64,000 nt of DNA from Mobula birostris. Its lineage: Eukaryota. The notes under the pieces were generated by a model, which saw only the letters and a list, made by a program, of their open reading frames with translations, had not been told where the DNA came from and searched no databases. Shown piece by piece: positions 1 through 64,000 of the stretch (positions are counted from its first letter, which is position 1; each line of letters starts with the position of its first letter). Both the position numbers and the translations under genes were made by a program. The stretch is taken from NCBI RefSeq assembly GCF_030028105.1, contig NC_092392.1, positions 40,099,628 through 40,163,627 on the forward strand, read 5' to 3'.

Positions 1-894
1 AAAGCATAACTGGAGAGGGCAAAGAAAACATTATACTTTTGCTTTGAAATTACAAAATAAGGAATTCCACCTAAAGGAGCCCCGTTCCACCTAAAGGAGC
101 CCCTCAGCAGGTTCGCATAAAAGAAGGTTTTGCCCTTCTCCCTCAGGGGTTGACTTAATTCCTCTTTAAAAGATCCATTTGTTATTGTAACCATCTTACG
201 TTATGGCAAGTTCCACATTCCAATGAATTTCAGGTGATAGATACTTCAGCAAGATAGCACGGGGAATAAATGGCCTTTATCTTGCTTCTAGTATTTTTGG
301 TTTTTTTGACAAGAGTAATTTAGCCTTTCCTGCCCTCAAGCAAAACAAAGCATAATAACATTAATTACCATGGTAACTATGTGAAACTTCAACAAATTTC
401 AAGCCTATGATGGTTTGCTTCATTATTTTTTTTGGTAGGTAAAATGGATTACTGTTATATAGCATTTCTTGTGGCACATTTGATAAACAGCTTACATTTA
501 TCTAGAAATATAACAAGTTGCTTCAAACGTGTTACACTGAACAATAGGTAACAATGAACCAAAAAGTTTTCAAGTTGATTTTAAACAGTAAATAAAAGGC
601 AAGGGAGGTGGAGAGAGTATTAGAGCCATGCAGGAAGGTTTATCTTAGGTTTGGGTCTTCTGCAATTTAAGAAATGGCAAACAGAGCATAATTAAAACTT
701 TGCATATTCAAAGAATCCATTAGAGGTCATGCTTAATCTTGCAAACATTGTGCAGAGGGATTACAGATTTATGCAAGATACTATGATATGTCACGGAGAG
801 AAGAGAAAGCACAGAAATTTGAAATCGATCTTTCCAAACTAGAAGTTACTAGAGACTTCAGATGAAAGGATTGTACAAGTTCTAAATATAAACT

Positions 895-1630
895 GAGCAA
901 CAGACACAAAATGCCGAAAGAACTCAGCAAGTCAGGCAGCATCTATGGAGGGGGGATAAAAAAGTTGACGTTTTGTGTTGAGGCCTTCACCAGGACTGGA
1001 AAGGAAGGGGGCAGAGACCAGAACAAGATGGAGGGAGGGAAAAGAGTACAAGTTGGCAAATGATCAGAGAGAACAGGTGAAGGGGAGTGTGGGATGAAGT
1101 AAGAAGCTGGGAGAGTTAAGTGGAAGAGATAAAGGGCTGAAGAAGAAATCTGATAGGAGAGGACTGTGGACTACGGAAGGAGGAGGGGAACAAAAGAGGG
1201 GTAATGAACAGGTGAGGAGAATGGATGAGAGGGTAGCTAGAATGGGGAAAAGGGGATGAATCGGTGAGAGATTAAATTGATGTTGATGCCATCAGGCTGG
1301 AGGCTACCCAGACAGAATATTAGGTATTGTTCCTCCAACTGGAGCTTCGCCTCCCCGTGACAGTAGGAAAGGCCATGGACAGACATATCAGAATGGGAAT
1401 AAGTAGCCTGTTGCAGCAGCCAGAGCAAAGGTGCTTGACAAAGTGGTAATCTAGCTCGGGACTCATCGATGTAGAGGAGGCATCACTGGGAACATCAGAT
1501 ACAATAGATGACCCCAACAGACTCATAGGTGAAACGTCACCTCACCTGAAATGACTGTTTGGAGCCCTAATGGTAGTGAGGAGGGCTAGGTGTTGGTGTA
1601 GCACTCATCATGCTTTCAGGGATAAGTACC
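895..1630 (-). mobile_element. Penelope-like element fragment
   Basis: EEQYLIFCLGSLQPDGINI remnant and the same terminal repeat as 3817-4640. Confidence 0.82.
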
Positions 1631-1853
1631 AGGATGTACCACAGTGTGGAGGAACGGACGTATATCGAGAAAGAGGTGAAAAGTATCAGAGATGGACCAA
1701 GCTGATGGCACAGTGGAAGTTGGATCAAACAGATCCACAATCCCTCCCACATTCTAATGCAACCTGGGCAAGCACACACATTCTTAGGAACTTCAAAGCA
1801 TATTCTAAACCAGAAAATAAATTGGCAAGATAAATTAACCAATTTAAACATAC

Positions 1854-1945
1854 CTTCGAGGTGAGATGAATGGTAAACACAAAAGCAAAATTAAACCTAT
1901 TTCCGTGTACAGGAAAGATGCAACTGCAACCCATTGCAATGTCAT
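1854..1945 (-). CDS. BCAP29: B-cell receptor-associated protein 29, first coding exon (remainder lies left of the window)
   Basis: Minus strand translates MTLQWVAVASFLYTEIGLILLLCLPFISPR(R), the BAP29/BAP31 N-terminus. Acceptor AG at 1962-1961 (exon starts 1960), donor GTATG at 1853. Position downstream of DUS4L on the same strand matches known COG5-DUS4L-BCAP29 synteny and favours BCAP29 over BCAP31. Confidence 0.93.
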
Positions 1946-2674
1946 TGTTCTTGATGAAGCCTACCGAAATGAAAACATTTGCATTTTAAATAAAACACAC
2001 ACTTAATAATGGATCTTCAATGCCATTTTCAGTTCAGTTTGAGTTGCTCACATGGTTTAACATACAGAATGAAATATTCGAAGACCTATAGCTATCAAAG
2101 TTCAACGTAAATTCATTATCAAAGTACATACATGTCACCATATACAACCGAGATTCGTTTTCTTGTGGGCATTCACAGAAAATACAAAGAAACACGAAAG
2201 AATCAATGAAAAACTTCACACAAAGATGGACAACAAAAGATGTACAAAAAAAGGCAACTATGGAAATACAAGAGAGAAAAAAGCAAAATAATAATAATAA
2301 ATAAATATCCAACAAATACTGAGAACATGAATTGTAGAGTCCTTGAAAGTGAGCCCATAGGTTGTGGAATTAGTTAAGTGTTGGGGTAAGTGAAGCTATC
2401 CAATCAAGTTCGAGAGCATGATGGTTGAGAGGTAGCCACAAATCAATATCAGTAACGGACTGGCCCATTGCATTTGACTTCTAAGATCAGCAACTGAATT
2501 TACTCTAATAACAATACAAGTTTCTGTTGTTATATTAAGTACAATCTCCATATCAAAATAATGGATGCCATGAATTGAACACTGTCCTGGAGTCTTCTAG
2601 AACTTAAACTAAATCTCATCAGTTCTGTGATAAATAAGCAAGAGATTTTTTTTTTTAAATCACACATTTCCTCA

Positions 2675-3360
2675 AAGTTCAAAGTCAAAGTAAAATTTAT
2701 TATCAGAGTACATACATGTCACCACATACAAACCTGAGATTCTTTTTCTGCAGGCATACTTAGCAAATCTAAAGAACAGTAACCATTAATTGTAAACAAA
2801 TTGTGCAAATGCAGATACAAATAAAAAGCAATAATGTGTATGAAATAACAATATAACAGAGTTGTTAAATGAGTGTAGTTATCCCCTTTTGTTCAAGAGC
2901 CTGATGGTTGAGGGGTAGGAACTGTTCTTGAACCTAGTGGTTCCAGTCCTCAGGCACTTGTACCTGCTACCTGATGGCAGCAGTGAGAAAAGAGCATGGC
3001 CTGGGTGGTGAGGATCTTTGATGATGGATGCTGCTTTTCTGTGGCAACGTTTCATGCAGATGTGCTCAATGGCTGGGAGGGATTTACCCATAATGTACTG
3101 AACCAAATCCACTGTAGGATTTTCTGCTCAAAGTCATTGGTGTTCGCGTACCATAATGCGGCCAGTCAGCATGCTTTCCACCACACATCTATAAAAGTTT
3201 GCCAGATCTCCACAGACTCCCAAAGAAGTAGAGGTGCTGAAGTACTTTCTTCGTAATTATATTTATATGATGGGTCCAGGACAAGTGCTCTGAGATAGTG
3301 CCACCCAGGAATTTAAAGTCATTGAGCCCCCACTCCCCCAACTTCTGATCCTTCGATGAT
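2675..3360 (-). mobile_element. Rex1/Babar-type LINE 3' fragment
   Basis: KAASIIKDPHHPGHALFSLLPSGSRY...FKNSSYPSTIRLLN. Confidence 0.85.
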
Positions 3361-3816
3361 CATCCATACCCTTGTCATTTTCTTTTAATTTTTAATCAGC
3401 TGTTAACCATTGCTGATGGGAAAACAAATAGGGCAGTTAGAGACCGCAAGAAATGCAATCAAAGCCTTCAGGTATTGCAACCAATCCTAATACAGGTATT
3501 CTTAACAATCCTGACTCTGCCTTAGGCCTTGATTCACCCAGCACAACAAACATTCTACAAGGAGTTTTCAGGTCTTTCAAATCAGTAAACCTACCAAAAC
3601 CACTGCTGTTTGGATCCTTTACAAAGCAACTTGCCTTCAAGAAGCAACTTGAAATAGATATTCTACTTCATTGTTTACAGCCTGGGATTTCAAGATGTTT
3701 GTCACGTTTAATAAGTGAAGTGGAACTATGTTGTACATAATTTAAATCACTTGGGTCTCTGATTAAAATCTCCTGTGAGCAAGTAAATGAACAGATCACA
3801 GGTAATAATTAACTTT

Positions 3817-4640
3817 GCAGACACAAGGAAATCTGCAGATGCTGGAAATTCAAGCAACACACACAAAAAATACTGGTGAACTAGCAGGTCAGGCAGCATC
3901 TATAAGAAGAGGTACAGTCAACATTTCAGGCCGGGACCCTTCGTCAGGACTAACTGAAAGAAGAGATAGTAAGACATTTGAAAGTGGGAGGGGGAGGGGG
4001 AGATCCAAAATGATAGGAGGAGGGGAGGGGTGGCTCTAAGACCTGGAGAAGGGAGAGGATCATGGGACAGGAAGCCTGGGGAGAAAGAGAAGGGGAGAGG
4101 GGAACCCAGAGGGTGGAGAGCAGGCAAGGAGTTATAGTGAGAGGGACAGAGGGAGAAAAAGAGAGAAAAAAGGGAGAAAAAATAAAAAATATATAAAATA
4201 AATAAAGGGATGGGGTGTGAAGGGGAGGAAGGGCATTAATGGAAGTGAGAGAAGTCAATGTTCATGCCATCAGGTTGGAGGCTACCCAGACGGAATATAA
4301 GGCGGTGTTCCTCCAACCTGAGTGTGGCTTCATCTTTACAGCAGAGGAGGTCGAGGATAGACATATCAGAATGGGAATGGGATGTGGAATTAAAATGTGT
4401 GGTCACTGGGAGATCCCGCTTTCTGTGGCGGACAGAGCGTAGGTGTTCAGCGAAACGGTCTCCCAGCCTGCGTCGGGTCTCGCCAATATATAGAAGGCCG
4501 CACCGGGAGCACCAGACGCAGTACATCACCCCAGTCAACTTACAGGTGAAGTGTCGCCTCACCTGAAAGGACTGTCTGGGGCTCTGAATGGTGGTGAGGG
4601 AGGAAGTGTAAGGACATGTGTAGCACTTGTTCCGCTTATA
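3817..4640 (-). mobile_element. Penelope-like element 3' part: GIY-YIG endonuclease plus pseudo-LTR
   Basis: ORF 4236-4670: CYTCPY, VMYCVWCSRCGLLYIGETRRRLGDRFAEH, LQPDGMN; downstream repeat carries a hammerhead-like motif. Confidence 0.9.
3916..3952 (-). ncRNA. Minimal type-I hammerhead ribozyme motif, CpG-decayed
   Basis: Minus strand AGTC-CTGACGA-AGGGTCCCGGCCT-GAAA-TGTT-GACT; stem I AGTC/GACT present. Confidence 0.6.
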
Positions 4641-6479
4641 GCTTTCTTGGTTTTTAGAAGATTGGTCCATGAAGATAGTTACTCATTCACATATGACATT
4701 AATATCAAATAGATACAAGTCCACGTACTTTCCTCCATTACTCCTTCTTCAAATGACTCGTCACTGCATTTCACTTCATTTGTCCCAATAAGCCCAAGTG
4801 CACACCTTATAAACTATCTGGGTAGCCTTCAACCATTTGGCGTGAATATCGACTTCTTCCATTAACAATACATTTTCCCTTCCCCTTCCATCTTTCCCGC
4901 TCTGGCCTTTTATCTCTTCTCACTGTCCCTTTCCTATCAGATTTCTTCCTCTCCAGCCCTTTAACTGGCTTCACCAATCCAGGTCTCCACCACACTCCTT
5001 GCCAAATATCTTTGATTTTTCTAGTCATTAAATTGATGACTCATTCAATTTCCTAGCCAAGTTACAAATCATTTGTTCAGACTGACATTCAAATTAGTCT
5101 GAACAAAAAACATTCCTGTCATTTAATTTTAGTTTCTCTGCAGTTTTTGGTAAGTAATGCTATTAACTTCACTGTTGCAGGATTGAACAAGCATTACATC
5201 TCTACCAACATCATCACTGCATTCACCTCATTTTTGGCCCTGTTTTTCAAAACCCATATAACCCCTCAAGAAACCAGACATGGAATACGTGTGTACATGT
5301 ATCAGTTACATTACTAACATCTCATAAGTAGTTACACAGCACAGAGACAGACCCTGCTGCAGCCAATCATCTCTATACCATCAGTAATCCATTTACACCA
5401 GCATTGTGTCTTCAATGCCTTAGCAACTCATGTGCATGGCTAAAAGCTATGTTGGAAAAATCCATAAATTCTCCGTACCTTCTCTGGGCACTCCCAGGCT
5501 AAACTAGATCATGTGTTTCATTCACCTATTCTCAGAGCCTCAATTACTGCAATCTTGCTCTTCTTTATGACCTTCCAATTTTCCTCTATTACACATATCT
5601 TGATAAAACTGTATCCACTTTACCACCTTTTAAAATCCTTAAACACTAAATTCACCAAAATTTCACTTCGTTCAAAACTCGGCCACCACACCCAAAGTCT
5701 GATTTATGCATCCCGTCTGTTCTTCTTGATGCAACACACGCAAAATTCTGGGTAAATTCAGCAGGTCAGGCAGCATCGACGGAAATAAATAAGCAGTCGA
5801 CGTTTTGGACCGGGACCCTTCTTCAGGTGCTGGCTCAGTACTCAAAAGATAACAGGCCTCACATCTGTAACCTCTAACAGGACCAAATCCTCAAGTCCAT
5901 ACAACATTCACAGCCACGTCTCCATTTTATTAACGCAAGCTCCAAATTCACATACATTTTTCTAATCTGCCGACTCCCCCCTCCCCCCATTCAAAGCTCT
6001 CTCTCACAACGAAACACTGCATTGGAAAGTGTTCCCAGTATAAAATGCCTCAGAACCATTTTTCGATCTGAAAAGCGTGTCAGTGAAAGCTGTGTTGGTA
6101 AATTTGCAACTGACACCAGAATTGCTTGAAGAAATTGTCTTCTCTCAAATATGAAGTGTTCCAAATAATAACACATTATTCAATTCCTCATTTCTAATGA
6201 GGGGAAAAGCAACTGCCAAACGCATGCTACGGCAATGAACGTATCAAAATTTCGCCAAGTGCTGCAACAAAATTTTTTCTTTTAAATTAAAGTTCGAGTA
6301 GAACGAGAGCTTTTGGATCACTAAGTTACTAAAAAAAATTAAGTGATCTAGGCGCGTTTCAGTCCTTATTTAGCAAAAACCTATTTTGAGGACAGCGTTG
6401 CCACCCTAGTAGGGTTGGGTCCAAGGCAAAAGCGAACACGGAAGTAAACATGGGCCACTTCCATGGCCTCCGGAGGCCC

Positions 6480-6870
6480 GCATAATTATTAGGTATGCCG
6501 ATATGTCTGCAGGCGGCATATTTGCCTCAATCCAAGCGGTACACGGAGAGGTGTACCGCTGAAGAGACCGTGCTGCGGGCCTGTGGGGGCTCCCGCTCTT
6601 CAAATACCCTACAACTTCAGCAAACTAAACCTTTAGATTGTGCTAAAAAAAAACACAATACTGTAACTTGATAAACGGACAATCTGAAAAACCATACGAG
6701 AACTTGCCTTCCAAGCACTTCTTGCAGAAGGAACAAGCCCCCTCTCACATCACATTGCGCAGCGGATGACGTCAGTCTGAACAAAGCGCGTGCGCAGTTG
6801 ACGTCACTCCGAATCGGGGGCGTGCACCAGCTTCCCGCGAGTGACCCGTGATTGTGCTGCAACAATCGTG
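6480..6870 (-). promoter_or_regulatory. CpG-rich putative BCAP29 promoter with two full CRE sites and an NRF1-like site
   Basis: TGACGTCA at 6767-6774 and 6799-6806, GCGCGTGCGCA at 6786-6796, GGGGGCGTG GC-box. Locally CpG-rich in a CpG-depleted window, upstream of the BCAP29 coding exon. Confidence 0.75.
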
Positions 6871-7374
6871 CATGTTGAGTAGTTAATACCCTTCGCTGAA
6901 ATTCCCTCTGAGGATATCGTCAAAACATAAAACGATGACTATATTGTTACCATGAAAGCTGAAAGTGACCAATTAAAATAGTATTTTCATCGGTAGTTGA
7001 TTTTTTTCGGATTTAGCTGACTGTAAGAACTGAACTTTGACAAACTTATATAGATGTACAGTGGAGGGTATCCTAATTGGTTGCATCACGGCCTGTTTAA
7101 AAGCACCAATGTCCATGAAATGAAAAGCCAATAAAAAATGATGGGCACAACCCAGTCTATCATAGGTAAAGTCCTCCCCAAAACTACAAGGAGGGCTGCA
7201 CAAGAATGCTGCACCCATCATCAAAGACCCTCAACATCTAGGCCAAGTTCTCTTCCCACTGCTGACATCATGAAGGAAGTATCGGCCTTAGGTCCTATAC
7301 CACCAGGTTCAGGACAATTCAACTATCAAGCTCCGAAGCAAGCGTGGATAACTTCACTCACCCCAACTCTGAAC

Positions 7375-8000
7375 AACTTCTGCCAGAAAAAGGGACATCT
7401 CCCAGTGGCTACCCATTTCAATTCCACTTCCCATTCTCATTCTGAAATGTCAGTCCATGGCCTCCTCTACTGCCAAGATGAGGCTACACTCAAGGTGGAG
7501 GAACAACACCTCATATTCCGTCTGGATAGCCTACAACCTGATAGCATGAACATCGCTTTCTTGAACTTCCAGTAATTGCATCACCCTTCACCATTCCCCA
7601 TCCCCATTTCCCTCTCTCACCTTATCTCCTTACTTGCCCATCACCTCCCTCTGGCATTCCTCATCCCCTTTCTTCCAAGGTCTTCTACCCTCTCCTATTA
7701 GATTCCCCATTCTCCAGCCCTCTACCTCTTTCACCAATCCACTTCCCAGCACCTTACTTCACCCTTCCTCCTCTCTCAAATTCACTTATCACCTTGTGTT
7801 TCTTCCTCCTCACCCCCCACCCCACCCAACATCTTACTCTGACTTCCCATCTTTTTTCTCCAGTCTGAATGAAGGGCCTCAGCCCAGAAAGTTGACTGTT
7901 TACTCTTTTCCATAGATGCCACCTGGCCTGCTGAGTTCCTCCAGCATTTTGTGTGTGCTGCCTGGATTTCCAGCATCTGCAGATTTTCTTGTATTTCTGA
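7375..8000 (+). mobile_element. Penelope-like element fragment
   Basis: LPVATHFNSTSHSHSEMSV...LQPDSMNI followed by the pseudo-LTR. Confidence 0.85.
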
Positions 8001-8821
8001 TTCCATAGCCTATGGGTTCACTTTCAAGGACTCCACAACTCATGTTCCCAGTATTTATTTATTTATCAATAGGTACAGCGCAGAGCAGAGCCGGCCATTC
8101 TGGCCTAACGAGCCATGTGCCAGAATCCCGAGCCTAAGTTACAATGACCGATAAACCTACTAACTGGACCATGGGAGGAGCCCGGAGCAAACACACGCAG
8201 GTACAAGGAGAATGCACAAGCTCCTTGCAGTATTATTTATATACTTTTAATATTTGCACTGTTATCTTCTTTTGCACATTGGTCGTTTGTCAATTTCTGT
8301 TTGTGTGCAGTCTTTCATTGGTTTTATCGTATTTCTTTGTTTTACTGTGCTTGCAAGATAACGAATATCAAGGTGGTATCTGGTGACATGTAAGTACCTT
8401 GATACTAAATGTACTTTGAACATTGTAGAGCATCTCCTTTTGCAGAACACTAGGTCCGACCGGGCTAATGAATGTTAGTGGTGTATTGTTTAAAATGGGA
8501 CCTTAAGTAAGTGGCTTCTCATAGAGTCATAGAGTGTACAGCACAGTAACAGGCCCTTCAGTTCAGCCCATCCAGTCCATGCCAAAACCATTTAAACTGT
8601 CTACTCCCAACAATGTGCACCTGGACCATTGGCCTCCATATCCCTACTATCCATGTACCTATCCAAACTTCTCTTAAACATTGAAATCAAGCTCGCATGC
8701 ACCACTTGTAGTGGCAGCTTATTTCACACTATCATGATCCTCTGAGTGAAGAGGATTCCCCTCATGTTCCTCTTAAACTTCCTACTTTTCAACCTGAACC
8801 CATGACCGCTTTGTTGTATCC

Positions 8822-10040
8822 CAGGGGTCCCCAATATTTTTTGCACCGCAGATCGGTTTAATATTGACAATATTCTTGCAGACTGGCCGACCGGGTGGGG
8901 GGGGGGGTGTTAATCACAACCGGAATATAGGTGATAAGTCAACTATAAGTCACTTATAAGTGGCTAATACACTCAATCTCATTTCTGAAGGGGTTTATCT
9001 AACGAATTTAATATTAAACACACAACACGTATTTTCCTCACATGAGTATAGTGATAAGTCAATTATAACAGTGGTTCCCAACCTCCGGGCTGCGGACTGA
9101 TACATTGCTGCGAAGAATGCAGCAGTACAGTGGTAGCCGGAATGCACCCAGCACACCTTTAAGAAAAAAGCCGAAATGAACAAGCTACACTCACAACACG
9201 CTGGAGGAACTCAGGAGGTCGGGCAGCATCCATGGAAACGACACAATCAGCAATCGCCTCTGATCTGAGCGGACATTTACGTGCCAGGCAGCACCTAATT
9301 AATTAGCTTGTTTATTTCGGCTTTTTCCTTAAAGATGTGCTGGGTGCGTTCTGGCTACTGCTGTACCGCTGCATCCTTTGCGGCCTGGAGGTTGAAGTCA
9401 CTTATAAGTCAATAGCATCATAACATTTTAAGTAGCGTTTGGATATTAAACACACAGTGCATATTTTCCTCGTATGAACATATAACATCATTGCAACACA
9501 CCAATATTGCTGAATCAGTGGGAACCCTGGGCTTGTTTTCCTACAACAAGACGGTCCCATCGACAGGTGATGGGAGACAGCAATACTCGAAGGGGGTTCC
9601 TTATGTCCTGTCTAATCCGTAATTTAGTTTTCATTGCATTCATTGCAGAAAACTCCGCTTCTCAGTGGTATGATGTTGGAAATGGAAGCAACGTTTTCAG
9701 TGCTTTCGTGAATATCTCAGGATATTTAGCCTTGACTTTGATCCAGAATGTCGGCAGAGGTGTTATGTCAAACATATTTTTCAGCCCACCGTCATTTGCA
9801 AGCTCGAGGAGTTGATCTTTTTCCCGCGCTGACATGGATGATTCACCGGGGACATTCACAAATGGGTCACGGCCCCATTCCTTTGCACGTCTTGATCACT
9901 GATGACCTTGCGTGCGTTGAAGTTCAACAGTGGGCGTGACAGGGAATGAGGAAAGATGCAGCTGACTCATATCGTCAAATCATATCTTTTCCTCGCGGCC
10001 TGGTAGCGCATGCTTTGTGGCCGGTAGTTGGGGATCACTG
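8822..10040 (-). mobile_element. Non-autonomous hAT (Charlie/Buster-like) element inserted in a CR1
   Basis: TIRs CAGGGGTCCCCAA/TTGGGGATCACTG; approximate TSD TGTATCC; dimerisation-domain remnant FWIKVKAKYPEIFTKALKTLLPFPTSY. Confidence 0.87.
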
Positions 10041-10391
10041 TATGTATCCCACCCAACCTCAGTGGAAAAAGTCTGCTTGCATTTACCCCATCTATACCCC
10101 TCATAATTTTGTACACCTCTATCAAATCTCCTCTCCATCTTCTATGTTCTAAAGAACACAGTCCTAACCTATTCAATCTTTATTTATAAATCACTTCCTC
10201 TAGACCCGGTAACATCCTTGTAAATTTTCTCTGCAATCTATCAACCTTGTTTAAATCTTTCCTGTAGGTAGGCGATGAAAATTGCACGCCATACTCCATA
10301 TTAGACTCCACCAACATCTTCAACATAACATTCCATCTTCTGTACTCAATATAATGTGCCAAAAGCTTTCCTTACAACCCTATCTATCTGT

Positions 10392-10700
10392 AAAGGCATC
10401 CATTAGTCTTGCGAGACCATGGATCTGCGCCTGGAAAGTCTTCCCTCTCCAGAGCGCAGGCCTGGGCAAGGTTGTATGGAAGACCGGCAGTTGCCCATGC
10501 TGCAAGTCTCCCCTCTCCACGACACCGATGTTGTCCGAGGGAAGGGCATTAGGACCCATACAGCTTGGCACCAGTGTCGTCACAGAACACTGTGTGATTA
10601 AGTGCCTTGCTCAAGGACACAACACGCTGCTTCGGCTGGGGCTTGAACTCACGACCTTCAGATCGCTAGTCGAATGCCATTACCATTTGGCCACGTGCCC
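10392..10700 (-). mobile_element. tRNA-derived SINE
   Basis: Minus strand A box TGGCCAAATGG, B box GTTCAAGCC, CORE-like GTGTCCTTGAGCAAGGCACTTAA; interrupts the CR1. Confidence 0.8.
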
Positions 10701-11234
10701 ACACCTGTGATCTACTGTGATGCCACTATAAATGAATTATATACCTGTATTCCCAAATCCCTTTGTCCTACCACACTCCTCAGAGCCCTACCGTTCACTG
10801 AGTAAGACCTACCCTGGTTGGTCCTTCCAAAATGCAACACCTCGCACTTGTCTGCATTAAATGCCATCCACCATTTTGCAGCCCACTTTTCCAGCTGATC
10901 TTGATCCTGTTGCAAGCTTTGACAGTCTTCCTCACTGTCCACTACACTCCCACTTGGAGTCATCCACAAATTTGCTGATCCAATTTACTACATTATCATA
11001 AAGATCATTGATATAGATGACAAGCATCAGAGGACCCAGCACTGATCCCTGAGGCACACCACTAATCACAGGCCTCTAGTCAGAGGCACAACCCTCTACT
11101 CCCACTCTCTGGCTTCTCCCACAAAGCCAATGTCTAATCTAATTTACTACCTCATCTTGAATGCCAAACAACTGAACCTTCTTGACCAGCCTCCCATATT
11201 CAATCATATGCCATTCTTAAATAGAGTATCAGAG

Positions 11235-11815
11235 AATCAAAATCAGGTTTATTATCACTGAAATATGTTAATGAATTTGTTTGTTTTATGACAGCAATAC
11301 AGCACAAGACAAAAAATTATAGTAAGTTACAAAATAAAGTGCAAAGGAGGAATAGCAAGATAACATTCATGGGTAATTGACCATTCAGAAATCTGATGGA
11401 GGAGGGGAAGAAACTGTTCATAAAACCTTAAGTGTGAGTCTTCATGTATGTTTGTAATGAAAATAGGGCATGTCCCAGTTGGTGAGTGTCCTTAATCCTG
11501 GATGTCACCTTCTTGAGTAACTGCCTTTCGAAGATGTCCTCAATGTTGTGGAAGGTTGTGTCCATAACGAGTCTACAACCCTTTCCACCTCTTTCAATCC
11601 TGTGCATTGGAGCCTCCAGGCCAGGCGGTGATGCAACAAGTCAGAATACTCTCCACCATCATCTGCAGGAGCTTGCTAGAGTCTTCGGTGAGATACCAAA
11701 TCTCCTCAAGCTCCTAGTGGAATTGCTGTTGTGCCTTCTTTGTGATAGCATCAATACCTTTAGTCCAAGCTAGATCCTCTAAGATGTTGATTTACAGGAA
11801 CTTGAAGCTGCTCAA
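11235..11815 (-). mobile_element. Rex1/Babar-type LINE 3' fragment
   Basis: AATCAAAATCAGGTTTATTATC tail and decayed RT C-terminus. Confidence 0.7.
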
Positions 11816-13359
11816 GAGATTGCAGATGTAGAATTTGCAGAGAGAAAAAAACACTGAGCTGCCGGATGAACTCAGTGGATCAGGCAGCACCTGGATGGAA
11901 GTGGATAGTCAACATTTCATATTCAGACATCAGTTTTATTACTGGATTCCACATATATGAAAGCAATTCCGTCCATTGAGTTCATTGGCTCCCAGCAGAA
12001 CAGTCCCATCAGTCACATCTCAACCCTGAAGCTTATTTTATTATGCCCATCAACATTTTTTTCATTCTTTTGCCCATTTTGTGCATAATATACATGAACA
12101 AAATTAATCACTCAGGACATTTGTGGGACGTGGGAGAAGACTGGAGCACTTGGCAGAAACACCTGCAATTGCAAACTGAAACAAGGTAGCACCCTAGGTC
12201 AGCCTCAAACCCAAGCCCCTGAGGCAGAGGTAGTACTACTGCCCTACCACCATGCCACCCAACTCCACCTGCCATTCAAGCAGATCATTCAGCTGTACCA
12301 CATCGCTCACTTGTATATTGCTTTCATGAGCCCTACATCCTGAAAACCAACAACACAGCCAGAAAGAAATGTGGATAACCCAGTGAATGACAATCATCAG
12401 ATGCAAATCAAATAGTTTTATCCTCCCCCAAGCTCTGTTGCTTTCACAACCACTTTATTTTCATTGTCATCTGATCCTTTGAGCAAGTCAAAAAGCAGTA
12501 ATACATCACATGTATGTATCTTAAATATGGGATTTGTATAAAAAGGTTTTTGATACAAACTCTGGACCGAAGAGCTTGTTTCTTAGCTATATAACTCTGT
12601 GATTAATACAAAGTTAATACACAAGAAATCAGGACCCAGTTCCCAAAATGGCCATCTATATTTTTGTATGAATGAACAGAATTGATATTATGACCAGTGC
12701 AAATACTTTATTCTGCTTGAGAATTAAAATTGCTGATGTTGAAAACTGGGGGAAAAAAAATCAGAAACAACTGGAAATACTCAGTAGGCGGCATCTTTAT
12801 GGACAGAAACAGAGCTAACTTTTCAGGTCAGACTGACTGGCTGTAGAAGGGTTTGATCTGTGAGTATTTCCATTTTTTCTATTTTTGATTACTTATTGCA
12901 CCATATGACTCACTAATGCATTATAATCCTTTGGGATCAAGAAAGCATCTATATTCCAAAGAAAAATATTGCAATCTCTGGGCAGCTCATTTCCATAGTT
13001 TCTTAAAAATAAGAAGGCATTCAAGTATTGATTCTCTGCCAATCCAAGATCCTGAATGGAATGACTGGATTCCCACAACATGGCACATAATTGGAAAATA
13101 CACAGGATGGATTTTAATGTAAACCTATAGGTTCATTATAGAGCTCCGGGAATAACATGGTATGAACTGCTGGCAGAGATCTAGGGAAGAAATTTAACTG
13201 TACATACTACATATGAAAGAAATCCTAATCTGTGAGGATTGCAAGTGTTGAACATACCAGTTAAATGACAATTGTAAATTGTTCCTTGAGAGGAATTGAT
13301 GGACATGCAAGAAGCAAGATTAATACCAGCCAGACCAAGGAATCGAATGAGGACTTTGA

Positions 13360-13980
13360 AGGTGAAGTTGGGAGGTCAACAGTGAAAAGGGTAAGCAGAT
13401 TCAAGTTCCTGAGCACCAGCATGCAAGAGGATCTATCTTGTACCAAACACATTGTTGTAATCATGAAGAAAGACAACAGCAGCACTACTTCATTAGGAGT
13501 TTGAGGAGATTTGGTATGTCCCTGAACACTCTAGCAAATTTCTGTATATATATGGTGGAGACCATACCGATTGGCTGCACCACAACCTGGCACATCACCA
13601 CAAGAGGCCAAAGAGGTTTGTAGACTTAACAAGCTCCATCCCGTACCTAACCCTCCCTGTCATCGAGGACATCTTCGAGTTGCGATGCCTCAAGAAGGCG
13701 GCATTCACCATTATGGTTTCCCACCGCCCAGGACATACCCTCGTATGTTACTACCATCAGGGAGGAAGTACAGAAGCCTGAAGACCACAGTTAATATTTT
13801 AGGAACAGCTTCTTCCCCTCCACCATCAGATTTCTTAATGATCCATGAACCCATGATCACTACCTTATTATTCAACTTTTGCACTATTTTTGTAACATAG
13901 TAATTTTTATGTCTTGCACTGTACCGCTGCCACAAAACAATGAATTTCACAGTATATGTCATTTATAGTAAACTTGATTC
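13360..13980 (+). mobile_element. Rex1/Babar-type LINE 3' fragment
   Basis: VKRVSRFKFL, YFIRSLRRFGMS, LLPSGRKYRSLKT remnants. Confidence 0.78.
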
Positions 13981-14944
13981 TTATACAGTTCAGGACTAGC
14001 AGATCTTAGGAGTATTCGATGTTCACCCTATTAACACCCAACACTTTCCTTTCACTTTTTGTACGTGTTACATGGAATGATAATAAATTTTCCTGTGAAT
14101 CTGCTCAGTGAATGTGGAACGGGAAGTATGCAAGCACTCTAGATCCCAGCTCCACCTGCAAAGTTACTGACATTCTTGAACTTTGCTGTTCAGAGTCTCA
14201 AGTAGAAATCTAGCCAGCATCCGGGTTACAGTCCAAACACCTCATTTGCAATCCAAATCTCTGCTTCACATTCCAGATCAATGAACGAGTCAGATTTGTG
14301 AACAATCAGATGCTGAATTATTGGAGTTTTACTATGCATTAATAACAGCAACAGATAAATTGAGTATGCAGCTCTTAGTTTAGGCTACACAACCAACCTT
14401 TTAGTTCCACCTGGGAGTTTTCATAAACACATGAGAATGGATCTTCTGAAACAACATATGCAATTAATAAAATCTGCAGCCCAATGGAGGTCAAACAGAA
14501 TTTTCGTCAGGTTTAATATCACTGGCATACTTCATGAAATGTGTTGCTATACAGCAGCAGTACATCACAATACATTAAAAACTGTAAATTATGGTAAGAC
14601 GTATATATGTATTAAAAAGTTAAATTAAATAAGTAAAGCAAAAAGAGAAAAAATAAGTGAGGTAGCATTCACGGTTCAATGTCCATTCAGAAATCTGATA
14701 ACAGCAGAAGATATTCCTGAATCATTGAGTGTGTACCTTCAGGCTTCTGTACCTCCTCCCTGATGGTAGCAATGAGAAAAATGAGAAAAGGGTGATAGGG
14801 CTCCTTAATGATGGATGCCACCTTTTTGAGGCATTACTCCTCAGACAATATGAAAAATATGGCAATAGTGAAATGAACTAAAAGAAAAGGCTGCTTATGG
14901 CTGGATATAAAAAAAATATTGAGCTTGATTTATTGATGGGTATT

Positions 14945-15792
14945 TACTGTTGGTAGAATCTCAGATGGAGACAAGAGGAAGTACAGGAGTGAGATATGCC
15001 AACTAGTGGAGTGGTGTCGCAGCAACAACCTTGCACTCTACGTCAGTAAGACGAAAGAGCTGATTGTGGACTTCATGAAGGGGAAGACAAAGGAATACCC
15101 ACTAATCCTCATAGAGGGATCAGAAGTGGAGAGAGTGAGCAGTTTCAAGTTCCAGGGTATCAAGATCTCTGAGGATCTAATCAGGTCCCAAAATATCGAT
15201 GCAATTACAAAGGAATGACAGCAGCGATATTTAGTTAGGAGTTTGAAGAGATTTAGTATGTCAACAAATACACTCAAAAACTTCTATAGATGTACTGTGG
15301 AGAGCATTCTGCTAGGTTGCATCATTGTCTGGTACGGGGGTGGGGGCAGGACCAGAAGAAGCTGCAGAGGGTTGTAAATTTTGTCGGTTCCGTCTTGGGT
15401 ACTAGCCTACAAAGTACCCAGCGCATCTTCAAGGAGCGGAATCTCAGAAAGGCAGCATCCATTATTAAGGACTTCCAGCACCCAGGGCATGCCCCTTTCT
15501 CGCTGTTACCATCACACAGGAGTTACAGAAGCCTGAAGGCACACACTCAGCGATTCAGAACAGCTTCTTCCCCTCTGCCATCCGATTCCTAAATGGACAT
15601 TGAACCCTTGAACACTACTTCACTTTTTAGTATATATTATCTCTGGTTTTTGCACAATTCTTAATCTATTCAATAAACATATACTGTAATTGATTTACTT
15701 AAATTACTTTTTTCTTCTTCTATATTATGTATTGCATTGAACTGCTGCTGCTAAGTTAACAAATTTCAACACATAATAAACCTGATTCTGAT
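14945..15792 (+). mobile_element. Rex1/Babar-type LINE 3' fragment
   Basis: WCRSNNLALYVSKTKELIVDF, KAASIIKDFQHPGH, AATAAACCTGATTCTGA tail. Confidence 0.85.
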
Positions 15793-16808
15793 ATTGAAGA
15801 AAGCTAATCCTTATATCCAAAACAAAAATAAGATCGAAATCTGTAGTCAATGATAATGTTTAATCAAACATTATATAAAAGACTTGCCAAAAATAAGTTT
15901 TATTAAAAGAAGCTCATTGATAACAATAAGATGGTATTTTTGTAGTCAGTTATAAAATTAAGAAGAGCAGACTAATTGGAAACATGAACAATGTCCCAAT
16001 ATGTTTTAGAATGCTTCCAATATTCAATGGAGAGAAAACATTACAAAGGTCCAGGACATTCTGCTGTAGGGTTACAAAGATGGCAGAGGACACAATTAAT
16101 TCACTATTTTTTGTAGCATTACTTGGTACTAAAGGCCAAGAACTTAAAAAGAGAGGCACTAGTAGTTTCTGATTCATTTCGAGGTCAAGTATATGACTCT
16201 GTATGGAAACAGCCTTAAGACTGCAATTCTGCCCTGTTATTCCCTTTGGAATTACAGGAATTTCAGTCTTTTGATGTGGTAGTCAACAAATAGTTTAATG
16301 TTTGCATGAGTAAGAAATGGGTTGATTAGTTGTCAGAAGGGAGTTGAGTTTTAATCCAAAAGAAAACCTAAAAAGATTAGTTCTACATAGTGACTATCTT
16401 AGTTAAATTTTGGGAATTCATTGACCTATTAAGAACTTTGAGAAGACATGCATCTAATTAACTGGATGATAAATGGTGTGACATAGTTCTTTTAAGTCTG
16501 AGAATGATTAAAAAAATGATGAGAGGAGAAAATCTCAATGTTGCTTTACTTCATTGTAACATGGCATAAAGTGTTTGAAAAATGTAACTACAAGAATTCT
16601 TCAGGTTTTGAGTGAGATATAACTTTCAATATTGTATCTTTGTCATTGTTTAAGATTTGCTCAAACTGCACATTATAATATTTGCAAACAAGGAAACCTG
16701 CAGATGCTGGAATTTCAAGCAACACACATAAAAGTCGCTGGTGAACGCAGCAGGCCAGGCAGCATCTCTAGGAAGAGGTACAGTCAACGTTTCGGGCCGA
16801 TACCTTTT

Positions 16809-16844
16809 GTCCTGATGAAGGGTCTCGGCCCGAAACATCAACTG
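16809..16844 (+). ncRNA. Minimal type-I hammerhead ribozyme motif (Penelope pLTR-derived)
   Basis: CTGATGA(16812-16818)-A-GGGT-CTCG-GCCC-GAAAC-ATC: intact catalytic core with a 4-bp stem II; stems I and III partly decayed. Confidence 0.65.
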
Positions 16845-17380
16845 TACCTCTTCCTAGAGATGCTGCCTGGCCTGCTGCATTCACCAGCAACTTTTATGTG
16901 TGTTGATTATAATATTTGCTGCTATTTTTGTAATCAGCAATTCCAATATTGACGTTGAAATTTTAATGTTTAATCATATTTTAAACCATGGAATTATAAA
17001 GAATGAGCTTAACCTATACTCTTTAAAGATATTACAGCAAAGTGTTTTTTATTCTGTTCATGTCAGTAGCTTTGTACTTTATCCAGCTTTATAGGGATAT
17101 GTGATATGAATATGGTTTTCATTAACACATCACCCCTCCCCTCCCCATACTTCTGGGACTGGATCAGCAGCTACTTCAGAATCAGGTTTAGTATCACTTG
17201 ATCATGAAATTTGTTAATATTGCAGCAGCAGTACAACACAATACATGATAAATATAGAAAAAAAAACTGAATTATTGGAAAAGTAGTGCAAAAACTGAGT
17301 GTGTGCCTTCAGGCTTCTGTTAAAAATGATGCATTTCTTTAATATTTTAAAAAAGAAAACTTTTTTATTTCCATCTTTTA

Positions 17381-18090
<710 letters not shown>

Positions 18091-18141
18091 TGGGTGCTCT
18101 GAAACATAAATGCCTTAAGGACATAAAGAAAAACAAGAATT

Positions 18142-18147
18142 TTTATT
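18142..18147 (-). terminator. Candidate DUS4L polyadenylation signal (AATAAA)
   Basis: TTTATT on plus, ~470 nt downstream of the stop in AT-rich unique sequence, just before a Tc1 remnant. Confidence 0.45.
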
Positions 18148-18618
18148 TAAAATATCTGAATATAAACATTTTTATGATGGCAAACATTGACAATTCCAGT
18201 GAGATAAAAAGTTAAATCTTACTTGTAGGCAAGAGGACAATAATACTTCACAAATTGGAATAAAATTATATTTATCACCAAGTATAACCAAAGAAACATA
18301 ACATTTAAAAACTAGATTTAAGGAGAAATCAAATTCTATTTACTTTTCCAAAAAAATTGCATGAAAGGACAAAGTTCTCAATTCATATAAAATAGTTGAA
18401 GTGAAATCTCTTGAAATAACAGACTGCTGACAATCATGTTATTTTGAGCTCGAAAGACATGTAAATTCAAGCTACGGACTGTGGCTTATAAGGTTTGCAG
18501 GAGCTTTGTTTTCACACAGGGTCAAAGGCAGTCTAGATCTCCTCTCATATCCTTCAATTCCTTTTTCAAATATGTCTGTTGACAGATTGATGAAAAGAAC
18601 TGGTATTCATTTACAGGG

Positions 18619-18866
18619 TCATAAGCCATAATTCTCACCAAGGTAGTCTATCACAGCTGATGTACTTGAGAGCACATTAAAGATTTTCTTCTCTTGCTTT
18701 GAAGTTACTCTTTCCAACATGTACATTAAATGGTGATGAAAACAAGTGAACGGTGTTCCATGCTCCAAAGCAATGTCAACCCAATCCCGAACACATTGCC
18801 AAGGCGTTTCCTCATATCCTGAGTACATAGCAGGGTTTGCCAGAAGACCACGTGCAGCCATTACAC
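18619..18866 (-). CDS. DUS4L: DUS4L last coding exon
   Basis: VMAARGLLANPAMYSGYEETPWQC...ENYGL*, TGA at 18621-18619. Spliced CDS totals 948 nt (315 aa), open throughout. Confidence 0.96.
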
Positions 18867-19821
18867 CTGTAAGGAAACATAAATAATGCAACAATCCTAA
18901 AACTTGGAACACAAATCGAACTAATAGGGTCACAATAACTTTCCTGTCAAAAAGAAAATGGCAGGTGATGACAAAGAAGCCTCATGTACAAAACAAACTT
19001 GTGTTTCCTCAGAGGAATCCCATCTCCTATCTGGAACATGTCCTTGTCTCATTGCTACCATCAGGGAAGAGATACAAGAGCATGAAGACACACACTCAAC
19101 TATTCTGAAAGAGCTCTTTCACTCCGCCATCAGTCTTCTGAATGAACCCATGAACACTACCTCTTTTTTTTTTAGTAATTCATAGTAACTAGCTCTTTGC
19201 AAAACAAGAAATTTCACATCTTAGAAGACAGTGCTCATAAACCTGATTCTGATGCAGTACAGAAATTGTAATAATGTGGTCAAATGACATTAAGGAACTT
19301 ATTAAAAATGAAATACTTTCTAAAGTGTAGGATTTTTCTGGATATTATACTCAATTTAATTGAAGTATTTTTTGACCAATGAAAGTGATTATACAATTTC
19401 AAATCTAAAATAATGTAAATTTAGCTAAACAGCTAAAATACAGTTTTAAATAATTAGAAACATAAAAGAATTAAAATAAGGATTAGGATCTAGGACAGAT
19501 TCTCATAGGAAAGATACAATATAGAAAGAGGAATTTGCCTAAGAATTAGGGGATGATGGTAAGACCAGTAGGATAATGGGCATATGGGGAGACAGCTTCA
19601 CAGAATACATTAAACTGTTGGATTGAAGGGAGAAGGGGGTAAAACAAGAAGGGAAGGAATTATATTGACTCAACTTAGAAATGGGCACACTATGCCTAAT
19701 TATTCCTTATATCTGGAAAATATCACTCTGGGGTGTGTAGGTTTTGTCATCATTATGAAACAGTTGAACACATTCTTTTACATGGTTGAAAGAAAGCAAA
19801 TGCAGGTTGTACTTCTATCAC

Positions 19822-20190
19822 ACCTGGGGATACGAACTGACAATAAACTGGACTGGTTAAAGAACACTGAGGCTGTCTACAAGAAGGGTCAGAGCCGTCT
19901 CTATTTCCTGAGGATACTGAGGTCCTTAAACATCTACCCGACGATGCTGAGGATGCTCTACGAGTCTGTGGTGGCCAGTGGGAAGTCATTCCTGCCTGTG
20001 GCCATCAGACTTTACAACTCTTCCCTAGGAGGGTCAGACATCCTGAGCCAATAGTCCTGGACTTATTTCATAATTAACTGGCATAATTTACATATTACTA
20101 TTTAACTATTTATGGTTCTATTACTATTTATTATTTATGGAGCAACTGTAACGAAAACCAATTTCCCCCAGGATTAATAAAGTATGACTA
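19822..20190 (+). mobile_element. Rex1-like LINE 3' fragment with internal deletion
   Basis: KKGQSRLYFLRILRSLNI joined to KSFLPVAIRLYNSS. Confidence 0.75.
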
Positions 20191-20339
20191 TCTTGGGGGG
20201 GGGGGGGAGAGGTTTGATAGTTTTCATTTAAAACTAAGTTATTGAAGTGACTTAAATTCACAATATTGTCTTTCATTATTTACAATCTATAGGGCTTTCA
20301 GGGTAATTAAGTTTTCAGCCGGTGAGTCAGTATCCTGGC

Positions 20340-21549
20340 AAAAACTACACCAAACCATGAAGGCAAAAGAACACTCCAAGCAACTCCATGAAAAGGCTAC
20401 TGAAAAGCACAAATTGGGAGATGGACACAAGAAAATTTCCCAAGTCACTGAATATCCCTCGGAGTTAATTGTCTAGAAAGGGAAAGAATATGGCACAGGT
20501 GTAAATCTGCCTAGAGCAGGCCATTCTCAAAAACTGAGTGACGGTGCAAGAAGAGGATTGGTGAGGGAGGCCGCCAAGAGACCTATGACAACTCCAGAGG
20601 AGTTACAAGCTTCAGTGGCTGAGATGGGAAAGACTGCGCATACAACTGTTACCTGGGTGCTTCACCAGTTGCAGCTTTACGAGAGAGTGGCAACGAGAAA
20701 GCCACTGTTGAAAAAAAAACTCCCATGAAATCTCAGCTAGAGTTTGCTAGAAGGCATGTGGGAGGTTCTGAAGTAAGCTGGAAGAAGGTTCTATAGGCTG
20801 ATGAAACCAAAATTGAGCTTTTTGGTCATCAGACTAAACACTATGTTTGGTGTAAGCCAAACACCACACATCATCAAAAACACAACATTCCTACCATGAA
20901 GCATGGTAGTTGTTGCGTCATGCTGTGGGGATGTTATGCTGCAGCAGGCCAAGGAAGGCTTGTTAAGGTAGATGGTAAAATGAATGTAGCAACATACAGG
21001 GAAATCCTGGAGGAAATCTGATGCAGTCTGCAAGATGACTGCGACTTGGGAGAAGGTTTGTTTTCCAGCAAGACTATTACCCGAAGTGTAAAGCCAAAAT
21101 TACAGAGGAGTGGCTTAAAAACACCAAATGTCCTAGAGTGGCGAAGTCAGAGTCCAGACCTCAATCCAACTGACAATTTGTGGCTGGACTTGAAAAGGGC
21201 TGTTCATGCATGCAATCTGACAGAGCTTGAGCAGTTTTATTAAGAAGAATGGGGAAAAATTGCAGTGTCCAGAGATGAAAAGCTGATAGAGTCCTATCCT
21301 CACAGACTCAAGGCTATAATTGCTGCCAAAGGTGCATCTACTAAATACTGACTTGAAGGGGGTGAGTAATTTTGCAATCAATTATTCTGTATTTAATAAC
21401 TATAATAAACTTAGGCTAACTTTGACACTAAAGAGTCTTTTCTGTTGATCAGTATTAGAAAAGGCAAATTACATCCACTGTGATTCAATGTTGTAAAACA
21501 ATAAACCATGAAAACTTCCAAGGCAGGTGAATACTTTTTATAGGTATTG
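20340..21549 (+). mobile_element. Tc1-like transposon, 5'-truncated
   Basis: MKAKEHSKQL..., DETKIELFG, SQSPDLNPTDNLW remnants; right TIR ...GGTGAATACTTTTTATAGGTATTG followed by TA. Confidence 0.85.
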
Positions 21550-22019
21550 TACATTTTCCTTCTAATCCTTCCATCCATCTTTTTAAACATTTACTGTGTT
21601 TTTTAAACCCCTCTTTTCTTTATACTCATTAGGCCCAACATTTTATACCCTCCCCCTCTCTCCTATTAAGTCTTACCTAAACCTTTTCTGTTCTATTGAA
21701 ATCTGAAATCAACCTTAACTTATTCAATCTATTGTCAGAATTGTACTTTCCAGTCCTAGCAACATCCTTAAATCTCCCCTGCACCCTCTCCAATGTAATC
21801 ACACCTTTCTATATTGGTCAGCATGTATTCAATTGACTGAGTGGTCCTGTTCTGGATTGCTACAAGCATCCATGTTTCTATGAAAGCTTTGATTTCTTCT
21901 TTGTAACTCTATAATCATTGAAAGTGATGGAATCACCAGTCCCGTACCAGCTCAAATTTAGATTTAACAATCAATTTAGCAATATCAATGCTTCATTTAC
22001 ACCAACAAAGATTCCTTAC

Positions 22020-22246
22020 CATCAATCCCTGTCAGTTGATGTACAAGATCCACATCCTTACCGCTCCTGACATCCCCATTTGCTACCACTGGTATAGTTA
22101 AATTTTCTTTAATAATCTTGATCGCATCATAGTGGACTGGTTGATGTCGTTCTTCAGTTTCCCTGCCATGAACAGTAATCCAAGAGATTCCAGCTGCCTC
22201 AGCTTTTCGGCAGAGATCTACAGTTCTTGTTAGGTCTTTGTGCAAT
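22020..22246 (-). CDS. DUS4L: DUS4L coding exon 5
   Basis: LHKDLTRTVDLCRKAEAAGISWITVHGR...IPVVANGDV...TGID(G), with DUS motifs TVHGR and ANGD; AG/GT; 227 nt. Confidence 0.96.
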
Positions 22247-23563
22247 CTGCAATACCATCAGATCATAGAATACTACAGGTGAATTTAACCTACAGTAAAA
22301 CAGACAACATTTTCTGTCAGATAAAATAATAGCTAAAAGTAAACCAGTAAAACATAATTATATACCAAACAAAATCCAGCAAACACAAGTACTATTATTT
22401 TCTTAGATTCCACATTGAAATCTCAGCTTGGATAGCAACTTGTTCTTGGACAAGGTAAACTTTAATAAATACTTCATTAAAATAGTTGGTGACATTTTAA
22501 GATAGCTTAATTGTTAAGACAATACAATGTAAACAACTGTTAAGGAATTAATCATTTTGAAGGGGAGGAAAAATTCTTGCAGAGATTAGAACATGTCACT
22601 TTTGCCCTTCTAAAGATAAACTGATGTAAACCTTTTCCATTGTTTAGCACATAGATCTAAAAATTTCAGCTGCCCAGATACATAAATCTTTAAACTGATG
22701 GTTGATTATTAAGTAACTTCTGAAATAGAAATGCAATCCTATCTGTGTGTAACTGCTATGTTAACCACCATGCATCATAAACAGGGTGGACCAAACCCCA
22801 CCCAAACTTGTAAACTGATCTTCACAAAATTTTAGGACTGGTGCCAAAATTAGGAGAGTTAAACTATAGACAAGTCAAACAATAGCCCGACATTATCAAC
22901 CTCACAGAATTTCAATTTACAGACAGATGATGAAAGAGTAATTGGCCAGATCGAACTTGGGCTGTTTTTGTGACAGGACATAAAATGTTGCATAGATGCA
23001 GATTTTTTTACTGCCACATTTGGTAAAGGGTATTGAAGTTCTCTATTCAGCTTAAGTTCATGTTGCTTTGCTTCTACTAGGATTGAGAGTTAATGAGTGA
23101 CTATTTGTCAGCCAAGGGTGGGTTGCATTGATAACTAATGTCACTGCAATGTCTCATGAAGCCTACAGACAATTTCGGAATTTCAGGCTCACCTTCTCAC
23201 CCTCCCAAGTGCATAATCACAAAGCTACCAATTCTGGCAAACTTATAAGTGGAACACAAGATATTCAAGAGTTTGAAAAGGAGCAGTTAGAGATCTGCAA
23301 AGTTATATAAAATTCTGTGAGAAGGGCTCCAATCAATTTATTGCCTGACTGGGTTTTTTAATGCAAAAGCTAACTGACTTCAGATTTTGGATAGTTATGT
23401 GACATTTTCTTATGGGATTGGCCTTTAGTTGACCTTTACAATTTATGAATTTCATCTAATAAAATATCTTCCTATAATGTATTTTTTCAGTAAACCAAAA
23501 ATGGCTTGCAAGTTTATAACTATGTAATTTTAAACCCAAATTTATTTGCATTTTCAAAACTAC

Positions 23564-23686
23564 CTTATCTTAATGGAGACTGAAAACTCTGGGCATTCCA
23601 CTTGATTTCTAACTTTACGCACCATATCCTGAACCAATTCTGGTTTATTGATTAAGCAAGCACCATATCCTTCTGCCATTGCCCAC
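23564..23686 (-). CDS. DUS4L: DUS4L coding exon 4
   Basis: WAMAEGYGACLINKPELVQDMVRKVRNQVECPEFSVSIKI(R); AG/GT; 123 nt. Confidence 0.96.
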
Positions 23687-24489
23687 CTGAAAGAATGAAA
23701 TATATATATTAAGCATATTGATACGAATAATCCAAATAACTGTGAAGTCTGTATATATGGCCCACAAATTGTTTTTTTAAAAATGTAATTGACAAATGCT
23801 GCAGCAAAGCAGTTCATTTTAGATTTTCATACTAAGTACAAAATTAAAGAAACCTCTAACTAAAATGTTAAGCAAAAAATAATGACATTGGCAGCAACAT
23901 AATTTTAAAATACTAACAGAAGCAAAGAATGGGGAAACTACGCAACAGAGCCTTTGATTTTTCTACCTTTACATCAGATCAAAGCCAATTATCTCATACA
24001 CTTTCCAGTCTGACATCCACTACCCACAATTCATAAGATACAATTACAAAAGCTTCATTAAATTAGAGATTAAAACATTCAGTGAATGCCAATCTGCAAT
24101 ACTCCAGAAGATTTCAAGAGATTCAGATTTTTTCATCTTTGTGCAAATTCATGGACCACTTACCCCAAAACCATTATCCTGCCACTGTAAATTTCCTAGC
24201 TAGAGAAAAACGCCTCTCTGCATTGATGTGGTAATACGTTAAGTCAGAACTATTCAATATTCAAAAGAATAGTAGAATTATCCAATGTACATTGCTTAAA
24301 GGAACTCTAATTCTGATCAATTCAAAAGAATAAAATAAAACTGCATGCAATTGCAGGACAGGCTGGGAAAGTTGTCCACACATCCAGGAATGACGGGCCA
24401 GCACTTAATGTAGAGGCACCACTAGCATCCCAAAATAACAATGAAGATCAGGCATGGTGAAAGGAATATTGGATAAATTAAGAGATAAC

Positions 24490-27400
24490 TTGTTTGGTTG
24501 GAAGAACATTGTATTGGAGGGATAGCAAGGTAGGCAGAGGGGGTGGGGTGGTTCTGCTGGTAAAGAATGGCATCAAACTATTAGAAAGACGAGGCAGAGG
24601 ACTGAAAGATGTTGAACCTTTGTGGGTTAAGTTAAGAAACCGAAAGGGTAAAAGGACCCTGCAGGCCTCCAAACAGTAGCTGGGATGTGGACTACAGATT
24701 ACAATGGGAAATAGAAAAGGAAAAGGCATGTTAAAAGGGCAATGTTATGATAGTCATGGGAGATTTTAATATGCAGGTAGATTGGGAAAATCAGGTTGGT
24801 AACAGATCTCAAGAGAGTGAATTTGTTGAACGCCTACAAGATGGCTTTTTAGAGCAGTTTGTCGTTGAGCCTACTGGGGGATCAGCTATACTAGACTGGA
24901 TGTTAAGTAATGAACCGGAGGTGATTAGAGAGCTTAAGGTGAAGGATACCCTTGGGAAGCAGTGATCACAATATGACTGAGTTCAACTTGAAATCTGATA
25001 GGGAGAAAGTAAAGTCTGACGTAGCAGTATTTCAGAGTAAAGGAAATTACAGTGGTATGAAAGGAGTTGGCCAAAGCAAATTGGAAGGAGATGCTGGCAG
25101 GGATGACAGCAGAGCAGCAATAGCGTGAGCTTCTGTGAAGTATGATGAAGGTGCAGGATAGATGTATTTGGAAAACAAAGAAATACTCAAATGGCAAGAG
25201 TATAACCATGGCTGATAAGGGAAGTCAAACCTAACGTAAAAGCAAAAGAGAGGGCATACAACAAAGCAAAAATTAGCAGGAAGATAGAGGATTGGTAAGC
25301 TTTTAAAAACCTACAGAAAACTAAAAGAATCATTAGGGGAGAAAGATGAAATATGAAAGCAAACTAGCAAACAATATCAAGGTGAATAGAAAGATCTTTT
25401 TCAAATATATAACAATAAAAGAGACGAGAATGGATATAGGACCTCTAGAAAATGAGGCCAGAGAAATAATAATGGAAAGGAGATGGCAGATGAACTAAAT
25501 AAGCGTTTTGCATCAGTCTTCATTGTGGAAGACACCAACAGTGTGCTAGAAATGAGTGCAGTTACTAGTACAGGGGAGAAGGAGCTCAAAATGCTGAAAG
25601 ACCTAAAAGTGCATAAGTCATCAGACCAGATGAACGGCTACCTCTGAAAGAGGAAGTGATAGAGATTGTGGAGGCATTTTTCAAAAATCATTGGACTCTG
25701 GCATGGTTCCAGCAGAATGAAAAATTACAAATGTCACTCCACTCTTTGAGAAAGGAGGAAGGCAGCAGAAGGAAATTATAGACTAGTTAGCCTGATCTCA
25801 GTGGTTGGGAAGATGTTGGGAGTCAATTGTTAAGAAGGAGGTTATAGAGTACTTGGTGACACAGGACAAGATCGGCCAAACTCAGTATGGTTTCCTTACA
25901 GGAAAATCTTGCCTAATGAGCCTGTTGGAATTCTTTGGTGAGATTACATGTAGGATAGATAAATGGGATGCAGCCGATGTTGTAAGTTTGGACTTTCAGA
26001 ATTCCTTTGACAAGGTGCCACACATGAGACTGCTTACCAAATGTAGAGCTCATTGTATTACAGGAGAGTTACTGGCATGGTTAGAGCATTGGCTGATTGG
26101 TAGGAGGCAGCGAATAAGAAGAGTGAGAATAAAAGGATTCTTTTCTGGTTGGCTGCCAGTGACTAGTGGTGTTCCGTAGGGGTCAATGTTGGGACTGCTT
26201 CTTTTTATGCCGTATATTAATGATTTAAATGATGGAATAGATGGCTTTGTTGCCAAGTTTGCAGATGATGAAAAAGATTGGTGGAGGGGCAGGTAGTGTT
26301 GAGGAAACAGAGAAGTTGCAGAAGGACTTAGGCAGATTAGGAAAATGAGCAAGAAAATGGCAAATGAAATAAAATGTTGGAAAATGTATGGCCATGCACT
26401 TTGGTAGAAGAAATAAATGGGCAGACTTTAACTAAAAGGGGAGAAAATCCAAAAATCTGAGATGCAAAGGGATGTCCTGAGGGGCATGCCTTATTCTGAT
26501 TGTTGAAAGCCGCTTCAGTTGTGATTGGTTAGCTTAGAAGCTGCTGCTGCTTTTCCCGTTGTTTAGATGCCAAGAGTCCAGTTTCAAATATACTGGGTAT
26601 ATATAATAGCACATGGAAGGGGTTTGCTCTCTTCTTCCTTTGTTTAAGGTAAGAATGCACAAGATGATTGAGAAGATATTCCCTACATGTACTTTTAACT
26701 AAGTATGTTTGTTGAATGTACGCATATCTATTGAATATTCAGTTTTGTGGTGTCTGTAACTTGGGGAACATGAACGTTTGGTTGAATTTTTACTGTTTGT
26801 AAATAAATGATTAAATATACCTATTCGCTGAGAGACCTTTCCGTATCACTTGTCAGATCCAAGAACCTGATTCAACATTACAAGTGACTTGGGAGTCCTT
26901 GTAAAGAACACCCTAAAGGTTAACTTGCGGGCTGAGTCGGTGGTGAGGAAGGCAAATGCAAGCTTAGCATTCATTTCAAGAGGTCGAGAATATAAGAGCA
27001 GGGATGTGATGCTGAGGCTTTATAAGGCACCGGTGAGGCCTCACCTTGGGTATTGTGAACAGTGTTGGGCTCCTCATTAAGGAAAAGATGTGCTGGCTTT
27101 GGAGTATGTTCAAAGGAGGTTGACAAGGATGATTCTGGCAATGAAGGGGTTATCATGAGGAACGTTTGATGGCTCTGGGCCTGTACTCACTGGAATTTAA
27201 AAGGATGATGGGGATCTCATTGAAACCTTTCAAATATTGAAAGGACCAGACATAGTAGACGTGGAAAGAATGTTTCCCATGGTGGGGGAGTCTAGGACAA
27301 GAGGGCACAGCCTCAGGATAGAGGGATGGCCATTTAAAACAAAGGTGTAGAGAAATTTCTTTAGCCAGAGGGTGGTGTATTTGTGGAATTTGTATCCACA

Positions 27401-27595
27401 GGCAGCTGCAGAAGCCAGGTCATTGGCTGTGTTTTAGGCCAAGATGGATAGGTTCTTGATTGGCCATGGAATCAAAGGGGAGAAGGCTGGGGAGTGGGGT
27501 TGAGAAGGGGAAAAAAGGATCAATCGTGATTCAAAGGTGGAGCAGACTTGATGGGCCAAATGACCTAATTCTGCTTCCAGATGGTCTCCTGATCT
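24490..27595 (+). mobile_element. CR1-type LINE, decayed (EN and RT), interrupted by the solo LTR
   Basis: GRGGGVVLLVK, IVMGDFN, QYGFLTGKSCL, LDFQNSFDKVPH, VTSGVP, KFADD remnants; CR1-type 3' tail. Confidence 0.9.
26473..26882 (+). mobile_element. Solo LTR inserted in a CR1
   Basis: TGT...ACA ends; 5-bp TSD AGGGA/AGTGA splitting the CR1 sequence GCAAAGGGACTTGGG (uninterrupted at 32163-32177); ATTGG box, TATATATAA 26598-26606, AATAAA 26802-26807. Confidence 0.85.
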
Positions 27596-28165
27596 AACAA
27601 TCCACTCAATTGCAATATATCGAAACAGTGCAAATATAAAAAGGACAATCCATTCAGCTTTGAACATGGATTAGGCAAAATCAATCTCAACCTAGAATCC
27701 AAATATGGAGAACTGTAAAATAGACTAGTTAACCAACAGTCTGACATATCATTAAGAGCATCATGCCTCACCGATGGGTATGATCTATCTACTCACATGA
27801 TTGATTCACCAGAAAGGTCATGCTAGGAAGCAGCATTAGGTGCATCCAAAGTGAGCTAGCAACTTGGTGAAGCTGGAACACAGGACTTCATGCAAAAGCA
27901 GCATGCAATGGTCAATTAGTCGATCTCACAATTAATGTGCCAATTGAAGTCCTACCACATCTAACTTGTGAATGACAATCGACAAACAAACATTATATGG
28001 AATGATGATGGTGACACCCAGAAAGTGAATGATAAAGGCTCCTACACCCAAATTACCCACTAACACCCTTCAGTCAATTTAATCTACTCCATGTGATAGC
28101 AAGAGACTAGACATAGCAAAGATTGTGAAACCAGACAAAATTCTGGATATAGTGCGCAAAGTCTA

Positions 28166-31075
28166 AAGTTGCTAGAAAGTATGTGAATCCTTTGCAGTTA
28201 CCTGACTTTCTGCATTAATTGCTCATAAAATGTGACCTAATCTTCATCTAAGTCACAATATTAGACAAACACAATCGGCCTAAACTAATAAGAAACAATT
28301 ATACAACCTCTCATCAATACTGAGTACACACTTAAAACAATCACAGACTAGGATTCAAAAGTATGTGAATCTCTGGGGTAATGCCTTCTACAAAAGCTAT
28401 TTGAAGTCAGGTGTTCCAATCAATGAGATGAAATTGGAGGTGTGGGTTGTCGAGGTGCCCTTCCCTATATAAAAAAAACACACACAAAGTCCGATAGAGC
28501 CTGCTTTTCTCAAGAAAGATCTGGTTATATGCACCATGCCTCGATCAAAACAACTTTCAGAGGACCTTAGAAGAACTGTAGAGATGTATGAAGTTGGAAA
28601 AGGCTTCCAAAACATTTCTAAAGACCTGAGTGTTATCAGTCCATGGTAAGAGAAAATGTCTACAAATGGAGGAAATTCAGTACTGTTGCTACTCTCCCCA
28701 GGAGTGGGTGTTCTGTAAAGATCACACCAAGAACACAATTTGTAATGCTGAAGGAGGTGAAAAAAGAACCCAAGGGTAACAGCAAAAGACCTCCAGAAAT
28801 CTCTAGAACTTTGATCAAGTCTTTTTTCATGTGCCCACTATAAGAAAAGTACTGAATAAGAATGAAGTTCATGGAAGGACACCATGAAGGAAACCACTGC
28901 TCTTCAAAAAAAACATTGCTGCACATCTCAAGTTTGCAAAGACCACCTGGATGTTCCACAACGCTTCTGGGACAATGTTCTGTGGACAAGTGAGCCAAAA
29001 GTTGAAATTTTTGGCAGAAATACACACATCTATGGTTTGGAGGAAAAAGGGTACAGGTTTCCCCCGCCATCCGAAGGTAGAGCGTTCCTATGAAATGGTT
29101 TGTAAGCCTGAATGTCGTAAAGCGAAGAAGCAATTAGTATTTATTTATATGGGAAAAATTTGTGAGCGTTCGCAGACCCAAAAATAACCTACCAAATCAT
29201 GCCAAATAACACATAAAACCTAAAATAACAGTAACATATAGTAAAAGCAGGAACGATATGATAAATACACAGCCTATATAAAGTAGAAATACAGTACTTC
29301 TCCACAATCATTGCTGTACTGTCCACCAAAGCGAAAATCTCATGCAAGCGCTCTTGGCAATCACGGCACAAGCGTTGTCGGCAGAAAATCTCATGCAAGC
29401 GCTCTCAGCAGAAACACTCTCTCCAGTAACCTTTAAGCTATGAAGCTGCCAAATCATTCCAACTAACACGTAAAAATACACAGCCTACATAAAGTAGAAA
29501 TAATGTATGTACAGTGTAGTATCACTTACCGGAATCGGGAAGACAGCGCAGAGCACACTGATGATGGTGTGTTAGACTGAGTCGTCGGAGATTGGGGTGG
29601 TGCAGTGGCCCCCACCCTCCGGGCAGCGAACCGGTACCGATCCGTGAAACATGCAGGGGTACAGCGGTAGCTGGGAGGTACACAGCACATCTTTAAGAAA
29701 AAAGCCAAAATAAATATGCTAATTAATTAGGTGCCACCCAGCATGTAAATGTCGGCCCAGATCAGAGATGACACAGTCAGCAATCGTCTCTGATCTGGGT
29801 CGACAGTTACGTGCTGGGCAGCACTTAATTAATTAGCTTGTTTGTTTCGGTTTTTTTCTTAAAGATGTGCTGGGTGCTTCCCGGCTACCGCTGCATTCTC
29901 CGCGAATTGGTATCTGTCCGCGGCCCGTTCGCTACTGCATTCGGTTTCGATTGTTATCCTTTCCTCTTCCAATTGCATCAGCTCTTCATCTATCAATTCT
30001 TGGTCATAGGATGCCAAAACCTCTTCAACATCATCTTCGTCAACTTCCACAAGCCAAACTCACTCTGTCCTTACTTCGTTCACCACGATGGAAATGCTTA
30101 ATTATGTCTAGTTTTACGCTAAGTGTAACACCCGTATGAGCTCTTTTAGGCTTTTCCGATACTTTAGAACTCGTCTTGCTAACAGCTGCTCACAGGCACG
30201 TGTTTAAGCAATGCCAGCGAGCATGTTGTTCTGAATCCGGGGGAGAGCAGCTGCTCAGGGCGTGCGGTGCGCTGCTTTTTTATCGCGTGCTGCCTTTTTT
30301 CGTAACAGTGAAAACACTTTCTGTTAGCAAGAACAGGGAACTAATGTAGGTTTCGTAAAGCAAACATTCGAAAAGCGGGGGACACCTGTACTGCACACCA
30401 ACACACCACTGTGAAGTATGGTGGAAAGAGCATCATGGTTAAGACCTTCTTTGCTGCCTCAGACAGCTTGTAATTGTTGAAGGAACAATGAACTCAAAAA
30501 TTGTATCAAGACATTTAACAGAATCTCAGTCACTGAAGCTTAATAGAAGTTGGATGATGCAACAAGACAATGATCCAAAACATAAGAGTAAATCAACAAC
30601 AGAATGGTTTAAAAAGAAGAAAGTTCATGTTTTGGAATGACCAAGTCAGCGTCCAGAACTGAACACAGTTGAGATGCTGTGGCATGACCTGAAGATGGCT
30701 GTTCATGCAAGGCAGCCCAGAAATATTGATGAACTGAAACAATTTTGTGCGGAGTAAGGGTCTAAAATTCCACCTCAATGTTGTGCAAGTCTGATCAGCA
30801 GTTACAGGAAACGTTTGGTGGGGGTTATTGCCGCTAAAAGAGGCTCAATCGGTTATTAAATACAAGGGTTCACACTCTTTTTCTTGTCTGAACTGTGAAT
30901 GATTAAACAACGTATTCAATAAAGACATGAAAAGTACAATTGTTTGTGTGTTATTAGTTTAGACAGCTTGCGTTTGTCTATTATTGTGACTTGGATGAAG
31001 ATCAGACCACATTTTATGAGTAATTAATTGCGAAAACCAGCTAATTGCAAAGGGTTCACAAACCTTTTTGCAACT
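28166..31075 (+). mobile_element. Tc1-like transposon (decayed, interrupted by the Tigger element)
   Basis: MPRSKQLSEDLR..., FWDNVLWTSEPKVEIFG, WRKKGT|A..TVKYGG, QQDNDPKH, SQRPELNTVEMLW remnants; long imperfect TIRs with internal repeats. Confidence 0.88.
29054..30388 (-). mobile_element. Internally deleted Tigger/pogo-like DNA transposon nested in a Tc1
   Basis: TIRs CAGGTTTCCCCCGC/GCGGGGGACACCTG with TA TSD on both sides; VTLSVKLDIIKHFHRGERSKD joined to VEVDEDDVEEVLASYDQELIDEELMQLEEE. Confidence 0.9.
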
Positions 31076-31429
31076 AAATGCTCCAGATATAGCTGAGATT
31101 CTAATCTAATTGCTCCCATACAACAATGAGCAAAGAGCTGAATTACAAAGATGAAATGAGAATAACTGCCCTTGATATCATGATAGCATTTAATCGGATG
31201 TTGCATTAAGCAGTCCTGGTAAAACAGAAGTCAGTGAATATCAAGGGAAAAATACTTAAACAGTTGGAGTCATATTTTGCCAAAAGAAAGATGACTGGGT
31301 AAATTGAGAATGATTCACCTCCTGATATTCCAAAACCTTCATTATCTAGTAGAGACAAGGCAGGAGTGTAAAAGAATACTATGCATTTACCTCATTGCTG
31401 GAGATATAACCACGCTCAAGATCAAAAGC

Positions 31430-32882
31430 ATACAAAATTGCAAATGTTACTCTGCTATTTAAAGGTGGGAGGCAGCAGAAAGGAAACTACAGACTTGTTA
31501 GCCTGATATCAGTGGTTGGGAAGCTGTCGAAATCGATTGTTAGGGTTGAGATTATGGAGTACCTGGAGGCACATGACAGGATAGGCCAAAGCCAGCATGG
31601 TTTCCTGAAAGGAAAATCCTGCCTGACGAACCTACTGCAATTTTTTGAGGAAATTTCAAGCAGGGTAGACAAAGGAGAAGCAGTTGATGTGGTGTACTTG
31701 GATTTTCAGAAAGCCTTTGACAAGGTGCTGCACATGAGGCTGCTTAGCAAGATAAGAGCCTATGGAATTACAGGGAAGTTACTAGCATGGGTGGAGCATT
31801 GGCCAATCGGCAGAAAACAGAGAGTGGGAATAAAGGGATCCTATTCTGGCTGGCTACCAGTTACCAGTGGAGTTCCACAGGGGTCAGTGTTGGGACAGCT
31901 GCTTATTAATTTGTATGTCAATGATTTGGACTATGGGATTAATGGATTTGTGGCTAAATTTGCCGATGTTACAAAGATAGGTGGAGGAGCGGGTAGTGTT
32001 GAGGAAACAGAGAGCCTACAGAGACTTAGGTAGTTTAGGGGAATGGGCAAAGAAGTGGCAAATGAAATACAATGTTAGAAAGTGTATGGTCATGCACTTT
32101 GGTAGAAGAAATAAACTGCCAGACTATTATTTAGATGGGGAGAGAATTCAAAATGCAGAGATGCAAAGGGACTTGGGACTCCTTGTGCAGGATACCCTAA
32201 AGGTTAACCTCCAGGTTGAGTCGGTGGTGAAGAAGGCGAATGCAATGTTGGCATTCATTTGTAGAGGTATAGAATATAAGAGCAGGGATGTGATGTTGAG
32301 GCTCTATAAGGCACTCGCGAGACCACACTCGGGAGTATTGTGTGCAGTTTTGGGCTCCTTATTTTAGAAAGGATATACTGACATTGGAGAGGGTTCAGAG
32401 AAGATTCATGAAAATGATTCCAGGAATGAAAGGGTTACCGTATGAGGAATGTCTGGCAGCTCTTGGGCTGTATTTCCTGGAGTTCAGGAGAATGAGGGGG
32501 CATCTCATAGAAACATTCCAAATGTTAAAAGGCCTGAACGGATTAGATATGGCAGTTATTTCCCATGGTAGGGGAGTATAGGACAAGCGGGCACGACTTC
32601 AGGATTGAAGGATGTCCATTTAGAATAGATGCGGAGAAATTACTTTAGTCAGAGGGTGGTAAATCTGTGGAACTTGTTGCCATGAGCAGCTGTGGAGGCC
32701 AAGTCATTGGGTGCATTTAAGGCAGAGATAGATAGGTTCTTGATTAGCCAGGGCATCGAAGGGTATGCGGAGAAGGCAGGGAAGCAGTGATGACTGGAAG
32801 AATTGGATCAACCCATGATTGAATGACGGAGCAGACTTGATGGGCCAAATGGCCTACTCCTGCTCCTGTATCTTATGGTCTT
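31430..32882 (+). mobile_element. CR1-type LINE 3' half
   Basis: QHGFLKGKSCLTNLL, YLDFQKAFDKV, SGVPQGSVLG, FAD; tail ...TATCTTATGGTCTT. Confidence 0.92.
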
Positions 32883-33500
32883 AAAATAAAGCAACTTGCT
32901 TGACTGTGATCCCACCATACACTCTGAACACCAATTTCCTCAATCATTAACACAAAAGCGAATGTATATACCATCTACAAAATGCATTACAGTTACCTTG
33001 CCAGGCCATTCGAACAGCACCTCCCAAACCCACAACTCTATTAACCAGAGGATTATGACTTCTGGCGCATATGACTCGGCATTTATTTTCTAAGTCACAC
33101 ACTACCCTGGCTCGGAAATATACCGCCATTCCTTCACCATTCTTAGTCTAAATCTTGGAACTCCTCAGGAGCAATGTTGACTACATTCTAAACAATGAAT
33201 GAATAAAGAGCGGAGTGCAAAAATAATACTGGCCTTCATTGCATTGGGTCCAAAGTAGAAAAAGGAGCTTTGGTAAAACTATATCTGGAATTCCAGTCTC
33301 TGTATCAAAGAGATATTGCACTTTCCTTCAAATTGATTCAATGAAACAGAGAAAAATGGGAGCACTGATCTTGTGTCCTTTAAACCCATTCTTTCTCCCA
33401 AAACAACGAGCCTCCCAATTTCTCACATAATACAGCATTAGCCATTTTCTTACCCAATCATGAAAACATGACAAAATGATTAATCTTAAAATTAACTTAC

Positions 33501-33618
33501 CTTTGTGGACAACCACAGTTCAAATCAACACCATCTACAAATGGGGAAACTATGCGAGCAGCATCAGCTAAATCTTGTGAAGAATTAGCAGCAAACTGTA
33601 CAACAAGTGGCCGATCAC
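33501..33618 (-). CDS. DUS4L: DUS4L coding exon 3
   Basis: DRPLVVQFAANSSQDLADAARIVSPFVDGVDLNCGCPQ(R) includes the catalytic DLNCGCP motif; AG/GT; 118 nt. Confidence 0.96.
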
Positions 33619-34244
33619 CTGAGAAACAGAATGCAAGATTTGCTGTAGTAGAGCTCTCACCTTCAGTTGGTAACCTATACTGAAGAACTTCATCCTAGAA
33701 TACAGTGAGTTTTATAAACACAAAGGCCTTGTCATCAAAGAATTATAAATTACTAATATATCAAGTGTATTAACCAAACAGAACAAAATCATTTCTTGAA
33801 GAACTTGCTAATTAGATTTCTGAATATCAAGGGTTTTGCTAATTCAGGATACCATCGAGCAAAGATAGACTACAAGTATTTGATTGCCATTCAGCAACAT
33901 ACTGATCCAGGGAGAGTGGAGCATCAAACCCGTGTCATATCTTGCTAGTTCTCCTGGTAAAAAGCACGAGGCAGATGTAAGATCTAACTAAATAATAGTT
34001 TTCAAAGCAAACCAAAGCATTGACTACTGGGTGCAAAGCATTGCACGAAATATTGCTGGATGAAACAGAAAAATGCAGAACTCTTTGAATGTCTATCCTC
34101 TACACTAAATGTAAACATCTTCACCTGTGATAAATTACTGCAAACCTATGTTCATAAATGTTATCAATGAAGTACCTTTCATATTGCAAACTGTGCACAG
34201 GCTAATCTGTGACAATTTGTCACAAGGAGAAAATTTAAATTTAG

Positions 34245-34520
34245 TTTTAATTTATTTATTTATTGACATACAGCGTGGAATAGGCTCTTCCAGCCCTTCA
34301 AGTTGCGCCACCCAACAATCCCCAATTTAATCCCAGCCTAATCAAGGGACAGTTTACAACGACCAATTAATCTACCAACCAGTATGCCTTTCAAATATGG
34401 GAGGAAACGGCAGCACCCAGAGGAAACACGCAGTCACGGGGAGAACATACAAACTCCTTCGACAGGAATTGAACCCAGGTCACTGATACTGTAAACAATT
34501 GTGCTAACTGTGCCACCTAT
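34245..34520 (-). mobile_element. V-SINE (HE1-like)
   Basis: Reverse-complement V domain (GGGAGGAAACGGCAGCACCCAGAGGAAAC) and (TTTA)n tail. Confidence 0.7.
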
Positions 34521-34569
34521 ACCACCTTTCGGTTTATTCATAATATCCTACAGCCATCATTTTTAAGAA

Positions 34570-35420
34570 ATTAAGAGTCACCGAGTAAAACAGCATTGAA
34601 ACAGGCCCAACAGGTGTACTATCAACTACAATATACCCTCTGCTCATTATATTTGCCCATGTTTGGCCCATAACCTTCCAAGCCTCCTCTCCTCCATGTA
34701 CTTATCCAAATGCCTCTTAAATGTTGCAATTGTATCCATCTTGAGCATTTCTTCTGGCAGCTTATTGCAGGTACTCACTATCCACTGTCTCAAGAAGCTG
34801 CCTCTCAAGTCACTTTTAAATTTCTCCCCTCGTGTCTCCTATCTATGCCATCTAATTTTGGACTCCCCAACCTTGGGGAAAAAAGATTATGAGTATCCAT
34901 CTTATCCATGCCCCCCATGATGTTATAAACTTCGATGACATCACCCCTCATTCTCATATACTCCAAGAAATGAAGGTCCAGTGGAATTCATTGCCACAGA
35001 CAGTTGTGGAGGCCAAGTCAGTGGGTATGTTTAAAATGGACATTGTGTAAATTCTTGATTAGCCAGGGTGTCAAAGGTTTCAGGGAAAAGGTAGGAAAAT
35101 GGGGTTGTTTGGAATAATAAATCAGCAACGACCAAATGCCTGAATGCTCTAATTGTGGACAACCTCTCCTTCTTACTCAGAGCCTGAAGTCCAGGTCATG
35201 TCCTAATAAATCTCTTGTGCATCCTCTCCAGGTTGACAATGCCTTTCCTACAACAGGGTGAACAAAACTCTATACAGCACTCCAGGTGCAGCCTCACCAA
35301 AGATTTATATGGCTTTTACTCCTAAAATTGATGCCCTGACTGAAATCCAGCAGACTAAATACCCTCTTTGCCAACTTGTCTACTTATGCAACTACTTTCA
35401 GTGAACTGTGCGCTTGTACC
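34570..35420 (-). mobile_element. Old CR1-like LINE 3' fragment with an internal inverted piece
   Basis: Resembles the reverse complement of the CR1 3' ends in this window; ~34980-35150 is in the opposite orientation. Confidence 0.6.
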
Positions 35421-36928
35421 TCTGGATAGAATAGCCTCTGTTGTATATAGGCAAAAGCAACAATCAATTTCCATAACATAATCCAACAAACAACAACTTA
35501 AAAGTTAATTCAATTTGGTGATGTCGGTTGAGCAATAGACGTTAACTACACACCGCTTAGCTCTTCTTCAAACTGTGGCACATTATGTATTCCATCTACG
35601 TCTACAGGCAGGGAGGGTTTCCGTTTATATTTCACATCCAAAATATTGTTGTTGTTGTTCCTTTCCGCACCTCGTGGTGCACTGGGCAGCAGCCATGACA
35701 CTTCTCTAACATTTCCGTCTGTTTTTTTTTACAAGCTCAACGCTCAATCTAGCATGAATGGAAAGTGTGCAAGAAGCAGGTCAGATTCAAACCCGAGACA
35801 ACACGCCTCGAAGTCCAGTGCAGATGCCACTATTCCACCTGCCAGCATCCAAAATATGGCACCTCTGAAATTTATTTTCTCTGTAGAATGTCAACAAGTC
35901 AACATTAAGCAATAAATTCCCAATGTGACCTAGTGGAACAGGGATCTCCAAGCATAAAAAGTGATAAATGGCACTATAAATGTCAATGTGTTTCTTTGCA
36001 GGACTTCCCATAGTACCCAATCTTGCTGAGATTCCTACATTCCCTAGCATTTAAACAGGAGAATTGTCTCTCAAAATTTACACCAATGTAGGGTTCCAAA
36101 TGTTAACAACAAAAATGATCTAAAAATTATTAATGTATTTAGCTATCTTTCAAAGTAATTTAATAATATTAATATTAAAATATTATTCCACATTTAAAGG
36201 TTTCTGATTGTCAGAGGTGCTGTTGAACAAGTGTGTTAGCTTTAACATGTGGCAAAGTTGGGGACAAAACCTTGCTAGCCATTAAAATTTCCAAGGATTT
36301 TTGAGAAGAATGACCATCTAAACATATCATTCACAGCTCTACTTATTCTTAGGGTTTTATCACCGGACAGCTGCAAGCTCTCCACTAATATTCTAGCCTC
36401 TGCAACAGAATAAGGCAAGTTCAAACAGGAATAACTACAGACATTGACTGGGCAGTGAGATCGTGTGATATCTGCAGTATAGAAAAACAAGGGAAAAAAA
36501 TTGAAAATTGTGCCAAAATTAGTAGAACTCCAGAGAAAGAGGCTAAAATAACAAGCTAAATGTAGAGATACGGAATGTTATGCTTTTGAAGTTACCGACT
36601 TTTAGATGACATTCAACTGGAGGTCCCGTTATTTACCAAAAAAAGTACTACTTTTTAGAAGACAGTACAATTAACATCACCAAAACGATAATCTGTCCGA
36701 ATCACATTGTTTGTAATTATTTGGCTTGCGCAAATTGACTTTTGATCCCACATTATATAACAGCAATTGAATTTCGTCTTACGATTTTTAAAACACATTG
36801 TAATTACCAAGGTCATAAACGATACTAAATCAATCCAAGCTTTAGAAGACAAGAACTATACTGAACAAGTACGTGTAATTTTATTTTTCTTATCGTGATA
36901 TTACTGATGCAATCAGAAATATGCATAC

Positions 36929-37050
36929 CAAAATTTGTTGTGAACTCGCTGTCCCTCGCCTTGCCGGACTTCAGGAAGGCCGAAGCAATGATCATTGGTG
37001 TAAAGCACAGTTCACAATCATACCTTCTGACGAGAGAACGAAATGCCAGC
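36929..37050 (-). CDS. DUS4L: DUS4L coding exon 2
   Basis: LAFRSLVRRYDCELCFTPMIIASAFLKSGKARDSEFTTNF(G); AG/GT boundaries; 122 nt, phases consistent. Confidence 0.95.
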
Positions 37051-37344
37051 CTAAGGGTTAAATGTGAAGACGTGATCTTAAATATCTCATATCAATAACC
37101 AAAACGCATCGTCATAAAATGCGCACAAAATGCTGGAGGTACTCAGCAGGTCAGGCAGCATCCACGGAAAAGAATAAGCAGTCGACGATTCGGGCCGAGA
37201 CCCAATTCTTTTCCATAGAAGGTGACCGACTGGCTGGGTTCCTCCAGCGTTTTGTGCGTGTTGCTTTGGATTTCCAGCATCTTTCTCGGGTTTTCGTCAT
37301 TTAAAAAATCGCCTCAAAATTACTAGATCGTTGCCATCACTCAC

Positions 37345-37454
37345 TTAGAGTATCGCACCATGGGAGCACAAATCTTTACAACGTGGCCAGGCTGAAACAA
37401 ATCGACGAGGCATCTTCTTTGCAACGATTGAGAGGGTAAACGATCCCCGTTCAT
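37345..37454 (-). CDS. DUS4L: tRNA-dihydrouridine(20a/20b) synthase-like DUS4L, coding exon 1
   Basis: ATG at 37454; MNGDRLPSQSLQRRCLVDLFQPGHVVKICAPMVRYS(K) contains the DUS 'APMV' motif; donor GTGAGT at 37344; 110 nt. Confidence 0.92.
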
Positions 37455-37753
37455 GGATATTCTTCACAACGTCGGCTGAGCAAACCAGAACAGCTTGGGG
37501 AACGGTGTGTGGAGAACCTGACGCCACGATACCTTTCTTCAAGGATTGTCTCTTCAACCCGGTGGATCAGCCGCACGCGGCTTTACCCTCTGACCTCTGA
37601 CCTCCAGTGGGTCATGTCGCGCCCGCGCCCGCGCCCGCGCCCGCCCTCTTCGTTGCCAGCTGCTTTGTGACGGCCAACGGCAGCGCGAGCCCTGGGCGTC
37701 GCGTCACGGGCCCGGCATGCTGAGCGCGAGTCCGGGTGGGCGTGTTTGCCAAC
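37455..37753. promoter_or_regulatory. Bidirectional CpG-island promoter of DUS4L/COG5
   Basis: 299 bp between divergent ATGs; GC/CpG-rich; tandem (GCCCGC)n GC-boxes ~37619-37647; perfect DR1 TGACCTcTGACCT at 37591-37603. Confidence 0.85.
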
Positions 37754-37811
37754 ATGGACGGAAATGGAGCCGCTCTGGGGCAAGACTCGGTGAAAGAGCT
37801 GCTTTTGGATG
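37754..37811 (+). CDS. COG5: Conserved oligomeric Golgi complex subunit 5, coding exon 1
   Basis: Kozak-like GCCAACATGG; MDGNGAALGQDSVKELLLD(E); donor GTAAG at 37812; phase 1 matches exon 2. Confidence 0.88.
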
Positions 37812-40288
37812 GTAAGGGGCTGGTGGTCGATCGGGATTGTGTCCATTTAAAGCCGCTAATGAAAGACAGTTGAGGGCAGCGAGAACTGTTTTAGCATATC
37901 TTATTTATCCAGAAGTTCGCCTGATTTTTCATCCGTCATTGGAGAAGAATCAACTCTTGTGTTTTTGACTACTCATGATTTTATTTCCATTGTTCTTGAT
38001 GCTATGAATTAGAGCTGGTTGAGGAAATAAGTGTAAATAAATTGAATTTGCAGTTGCACATACGGTGTGCCATTTCTCTTTGCTGGAGTTGAGATGTCGA
38101 GACTACCTTTAACTATGAACATTTTAACATCTGTTAGACAACCAGCGCTGGCAGATTCTGAGTTGGAGAAAAATCCATCCTTAATGCTGTCACTTGATCT
38201 TACAGCTATAGGGATAGTCCACCCAATGCAAAGCTAGGCAAATCTTTTAGAAAATGTAAGGTAAACATCAATAACAAAATGAAGCTATGCGTAGCAAAAT
38301 GAACTCACATTTTAAAGTTTGATTATTTTAAGTTATTAACTAATCAAATCTGTAAAGCTGGTGGTGTTTCAATGATTTGTGCCTCTGAAGGAATTTTGTG
38401 TTTCATCTGGAATAGGGAGAATCAAAAGCTGCAGATATTTGGAAATCCACAATATATATATAAACGGGAATTGTGGGAAAGACTCAGCAGATCAGACAGC
38501 ATTCGTTAAAAGAAAAATAAGGGTTAATCTTTCAGATTGAAGATCTTTTGTCAGAATTGGTAGAAACAAGTCAAGTTCGTTTTAAATTGAAAAAGAATTT
38601 GGGAAGGGACAGATTGGAGAAAATGAATATGCCCAATAGGATGAGGTGAAATTTACTCTGGGGTAAATTCTTGCTGAGTAACTTGATGATAAACCGATGA
38701 GGGAAGATAAAAAGAATACAAAAGAACATGTACAAACTGTGAAATGCAGAGATGTAGGAAGTGCCCACCAAGTCAGAAAAGCAGCCTAGTATTAGTAAGT
38801 ATAAATGCAAACTACGTGAGTTTTCCTGCAACTATATCCAAACACATGCATTTCAGACAGTAGCAAGCATTTAAGGTGAGTGGGGTAACTTCAAAGATAT
38901 GTCGGGAAAAGTTTTTACAGAGTGGTGGGTACCTGGAAATGAGCTGCTAGGGATGGTGGTGGAAGCAAATACTATAGAGGTATTTAAGAGGTGAATGTGT
39001 GGAAAATGTAGGGATATTAAAAAATAAATTACGATAATATATATTTTAAAAATTAAGTAGTTTAAAATAAGAGGGGGAAAATAATGAGGTAGTGTTCATG
39101 GATTCATTGTCCATTCAGAAATCTGATGACTGAGGGAAAGAACCTGTTACTGAAACATTGAGTATGTGTCTTCTGTCTCTTGTACCACTACCTTGATGCT
39201 AGTAATGATAAGAGGCCATATCGCGAGTGATGGGGGTCCTTAATGAGGGATGCTGCTTTTTCGATGCATCACCTTTTGAAGGTGTCCTGGATGGTGCGGA
39301 GGATAGTGTCCATGATGGAACTGGTTGAGTTTGCAACTTCCTGCAGCTTTTTCTGATGCTGTGCAATGGCCACTCCATACCAGATGGTGATACAACCAAT
39401 TTGAATGTTGTCCACAGTAGATGTAGAAATTTGGTCGTACCAAGTCATCTCAAACTCCTTTCCACTGCTGATCCTTTGATGAGGACTGATGTGTGTACCC
39501 TTCACTGATTTCAAGGTTGTTGTTCTCACGAAACTCTCTGATCTTTCTCTCTCTTGTATGGCTCCTCATCACCATTTCAAATTCTGCCAACAATTGTTGT
39601 GTCGTGGGCAAATTTATAGATGGTGTTTGAGCTGTGCCTAGCTACACAGTTGTAGGTGTAGAGAAGTGGAGTGGTGGGCTAAGCATGCATCCTTGAGATG
39701 CGCCAATGTTGATTGTCAGCAAGGAAGAGATATTATTTCCAATATGCACTGACTGTGATATCCCAGTGAGGAAGTCAAGGAATCGAGTTGCAGAGGGAGG
39801 TATAGAGGACCAGGTTTTGGAGCTTGTTGATTAGAACCGAGGGTATGATTGTGTTGAATGCTGAGCTACAGTCAATAAGCAGCAGCCTGATGTATGTATT
39901 ACTATTATCCAGGTAATCCTAGACCGAATGGAGAGCCAGTGAGATTGCATCTGCTTTAGATGTATTGCAGCAGATTCAGGTCCTTGCTTAGACAAGAGTT
40001 GGTTCTAGCCATGACCAACCTCTCAAAGTACCTCATCGCAGTAGATGTGAGTGCCTCTGGACGATAGTCATTGAGATGGCTCACCCTGCTCTTCTTAGGC
40101 ACTGGTATGATAGTTACCCTTTTGAAATAGGTGGGAATCTCCGACAGCAGCAGTGAGAGATTGAAGATGTCTTTGAACACTTCCACCTGTTGGATGGCAC
40201 AGATTTTCAGTGCCCTACCAGGTAAATCATCAGGGCCTAATGCCTTGGGATGGTTCACCTTCTTTAAAGATGTTCTGATGTTGACCTC

Positions 40289-40840
40289 TGTTGTAGCATG
40301 GATGAAATTACTGGAGAGACAGAGTCACTGGTAGATACAAAGCAGCTTCTTTATTTGACACAACAAGATACAGCAGGCATCTTACGGACGGAGACGCTTT
40401 CCGCAGAAAGGTCTGCTAGCTCAATGTGGGCTCGATATTTATATGCTAAACACAAAGGCAATCGCTGCTTAAAAAGTTATAGACAATGCTTCCTATTGAA
40501 GCTACATACAAAATATCACACCATCCTTTCCTTCCGACACCAACATGTCTGGGTTGGTAACCACAGCCTTTCGGAATGTAAGTTAAGTCTATGGTACATT
40601 TATTTGGCATTTCCCGTGCTAACATAGAAGACAATTAATATTTATAATGTATAGATAATACTGTCTTCGAAACTACAGCATCAAGTCAAACTACGGCGCC
40701 CGAGGCATCTGGTATTCACACCTTTTAGGAAGCCCATTGTGGTGGACTCAATCCACAGTCCTTTGTCAAACAGTTAAAATAGAAGTCGGGTGGCCAAAAA
40801 GTGTAAACAAATCATCTACCCAAAAAAATTCACTCTAACA
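40289..40840 (-). repeat. 3' LTR
   Basis: Preceded on minus by the polypurine tract AAGAGGAGGGAC (40841-40852); TATA-like CATATAAAT near 40440; AATAAA at 40355-40350. Confidence 0.95.
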
Positions 40841-41489
40841 GTCCCTCCTCTTGGCCTTCCTGGACAAAAATTAAATTTGTATCAGGAAAGGCCAACCTAG
40901 GAGGATCTGATCAAATAGGGCAGCAAAAATGCCCTGTCTCAAAATTCCCCCCAATTTTATGTACCTCGATATCTATCCTAGCATTACCTAATCACTACCT
41001 ACCAAATGTTAAGCAGAGAGGCTGTTCCAAGTCTTTAGTAATGCAGTTCCTTTCATGTTCCTGCAGGCTGACTGCATCTTAATCACATTCCTTTGTCTTC
41101 AGCCCTTTATCCTCTGGTCACTGAAACTCTCCTTCCAGGATCACCCACAGGCTCTCTCATCAATGTACAGGAAGGGGTTGGGGTGGCCTTTACGTAAATG
41201 TCTGCAAGGAACTCTCTCCCTGGTGGCACCCCCTTCCGAACTGTTCCGTTGATCACTGGCTCAACTGCTGAAAAGGGCCAAGCTCCCCAGACTCGGGGTG
41301 ACTGCTTTCAGATGCCGTGTGCAGTCTGAAATGCCTTCGAAGTGGTGGAACTTGCCATCTCTGCTTTAGCTCAAAAATCCCTCCCCGTCTATTTCCCAAA
41401 TAATTTCTATACTATGCTATAAAATTAATCATCTACCTTCAGCAACCAGCCTTCTTTATAGAGTACCATCATCACCACACTTTAGCAGG

Positions 41490-42560
41490 CTATTCATGGT
41501 TTTCCAACACGTTCTCAGTGTCTTCTGCCACACTCTCAGCGTTTTCTGCCCTTGCGTTTTCTCTGAGTATGTTTTCATCAGCTGTGGTCAGGTCTGGCAT
41601 GGCTGGCTGGTGTTCCTCTCTTAGGTTCTCTGTAATTACATGGTGACTCTGTACACTTGGTTCCCCACTCTGTCTGTGGGAGCAACAAGAGGGTGAGTTG
41701 TATGCTTTAACCTGAGTCCAGTGTTTCCACTGGCTGCCTCGCCGAGTCTGTACGCAGACACACGTATCATGGTTAAGAGTACCGTCTGTGGTCCTATCCA
41801 CCTGGGGGCAAACCCCGGCCTTCCTGGTAATACATCCACCCATGTCTTTCCTGTCTCAGCTATAGCTTTGGCTAACGCATTCTTGATTGTTCGGTTCATC
41901 CTTTCTACCATCCCTGAAATCTGGGGGTGGTAGGGTACGTGGAACCATTGTTGAATCCCTAGTAGTTGGCACATTTCCTTTATCACTTGCCCCGTGAAAT
42001 GTGCTCCCTGATCTGAAGCCACCTGAACTGGGGTTCCCCGCCTTGGGAGGATTTCCTGAACTAGGATCCATGCAGCGGTGCAGGGGATGCAGTCCCTTGC
42101 TGGGAAAGCCTCTACCCACCGAGTGAAGTAATCCATGATTACTAGACAGTAACTTTTCCCCCTGCTTTTTGGCAGGGGCCCTGTGAAGTCTATCTGGATG
42201 TTTTCCCAGGGTCCCCTCGGCGGAGGCTGATTTGCCAGCTGTAGCTTTCTGCCCTTACTAGGGTTATGCTGGGCACAAATGATACAACGGTGGCAGAATT
42301 TCTCAACATCCCCGCCCAACGCTAGCCTCCACCAGTCCTGCCAGAGGGTTGTGATCATGCTCTGCCTTCCCTGATACATTGCTCCATGATATAACTTTAG
42401 TAGTATCTGTCTAATACAGGGTGGGGCCACCGTGACTCTTTCCTCCCCGTCTATGTCTAGCATCCATCTGATCCCTCCTTTGCTCCTTTTCTCCTCCATT
42501 TTTCCTTCTCTTCTGCCATTACCTCTTCATATAATTTTACTAAGCTGGCTTCTGTCGTTT
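41490..42560 (-). pseudogene. Integrase of the LTR element
   Basis: Degenerate HHCC (YHGAMYQG...CHRCIIC), IQIDFTGPLP, SDQGAHF, SGMVERMNRTIK; C-terminal PRWIGPQTVLLT...WKHWTQVK after a frameshift. Confidence 0.92.
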
Positions 42561-42737
42561 CCTCTGCACACTTGCAATTTTAATTGCCTCTTGTTCCCCT
42601 GCTTCCTTATTTGCAGTAATGTCTGCCCTCGGAGGAACTGGGAAAACTTTATGTTCTGGAGTGGCCACAGTCTCCCTGGTGTTTTTGTTCCTTCCCTATA
42701 CCCTGAACAGCGGTCAGTGTGTCAGTTTGTGTGGAGT

Positions 42738-44383
42738 CCTGCTTAGGTGGTTTATACAGACCCTCCTCTATTTTAACTGGGTCTATCTCTACCTGCTCAC
42801 AATCTTGCTTGTCTCTAGCCCACACAGCTAGGTACGGGTGACAAGGTAACCCATAGACACCATCCTGGCTCCAGTCTCTAATGATCGGGGCAGCTGCGCC
42901 TATGCTAGGCAGGTTGTGTATTCTGTTGGTTCTATGCGTTCGCTGCCCCTGACTCGTCTATATTATTTCTCCCTTTCCTGAATCTATAACAGCTCCTGCT
43001 TCCCTTAGGATGTCTATTCCAAGGATCGTGCCCTCATTGTTTGGACATACCCAGAAATACACTGGAAGCTGCACTCCCCCGATTTCTAGTATCTGCGATT
43101 CGCTTCTTTTTGCTTTTACTGTTTTCCCTCCTATACCCCTGATATAACTGGCCTCTCCAGTTGTTGGTAAGGGTAAGTCTGTTATCGATACCGATGCCCG
43201 TGTCCACTAACATATCGCATTGCCGTCCCCTTAACAATGCCATTGTGTACATCCGTGAATCACCAGTGCTGCCAGTGGAGCCCGCTGCCACATCTTTTTC
43301 TGCTTTAAGAGGCGCCATTATTAACTCTTTTATCTGATCAACAGTCAGACTGGTTGCTGATGGAGTGAGTGACTGGGTGTCTGCTGTGACCTTCGCCTGG
43401 GTTTTCCCCCTGCCTTTTGGACACTGTCTCCAACCATGTCCTGATAGGCCACACCTGTAGCATATCAACTCCTTCACTGCCTTATACGTGGTATGGTAGT
43501 CCTTTGCTGGGTGCCCTGGCTGCTGGCAAGCAAAACAAACTCTCCGGGACATCACAGCAGCTGCATCCACTATACTCACTTTACGATTTCTCTTGCCTTT
43601 TCTTTGGTCTGTCTCACTGGCCCACGAAACTATCGCAGAGTAGGTGGACCCTACCGTTATACCTAAATCTAAAACTTCCTGGTGGGCTGAGCTCAAGCCT
43701 TCCTTCAGCATTTTTAGGAAGACTGGGTCGTCCCTCCCTGGATTTCCCAACCTGGAATACTCCTCATATGCTCGATATTTATGCTCTGCATAATCCATGG
43801 CTGTCTCATCAGTTTTTTGAATCACTGCCATTATCGTTCCCCAGCTACTCTCGCCTCCCCCCAGCCACTGCCTCACTTCCCCTTTAAAAGAGCGATATCT
43901 TTCTTCATTACTGGCGCTCCCGGTAGTTGTGCATGTACCATCCCGCATCCCCTGGGCCATTCTGTCCCACATATTCCTTGGGCACTTGGCTTTCACTATC
44001 AAATGTATATCTTTAGGGTGCATCTGGTGAATTTCAACCATTTCTTCCAATTTGTGCCAGAACGCTGAATTCCCACAGGCAACTTTAAGTGAGGGCAACT
44101 CGGACAAAATGCTCTGTTTCTTCCCGGGGCTGAAGGGCTTGTGAATAGTCATAATCAAGGTCAAGGGCTGGCTCGGATCATCAGGGTTCTGAACCTGACG
44201 TTGCCAGACCTCAATAGGTGCCATTCTAGTTGATCTCTCTGGGTAAAACCTCCCCCTGAGATAGCTCCATACTAATTCCCACACTACGCAAAATATCATA
44301 GACGGATAGCAGTTAAACAGTACAAACTTAAAACTGCAGAGTACGTATTCCACAATCTGCCACTTTTGAGTACCCGAACCCAT
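42738..44383 (-). pseudogene. gag-pro: gag-protease (plus first residues of RT) of the LTR element
   Basis: Open from MGSGTQ (44383) through a CA-like region, knuckles CFACQQPGHPAKDY (degenerate) and CYRCGLSGHGWRQC, to LVDTG. A 1-nt deletion at ~43197 shifts the frame; the corrected frame gives DTGASVS...RGIGG...TILGIDIL, one TAG, then the RT-start-like VWARDKQDC...PPKQ. Confidence 0.88.
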
Positions 44384-44454
44384 GATGCCTGCTGTATTCT
44401 CTTGTGTCACACTTACAAACACATCATTAAAATACAGCTTTCCGAACGAGTATT

Positions 44455-45877
44455 CAGGTTTCCCCTGCCATCCGAAGGTAGAGCGTTCCTATGAAAAGGT
44501 TCGTAAGCCGGAATATCGTAAAGCGAAGAAGCAATTACCATTTATTTATATGGGAAAATTTTGTGAGCGTTCACAGACCCAAAAATAACCTACCAAATCA
44601 TGCCAAATAACACACAAAACCTAAAATAACAGTAACATATAGTAAAAGCAGGAATGATGTGATAAATACACGGCCTATATAAAGTAGGAATACTTTTCCA
44701 CAATCATTGCCTGAACTGTTCTCCATAGCGAAAATCTCACGCAAGCACTCTCGGCAAAAACACGGCACAAGCGCTCTCCAGTAACCTTTAAACTATGAAG
44801 CTGCCAAATCATACCAAATAACACGTAAAAATACACAGCCTTTATAAAGTAGAAATAATGTATGTACAGTGTAGTATCACTTACCGGAATCGGGAAGACA
44901 GCACCGAGCACACTGATGATGGTGTGTTAGGCTGAGTTGTTGGAGGTTAGGGTGGTGCAGTGGCCCCCACCCTCCGGGCAGCGAATCAATACCAATCAGC
45001 GAAGCATGCAAGGGTACAGCGGTAGCCGGGAGGCACTCAGCACATCTTTTAAGAAAAAAGTCGAAATAAACATGCTAATTAATTAGGTGCCGCCCGGCAC
45101 GTAATTAATTAGCATGTTTCGTTTGGCTTTTTTCTTAGAGATGTGCTGAGTACCTCCCGGCTACCGCTGCATTCTCCGCGAATCGATATCTGTCCGCGGC
45201 CTGGGGTTTGGAGTGGTGGGACACTGGGGTGTCATCTGATCATCGTCTGTTTCCATTAGGGCAGGCAGGTTATCTTCTTCTATCTCTTCCTGCCATGATG
45301 TCGAAGGTCGAGGTTCATCGTCTGATGTGGAAGGCTTGAAAAACGACAGTACGGTATGCTTGACTGCTGAGCCTCAGGCATTTTTCTATCATATAGTTCT
45401 TTGTAACTACTCATTCGGTTTCGATTGTTATCCTTTCCTCTTCCAATTGCATCAGCTCTTCATCTATCAGTTCTTGGTCATGGGATGCCAAAACATCTTC
45501 AACATCATCTTCGTCAACTTCCACAAGCCAAACTCACTTACTCCTTACTTTGTTCACCATGATCGAAACGCTTAATTATGTCTAGTTTTACGCTAAGTGT
45601 AACACCTTTACGAGCTCTTTTAGGCTTTCCTGATACCTTACAACTCATCTTGCAAATGGCTGCTCACAGGCACGTGTTAGAGCAATGCCAGCGAGAATGC
45701 TCTTCCGAATCTGGGGGAGAGCGGCTGCTCGGGGCGCGCGCTGATATTTTTTTTCACGCGCTGCCTTTTTTCGTAACAGTGAAAACACCTTCTGTTAGTG
45801 AAAACAGGGAACTAATGTAGGTCTTTTGTAACAGTGAGGTTTTGTAAAGTGAACGTTCGAAAAGCGGGGGACACCTG
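44455..45877 (-). mobile_element. Internally deleted Tigger/pogo-like DNA transposon nested in the ERV leader
   Basis: TIRs CAGGTTTCCCC.../...GGGGGACACCTG, TA on the right; remnants of the transposase N-terminus (VTLSVKLDIIKRFDHGE) and acidic C-terminus; same family as 29054-30388. Confidence 0.88.
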
Positions 45878-46174
45878 TACACGCTCCTACTCTGGCGTTT
45901 CGAACCGTACCATTGGTTACCACCTTTCGCAACTGGTGGTCCAAGTCTCACCAAGTTAACCAAGTTAACATGCAAAGATTCCTCACGTACATAAACACAC
46001 ATGCACACGCACACACTACTTTTATATCTACCAGTTCAGTTCTCCACGTTCGTGATACCTCGTGTTCCCGTGTGTCCACCGACCGAACAGATCCAAGTGT
46101 GAGTGTTATTTTAGAAAAATACTCACCAATTTAAGACTGCTAGGAACGCTGGCCACACGACGGGTCATGAAGGT

Positions 46175-46192
46175 ATCCCACTTCTGATACCA
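46175..46192 (-). promoter_or_regulatory. Primer-binding site complementary to tRNA-Leu(CAA)
   Basis: Minus strand TGGTATCAGAAGTGGGAT, 2 nt after the 5' LTR; one mismatch to the complement of the vertebrate tRNA-Leu-CAA 3' end (ATCCCACTTCTGACACCA, recalled). Confidence 0.85.
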
Positions 46193-46194
46193 AA

Positions 46195-46748
46195 TGTTGT
46201 AGCGTGGATGAAATTACCGGAGAGACAGAGTCACTGGTAGATACAAAGCAGCTTCTTTATGCGACACAAGGTACAGCAGGCATTTTATGGAAGGAGACGC
46301 TTTCCGCAGAAAGGTCTGCTAGCTCAATGTGGGCTTGATACTTATATGCTAAACACAAAGGCAACCGCTACTTAAAAAGTTATAGACAATGCTTCCTATT
46401 GAAGCTACATACAAAATATCACACCATCCTTTCCTTCCGACGCCAACGTCTGAGTTGGTATCCACAGCCTTTAGGAATGTAAGTTATGTCTATGGTACAT
46501 TTATTTGGCATTTCCCGTGCTAACGTAGAAGACAATTAATATTTATAATGTATAGATAATAGTCTTCAAAACTACAGCATCAAGTCAAACTACGGCGTCC
46601 GAGGCATCTGGTACTCACACCTTTTAGGAAGCCCATTGTGGTGGGCTCAATCCACAGTCCTTTGTCAACCAGTTAAAATAGAAGTCTGGTGGCCAAAGTC
46701 ATTTAAGTGTAAACAAATCATCTACCCAAAAAAATTCACTCTATAACA
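46195..46748 (-). repeat. 5' LTR
   Basis: Direct repeat of 40289-40840 (about 24 substitutions plus 6 indels by manual count); adjacent to the PBS. Confidence 0.95.
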
Positions 46749-48379
46749 GCCTCCGAAACAGAGATCACAGGGCCAGACCCTGCAGGGATTCGCACAGGTG
46801 TGGTTTTATTCTCCATTTCAAAGTGTGCAAAAAAAAACGTTGAGCTCATCTGGGATTGAAGCATCACAGCCATTCATGATGTTAGGTTTCGCTTTGTGGG
46901 TAATAATGGCTTACAACCCCTGCCAGAGCTGATGTGCATCCGATTCCATCTCTAACCTCAACTGGAATTATTTCATTATAGCCTACCCTAGGTCGTACCT
47001 GGACTTCTTGTATTGTTCAGGATCACCAGTATAAGTATGTTCTCGAAGACCTGCACTCATCCACGCTGGTCTTAATTAAGTCGATGACAACTGCAGTATA
47101 TTCACTCAGATTTGAAGATTAATCCTGGAATATTGTCCAGTCCGACTCAGAGCAGTCCTATAATTGCTCCTCTGCCCCTCTTGACCATATCTTCTTGGTC
47201 TTAACCACTGGTTCTGCGGTCTTTATTCTGTGCCTTATACACTGGGAGTAGGAGTACAGCCAAGTGATCAGACTTTTCAGTGTGTGGGTGTGTGGAATGG
47301 TACAGTAAGTGTTCTCTATGGTGGTGTAACAGTGGTCAAGTGTGTTGGCTCCTCTAGTTCCACTGGTGATATGCTGGTGATGGTTGTTCCGAGATTTCAA
47401 GCTGACCTGGTTTAACACCCCATGATGATAGGAAAAGCATCAGAGTGTACTGCTTCATGCCTGCTGATTACAGTGCTCAGCTGCTCCAGTGCCTGCTGAT
47501 GTTGGCTTGAGGTGGCATGTACACTGCTACCAGGATGATGGCGGAAAACTCCCTTGGCATATTAAAAAGAACATTTGACCACTATATAAGACAGAGCTGC
47601 CAAAATTGTGCACCATAATGTTAATCATAAGGCATACTCTTCTACCTTTAAAAGTCAGCTGTCGTGTTTTTGCAGTGAATGGTGTCACCATCGAGTTGCA
47701 CACTGTATCAGAAATGACAGGGGGCAGCCATGTTTCCATAAAGCAAAGTACACAGCAGTCCCTGATGTACCTCTAGAACAGCAATCTTGCTGTGTGGTCT
47801 TCAGTTTTATGTTCTAGAGACTGTATATGCACCAGCAAGATAGTTGGGAGTGGGGGACAAAGGCCTTTGTGTTTCAATCGTGCTTGCAGACCAGCTCGAC
47901 CTCCATATTTCCATTTTCTTAAGGTGGAACTGAAGTCGCAACCCAAGCGTGCAGTCCAATTTTGAGTAGCGATAGAGTTTTGTAAACGTCTTAAAATGAT
48001 GCTTCTTACTGAAGTACCTATAACTGTGACTGGGTTTCAGCTTTAGTGGTCCTTAACGGGGATATTTGATGAATCCCATCTGAGCGGCACTTAGAATCAC
48101 CACATATTGGTGCCATATTACTGACTTGGAGCAGGCTGAAGGGACCAAAAAACTATTCCTCTTACTTTAGATTATTGTCTTCTTTCTTTTTTAAAAATAA
48201 ACAAAACTACCTAATTGATTACAGAGTGAATAATTGTGTATTTTATAGAAGTATTATTTTTCCCAGCAGGGAAGGGTGTGGTGAAATAGATGGGGGAAGG
48301 TGGGTTTGTTCTAATAGTATCAGTGGACTTCTATTTTATTGGCAATGAAAGAAAACAGTGCTTCAACTTTTCATTTTAG

Positions 48380-48519
48380 AATGCTATGCAGACTTTTTGA
48401 AAGAAGAATTTGATGTCAAGACATACACAGCTCAATCAATTCATCAAGCGGTGATTGTTGAACAGTTGGCAAAACTTTCTCAAGGGATCAGTCAACTAGA
48501 TAAAGAGCTTCATGTGCAG
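48380..48519 (+). CDS. COG5: COG5 coding exon 2
   Basis: [46 protein letters not shown]; AG/GT; 140 nt. Confidence 0.96.
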
Positions 48520-49384
48520 GTACAAGCTTTTGTGTTATTCTCTAGATGTAAGATATGAGAAACAACAAATGTGCTTATAAGTTATCCTAACATAATATAC
48601 TGAAATAGTTCCCTCAACTAACGTTATGTCCAACCTAACATTGATCACTTTTGTAACAGTGGTAGCTATTCAGATTTAGTATCACCAGCATGCTGGTCAG
48701 AGGATGCAAATGAAGAGCCATTGTCACAGCCATCCATGTCACTGGAGTACACCGAGCTTCATTATGTATTTATGTTACTTTATAACATGCTGGGATAAAA
48801 GTTATGCTTACTGTTGTATCCATTTACTTCAGTTCAGAAGTCGAGAAGCTACTTATGAAATAGCATAGGGAAATTCACAGGAATAGTATTTTGAACAGCA
48901 TGTGATTGTATATCATTTCACAGACACAGCGGTTCCATTTATTAGGAAATTATTGTAGTTTTAATCATGCTAATTGTTCGTTTTGAAAAAAGGAAAGCCC
49001 TTGACTTCCTCAGCAGGAGACCACAGTCAGCACTGACTGGGAATAACATCTCTGCGCTGGTAGATAACACAGGTGAACTTCAAGGATGCATGTTTGGCCC
49101 ACAGCTCTGTTCTGTCTATGCCCATGACTGGGAGTAGGCACAAGTCAAATGGCCAGTGACACCACTATTATTGGCAGAATCTCAGATGGCAATGAGGTAG
49201 GATACAGTGTGAGATAGATTGGCTGTTTGAGTGCTATTGCAGCAACAACCTTGTACTCAATGTCAGTAAGACTAAGGAATTGATTTGGATTTCAAGAAGG
49301 GGAGAACATACACCACTCCTCATTGAGAGTTCAGTAGAGGAACGAGTGAATAACTTCAAGTTCCTGGGCATCAACAGCTCAGAG

Positions 49385-50675
49385 AACATAAAGTAAATAG
49401 TTGGAGTAGTATCTGACCAATCAAGTCTGCTCTGTTATTCCATCATGGCTGATTTTGTTATCCCTCTCAACCCCATTCTCCCCGTAACCTTTGACACACT
49501 TACTAATCAAGAACCTACCAACCCCTTCTTAAAAATGGCCAATGACTTGGCCTCCACAGCTGTCCATGGCAATGAATTCCATAGATTCACCACCCTCTGG
49601 CTGAAGAAATTCCTTCTCTTCTGTTCTAAAGTGACGTCCCTCTATTCTGAGCCCTCTGGTCCTAGACTCTCCCACTATAGGAATCATCCTCTCCATATCC
49701 ACTCTAGGCTTTTTAATATTTGATAGGTTTCAATGAGATCCACTCTTCTTTTCTTAAACTCCAGCCCGTACAGGCCCAGAACCATCAAATGTTCCTCATA
49801 TGTTAACGGTTTTATTTTGAGGATACTTCTCGTGAACCTCCTTTGAACTGTCTCCAATGCCAGCATGCCTTTTCTTAGATAAGGGGCCCAAAACTGCTCA
49901 CCATATTCCAAGTGTGGTCTGACCAATGCTTTTATAAAGCCTAAGCTTTATAAATATACTAGTCTTTGCTTTTATATTCTGGTCGTTTTGAAATGAATGC
50001 TTACATTGTATTTACCTTCCTTACCACAGACACAGCTTGCAAGTTAACCTTTAGGGAATCTTGCATAAGGACTCCCAAGTCCCTTTGCACCTCTCATTTC
50101 TGAATTTGCTCCCTGTTTAGAAAATAGTCCATGCCTTTATCCCTTCTACCAAAGTGTATGATCATACACTTCTCCACATTGTATTCCATCTGGTACTTTG
50201 TACATTCTGGTAATTCAAGTCCTTCTGCGGTCTCCCTGCTCCTCCACCTATTTTTGTACCTTTGTATTGTCTGCAAACAAGGCCACAAAATGCATTCAAG
50301 CTGTTGACATATAATGTGAAAAGAAGTGGTCCCAACTCTGACCCCTGTGGAACACCGCTAGTCACTGGAATCTAACCAGAAAAGGCTTCCTTTATTCCAA
50401 CACTTTGCCTTCTGCCAGTCACCCAACCTTCTATCCATTCTAGTAGTTTTCTTGTCATACAATGGGCTCTTATCTTGTTAAGCACCCTCAGGTGTGGCAC
50501 CTTATCAAATGCCTTCTGAAAATCCAAATAAACAACATCCACTGATTCTCCTTTGTCTAACCTGCCTGATATTTCCTCAAAGAATTCTAACAGATTTGTC
50601 AGGCAAGATTCCCCCTTAAGGAAACCATGTTGACTTTGGCCTATTTTATCATGTGCCTCCATTCTTAACCTCATT
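49385..50675 (-). mobile_element. CR1-type LINE fragment nested in a Rex1-like LINE
   Basis: QHGFLKGESCLTNLLEFFE, LDFQKAFDKVPH, VRPHLEYGEQFWAPY. Confidence 0.88.
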
Positions 50676-51106
50676 CTTAATCCTCCAGAGGATCTATCGT
50701 GGGCCCAGCATTTCGATATAATTATGAAGAAAGCATATTCATGGCTTTAGGAGATTGAGGATATTTGGTATGTCATCCTAGACCAGTAAACTTATACAGA
50801 TGTACATGGAGTGTATTCTAGCTGGTGGCATTACTGCTTGGCCTGGAGGCTTCAATGCACAAGATTGAAAGATGCTGCAGAGGGTTGTGGACTCAACCAA
50901 CTCCCATCATTAAAGTCACAAACAAGAGAAAATCTGCAGATGCTGGAAATCTGAGTAACACACACAAAATGCTTGGACAGGACTGGCGAAGGGGTTTTGG
51001 CCCAAAACATTGACTGTACTCTTTTTCTGGATGCTGTCTGGCCTGCTGAGTTCCTCCAGAATTTTGTGTGTGTTGCTTCGTCATTAAAGTGGTATCCATC
51101 ATTAAG

Positions 51107-51411
51107 TTAAAGTCTGTCCCGAGCCTTGTGGCCCATCAAGCCGGTGCTTATGCCGGTTTCTGTGGCGTGAAGCGACTGTGAGTAGAAGACTGTCCCCCCC
51201 GCTCCCCCCCACCCGCCCCGGATAGGACGCCAGTCTATCGCGAGGTTAACTCCCAGCATTTGTCGGTACCCATTTTCAGCTAGGTGGACTAGAGCAGTAT
51301 GCGGTTAAGTGCTTTGATCAAAGACACAACACGCTGCCTTGGCTGAGACTCGAACCCACGAGCTTCAGATCGTGAGCCCAATGCCCTAACCTCTTGGTCA
51401 CGCGCCACACG
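51107..51411 (-). mobile_element. tRNA-derived SINE with Nin/Deu-like central domain
   Basis: B box GGTTCGAGTC; central CTAGTCCACCTAGCTGAAAATGGGTACC; 13-bp TSD ATCCATCATTAAG (51094-51106, 51412-51424). Confidence 0.85.
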
Positions 51412-52422
51412 ATCCATCATTAAGGGCCGTCACCATTTGGGCACGGCCTCCTCTGATTACCACCGTCAGGGAGGAGCCTGAAGATTTAGGAACAGCATCT
51501 TCCCCTTTGCCATCGTATTTCTGAATGGCCCATGAGCACTACCTTAATGTTCCTCTTTTGGGCTATTTGTTTATTTTATTTCTTATTGTAATTTAGAGTA
51601 ACTTTTGAAAATATTTTGCACTGTAATGTTGCCACAAAGCAAATTTCATGACCTACTGTAAGTCAGTGATAATAATCCAAATTTCAGTTGAGCAGGGATT
51701 AGTTTAGTTGGGTATTTGATTGCTAATTTGTTCAGTTTGGCATAACATTGTGGGCTGAAGGGCCTGTGGTGTACTAGTCTACATACTGTGTTCTGTACTC
51801 TCCATGGACTGTGCAGTCATGGCGTTTTCCCAGTAATTTCCTGTGGGAACCTGTCAAACAACCTGTAGCAGGTTAGCTCTACCGTGGGAACACCTCCATT
51901 TGTTTGGCTGGAGAGGAATAGCTGCCAAGAATCAAAATAAATATTAGTTAATTTTACAATTTTTAAAAATAGTTTTTGCTTACTTTTAACCTTTTTAATA
52001 GATTTGTTAATCATCAGTTTGAAATCATTTATTTGTTAATAGTTGGAATGGTTTTAGTGAATTTTGAAAGCCAAAAAGCTGGCTGCCAACAGTTCTTTCA
52101 GCATTTTCATGGGTGTGATTTATTGTAGTCTGAAGTGTGGTGTCTTTTTGCTGACCTCAAAGTCGAGTCTAATATTTCTTCCTAGTTACCTGGCGAGGTG
52201 CTGTAGCCACAGTGGCTTGAATGGTGCCTTTTAGTATAGTGCAGTACAAATGTTCCATAAATCCTGTTGAGGTTGATAAAGGGAACATCTTTTTTGGAGC
52301 TTTGTATCAGATTATTATTGGTTGGGTAAAGTTGGTGGGGTTGGGTTTGCAGCACAGCAGATATTTTGGATGGGAATGTATCTAAGACAAGGAAATTTGC
52401 GCAAAAGAATGCACTAGGCTAT

Positions 52423-52995
52423 GAGATAGATAGATAGATATACTTTATTGATCCCGAGGGAAATTGGGTTTCGTTACAGCCGCACCAACCAAGAATAGAG
52501 CATAAATATAGCAATACAAAAACCACAAACGATCAAACAACAAAATGGAAGCTATGCCAGATGGAAATAAGTCCAGGACCAGCCTATTGGCTCAGGGTGT
52601 CTGACCCTCCATGGGAGGAGCTGCAAAGTTCGATGGCCACAGGCAGGAACAACCTCCTGTGACGCCCAGTGTTGTATCTCGGTGGAATATGGCCGGGGTC
52701 CAACCTCAAAAAGTTCAATATCCGGTCTACAAACACGTTCCTTGATCGTAATATGACCTGGATTTCACCAACCGTTGTTAACCAGAACAGTAAGCACCCA
52801 ACTCCTTTACGCTTACCGTTCTCAGTGCACTTCTGGTCAGCCCGAACGGTCTGGAAGCCGTCCATGGAAAGGATTTGATCGGGTATGTCCTCGTGCAGCC
52901 CTGTTCCAGTAAAACACATAACCCTGCACTCCCGAAGTGTTCTCTGACGCCTGGCTAGCGCCGTGAACCCGTCCATTTTATTACCCACCATTTGG
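52423..52995 (-). mobile_element. Internally deleted Rex1-like LINE with (GATA)n tail
   Basis: Endonuclease N-terminus (GNKMD...VMCFTGT...GFQTVRAD) joined to the extreme C-terminus (FLPVAIEL...GGSDTLSQ). Confidence 0.75.
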
Positions 52996-53445
52996 TTTAT
53001 TATGAGTGAATTCTGGTAGAATGAAGGAGCTGCTGAGGTGGAGAGAAAACATTAAAACATAAAAACATCTTATTTTTTCCATGTATATCAATATTTAAGT
53101 GAAAGTTTTTATAAAAGGTGGAAAAATATTTCATAATATTTTGGCGTGTTTCTATATTAATGAAACAAGGTGCTTGAGAGTGACTAACTTTTAATTTCCT
53201 TGACAAGTGCCAATGTAAAAGATATAGGTACATGGAATGGTTAGATAGGAAGCAGATTGCTTTTGAAAAAAATTATTTGAAAAATCTTTCATGTTGGACC
53301 TCAAATTTATTGATTAATGAGCCAGTTTTTTTGCTCTAAGTTTGAATTAGCTTGCTAATTTAAGTTTAATGTAGTATACAGTACACCTTAGGATAAAGTA
53401 CCATGTTAATTGAGTAACATATTTAATGGGATTGTGTTTTCGCAG

Positions 53446-53503
53446 GTTGTTGCAAGACATGAAAACTTGCTAGCTCAGGCCACTGGCATAGAGTCACTGG
53501 AAG
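53446..53503 (+). CDS. COG5: COG5 coding exon 3
   Basis: VVARHENLLAQATGIESLE(G); AG/GT; 58 nt. Confidence 0.96.
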
Positions 53504-56193
53504 GTAGGTGTATTTTCAAAAACACTTGCAGTGCAATGAGAGCTATGCAAACCAGATCGACCATTCTTTCCTGCCCCACACCTCAACAAGATATCTGGCA
53601 ATTCCAATAATTTTGTATTATAAATGTCAGCAAACTGTCCCTTGAAACTAATTCAGACTATTCACAGGCTTCAAGAACCATGTCCTTTTATTACTTAAGA
53701 TGTCAGATATGCAGATAATTTCATGTGGTATGACAAAAAGAATTCATGGTGACAGGGATTGATTGTGCAGCTTTATTACAGGGATAGAGGGCTTCCTTTG
53801 CTTTTGTAGATCCTGCTTAAGACAACCTTGTGAGGCAAAAGCCAACAATAAAAAGGAGAGATTTGTGTGGAGCTCTGCCATTATAAGAGGTGGTAGTGAG
53901 GAGGGAGTGTGGGAGTTGGGTTGTTGGCTGGTGAGTGGGGCTCCACTATGAATAAAAAAATCAGCTCCACAGGACTTGCCTGCTTTGAGGTAAATTTAGT
54001 AATGTGTATATATTTTTGTGATTTGACATCATATACTGTACCTAAATATTATGTTAGTACATGAAGCAATCAAATTGAGGAATGCCACCTATTAGAATTG
54101 ACAGTACACCCACTGTATGATGCATACTGTATAAATACAAGTCTCTGACATTTCAATTTTCACATATGTATTGTATAGAGAGAGCTGCCCAAACCGGGTC
54201 TTCAATACATTAATCCTAACCACTGACCAGTTTGGGTTGTATCATTCAAACAATCTAGCTTTGCAGTAGTTAGCTTGCACAGTGCAAACTGCCAGTAGGT
54301 TTCAGAACGATGTGGCCAGCTTTCCAAAATAAGATTGAGGAAGGAACCCAACAAATGGAAAATTAACTAAATGGATAATTAACTCCTGTTGGTAGAACTC
54401 CAAAGTGTGGCACAATTGTTTATGAAGGTATGAATCCTGGAATATTTGGTTTGTCCACTTTATTTTTCATGCAATGAAAACTGCAAATGAAGGTTACTTG
54501 ATGCGCGTTGAAATGGAGTTCCTAATTTCCAGATATTTCTATGTTTGTGTTGAACTGAGGAAACAGAGCTGAAAATGGGGTCTGTTGTTACAGATAAGCT
54601 GTAGCTAATTTAATGACGGTAAGAGTGTTTTTGGAATTACTTAAGAAAGTGACTGAAGGTTGAACTCTGAATTCCTTTTAGATAGATCTGCTGAGAAGCT
54701 TCCCTTGGCAATATCTATTTTGTGTTTTTTAGTTTAAATCCATTAAGTTTTTTATTAAGAAACATTTTTGGATTCCTTTTAAAAACTGATTAAAAGGCAA
54801 TGATTTTAAGTTTCTTTTTAAGCTATTCTTGAAGTCCTTGTTTTTGCTTGTGAATGCCCACAAATTAAAATTGTTCTGCTATATTTTTCCAAAAACCTTT
54901 GACATTTAAAAATAACGTAGAATTGCCAAAATTACTGAATTGAGCATCTACCTTTTATATCACAGGATGTGATCTTCTGTCACTTGCAGCTTAAAGTTAA
55001 ACATAAAGACAATTAGACATAGGAGCAGAATTAGGCCATTTGGCCCATTGAGTGTGTTTTGCCATTAAATCATGGCTGAAATAAAAGCAAAATAAAATAT
55101 GGTACATTTAAAACCCACTCCGTAGTTGACTATTTGTTTTCGTTTAGTGGTATTTTACAATTCTTATCTTTTTTTGGTTTCATAAAACACTTGGAATTCT
55201 TGACAAGTTCAGCAGAATGGAGTAGAACTTGTTATACTCTTGTCAAGCATACAGCATAGAAAGATGTTGAGTAAATTTCTGATTTGGGAGTGACAATACT
55301 ATATTATTAATAATAATACTTTGTCACTCAGGATGTACGGTACTTTATTCTGAGAGTCCATAAACTGATCTGGAGATTACTTTTAGTTTCTTGGAAAGAT
55401 GAACTTGTTAAACAAGATGAGAAGGAGTAGAGTGTTGTCAAATTAGATGCTGCAGGCAGAATGAGCATGATGGACCAAATTGCCCTTTTCATTGATTTAT
55501 GATTTGTACATTTGACTCCTGAACTTGTTTAGAGCTTCCTGCAACTAAGTCAATGGGGACTGTAGACTATTTGCATGAACAAGGACAAATCAGAATATTT
55601 ATTAATGATGAGAGATTTGAAGTTGTTCAGGTGCTAATTGATGGCATTTATGTGATGAAGGTTAAAAGTGTATGCATTGTCATAATGGTTAATCGGAATA
55701 TGTCTTCATCGCAAGGCTGTAAAAACATTTGCAAAAAGAACTTAAGTTACAAAACATTCGGACTGCCCTTCAATTTTGGGCACCGGGCACCAGTCACCAG
55801 TTGGATACAGTTCAGATTTACTACAATGATGCCATGTTTTAAAGAGTTAAGTTCTTAAAGATAATATGAAATTAATTTAAATTTGAGGTTAAAAGATAAA
55901 ATTAGATTATTTTAAAATTACAGGGTTTTGATGGACCAGAGATAAAGAAACTATTTCATCCATTGTGGCAAACCACACTGTAGTTTAAAGCTAGGTCATT
56001 TATAAGTGAACTTAGGAAGCACAGTTTTTTAGTCATTAATGGAAATATTAAATTTTAGAATGCCCTGAATACTGGGTCAGTAGAATATTTTAAGATTTAA
56101 ATTGACAACATTTTGCTTGGCTTGCCTATTCCTTTGTAAATGTTTTATAGGCTTATAACTTTTTTTTAATAATTTGACTCTAATACTTCTTAG

Positions 56194-56248
56194 GAGTTCT
56201 TCAGATGATGCAGACTCGGATTTCTGCTCTTCAGTGCACTGTTGACAG
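56194..56248 (+). CDS. COG5: COG5 coding exon 4
   Basis: VLQMMQTRISALQCTVD(R); AG/GT; 55 nt. Confidence 0.95.
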
Positions 56249-57496
56249 GTACAGTGGAAGCATAATATTATAGTGAACTATATATGTGAAATTATAGTTT
56301 TAGAAATAATTTGCATAACGCTGTTTCTGATACCTAGCGTGATTTATGTTGTATCACACATCATCATTTATTTTTGGTAAAAAAAAAATGGGGTTTGGCC
56401 TATTTTGGCGTCACAAAATATATATGGGCATTTTACATAATTCGTTAACGTCCAATCATGTACTTGATGGAGGTGAGCAAAGTTAGATAAATAAATTACA
56501 GATTAACAATAATGTGTTTAAATACACCACAAGTTGAAGTGACTGGTTCCTAGAAGTAATGGAACTTAAATAAATCAAAGTTCAAAGTAAATTTATTATC
56601 AAAGTGCATATATGTCACCATATATGACCCTGACATTCATTTTCTTGCGGGATATTACGGCAGAACAAAGAAATGCAATAGAATCAATGAAAAACTAAAA
56701 TGATATGAAGTAACTGATGAAAAAGGAACATTAATTTTACTTTCTTTAAAATATATCATAGGCTGGTGCAATTCTACAAGTCAAAATACTGGTTATAGAT
56801 CAGGAATTTTTGAATTACTTTGGGGAAAATGTTCATGGAATTTGCTAGGCAACCATTTACTCTCTTTTAGGAATATGATTCTTTGAGTAGGTGGTGTGTA
56901 GAGAAAATGAATGAATCTGTCTTTTGGTATGATCTTGCACACATCTTGGGATTTTGAAAATAAGTTGTACGGTAGATGGGAAGCAAATAGTTTAATGAGA
57001 AAACTAGGATGAGGACTTTTGAGTACAGAAGATGGGAAGCACTTTGCTCAAAGAAAGGTAGAAGTCTGAACACTTAAACAAGTTGCAGTTACAACTACAT
57101 CTGAGAAATTTTTTGCTTGGCTGGGGTATGTAAGAATTGGAATAAATGCTTAAGGAATTTTACTTCGTTTCTGCAGCTTATGACCACATCTTATCATGCA
57201 CTGAAGTTATATTTTGGCAGATTGTGGAAATTTCTGTGGTGTTTTTTAAGCAATTTGATGGTTTTAATAAAAGACAGTTGTTTGTATTGAATCCGTTTTA
57301 TTAAAGTCAGCTGGCTTATAAATGCTCATTCTCATTAATCTGGAACTCTGTGCCCATCGTTGTATACTAGTTTTCGTATTGTCACAGTAGAATTTGAAAC
57401 AAAAGCCTTGTAATACTACTGTGTTTTGCACAGAACTTTATTTCAACAATTCATTCACTCACTTGGTTACTTGCCAATTTTGTTTCTTTTGAACAG

Positions 57497-57566
57497 GATC
57501 AGAGGAAAAATTGTTGATCCTTACAACAAGATTGTTGCTCGGACTGCACAGTTGACCAGATTGCAG
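57497..57566 (+). CDS. COG5: COG5 coding exon 5 (gene continues beyond the window)
   Basis: [23 protein letters not shown]; AG/GT; 70 nt. Confidence 0.95.
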
Positions 57567-57887
57567 GTATATTGCTAAAATACAAATTTATGTAAGAGAT
57601 GATTAGTTACCTTTGATCATAAACTCTATGAAATTTTAGATTCATGCACTAACTTTGAGTTGTATTAGTTTTACTCAAAAACTGTGTAAGTCATGACAAA
57701 TGGATAACAAGCTTGGGTGAAGGTTAGGAAATAAGTATTGAACGAGATACCCCAGGGCTTGGGGGCTTTTTCCTTGTTGACAGTCATTTTATATGATGCT
57801 TGATGGAAATTGGCCAGTTTTGCACATTATAGTAAAGTAATCAAGGTAATAGAATTTTGGGATAAATTTTAAAATAAATAAGACTTT

Positions 57888-57888
57888 A

Positions 57889-57914
<26 letters not shown>
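57888..57914. repeat. (TG)n microsatellite
   Basis: About 13 TG units. Confidence 0.95.
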
Positions 57915-57920
<6 letters not shown>

Positions 57921-58464
57921 ATATATACACACTTGATGACAGATTGGTGCATGCTATCAGAATAGTAAACATTTCCAACTAAATTTTCAAAAAGGAAATT
58001 TGGGCCATTTTTATCACCACTAAGTTTTACATCAATATCAGCTTTAATATCACTGACATATGTCGTGAAATCTGTTAACCTTGCAGCAGCAGTATAATGC
58101 AATACATGACAAGTAATACACATGCACCCCTAACCCAAAAACTATGCTTTTCATTATATTTTTAATGTACATGTGATAAATCTGAACCTAAATATTGAAC
58201 AGGGTTATGCAGTGGAGCTTCTGTTCATACACAGCTGCTGGCTGATGTCAATGAATGGTAGATATAAAGTTGATTCTTCCTCCCCTTTGAATTCATAACC
58301 TTATTCATAGTACATAAGTGACGTGTACTGGAAAACAGATGGCTGAGCTATTTTCTGTTGGCTCTAAGCAGCCAGGTTGAAACAATATTTGTGGCAATCC
58401 ATGAAAAGGCATTTTAAAAAGCCTCAACAGAGAAATTACCTTGTTTCAGTTTATTTGTGTATAA

Positions 58465-59701
58465 CAGTGGTCCCCAACCACCGGGCTGGGGACCGGTACC
58501 GGGCCGCAAAGCATGTGCTACCGGGCCGCGAGGAAACGATATGATTTGACAATATGAGTCTGTTGCACTTTTCCTCATTCCCTGTCACGCCCACTGTTGA
58601 GCCATTACACATGCGAGGTCATTACCCGCGCGTCATCCGTGTCAGCACGGGAAGGAGATCAACTCCTCAAGTTTGTAAATAATGGCGGGCTGAAAAGTAT
58701 GTTTGACTTAAAATCTCTGCCGGCATTCTGGATCTAAGTCAAGGCTAAATATCCTGAGGTAGCCACGAAAGCGCTGAAAACGTTGCTTCCATTTCCAACA
58801 TTTTTCTGCGAAGCGGAGTTTTCTGCAATGAATGCAACGAAAACTAAATTGCGGAATAGACTAGACAATAAGGAACCCCCTTCGAGTATCGCTGTCTCCC
58901 ATCACCCCTCGATGGCACCGTCTTGTTGCAGGAAAACAAGCCCAGGGCTCCCACTGATTCAGCCCAGCGATATTGGTGTGTTGCAATGATTTTATACGTT
59001 CATACGGGGAAAATATGTGCTGTGTGTTTAATATCCAAATGTTACTTGAAATGTTATGATGCTATTGACTTATAAGTGATTTATATAACCATATAACAAT
59101 TACAGCGCAGAAACAAGCCATCTCTGCCCTTCTAGTCAGTGCGGAACGCTACTCTCACCTAGTCCCACCGACCTGCACTCAGCCCATAACCCTCCATTCC
59201 TTTCCTGTCCATATAGCTGTCTAGTTTTTCCTTAATTGATAATATCGAACCTGCTTCTGCCACTTCTACTGGAAGTTTGTTCAGCACTTACTTCAAGCTC
59301 CCCTGTCCTCCCCTGATAATTGACATGGCTATATTCATGCAAGGAAAATATGCGCTGTGTGTTTAATATTAAATTCGTTTGATGAACCCTTTTAGAAACG
59401 AAATTGAGTGTATTAGCCACTTATCACCTATATTCCGTTCGTGATTTAACACTCCCCCCCCCGAACAGAATTGCCAAAAACGATTTGTAGCGAAAGAAAT
59501 CGGCATGTACACTCATGCACACTGGTGCCCGCGCAAGGCTTCATGGTCATTGTAGTCTTTCTCGGGGTAAACACAACGTATTTGACTGCTACTCTTGTCC
59601 GTTGACAACCCTAACCACCCACCCCACCCCGGTCGGCCGGTCTGCAAGAATATTGTCAATATTAAACCGGTCTGCAGTGCAAAAAAGGTTGGGGACCCCT
59701 G
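58465..59701 (+). mobile_element. Non-autonomous hAT (Charlie/Buster-like) element, same family as 8822-10040
   Basis: TIRs CAGTGGTCCCCAACC/GGTTGGGGACCCCTG; 8-bp TSD GTGTATAA/GTGTAAAA; LPFPTFFCEAEFSAMNATKTKLRNRLD remnant. Confidence 0.9.
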
Positions 59702-60664
59702 GTGTAAAACACCAGAGAGGTCATCAGAAGTTGCTTGAAGAGGAGGGAAAATTGTACCCATTCAGATTCGAAGTTTCAGAAATTGATATCGCATTTTCAG
59801 CAGTGGAATGCTATCAGGGTTTTGAATGGATTAGTTTGTCACTTCCAGTAATTGAAGTATTATATTGATTTGTTCAGTATGATTCCAACTGAGTGATGGA
59901 TATTTCTGGAAGAAAGTTATTGCCATTCAATGATAAAGTTTTCTACCTTGTTTGAGACTGCTACTAAGCAACTTAACCTGTTTTTTTTTTTCGGATCTAA
60001 TTTATTGTGAGTATGACTGCTTCTGTATCTGCTAAATTGTAATGGACCTGAACTCCTACGGTGGAGTGGAAAGTCAGTGATGAAGCATGTGAAGAAGATT
60101 GGGTTTGAATTGAACTCTACTTTATTGTCCTATTGACAGATATCCCTTTATGCCCATCTGGAGGAATGACTACAAATTGTAACTATTTTAGTGTTCATAT
60201 TGCTTTCATCTAATTCAGCTGATCAAGCATCCCTACTTTACTGTACTTCATTATTATAGTTGCTTGCAGAAGGTTGTTTCACAAATGCATCTTCAGCATT
60301 TGTTCAGCTGTGCTAGTTTTCTGAGTGGAAGCTCTCTCTCATTAATTGAGTGTCTAAAAGTATGCAAGATAGCCGAGATTGCATTGTACTACTGAGGACT
60401 TTTCAAGTGCCTAGTATTGTTGGACTAGATGAAGAAGCTCTCTATTTTGAATGAAATGTTCAACAGTGGTTCTATCTATTGTGTGTTCAGGTGAAAGCAA
60501 ATAATTCCTTTTGAAGAAAGCAAGGAGTTCTGGTGCTCTGGCTAATAGTCCTTTCTCAATTATTAAAGCAGACATTATAATTATTTGTAATACTTCAGAC
60601 ATAACATGTATATAATGCGCTTTGTTATCCAGAAGAGGTGAAGGTGGTGGGGGATGGGGTTGGG

Positions 60665-60915
60665 GACAGCACGATAGCACAGTTGCTAGTGTAACGTAAT
60701 ACAGTGCCAGCGACCCATGTGCAAGTCTGCTGCTGTTTGTAAGGGGTCTATATGTTCTTCACCGTGACTGTGCGTGTTTCTCCTGGTGCTCCGGTATCCT
60801 CCCACCTTACAATGACGTTCGAGTTAATGGGTTAGTTGGTCGCATGGGTATAATTGGGTGGCATGGGCTTGTTGGTCCAGAAGGGCCTGTTACTGTGCTG
60901 TATCTCTAAAATAAA
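60665..60915 (+). mobile_element. V-SINE (HE1-like)
   Basis: V-domain-like GGTGCTCCGGTATCCTCCCAC and LINE-derived tail GAAGGGCCTGTTACTGTGCTGTATCTCTAAAATAAAA. Confidence 0.72.
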
Positions 60916-61094
60916 ACATAATATTTTACTCAGTGGTTCCCCTACTATGGGACATCAGACACATGAGCAGAATTAGGCCATTTGGCCCATCAAGTGACGT
61001 CATCTATTGGTCGCGGTCAGCTATGGATATTGTGTCGTAGCTGTCTATGTAATGCACAAGCCAAGGCAGTACGATTTGGAATGAAAGCTGTTGC

Positions 61095-61460
61095 ATCTTA
61101 TCTCCTGACCTGCCCATCACCTCCCTCTGGTGCTCCTCTCCCCTTTTCTTTCCATGGCCTTCTGTCCTCTCCTATTAAATACCTCCTTCTCAGCCCTGTA
61201 TCTCTTTCACCAATCAACTTCCCAGCTCTTTACTTCATCCCTCCTCCTCCCGGTTTGTCCTATCACCTTGTGCTTCTTCTTCCCCTCCCCCTACCTACTA
61301 ACTCTGACTCCTCTTTTTTTCCTTCAGTCCTTATGAAGGGTCTTGGCCCAAAACGTCAACATATATTCTTTTCCATAGATGCTGCCTGGCCTGCTGAGTT
61401 CCTCCAGAATTTTGTGTGTGTTGTTTGGATTTCCAGCTTATGCAGATTTTCTTTTGTTTG
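61095..61460 (+). mobile_element. Penelope-like pseudo-LTR fragment
   Basis: Pyrimidine-rich body plus ...GAAGGGTCTTGGCCCAAAACGTC...GCTGCCTGGCCTGCTGAGTTCCTCCAG tail shared with other copies. Confidence 0.8.
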
Positions 61461-61464
61461 TAAT

Positions 61465-61894
61465 TCTGTCATTTGACTATTAACGTACAATGTGTAAAGT
61501 ACCAGACCCAACACCGACTCCTCTAAAACACCAGTAGCCATCAGCAGCTAACCAGAAAAGGACTCCTTTATTCCCATCTTTTTGCCTTTTGCCAGTCAGC
61601 TAATCTTCTGCCCTTGCTAGAATCCTTCCTGTAATACTATGAGCTCTTGTTCAGCATCCTCATGCTGCGCTTTATCAAAGGCCTCTGAAAATCCAAGTAA
61701 ACAACATTACTCCCTCTCCGTTGTCTGTAGTACCCGTATTTCCTCAAAGAATTCCAACTGATTTGTCAGGCAGATATTTTCTTTAAGGAAACCATGCTGG
61801 CTTTGACCTATTTTATCATGTGCCTCTATGTACCCTGAAACCTCATCCTTAATAATGGAATCTGTCAACTTGCCAACCACTGAAGTCGAGCTAA
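61465..61894 (-). mobile_element. CR1-type LINE fragment (host of the Harbinger)
   Basis: AHDKIGQSQHGFLKENICLTNQLEFFEE. Confidence 0.82.
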
Positions 61895-62074
61895 AGGCTG
61901 ATTTATACTTCTGCGTTAATCGACGCCATAACCTACGCAAGTGGCCTACGTGTGTTGTGAGCATTTATACTTGTGCGTTGGTGTGTCTGCGTCGCTCTGC
62001 AATTCACCACCAAACCGCTAGTTGGCGGTGGGGTTTCTATGCCACTGCGTTGAGTTTCTTCGTGTTGAAACAAA

Positions 62075-63583
62075 ATGGTGACGGAAACTGAGCGCATCAT
62101 GTTGGAGTTGAAGCTTATAAATGTCAAACAAGAGTTACTTTTATTGAAATTACAGCAACGCAGAAAAGAGAGAAGGCGTCAGAGAAAATGGTGTGTATGA
62201 CCATTGAACGGATTGAGACAGAAGGAGGGTGAATTTGTTGTGCTCGTCCACTCACTGAGAGACATGGATGAGGAAATGCATTTTAAATATTTTCGGATGT
62301 CAGTAGGTAGATTTGATGATTTGGTTTATCGTCTCCAACCATTTATTTCGCATCAGTGTACGCACAGTATGCCTATAGACATTACTCAGAAACTGGCGAT
62401 CACCCTTCGAGTTCTAACTTCAAGTGCAAGTCAACAGGCTGTAGCAGCTAGCTATAAAATGGTATCAAGCACAGTGTCCTCCATAATTTCGGAGGTCTGT
62501 ACAGCTTTATGGAAAGCATTGCAGCCAGAATTCCTTCCCTGCCCTTTAGTTGCCCAATGGAAAGCTATTGCAGCTGATTTTTGGCGACTGTGGAACTTTC
62601 GGAACTGTGTTGGCAGTATAGACAGAAAACATGTGAACATCAAGGCACCGCCACACGCCAGGAGCGATGACTACAACTACAAGGGCGCACACTCCATTGT
62701 CCTGATGGCTGTCTGCGACGCCAGATATCGGTTTACCATGGTGGATGTAGGGGGATACAGACGGGAACGTGACGGGGGCATCTTCAAGGAGAGCAGATTT
62801 GGTTCTATGCTGCTTGAACACAAACTGAACCTGCCCCCACCAGTCAATCTTCCAGGAACAGGAGTCAGAATCCCGCATGTAATCGTTGGTGATGCTGCGT
62901 TCCCCCTACACAACAATCTCATGCAACCCTTTCCAGGTATGTCAGAGACATTAAATTCCATGAAAATTAATTTCATTTAATTTTAAGTAATACTGCTTGC
63001 TTTGTGTGATTTAATATATATATTTTCCCCTAAATGTTTGTAGTGATCACAGCTACATTGGCACATAATAATTTTCTATTTATTAATACTCTGAGTTTTA
63101 TCTTTTACGTTTTGCTAAATAGGGATGAATATGACCATGGAAAAGCAGATGTATAACTACCGTCACTCCAGAGCCAGGCGGGTGATCAAGAACACATTTG
63201 GCACTTCGGTGGCAAGGCGGAGAATCCTTGGTCGCCCACTAGAATTTCTGCCTGACAAAGCAGTGAACATTGTCAAAGCTTATATCGCTCGACTCAACCT
63301 CTTCACCTACACTGGTGAAGCCAACACTCCTGTGAGCAGATACACCCTTGCTAATTTTGCAAACTAAGACGCTACAGGGTCACCTCAGCCAGGCGAGTGG
63401 CGAAGAGTGGTGGCAGGGGACACGAATCTTTTAGAACCTCTAGATCCTCATTACCTCTCAAGGCGCCGCTTCACCAGAGCTGCCCTTGGTGTACGGAACG
63501 ACCTGATAGCCTTCTTTCAATCACCACATGGATTTTTGCCATGACCGATCAAAATAGTGTGTCATGACCAACTTAATCAGTAA
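62075..63583 (+). pseudogene. Harbinger (HARBI1-family) DDE transposase, two exons (62075-62936, 63123-63583)
   Basis: FRMS...[49 protein letters not shown]; GT-AG intron 62937-63122 in phase; premature stops at 62198, 63365 and 63542; catalytic Glu position reads K. Confidence 0.9.
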
Positions 63584-63755
63584 ATTGTAAGGAGGTAAAA
63601 TAAATGAATCTATAAATAACATGTAGCTGTTGGAATAAAAAAATAAAGACCTGTTATAAAGTCAAGTTGTTATTTATTTGCAGTACCGTGCACAACATTA
63701 TACAAGGTGCAGAGTGTTACATGAAAAAAGACAACATAATAGATAATGCAATTGT

Positions 63756-64000
63756 TTATTGTTTCTGCTGCTGCCTCTCAAATACCATTTTGTAGACATC
63801 GAACGTTGTCTGTGCTCTGTGCTCCTCCGGCAGCCTCCGCAGCATGTCAGCAGTGCTTGCACAAACCTGGAGACCTCATCATTTTCGTTCAGCAGTCTTT
63901 GTTGCAGTCTCACCCGATGTTCATCCAACTGGGCGAACTGCTGCTGAAACCAGTCATCATGTCCTTTCCTCTTCTTCCTCTGTGCTATCCTTGGACTGGG
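63756..64000 (-). pseudogene. 3' end of Harbinger second (Myb/MADF-type DNA-binding) gene with BESS-like C-terminus
   Basis: QRKKRKGHDDWFQQQFAQLDEHRVRLQQRLLNENDEVSRF, then after a 1-nt frameshift ADMLRRLPEEHRAQTTFDVYKMVFERQQQKQ*; convergent to the transposase, as is typical for Harbingers. Confidence 0.7.

Follow-up and report, generated by a model that had tools for sequence, protein, structure and literature searches.

Related helpers mobilise defective LTR elements in trans in the ETn/MusD, VL30/MLV, MaLR/ERV-L and bovine ERVK D-type/C-type pairs, and the defective partner is often numerically dominant (PMC1331978, PMC6466679, PMC10924933). The mouse IAP 1-delta-1 subtype is an env-less, non-autonomous ERV in which an internal deletion creates an in-frame gag-pol fusion. 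It is reported to outnumber or out-transpose its helper, and the fusion is reported to act in cis (PMC6466679, PMC7411935). Zebrafish BHIKHARI (Bik-1 and Bik-2) and chicken ENS-1 are also non-autonomous ERVs with gag but no RT. They are reported to carry gag only, with no protease or integrase remnant, and the Bik elements are related to lokiretroviruses (bioRxiv 2024.03.25.586437). The distinction between pure parasitism and protein contribution in cis by defective retroelements is known mainly from the one mouse case.

The locus described here, at 40289..46748 on the minus strand of the window (the whole 64,000-nucleotide stretch of Mobula birostris DNA that was analysed), is one old, broken member of an RT-less retrovirus-remnant family. 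We regard the family as a variant of the known non-autonomous ERV kind whose evolutionary record is unusually clear and repeated, and by analogy it likely works like mouse IAP 1-delta-1. In contrast to that element, which is Class II and recent and has lost part of gag and pol to its deletion, the family has capsid, nucleocapsid and protease whole and under selection, has lost the gag stop, carries nested deletions and arrived at its layout at least twice. Whereas the defective partners in the ETn/MusD, VL30/MLV, MaLR/ERV-L and bovine ERVK pairs are non-coding or without functional genes, this family has a long selected ORF. Its parent is present in the genome, whereas no helper is reported for Bik-1 (bioRxiv 2024.03.25.586437). 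No published description of the family was found in the open literature; a repeat-library name may exist.

The provirus has the following parts, listed in the order of its own strand.

46749..46753 (unstranded): target-site duplication (TSD), 5′ side; 5 bp, differing at one position from the 3′ half
46195..46748 (minus strand): 5′ LTR, 95.6% identity to the 3′ LTR, K2P 0.046
46175..46192 (minus strand): primer-binding site (PBS), tRNA-Leu
44455..45877 (unstranded): later DNA-transposon insertion, non-autonomous Tc1/pogo type, with terminal inverted repeats, at a TA site
44225..44407 (minus strand): hydrophobic segment of ~60 aa, in frame with the capsid
43550..44224 (minus strand): capsid with N-terminal beta-hairpin, predicted model pLDDT 89
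43421..43537 (minus strand): nucleocapsid with two CCHC knuckles, the first minus one zinc ligand in this copy
43292..43294 (minus strand): sense codon at the amber gag stop position of many RT-bearing relatives
42958..43260 (minus strand): protease, frameshifted directly after DTG in this copy
42661..42850 (minus strand): N-terminal RT stub, ~64 codons, relaxed
42629..42660 (minus strand): RT-derived 32-nt bridge between two nested RT deletions
42450..42628 (minus strand): final RNase H helix, then the N-terminal extension of integrase
41826..42449 (minus strand): integrase zinc-binding domain and catalytic core (H2C2 and rve), with D, D and E present
41490..41825 (minus strand): integrase C-terminal domain with its acidic tail, preceded by a private in-frame deletion (~41823)
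40853..41489 (minus strand): env-less 3′ region, colinear with that of the RT-bearing parent
40841..40852 (minus strand): polypurine tract (PPT)
40289..40840 (minus strand): 3′ LTR
40284..40288 (unstranded): TSD, 3′ side

The LTR pair, 5-bp TSD, tRNA-Leu PBS and PPT that an earlier note on this DNA had described are all real, with the one mismatch between the TSD halves. The LTRs align with 519 matches and 24 mismatches and have TG...CA termini, the PBS complements the 3′ ends of tRNA-Leu genes from the same genome with one or two mismatches, and a LINE RT fragment is split by the provirus at its TSD. The 1423 bp of apparent “leader” at 44455..45877 is a foreign transposon insertion, which is absent in 20 of 20 other copies and so lies outside the family; it has 85% similarity to window positions 29055-30389. 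We take this Tc1/pogo insertion to be Tigger-like.

The hydrophobic segment ahead of the capsid went unmentioned in that note. Relatives have a 150-270-aa matrix/coiled-coil region in its place, and its first ATG is kept in 45 of 48 copies and altered in this one. The predicted capsid model is orthoretrovirus-like, with the N-terminal beta-hairpin. Its best match in structure comparison is the MLV capsid (Z 11.0, rmsd 4.5, 202 aligned), followed by rows scoring Z 10.3 and 10.0, both single domains. Gag was said to run into protease without a stop, and the junction is indeed open, but a private frameshift just past the DTG motif (~43195) means that the protease of this copy is broken. Likewise, the two zinc knuckles, protease and integrase claimed from the sequence are all detectable, but the first knuckle is short of one ligand and the protease is out of frame. 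One zinc ligand of the integrase HHCC motif is also lost. The integrase core, which other branches of the family have lost by deletion, is present here; the RT core and RNase H were not found within this provirus. RT had been thought to end at PPKQ (~42738); the stub in fact reaches 42661, and is followed by the 32-nt bridge, which originates deeper within RT, and then by the last RNase H helix. The deletion points lie at 42660/42661 (138 bp) and 42628/42629 (~1.5 kb). The ~640-nt 3′ region contains no env-like ORF, as the earlier reader had observed.

The junction bridge is present at at least 198 loci, on many contigs and both strands, and a reversed-sequence control gives 0. All 20 junction matches that were fetched lack RT, and 17 of the best 20 full-integrase matches have the same RT-less junction. 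Among the 28 copies with both ends, 20 are flanked by a 5-bp TSD with at most one mismatch, the sequences differing among independent copies; three or four copies show a 4-bp TSD. The earlier note had proposed comparing the junction among copies, and the same junction with distinct TSDs indicates a replicating RT-less family, not a local deletion. A unique post-insertional deletion at this locus is ruled out by the 198 loci. There is only a negligible chance that segmental duplication or gene conversion copied one such deletion: although segmental duplication does account for a few sets (L107/110/113/114, L026/027 and L102/103), the loci are too numerous and scattered, their flanks and TSDs differ and their subfamilies are nested, and we count the idea as already refuted by the distinct TSDs. 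These sequence comparisons support the view that the RT-less copies form a replicating non-autonomous ERV family that would have to borrow RT. An earlier proposal of a non-autonomous family supplying its own capsid and integrase holds for the lack of RT and for a capsid and protease of its own under selection, but only part of the family has its own integrase, and at least 30 loci with a common deletion of the integrase catalytic core have spread nonetheless.

Subfamily A, the family of this locus, lost RT stepwise, through two nested deletions that both kept the frame. The first deletion is common to A and its sister subfamily B, and A lost a further 138 bp. An older subfamily, C, lost RT independently, and the RT-less trimmed layout arose at least twice in this genome. 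The large shared deletions are in frame into the integrase C-terminal domain in 7/7 cases (138, ~1.5 kb, 135, 489 (A), 654 (B), RT and 846 (C)), with p ~5e-4 at a chance of 1/3 each; 28 of 116 private indels are in frame. Three small out-of-frame indels, each common to 3-4 copies, coincide with runs of one nucleotide or of a dinucleotide. The stretch from gag to integrase is covered by natural ORFs of 757 and 881 aa, and every copy whose frames were inspected is broken. The RT-less junction persisted across several LTR types, and spreading continued in later branches in which the integrase core was deleted in frame. Splicing was rejected as the source of the deletions, the junctions having, by eye, short microhomologies and not GT..AG ends.

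The same genome contains an RT-bearing parent with 85% nucleotide identity to the RT-less copies in gag-pro. Its extra ~1.65 kb encodes RT (YVDD) and a dual RNase H, made up of tether and RNase H, over both parts of which parent copies can be aligned to P0001. Its LTRs, PBS and 3′ region match those of RT-less copies. The full-length relatives that the earlier note had suggested seeking therefore exist, likewise without env. The 3′ region is colinear in the RT-less and RT-bearing copies sampled, leaves no room for env, and has no match among 25 of the genome's 78 env loci; on that comparison of 25 loci, made with a more stringent initial filter, the env matches in the genome belong to another family. 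We read the missing env as a loss. LTR pairs of RT-less copies (20) are on average younger than those of RT-bearing copies (5), a soft gap because three left-out RT-less rows had high values; the comparison left out the short or contaminated rows L036, L045, L047, L049, L083, L086 and L090, plus duplicates and close pairs. Given this difference in age, another family, or copies since lost, may have served as helper.

An amber-type stop allele at the end of gag occurs in 9 of 17 RT-bearing copies and in 0 of 45 unselected RT-less copies, 43 of which are stopless and 2 unreadable. A targeted search for the allele recovered two RT-less subfamily A copies among 30 loci examined, and some subfamily C copies retain it. 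The unbroken gag-pro frame had been regarded as a trait of a deep lineage; in the parent, however, gag ends there in an amber codon, and these alleles mark the open frame as derived. A single-ORF parent, a reading taken from one copy, is ruled out by the amber allele in RT-bearing copies.

Selection was assessed by comparing shared with singleton changes in 40 RT-less copies. Omega is 0.17 (shared) versus 0.91 (singleton) in the capsid (p 2e-8) and 0.29 versus 1.21 in the protease (p 0.001), whereas the contrast in these 40 copies is not significant for the RT stub, linker and integrase N-terminus. Nonsynonymous/synonymous (N/S) differences diagnostic of RT-less versus RT-bearing groups are 4/7 in protease, 14/1 in the stub and 0/0 in capsid (Fisher p 0.003); when three RT-bearing copies are added, the protease contrast drops to 3 N/5 S (p 0.018). 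Positive selection on the stub was rejected, 14 N/1 S being not above neutrality (p 0.13). The comparisons show what appears to be purifying selection on capsid and protease, and not on the RT stub, in a signal confounded by recombination. Indeed, 35 of 59 shared capsid variants are also found in RT-bearing copies, and thus part of the capsid signal may derive from the parent via recombination; capsid alleles common to both groups also point to co-packaging.

We place a probability of roughly 0.7 on the reading that the RT-less, env-less family borrowed the RT of its parent by co-packaging while contributing its own Gag-protease fusion in cis. It is unlikely that the RT-less RNAs were simply packaged by parent proteins, with their own ORF having no protein role, the open frames having only escaped nonsense-mediated decay and the selection signal arriving via recombination. 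Such parasitism would accord with the majority of shared capsid variants being present in the parent, with the 0-1 diagnostic differences between groups in capsid, nucleocapsid and integrase C-terminal domain, and with the dispensable integrase core; loss of the gag stop would also by itself eliminate the decay trigger. However, the junction-linked protease has a synonymous excess that the adjoining stub lacks, capsid variants unique to RT-less copies number 10 N/14 S, and, in subfamily C copies that retain the stop, the deletions beyond it are nevertheless in frame.

The history begins with a parent, seen in this genome, that is env-less, ends gag in an amber codon, has a dual RNase H and starts with a short hydrophobic segment, and that likely retrotransposed inside germ cells. 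A template switch then cut from the RT palm through RNase H in frame, giving rise to A and B before the additional loss in A. A sense codon in place of the gag stop, as found in nearly all RT-less copies, produced a single ORF, Gag-PR-stub-IN. Later branches dropped the integrase core, kept the frame into the C-terminal domain and were still spreading, and thus integrase too could be borrowed. Capsid, LTR and integrase alleles are mixed between RT-less copies and the parent, whereas protease and stub stayed linked to the RT-less junction, a pattern that probably reflects recombination with the parent. Subfamily C reached the same layout independently.

Mutual dependence, like that of a two-part virus, is rather improbable: stopless full-length copies would have made only long Gag-Pol, and RT-less copies would have given the excess of short Gag-protease that particle assembly requires. 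The lack of a gag stop in 8 of 17 RT-bearing copies, from young as well as old tiers, is in keeping with such a division, as are the stepwise, always in-frame shortening of Pol, a junction that outlasted several LTR types and a layout that arose twice. Nonetheless, RT copies with the gag stop occur in each tier (33 loci) and would be self-sufficient, and the stopless RT-bearing copies have A- or B-type linkers and are explicable as recombinants. As a speculative and quite unlikely extension, this could be a two-part endogenous retrovirus in which heritable RT-less donors of short Gag-protease and stopless full-length donors of Gag-Pol replaced stop-codon readthrough in setting the Gag:Pol ratio, the RT-less donor form, which in every case finishes with the integrase C-terminal domain, having evolved at least twice and outlived several helper waves.

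With borrowed RT and a cis-acting Gag-protease fusion as the preferred reading, the family is of interest because hundreds of datable copies document stepwise trimming, more than once, and this record makes the question of parasitism versus cis contribution testable from sequence alone. RT, RNase H, the integrase core, the gag stop and matrix were dispensable parts of Gag-Pol, whereas capsid, nucleocapsid, protease and the integrase C-terminal domain stayed in frame; retention of the last hints at an unexplained role. Screens that require env or RT would miss this env-less lineage of cartilaginous fish.

The earlier view that the element is retroviral rather than Gypsy is borne out by the parent RT, whose bit scores are 129 against MLV-type, 122 against foamy and 70 against Ty3 sequences, and which a tree splits from Gypsy-like rows with 100/100 support. 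This separation and the dual RNase H speak against Ty3/Gypsy, and the RT does not fit a gamma/epsilon (class I) ERV, falling outside a 100/99 class I clade of REV, bird and reptile rows and the env-bearing family of this genome. Deep supports are 80/64 and 86/87, in a tree built without SnRV or loki reference rows. When 100 RT columns from a published alignment are counted by hand, the parent agrees with SnRV at 54, WDSV and MuLV at 45 each, AciFLERV at 42, FFV at 40, MuERV-L at 38 and Loki-Str at 37, the lowest of the seven references. By this count the retroviral RT is nearest SnRV. By eye, the RNase H and integrase of the lineage look nearer epsilon/gamma rows.

It is very improbable that the lineage is a lokiretrovirus or Gypsy element, the former having been a candidate in the earlier note. 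Lokiretroviruses and Odin also have dual RNase H, and Odin is env-less as well (PMC7947760, PMC9040795); foamy virus is the best solved-structure match for the integrase, and the RT tree contains zero loki references. Against this stand the bit scores, the split from Gypsy-like rows and the low Loki-Str count. Lokiretroviruses also have different RT motifs and a mononegavirus-F-like env; by eye, the loki/Odin-specific motifs are absent from this lineage, and it has no such env. An integrase sister to CGIN1 is a further mark of lokiretroviruses. SnRV (clade Huo), at 11.2 kb, carries env, matrix and accessory ORFs (PMC12193657), and elephant shark CmiERV lineage I belongs to a group defined by possession of env, whereas the present lineage is without env and without a matrix-sized region. 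No PBS match was found in the CmiERV supplement. The lineage is probably an env-less, class III one from cartilaginous fish. A 5-bp TSD and a tRNA-Leu PBS are features of ERV-L, and those of the family agree with them.

The RT-less provirus is placed in the window as follows.

40289-46748, minus strand: RT-less provirus with two LTRs, 552 and 554 bp

The earlier note proposed querying the genome with the RT-deletion junction, which could be either a family trait or unique to this locus. All 40 scored loci match at near full length, and RT is absent from all 20 junction-matching copies that were fetched. When 20 loci were reached independently via integrase, 17 carried the same junction, one was RT-bearing, one had another deletion and one was truncated. 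A 27-nt junction pattern, with at most one mismatch, occurs at 198 loci (control, 0); because it recovers only 8 of 13 independently found copies, the true family size may be about 300 loci. Target-site duplications (TSDs) of 5 bp with at most one mismatch are present in 20 of the 28 copies having both ends, while 4 of the 28 are segmental duplicates. The junction is thus a trait of a dispersed family. Segmental duplications carrying whole proviruses and their flanks involve loci L107/L110/L113/L114 (contig C38), L053/L054 (C4), L026/L027 (C33) and L102/L103 (C24), the C4 pair being inverted and 99.97% identical. The main junction is also bridged by contigs from four runs, each under another organism code: in at least three of them the overlap is 31 letters or longer on either side, and among the records listed for the fourth it is 23-46. 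If these codes represent distinct species, the family predates the separation of those hosts.

Between the two LTRs of the window copy, 24 of 543 aligned positions are mismatched (K2P 0.046), and its 5-bp TSD has one mismatch between sides. Both flanks form a single interrupted, old LINE RT fragment (window 39956-40288 and 46749 onward) in which reading resumes past the insertion. The primer-binding site is complementary to the 3' ends of tRNA-Leu genes in the same genome (94 pattern hits), with tRNA-Leu(CAG) called at two of four scanned loci among these hits. On contig C17, about 75 tRNA-Leu(CAG)-type pattern hits lie at 35-87 Mb, where they form repeated clusters spaced regularly at 1.4-4.5 kb. 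Pfam recognizes two zinc knuckles and the integrase H2C2 and core domains; protease scores below the cut-off. The copy is dead: a frameshift follows the DTG of its protease, part of its integrase is missing through an in-frame deletion private to this copy, and its leader holds an inserted DNA transposon of 1423 bp. Only one database protein is close to its Gag, a protein annotated in Mobula hypostoma (87% identity), which makes a ray the probable host. A non-autonomous Tc1/pogo-type DNA transposon has two window copies (44455-45877 and 29055-30389, 85% alike), each with a nested shorter palindromic element that also occurs solo at 9064-9384 and 58460-58515.

A genome search using the RT of a database relative revealed RT-bearing parent copies, the top loci sharing about 85% identity with the element across gag-pro. 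These copies span 6.9-7.25 kb, have LTRs, leader and 3' region in common with the RT-less element, and carry about 1.65 kb more, which includes an RT with the YVDD motif, a tether and RNase H. RT matches fall at about 16 loci at 83-90% and in an older tier at 72-80% (best 40 of 290 candidates scored). Every RT-bearing copy whose frames were read is broken. The parent copies lack env too, and none of the 25 env genes compared, from 78 genomic hits, matches the RT-less element; these genes were assigned to another family. The env genes mark a separate ERV family of class I (epsilon-like), which has many copies (78 env loci, L121-L145; RT rows L078-L080) that form clusters, for instance on contig C11. 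A third retroviral family, with dual RNase H (L059, L064, L077, L097-L099), is joined in the RT tree by amphibian proteins. At L149 (4500-9584, oriented), a long tandem array with a unit of about 28/56 bp abuts a truncated RT-bearing copy.

The junction contains a 32-nt bridge derived from inside RT, which indicates that RT was lost in two steps. Within subfamily A, which includes the window copy, later branches show a 489-bp integrase-core loss (30 loci by pattern search) and a further 135-bp loss. The sister subfamily B (6 of 20 fetched copies: L148, L150, L155, L156, L160, L162; 82% identity to parent; an LTR type of its own, 400 bp) has the same large junction; it lacks the 138-bp step and carries a 654-bp integrase deletion not seen in A. 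In the older subfamily C (5 of 20 fetched copies, L200-L204; about 70% to parent), which also has its own LTRs, RT was removed through a different junction; the integrase zinc and core domains are gone in four copies (846 bp measured in one), and L200 runs from protease to the integrase C-terminal domain in one frame. LTR divergence is 0.15-0.22 in C (2 copies), 0.05-0.12 in B and mostly 0.03-0.08 in A. The frame is kept by 7 of 7 large shared deletions but by only 28 of 116 private indels; three small shared frameshifts all lie at slippage runs. Natural ORFs spanning gag to integrase reach 757 and 881 aa.

Selection was assessed in 40 RT-less copies, nine mapped copies having been excluded because they were duplicates, belonged to close pairs or had another structure, by comparing changes shared by at least three copies with singletons. 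Omega is 0.17 for shared versus 0.91 for singleton changes in capsid, and 0.29 versus 1.21 in protease. No significant omega deficit is seen in these copies for the RT stub (the N-terminal RT remnant), the linker or the N-terminal part of integrase, and the integrase core gives 0.12-0.22 in the 21 copies retaining it. Diagnostic nonsynonymous/synonymous differences from the parent number 0/0 in capsid, 4/7 in protease and 14/1 in the stub (3/5 and 14/1 for protease and stub with more parent copies). RT-less and RT-bearing groups are intermixed in capsid trees but separated in junction-region trees, a pattern that co-packaging with template switching would give. The capsid signal is weakened because 35 of 59 shared capsid variants also occur in the parent; the remainder are 10 nonsynonymous and 14 synonymous.

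Where gag ends, 9 of 17 RT-bearing copies have an amber-type allele (seven intact TAG, two one step away) and the other eight a stopless one. The stopless allele is present in 43 of 45 RT-less copies unselected for this site, the remaining two being unreadable. Searching directly for the stop allele yielded 33 loci; of the 30 examined, 2 are RT-less A copies, and some subfamily C copies retain it. The most divergent copies, together with database relatives whose pol ORFs start at protease, point to an ancestral stop. The open gag-pro frame, read in the earlier note as one mark of a deep lineage, is therefore derived and gives no such sign.

By analogy, the RT-less family appears to work like IAP 1-delta-1, as described in PMC6466679 and PMC7411935: both are non-autonomous, lack env and keep a Gag-Pol remnant in frame. 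New here are the whole, selected Gag-protease, the lost gag stop, the nested deletion series, a second, independent RT-less origin and an integrase C-terminal domain that is always retained. Translation, particles and helper identity we infer.

Retroviral rather than Gypsy affinity, as originally proposed, is borne out by RT bit scores (MLV-type 129, foamy 122, Ty3 70). In an RT tree of 62 stored rows, which exclude SnRV, loki, ERV-L and foamy and whose deeper nodes are weak, the family falls outside the gamma/epsilon-like clade and a long way from the Gypsy-like rows, grouping with one horn shark protein and two unnamed proteins (support 99/97). Counting by hand across 100 columns of the alignment published with PMC9040795 (supplement 2) gave SnRV 54, WDSV 45, MuLV 45, AciFLERV 42, FFV 40, MuERV-L 38 and Loki-Str 37. 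The lineage is probably SnRV-like on these sequence comparisons, and the suggested lokiretrovirus identity is rejected on present evidence, Loki-Str being the lowest of the seven references. In the capsid model (pLDDT 89) a beta-hairpin lies at the N-terminus, and the best match is MLV capsid. About 60 hydrophobic residues precede capsid, versus 150-270 residues in relatives' Gags. This short N-terminus is reminiscent of intracellular ERVs such as IAP and MusD, in which N-terminal changes occur. A life-style shift is mentioned for intracellular ERVs in PMC6466679. Seven copies (L026, L029, L030, L032, L039, L046 and L050) share an in-frame loss of about 12 codons within the hydrophobic segment, a hint that this segment was translated.
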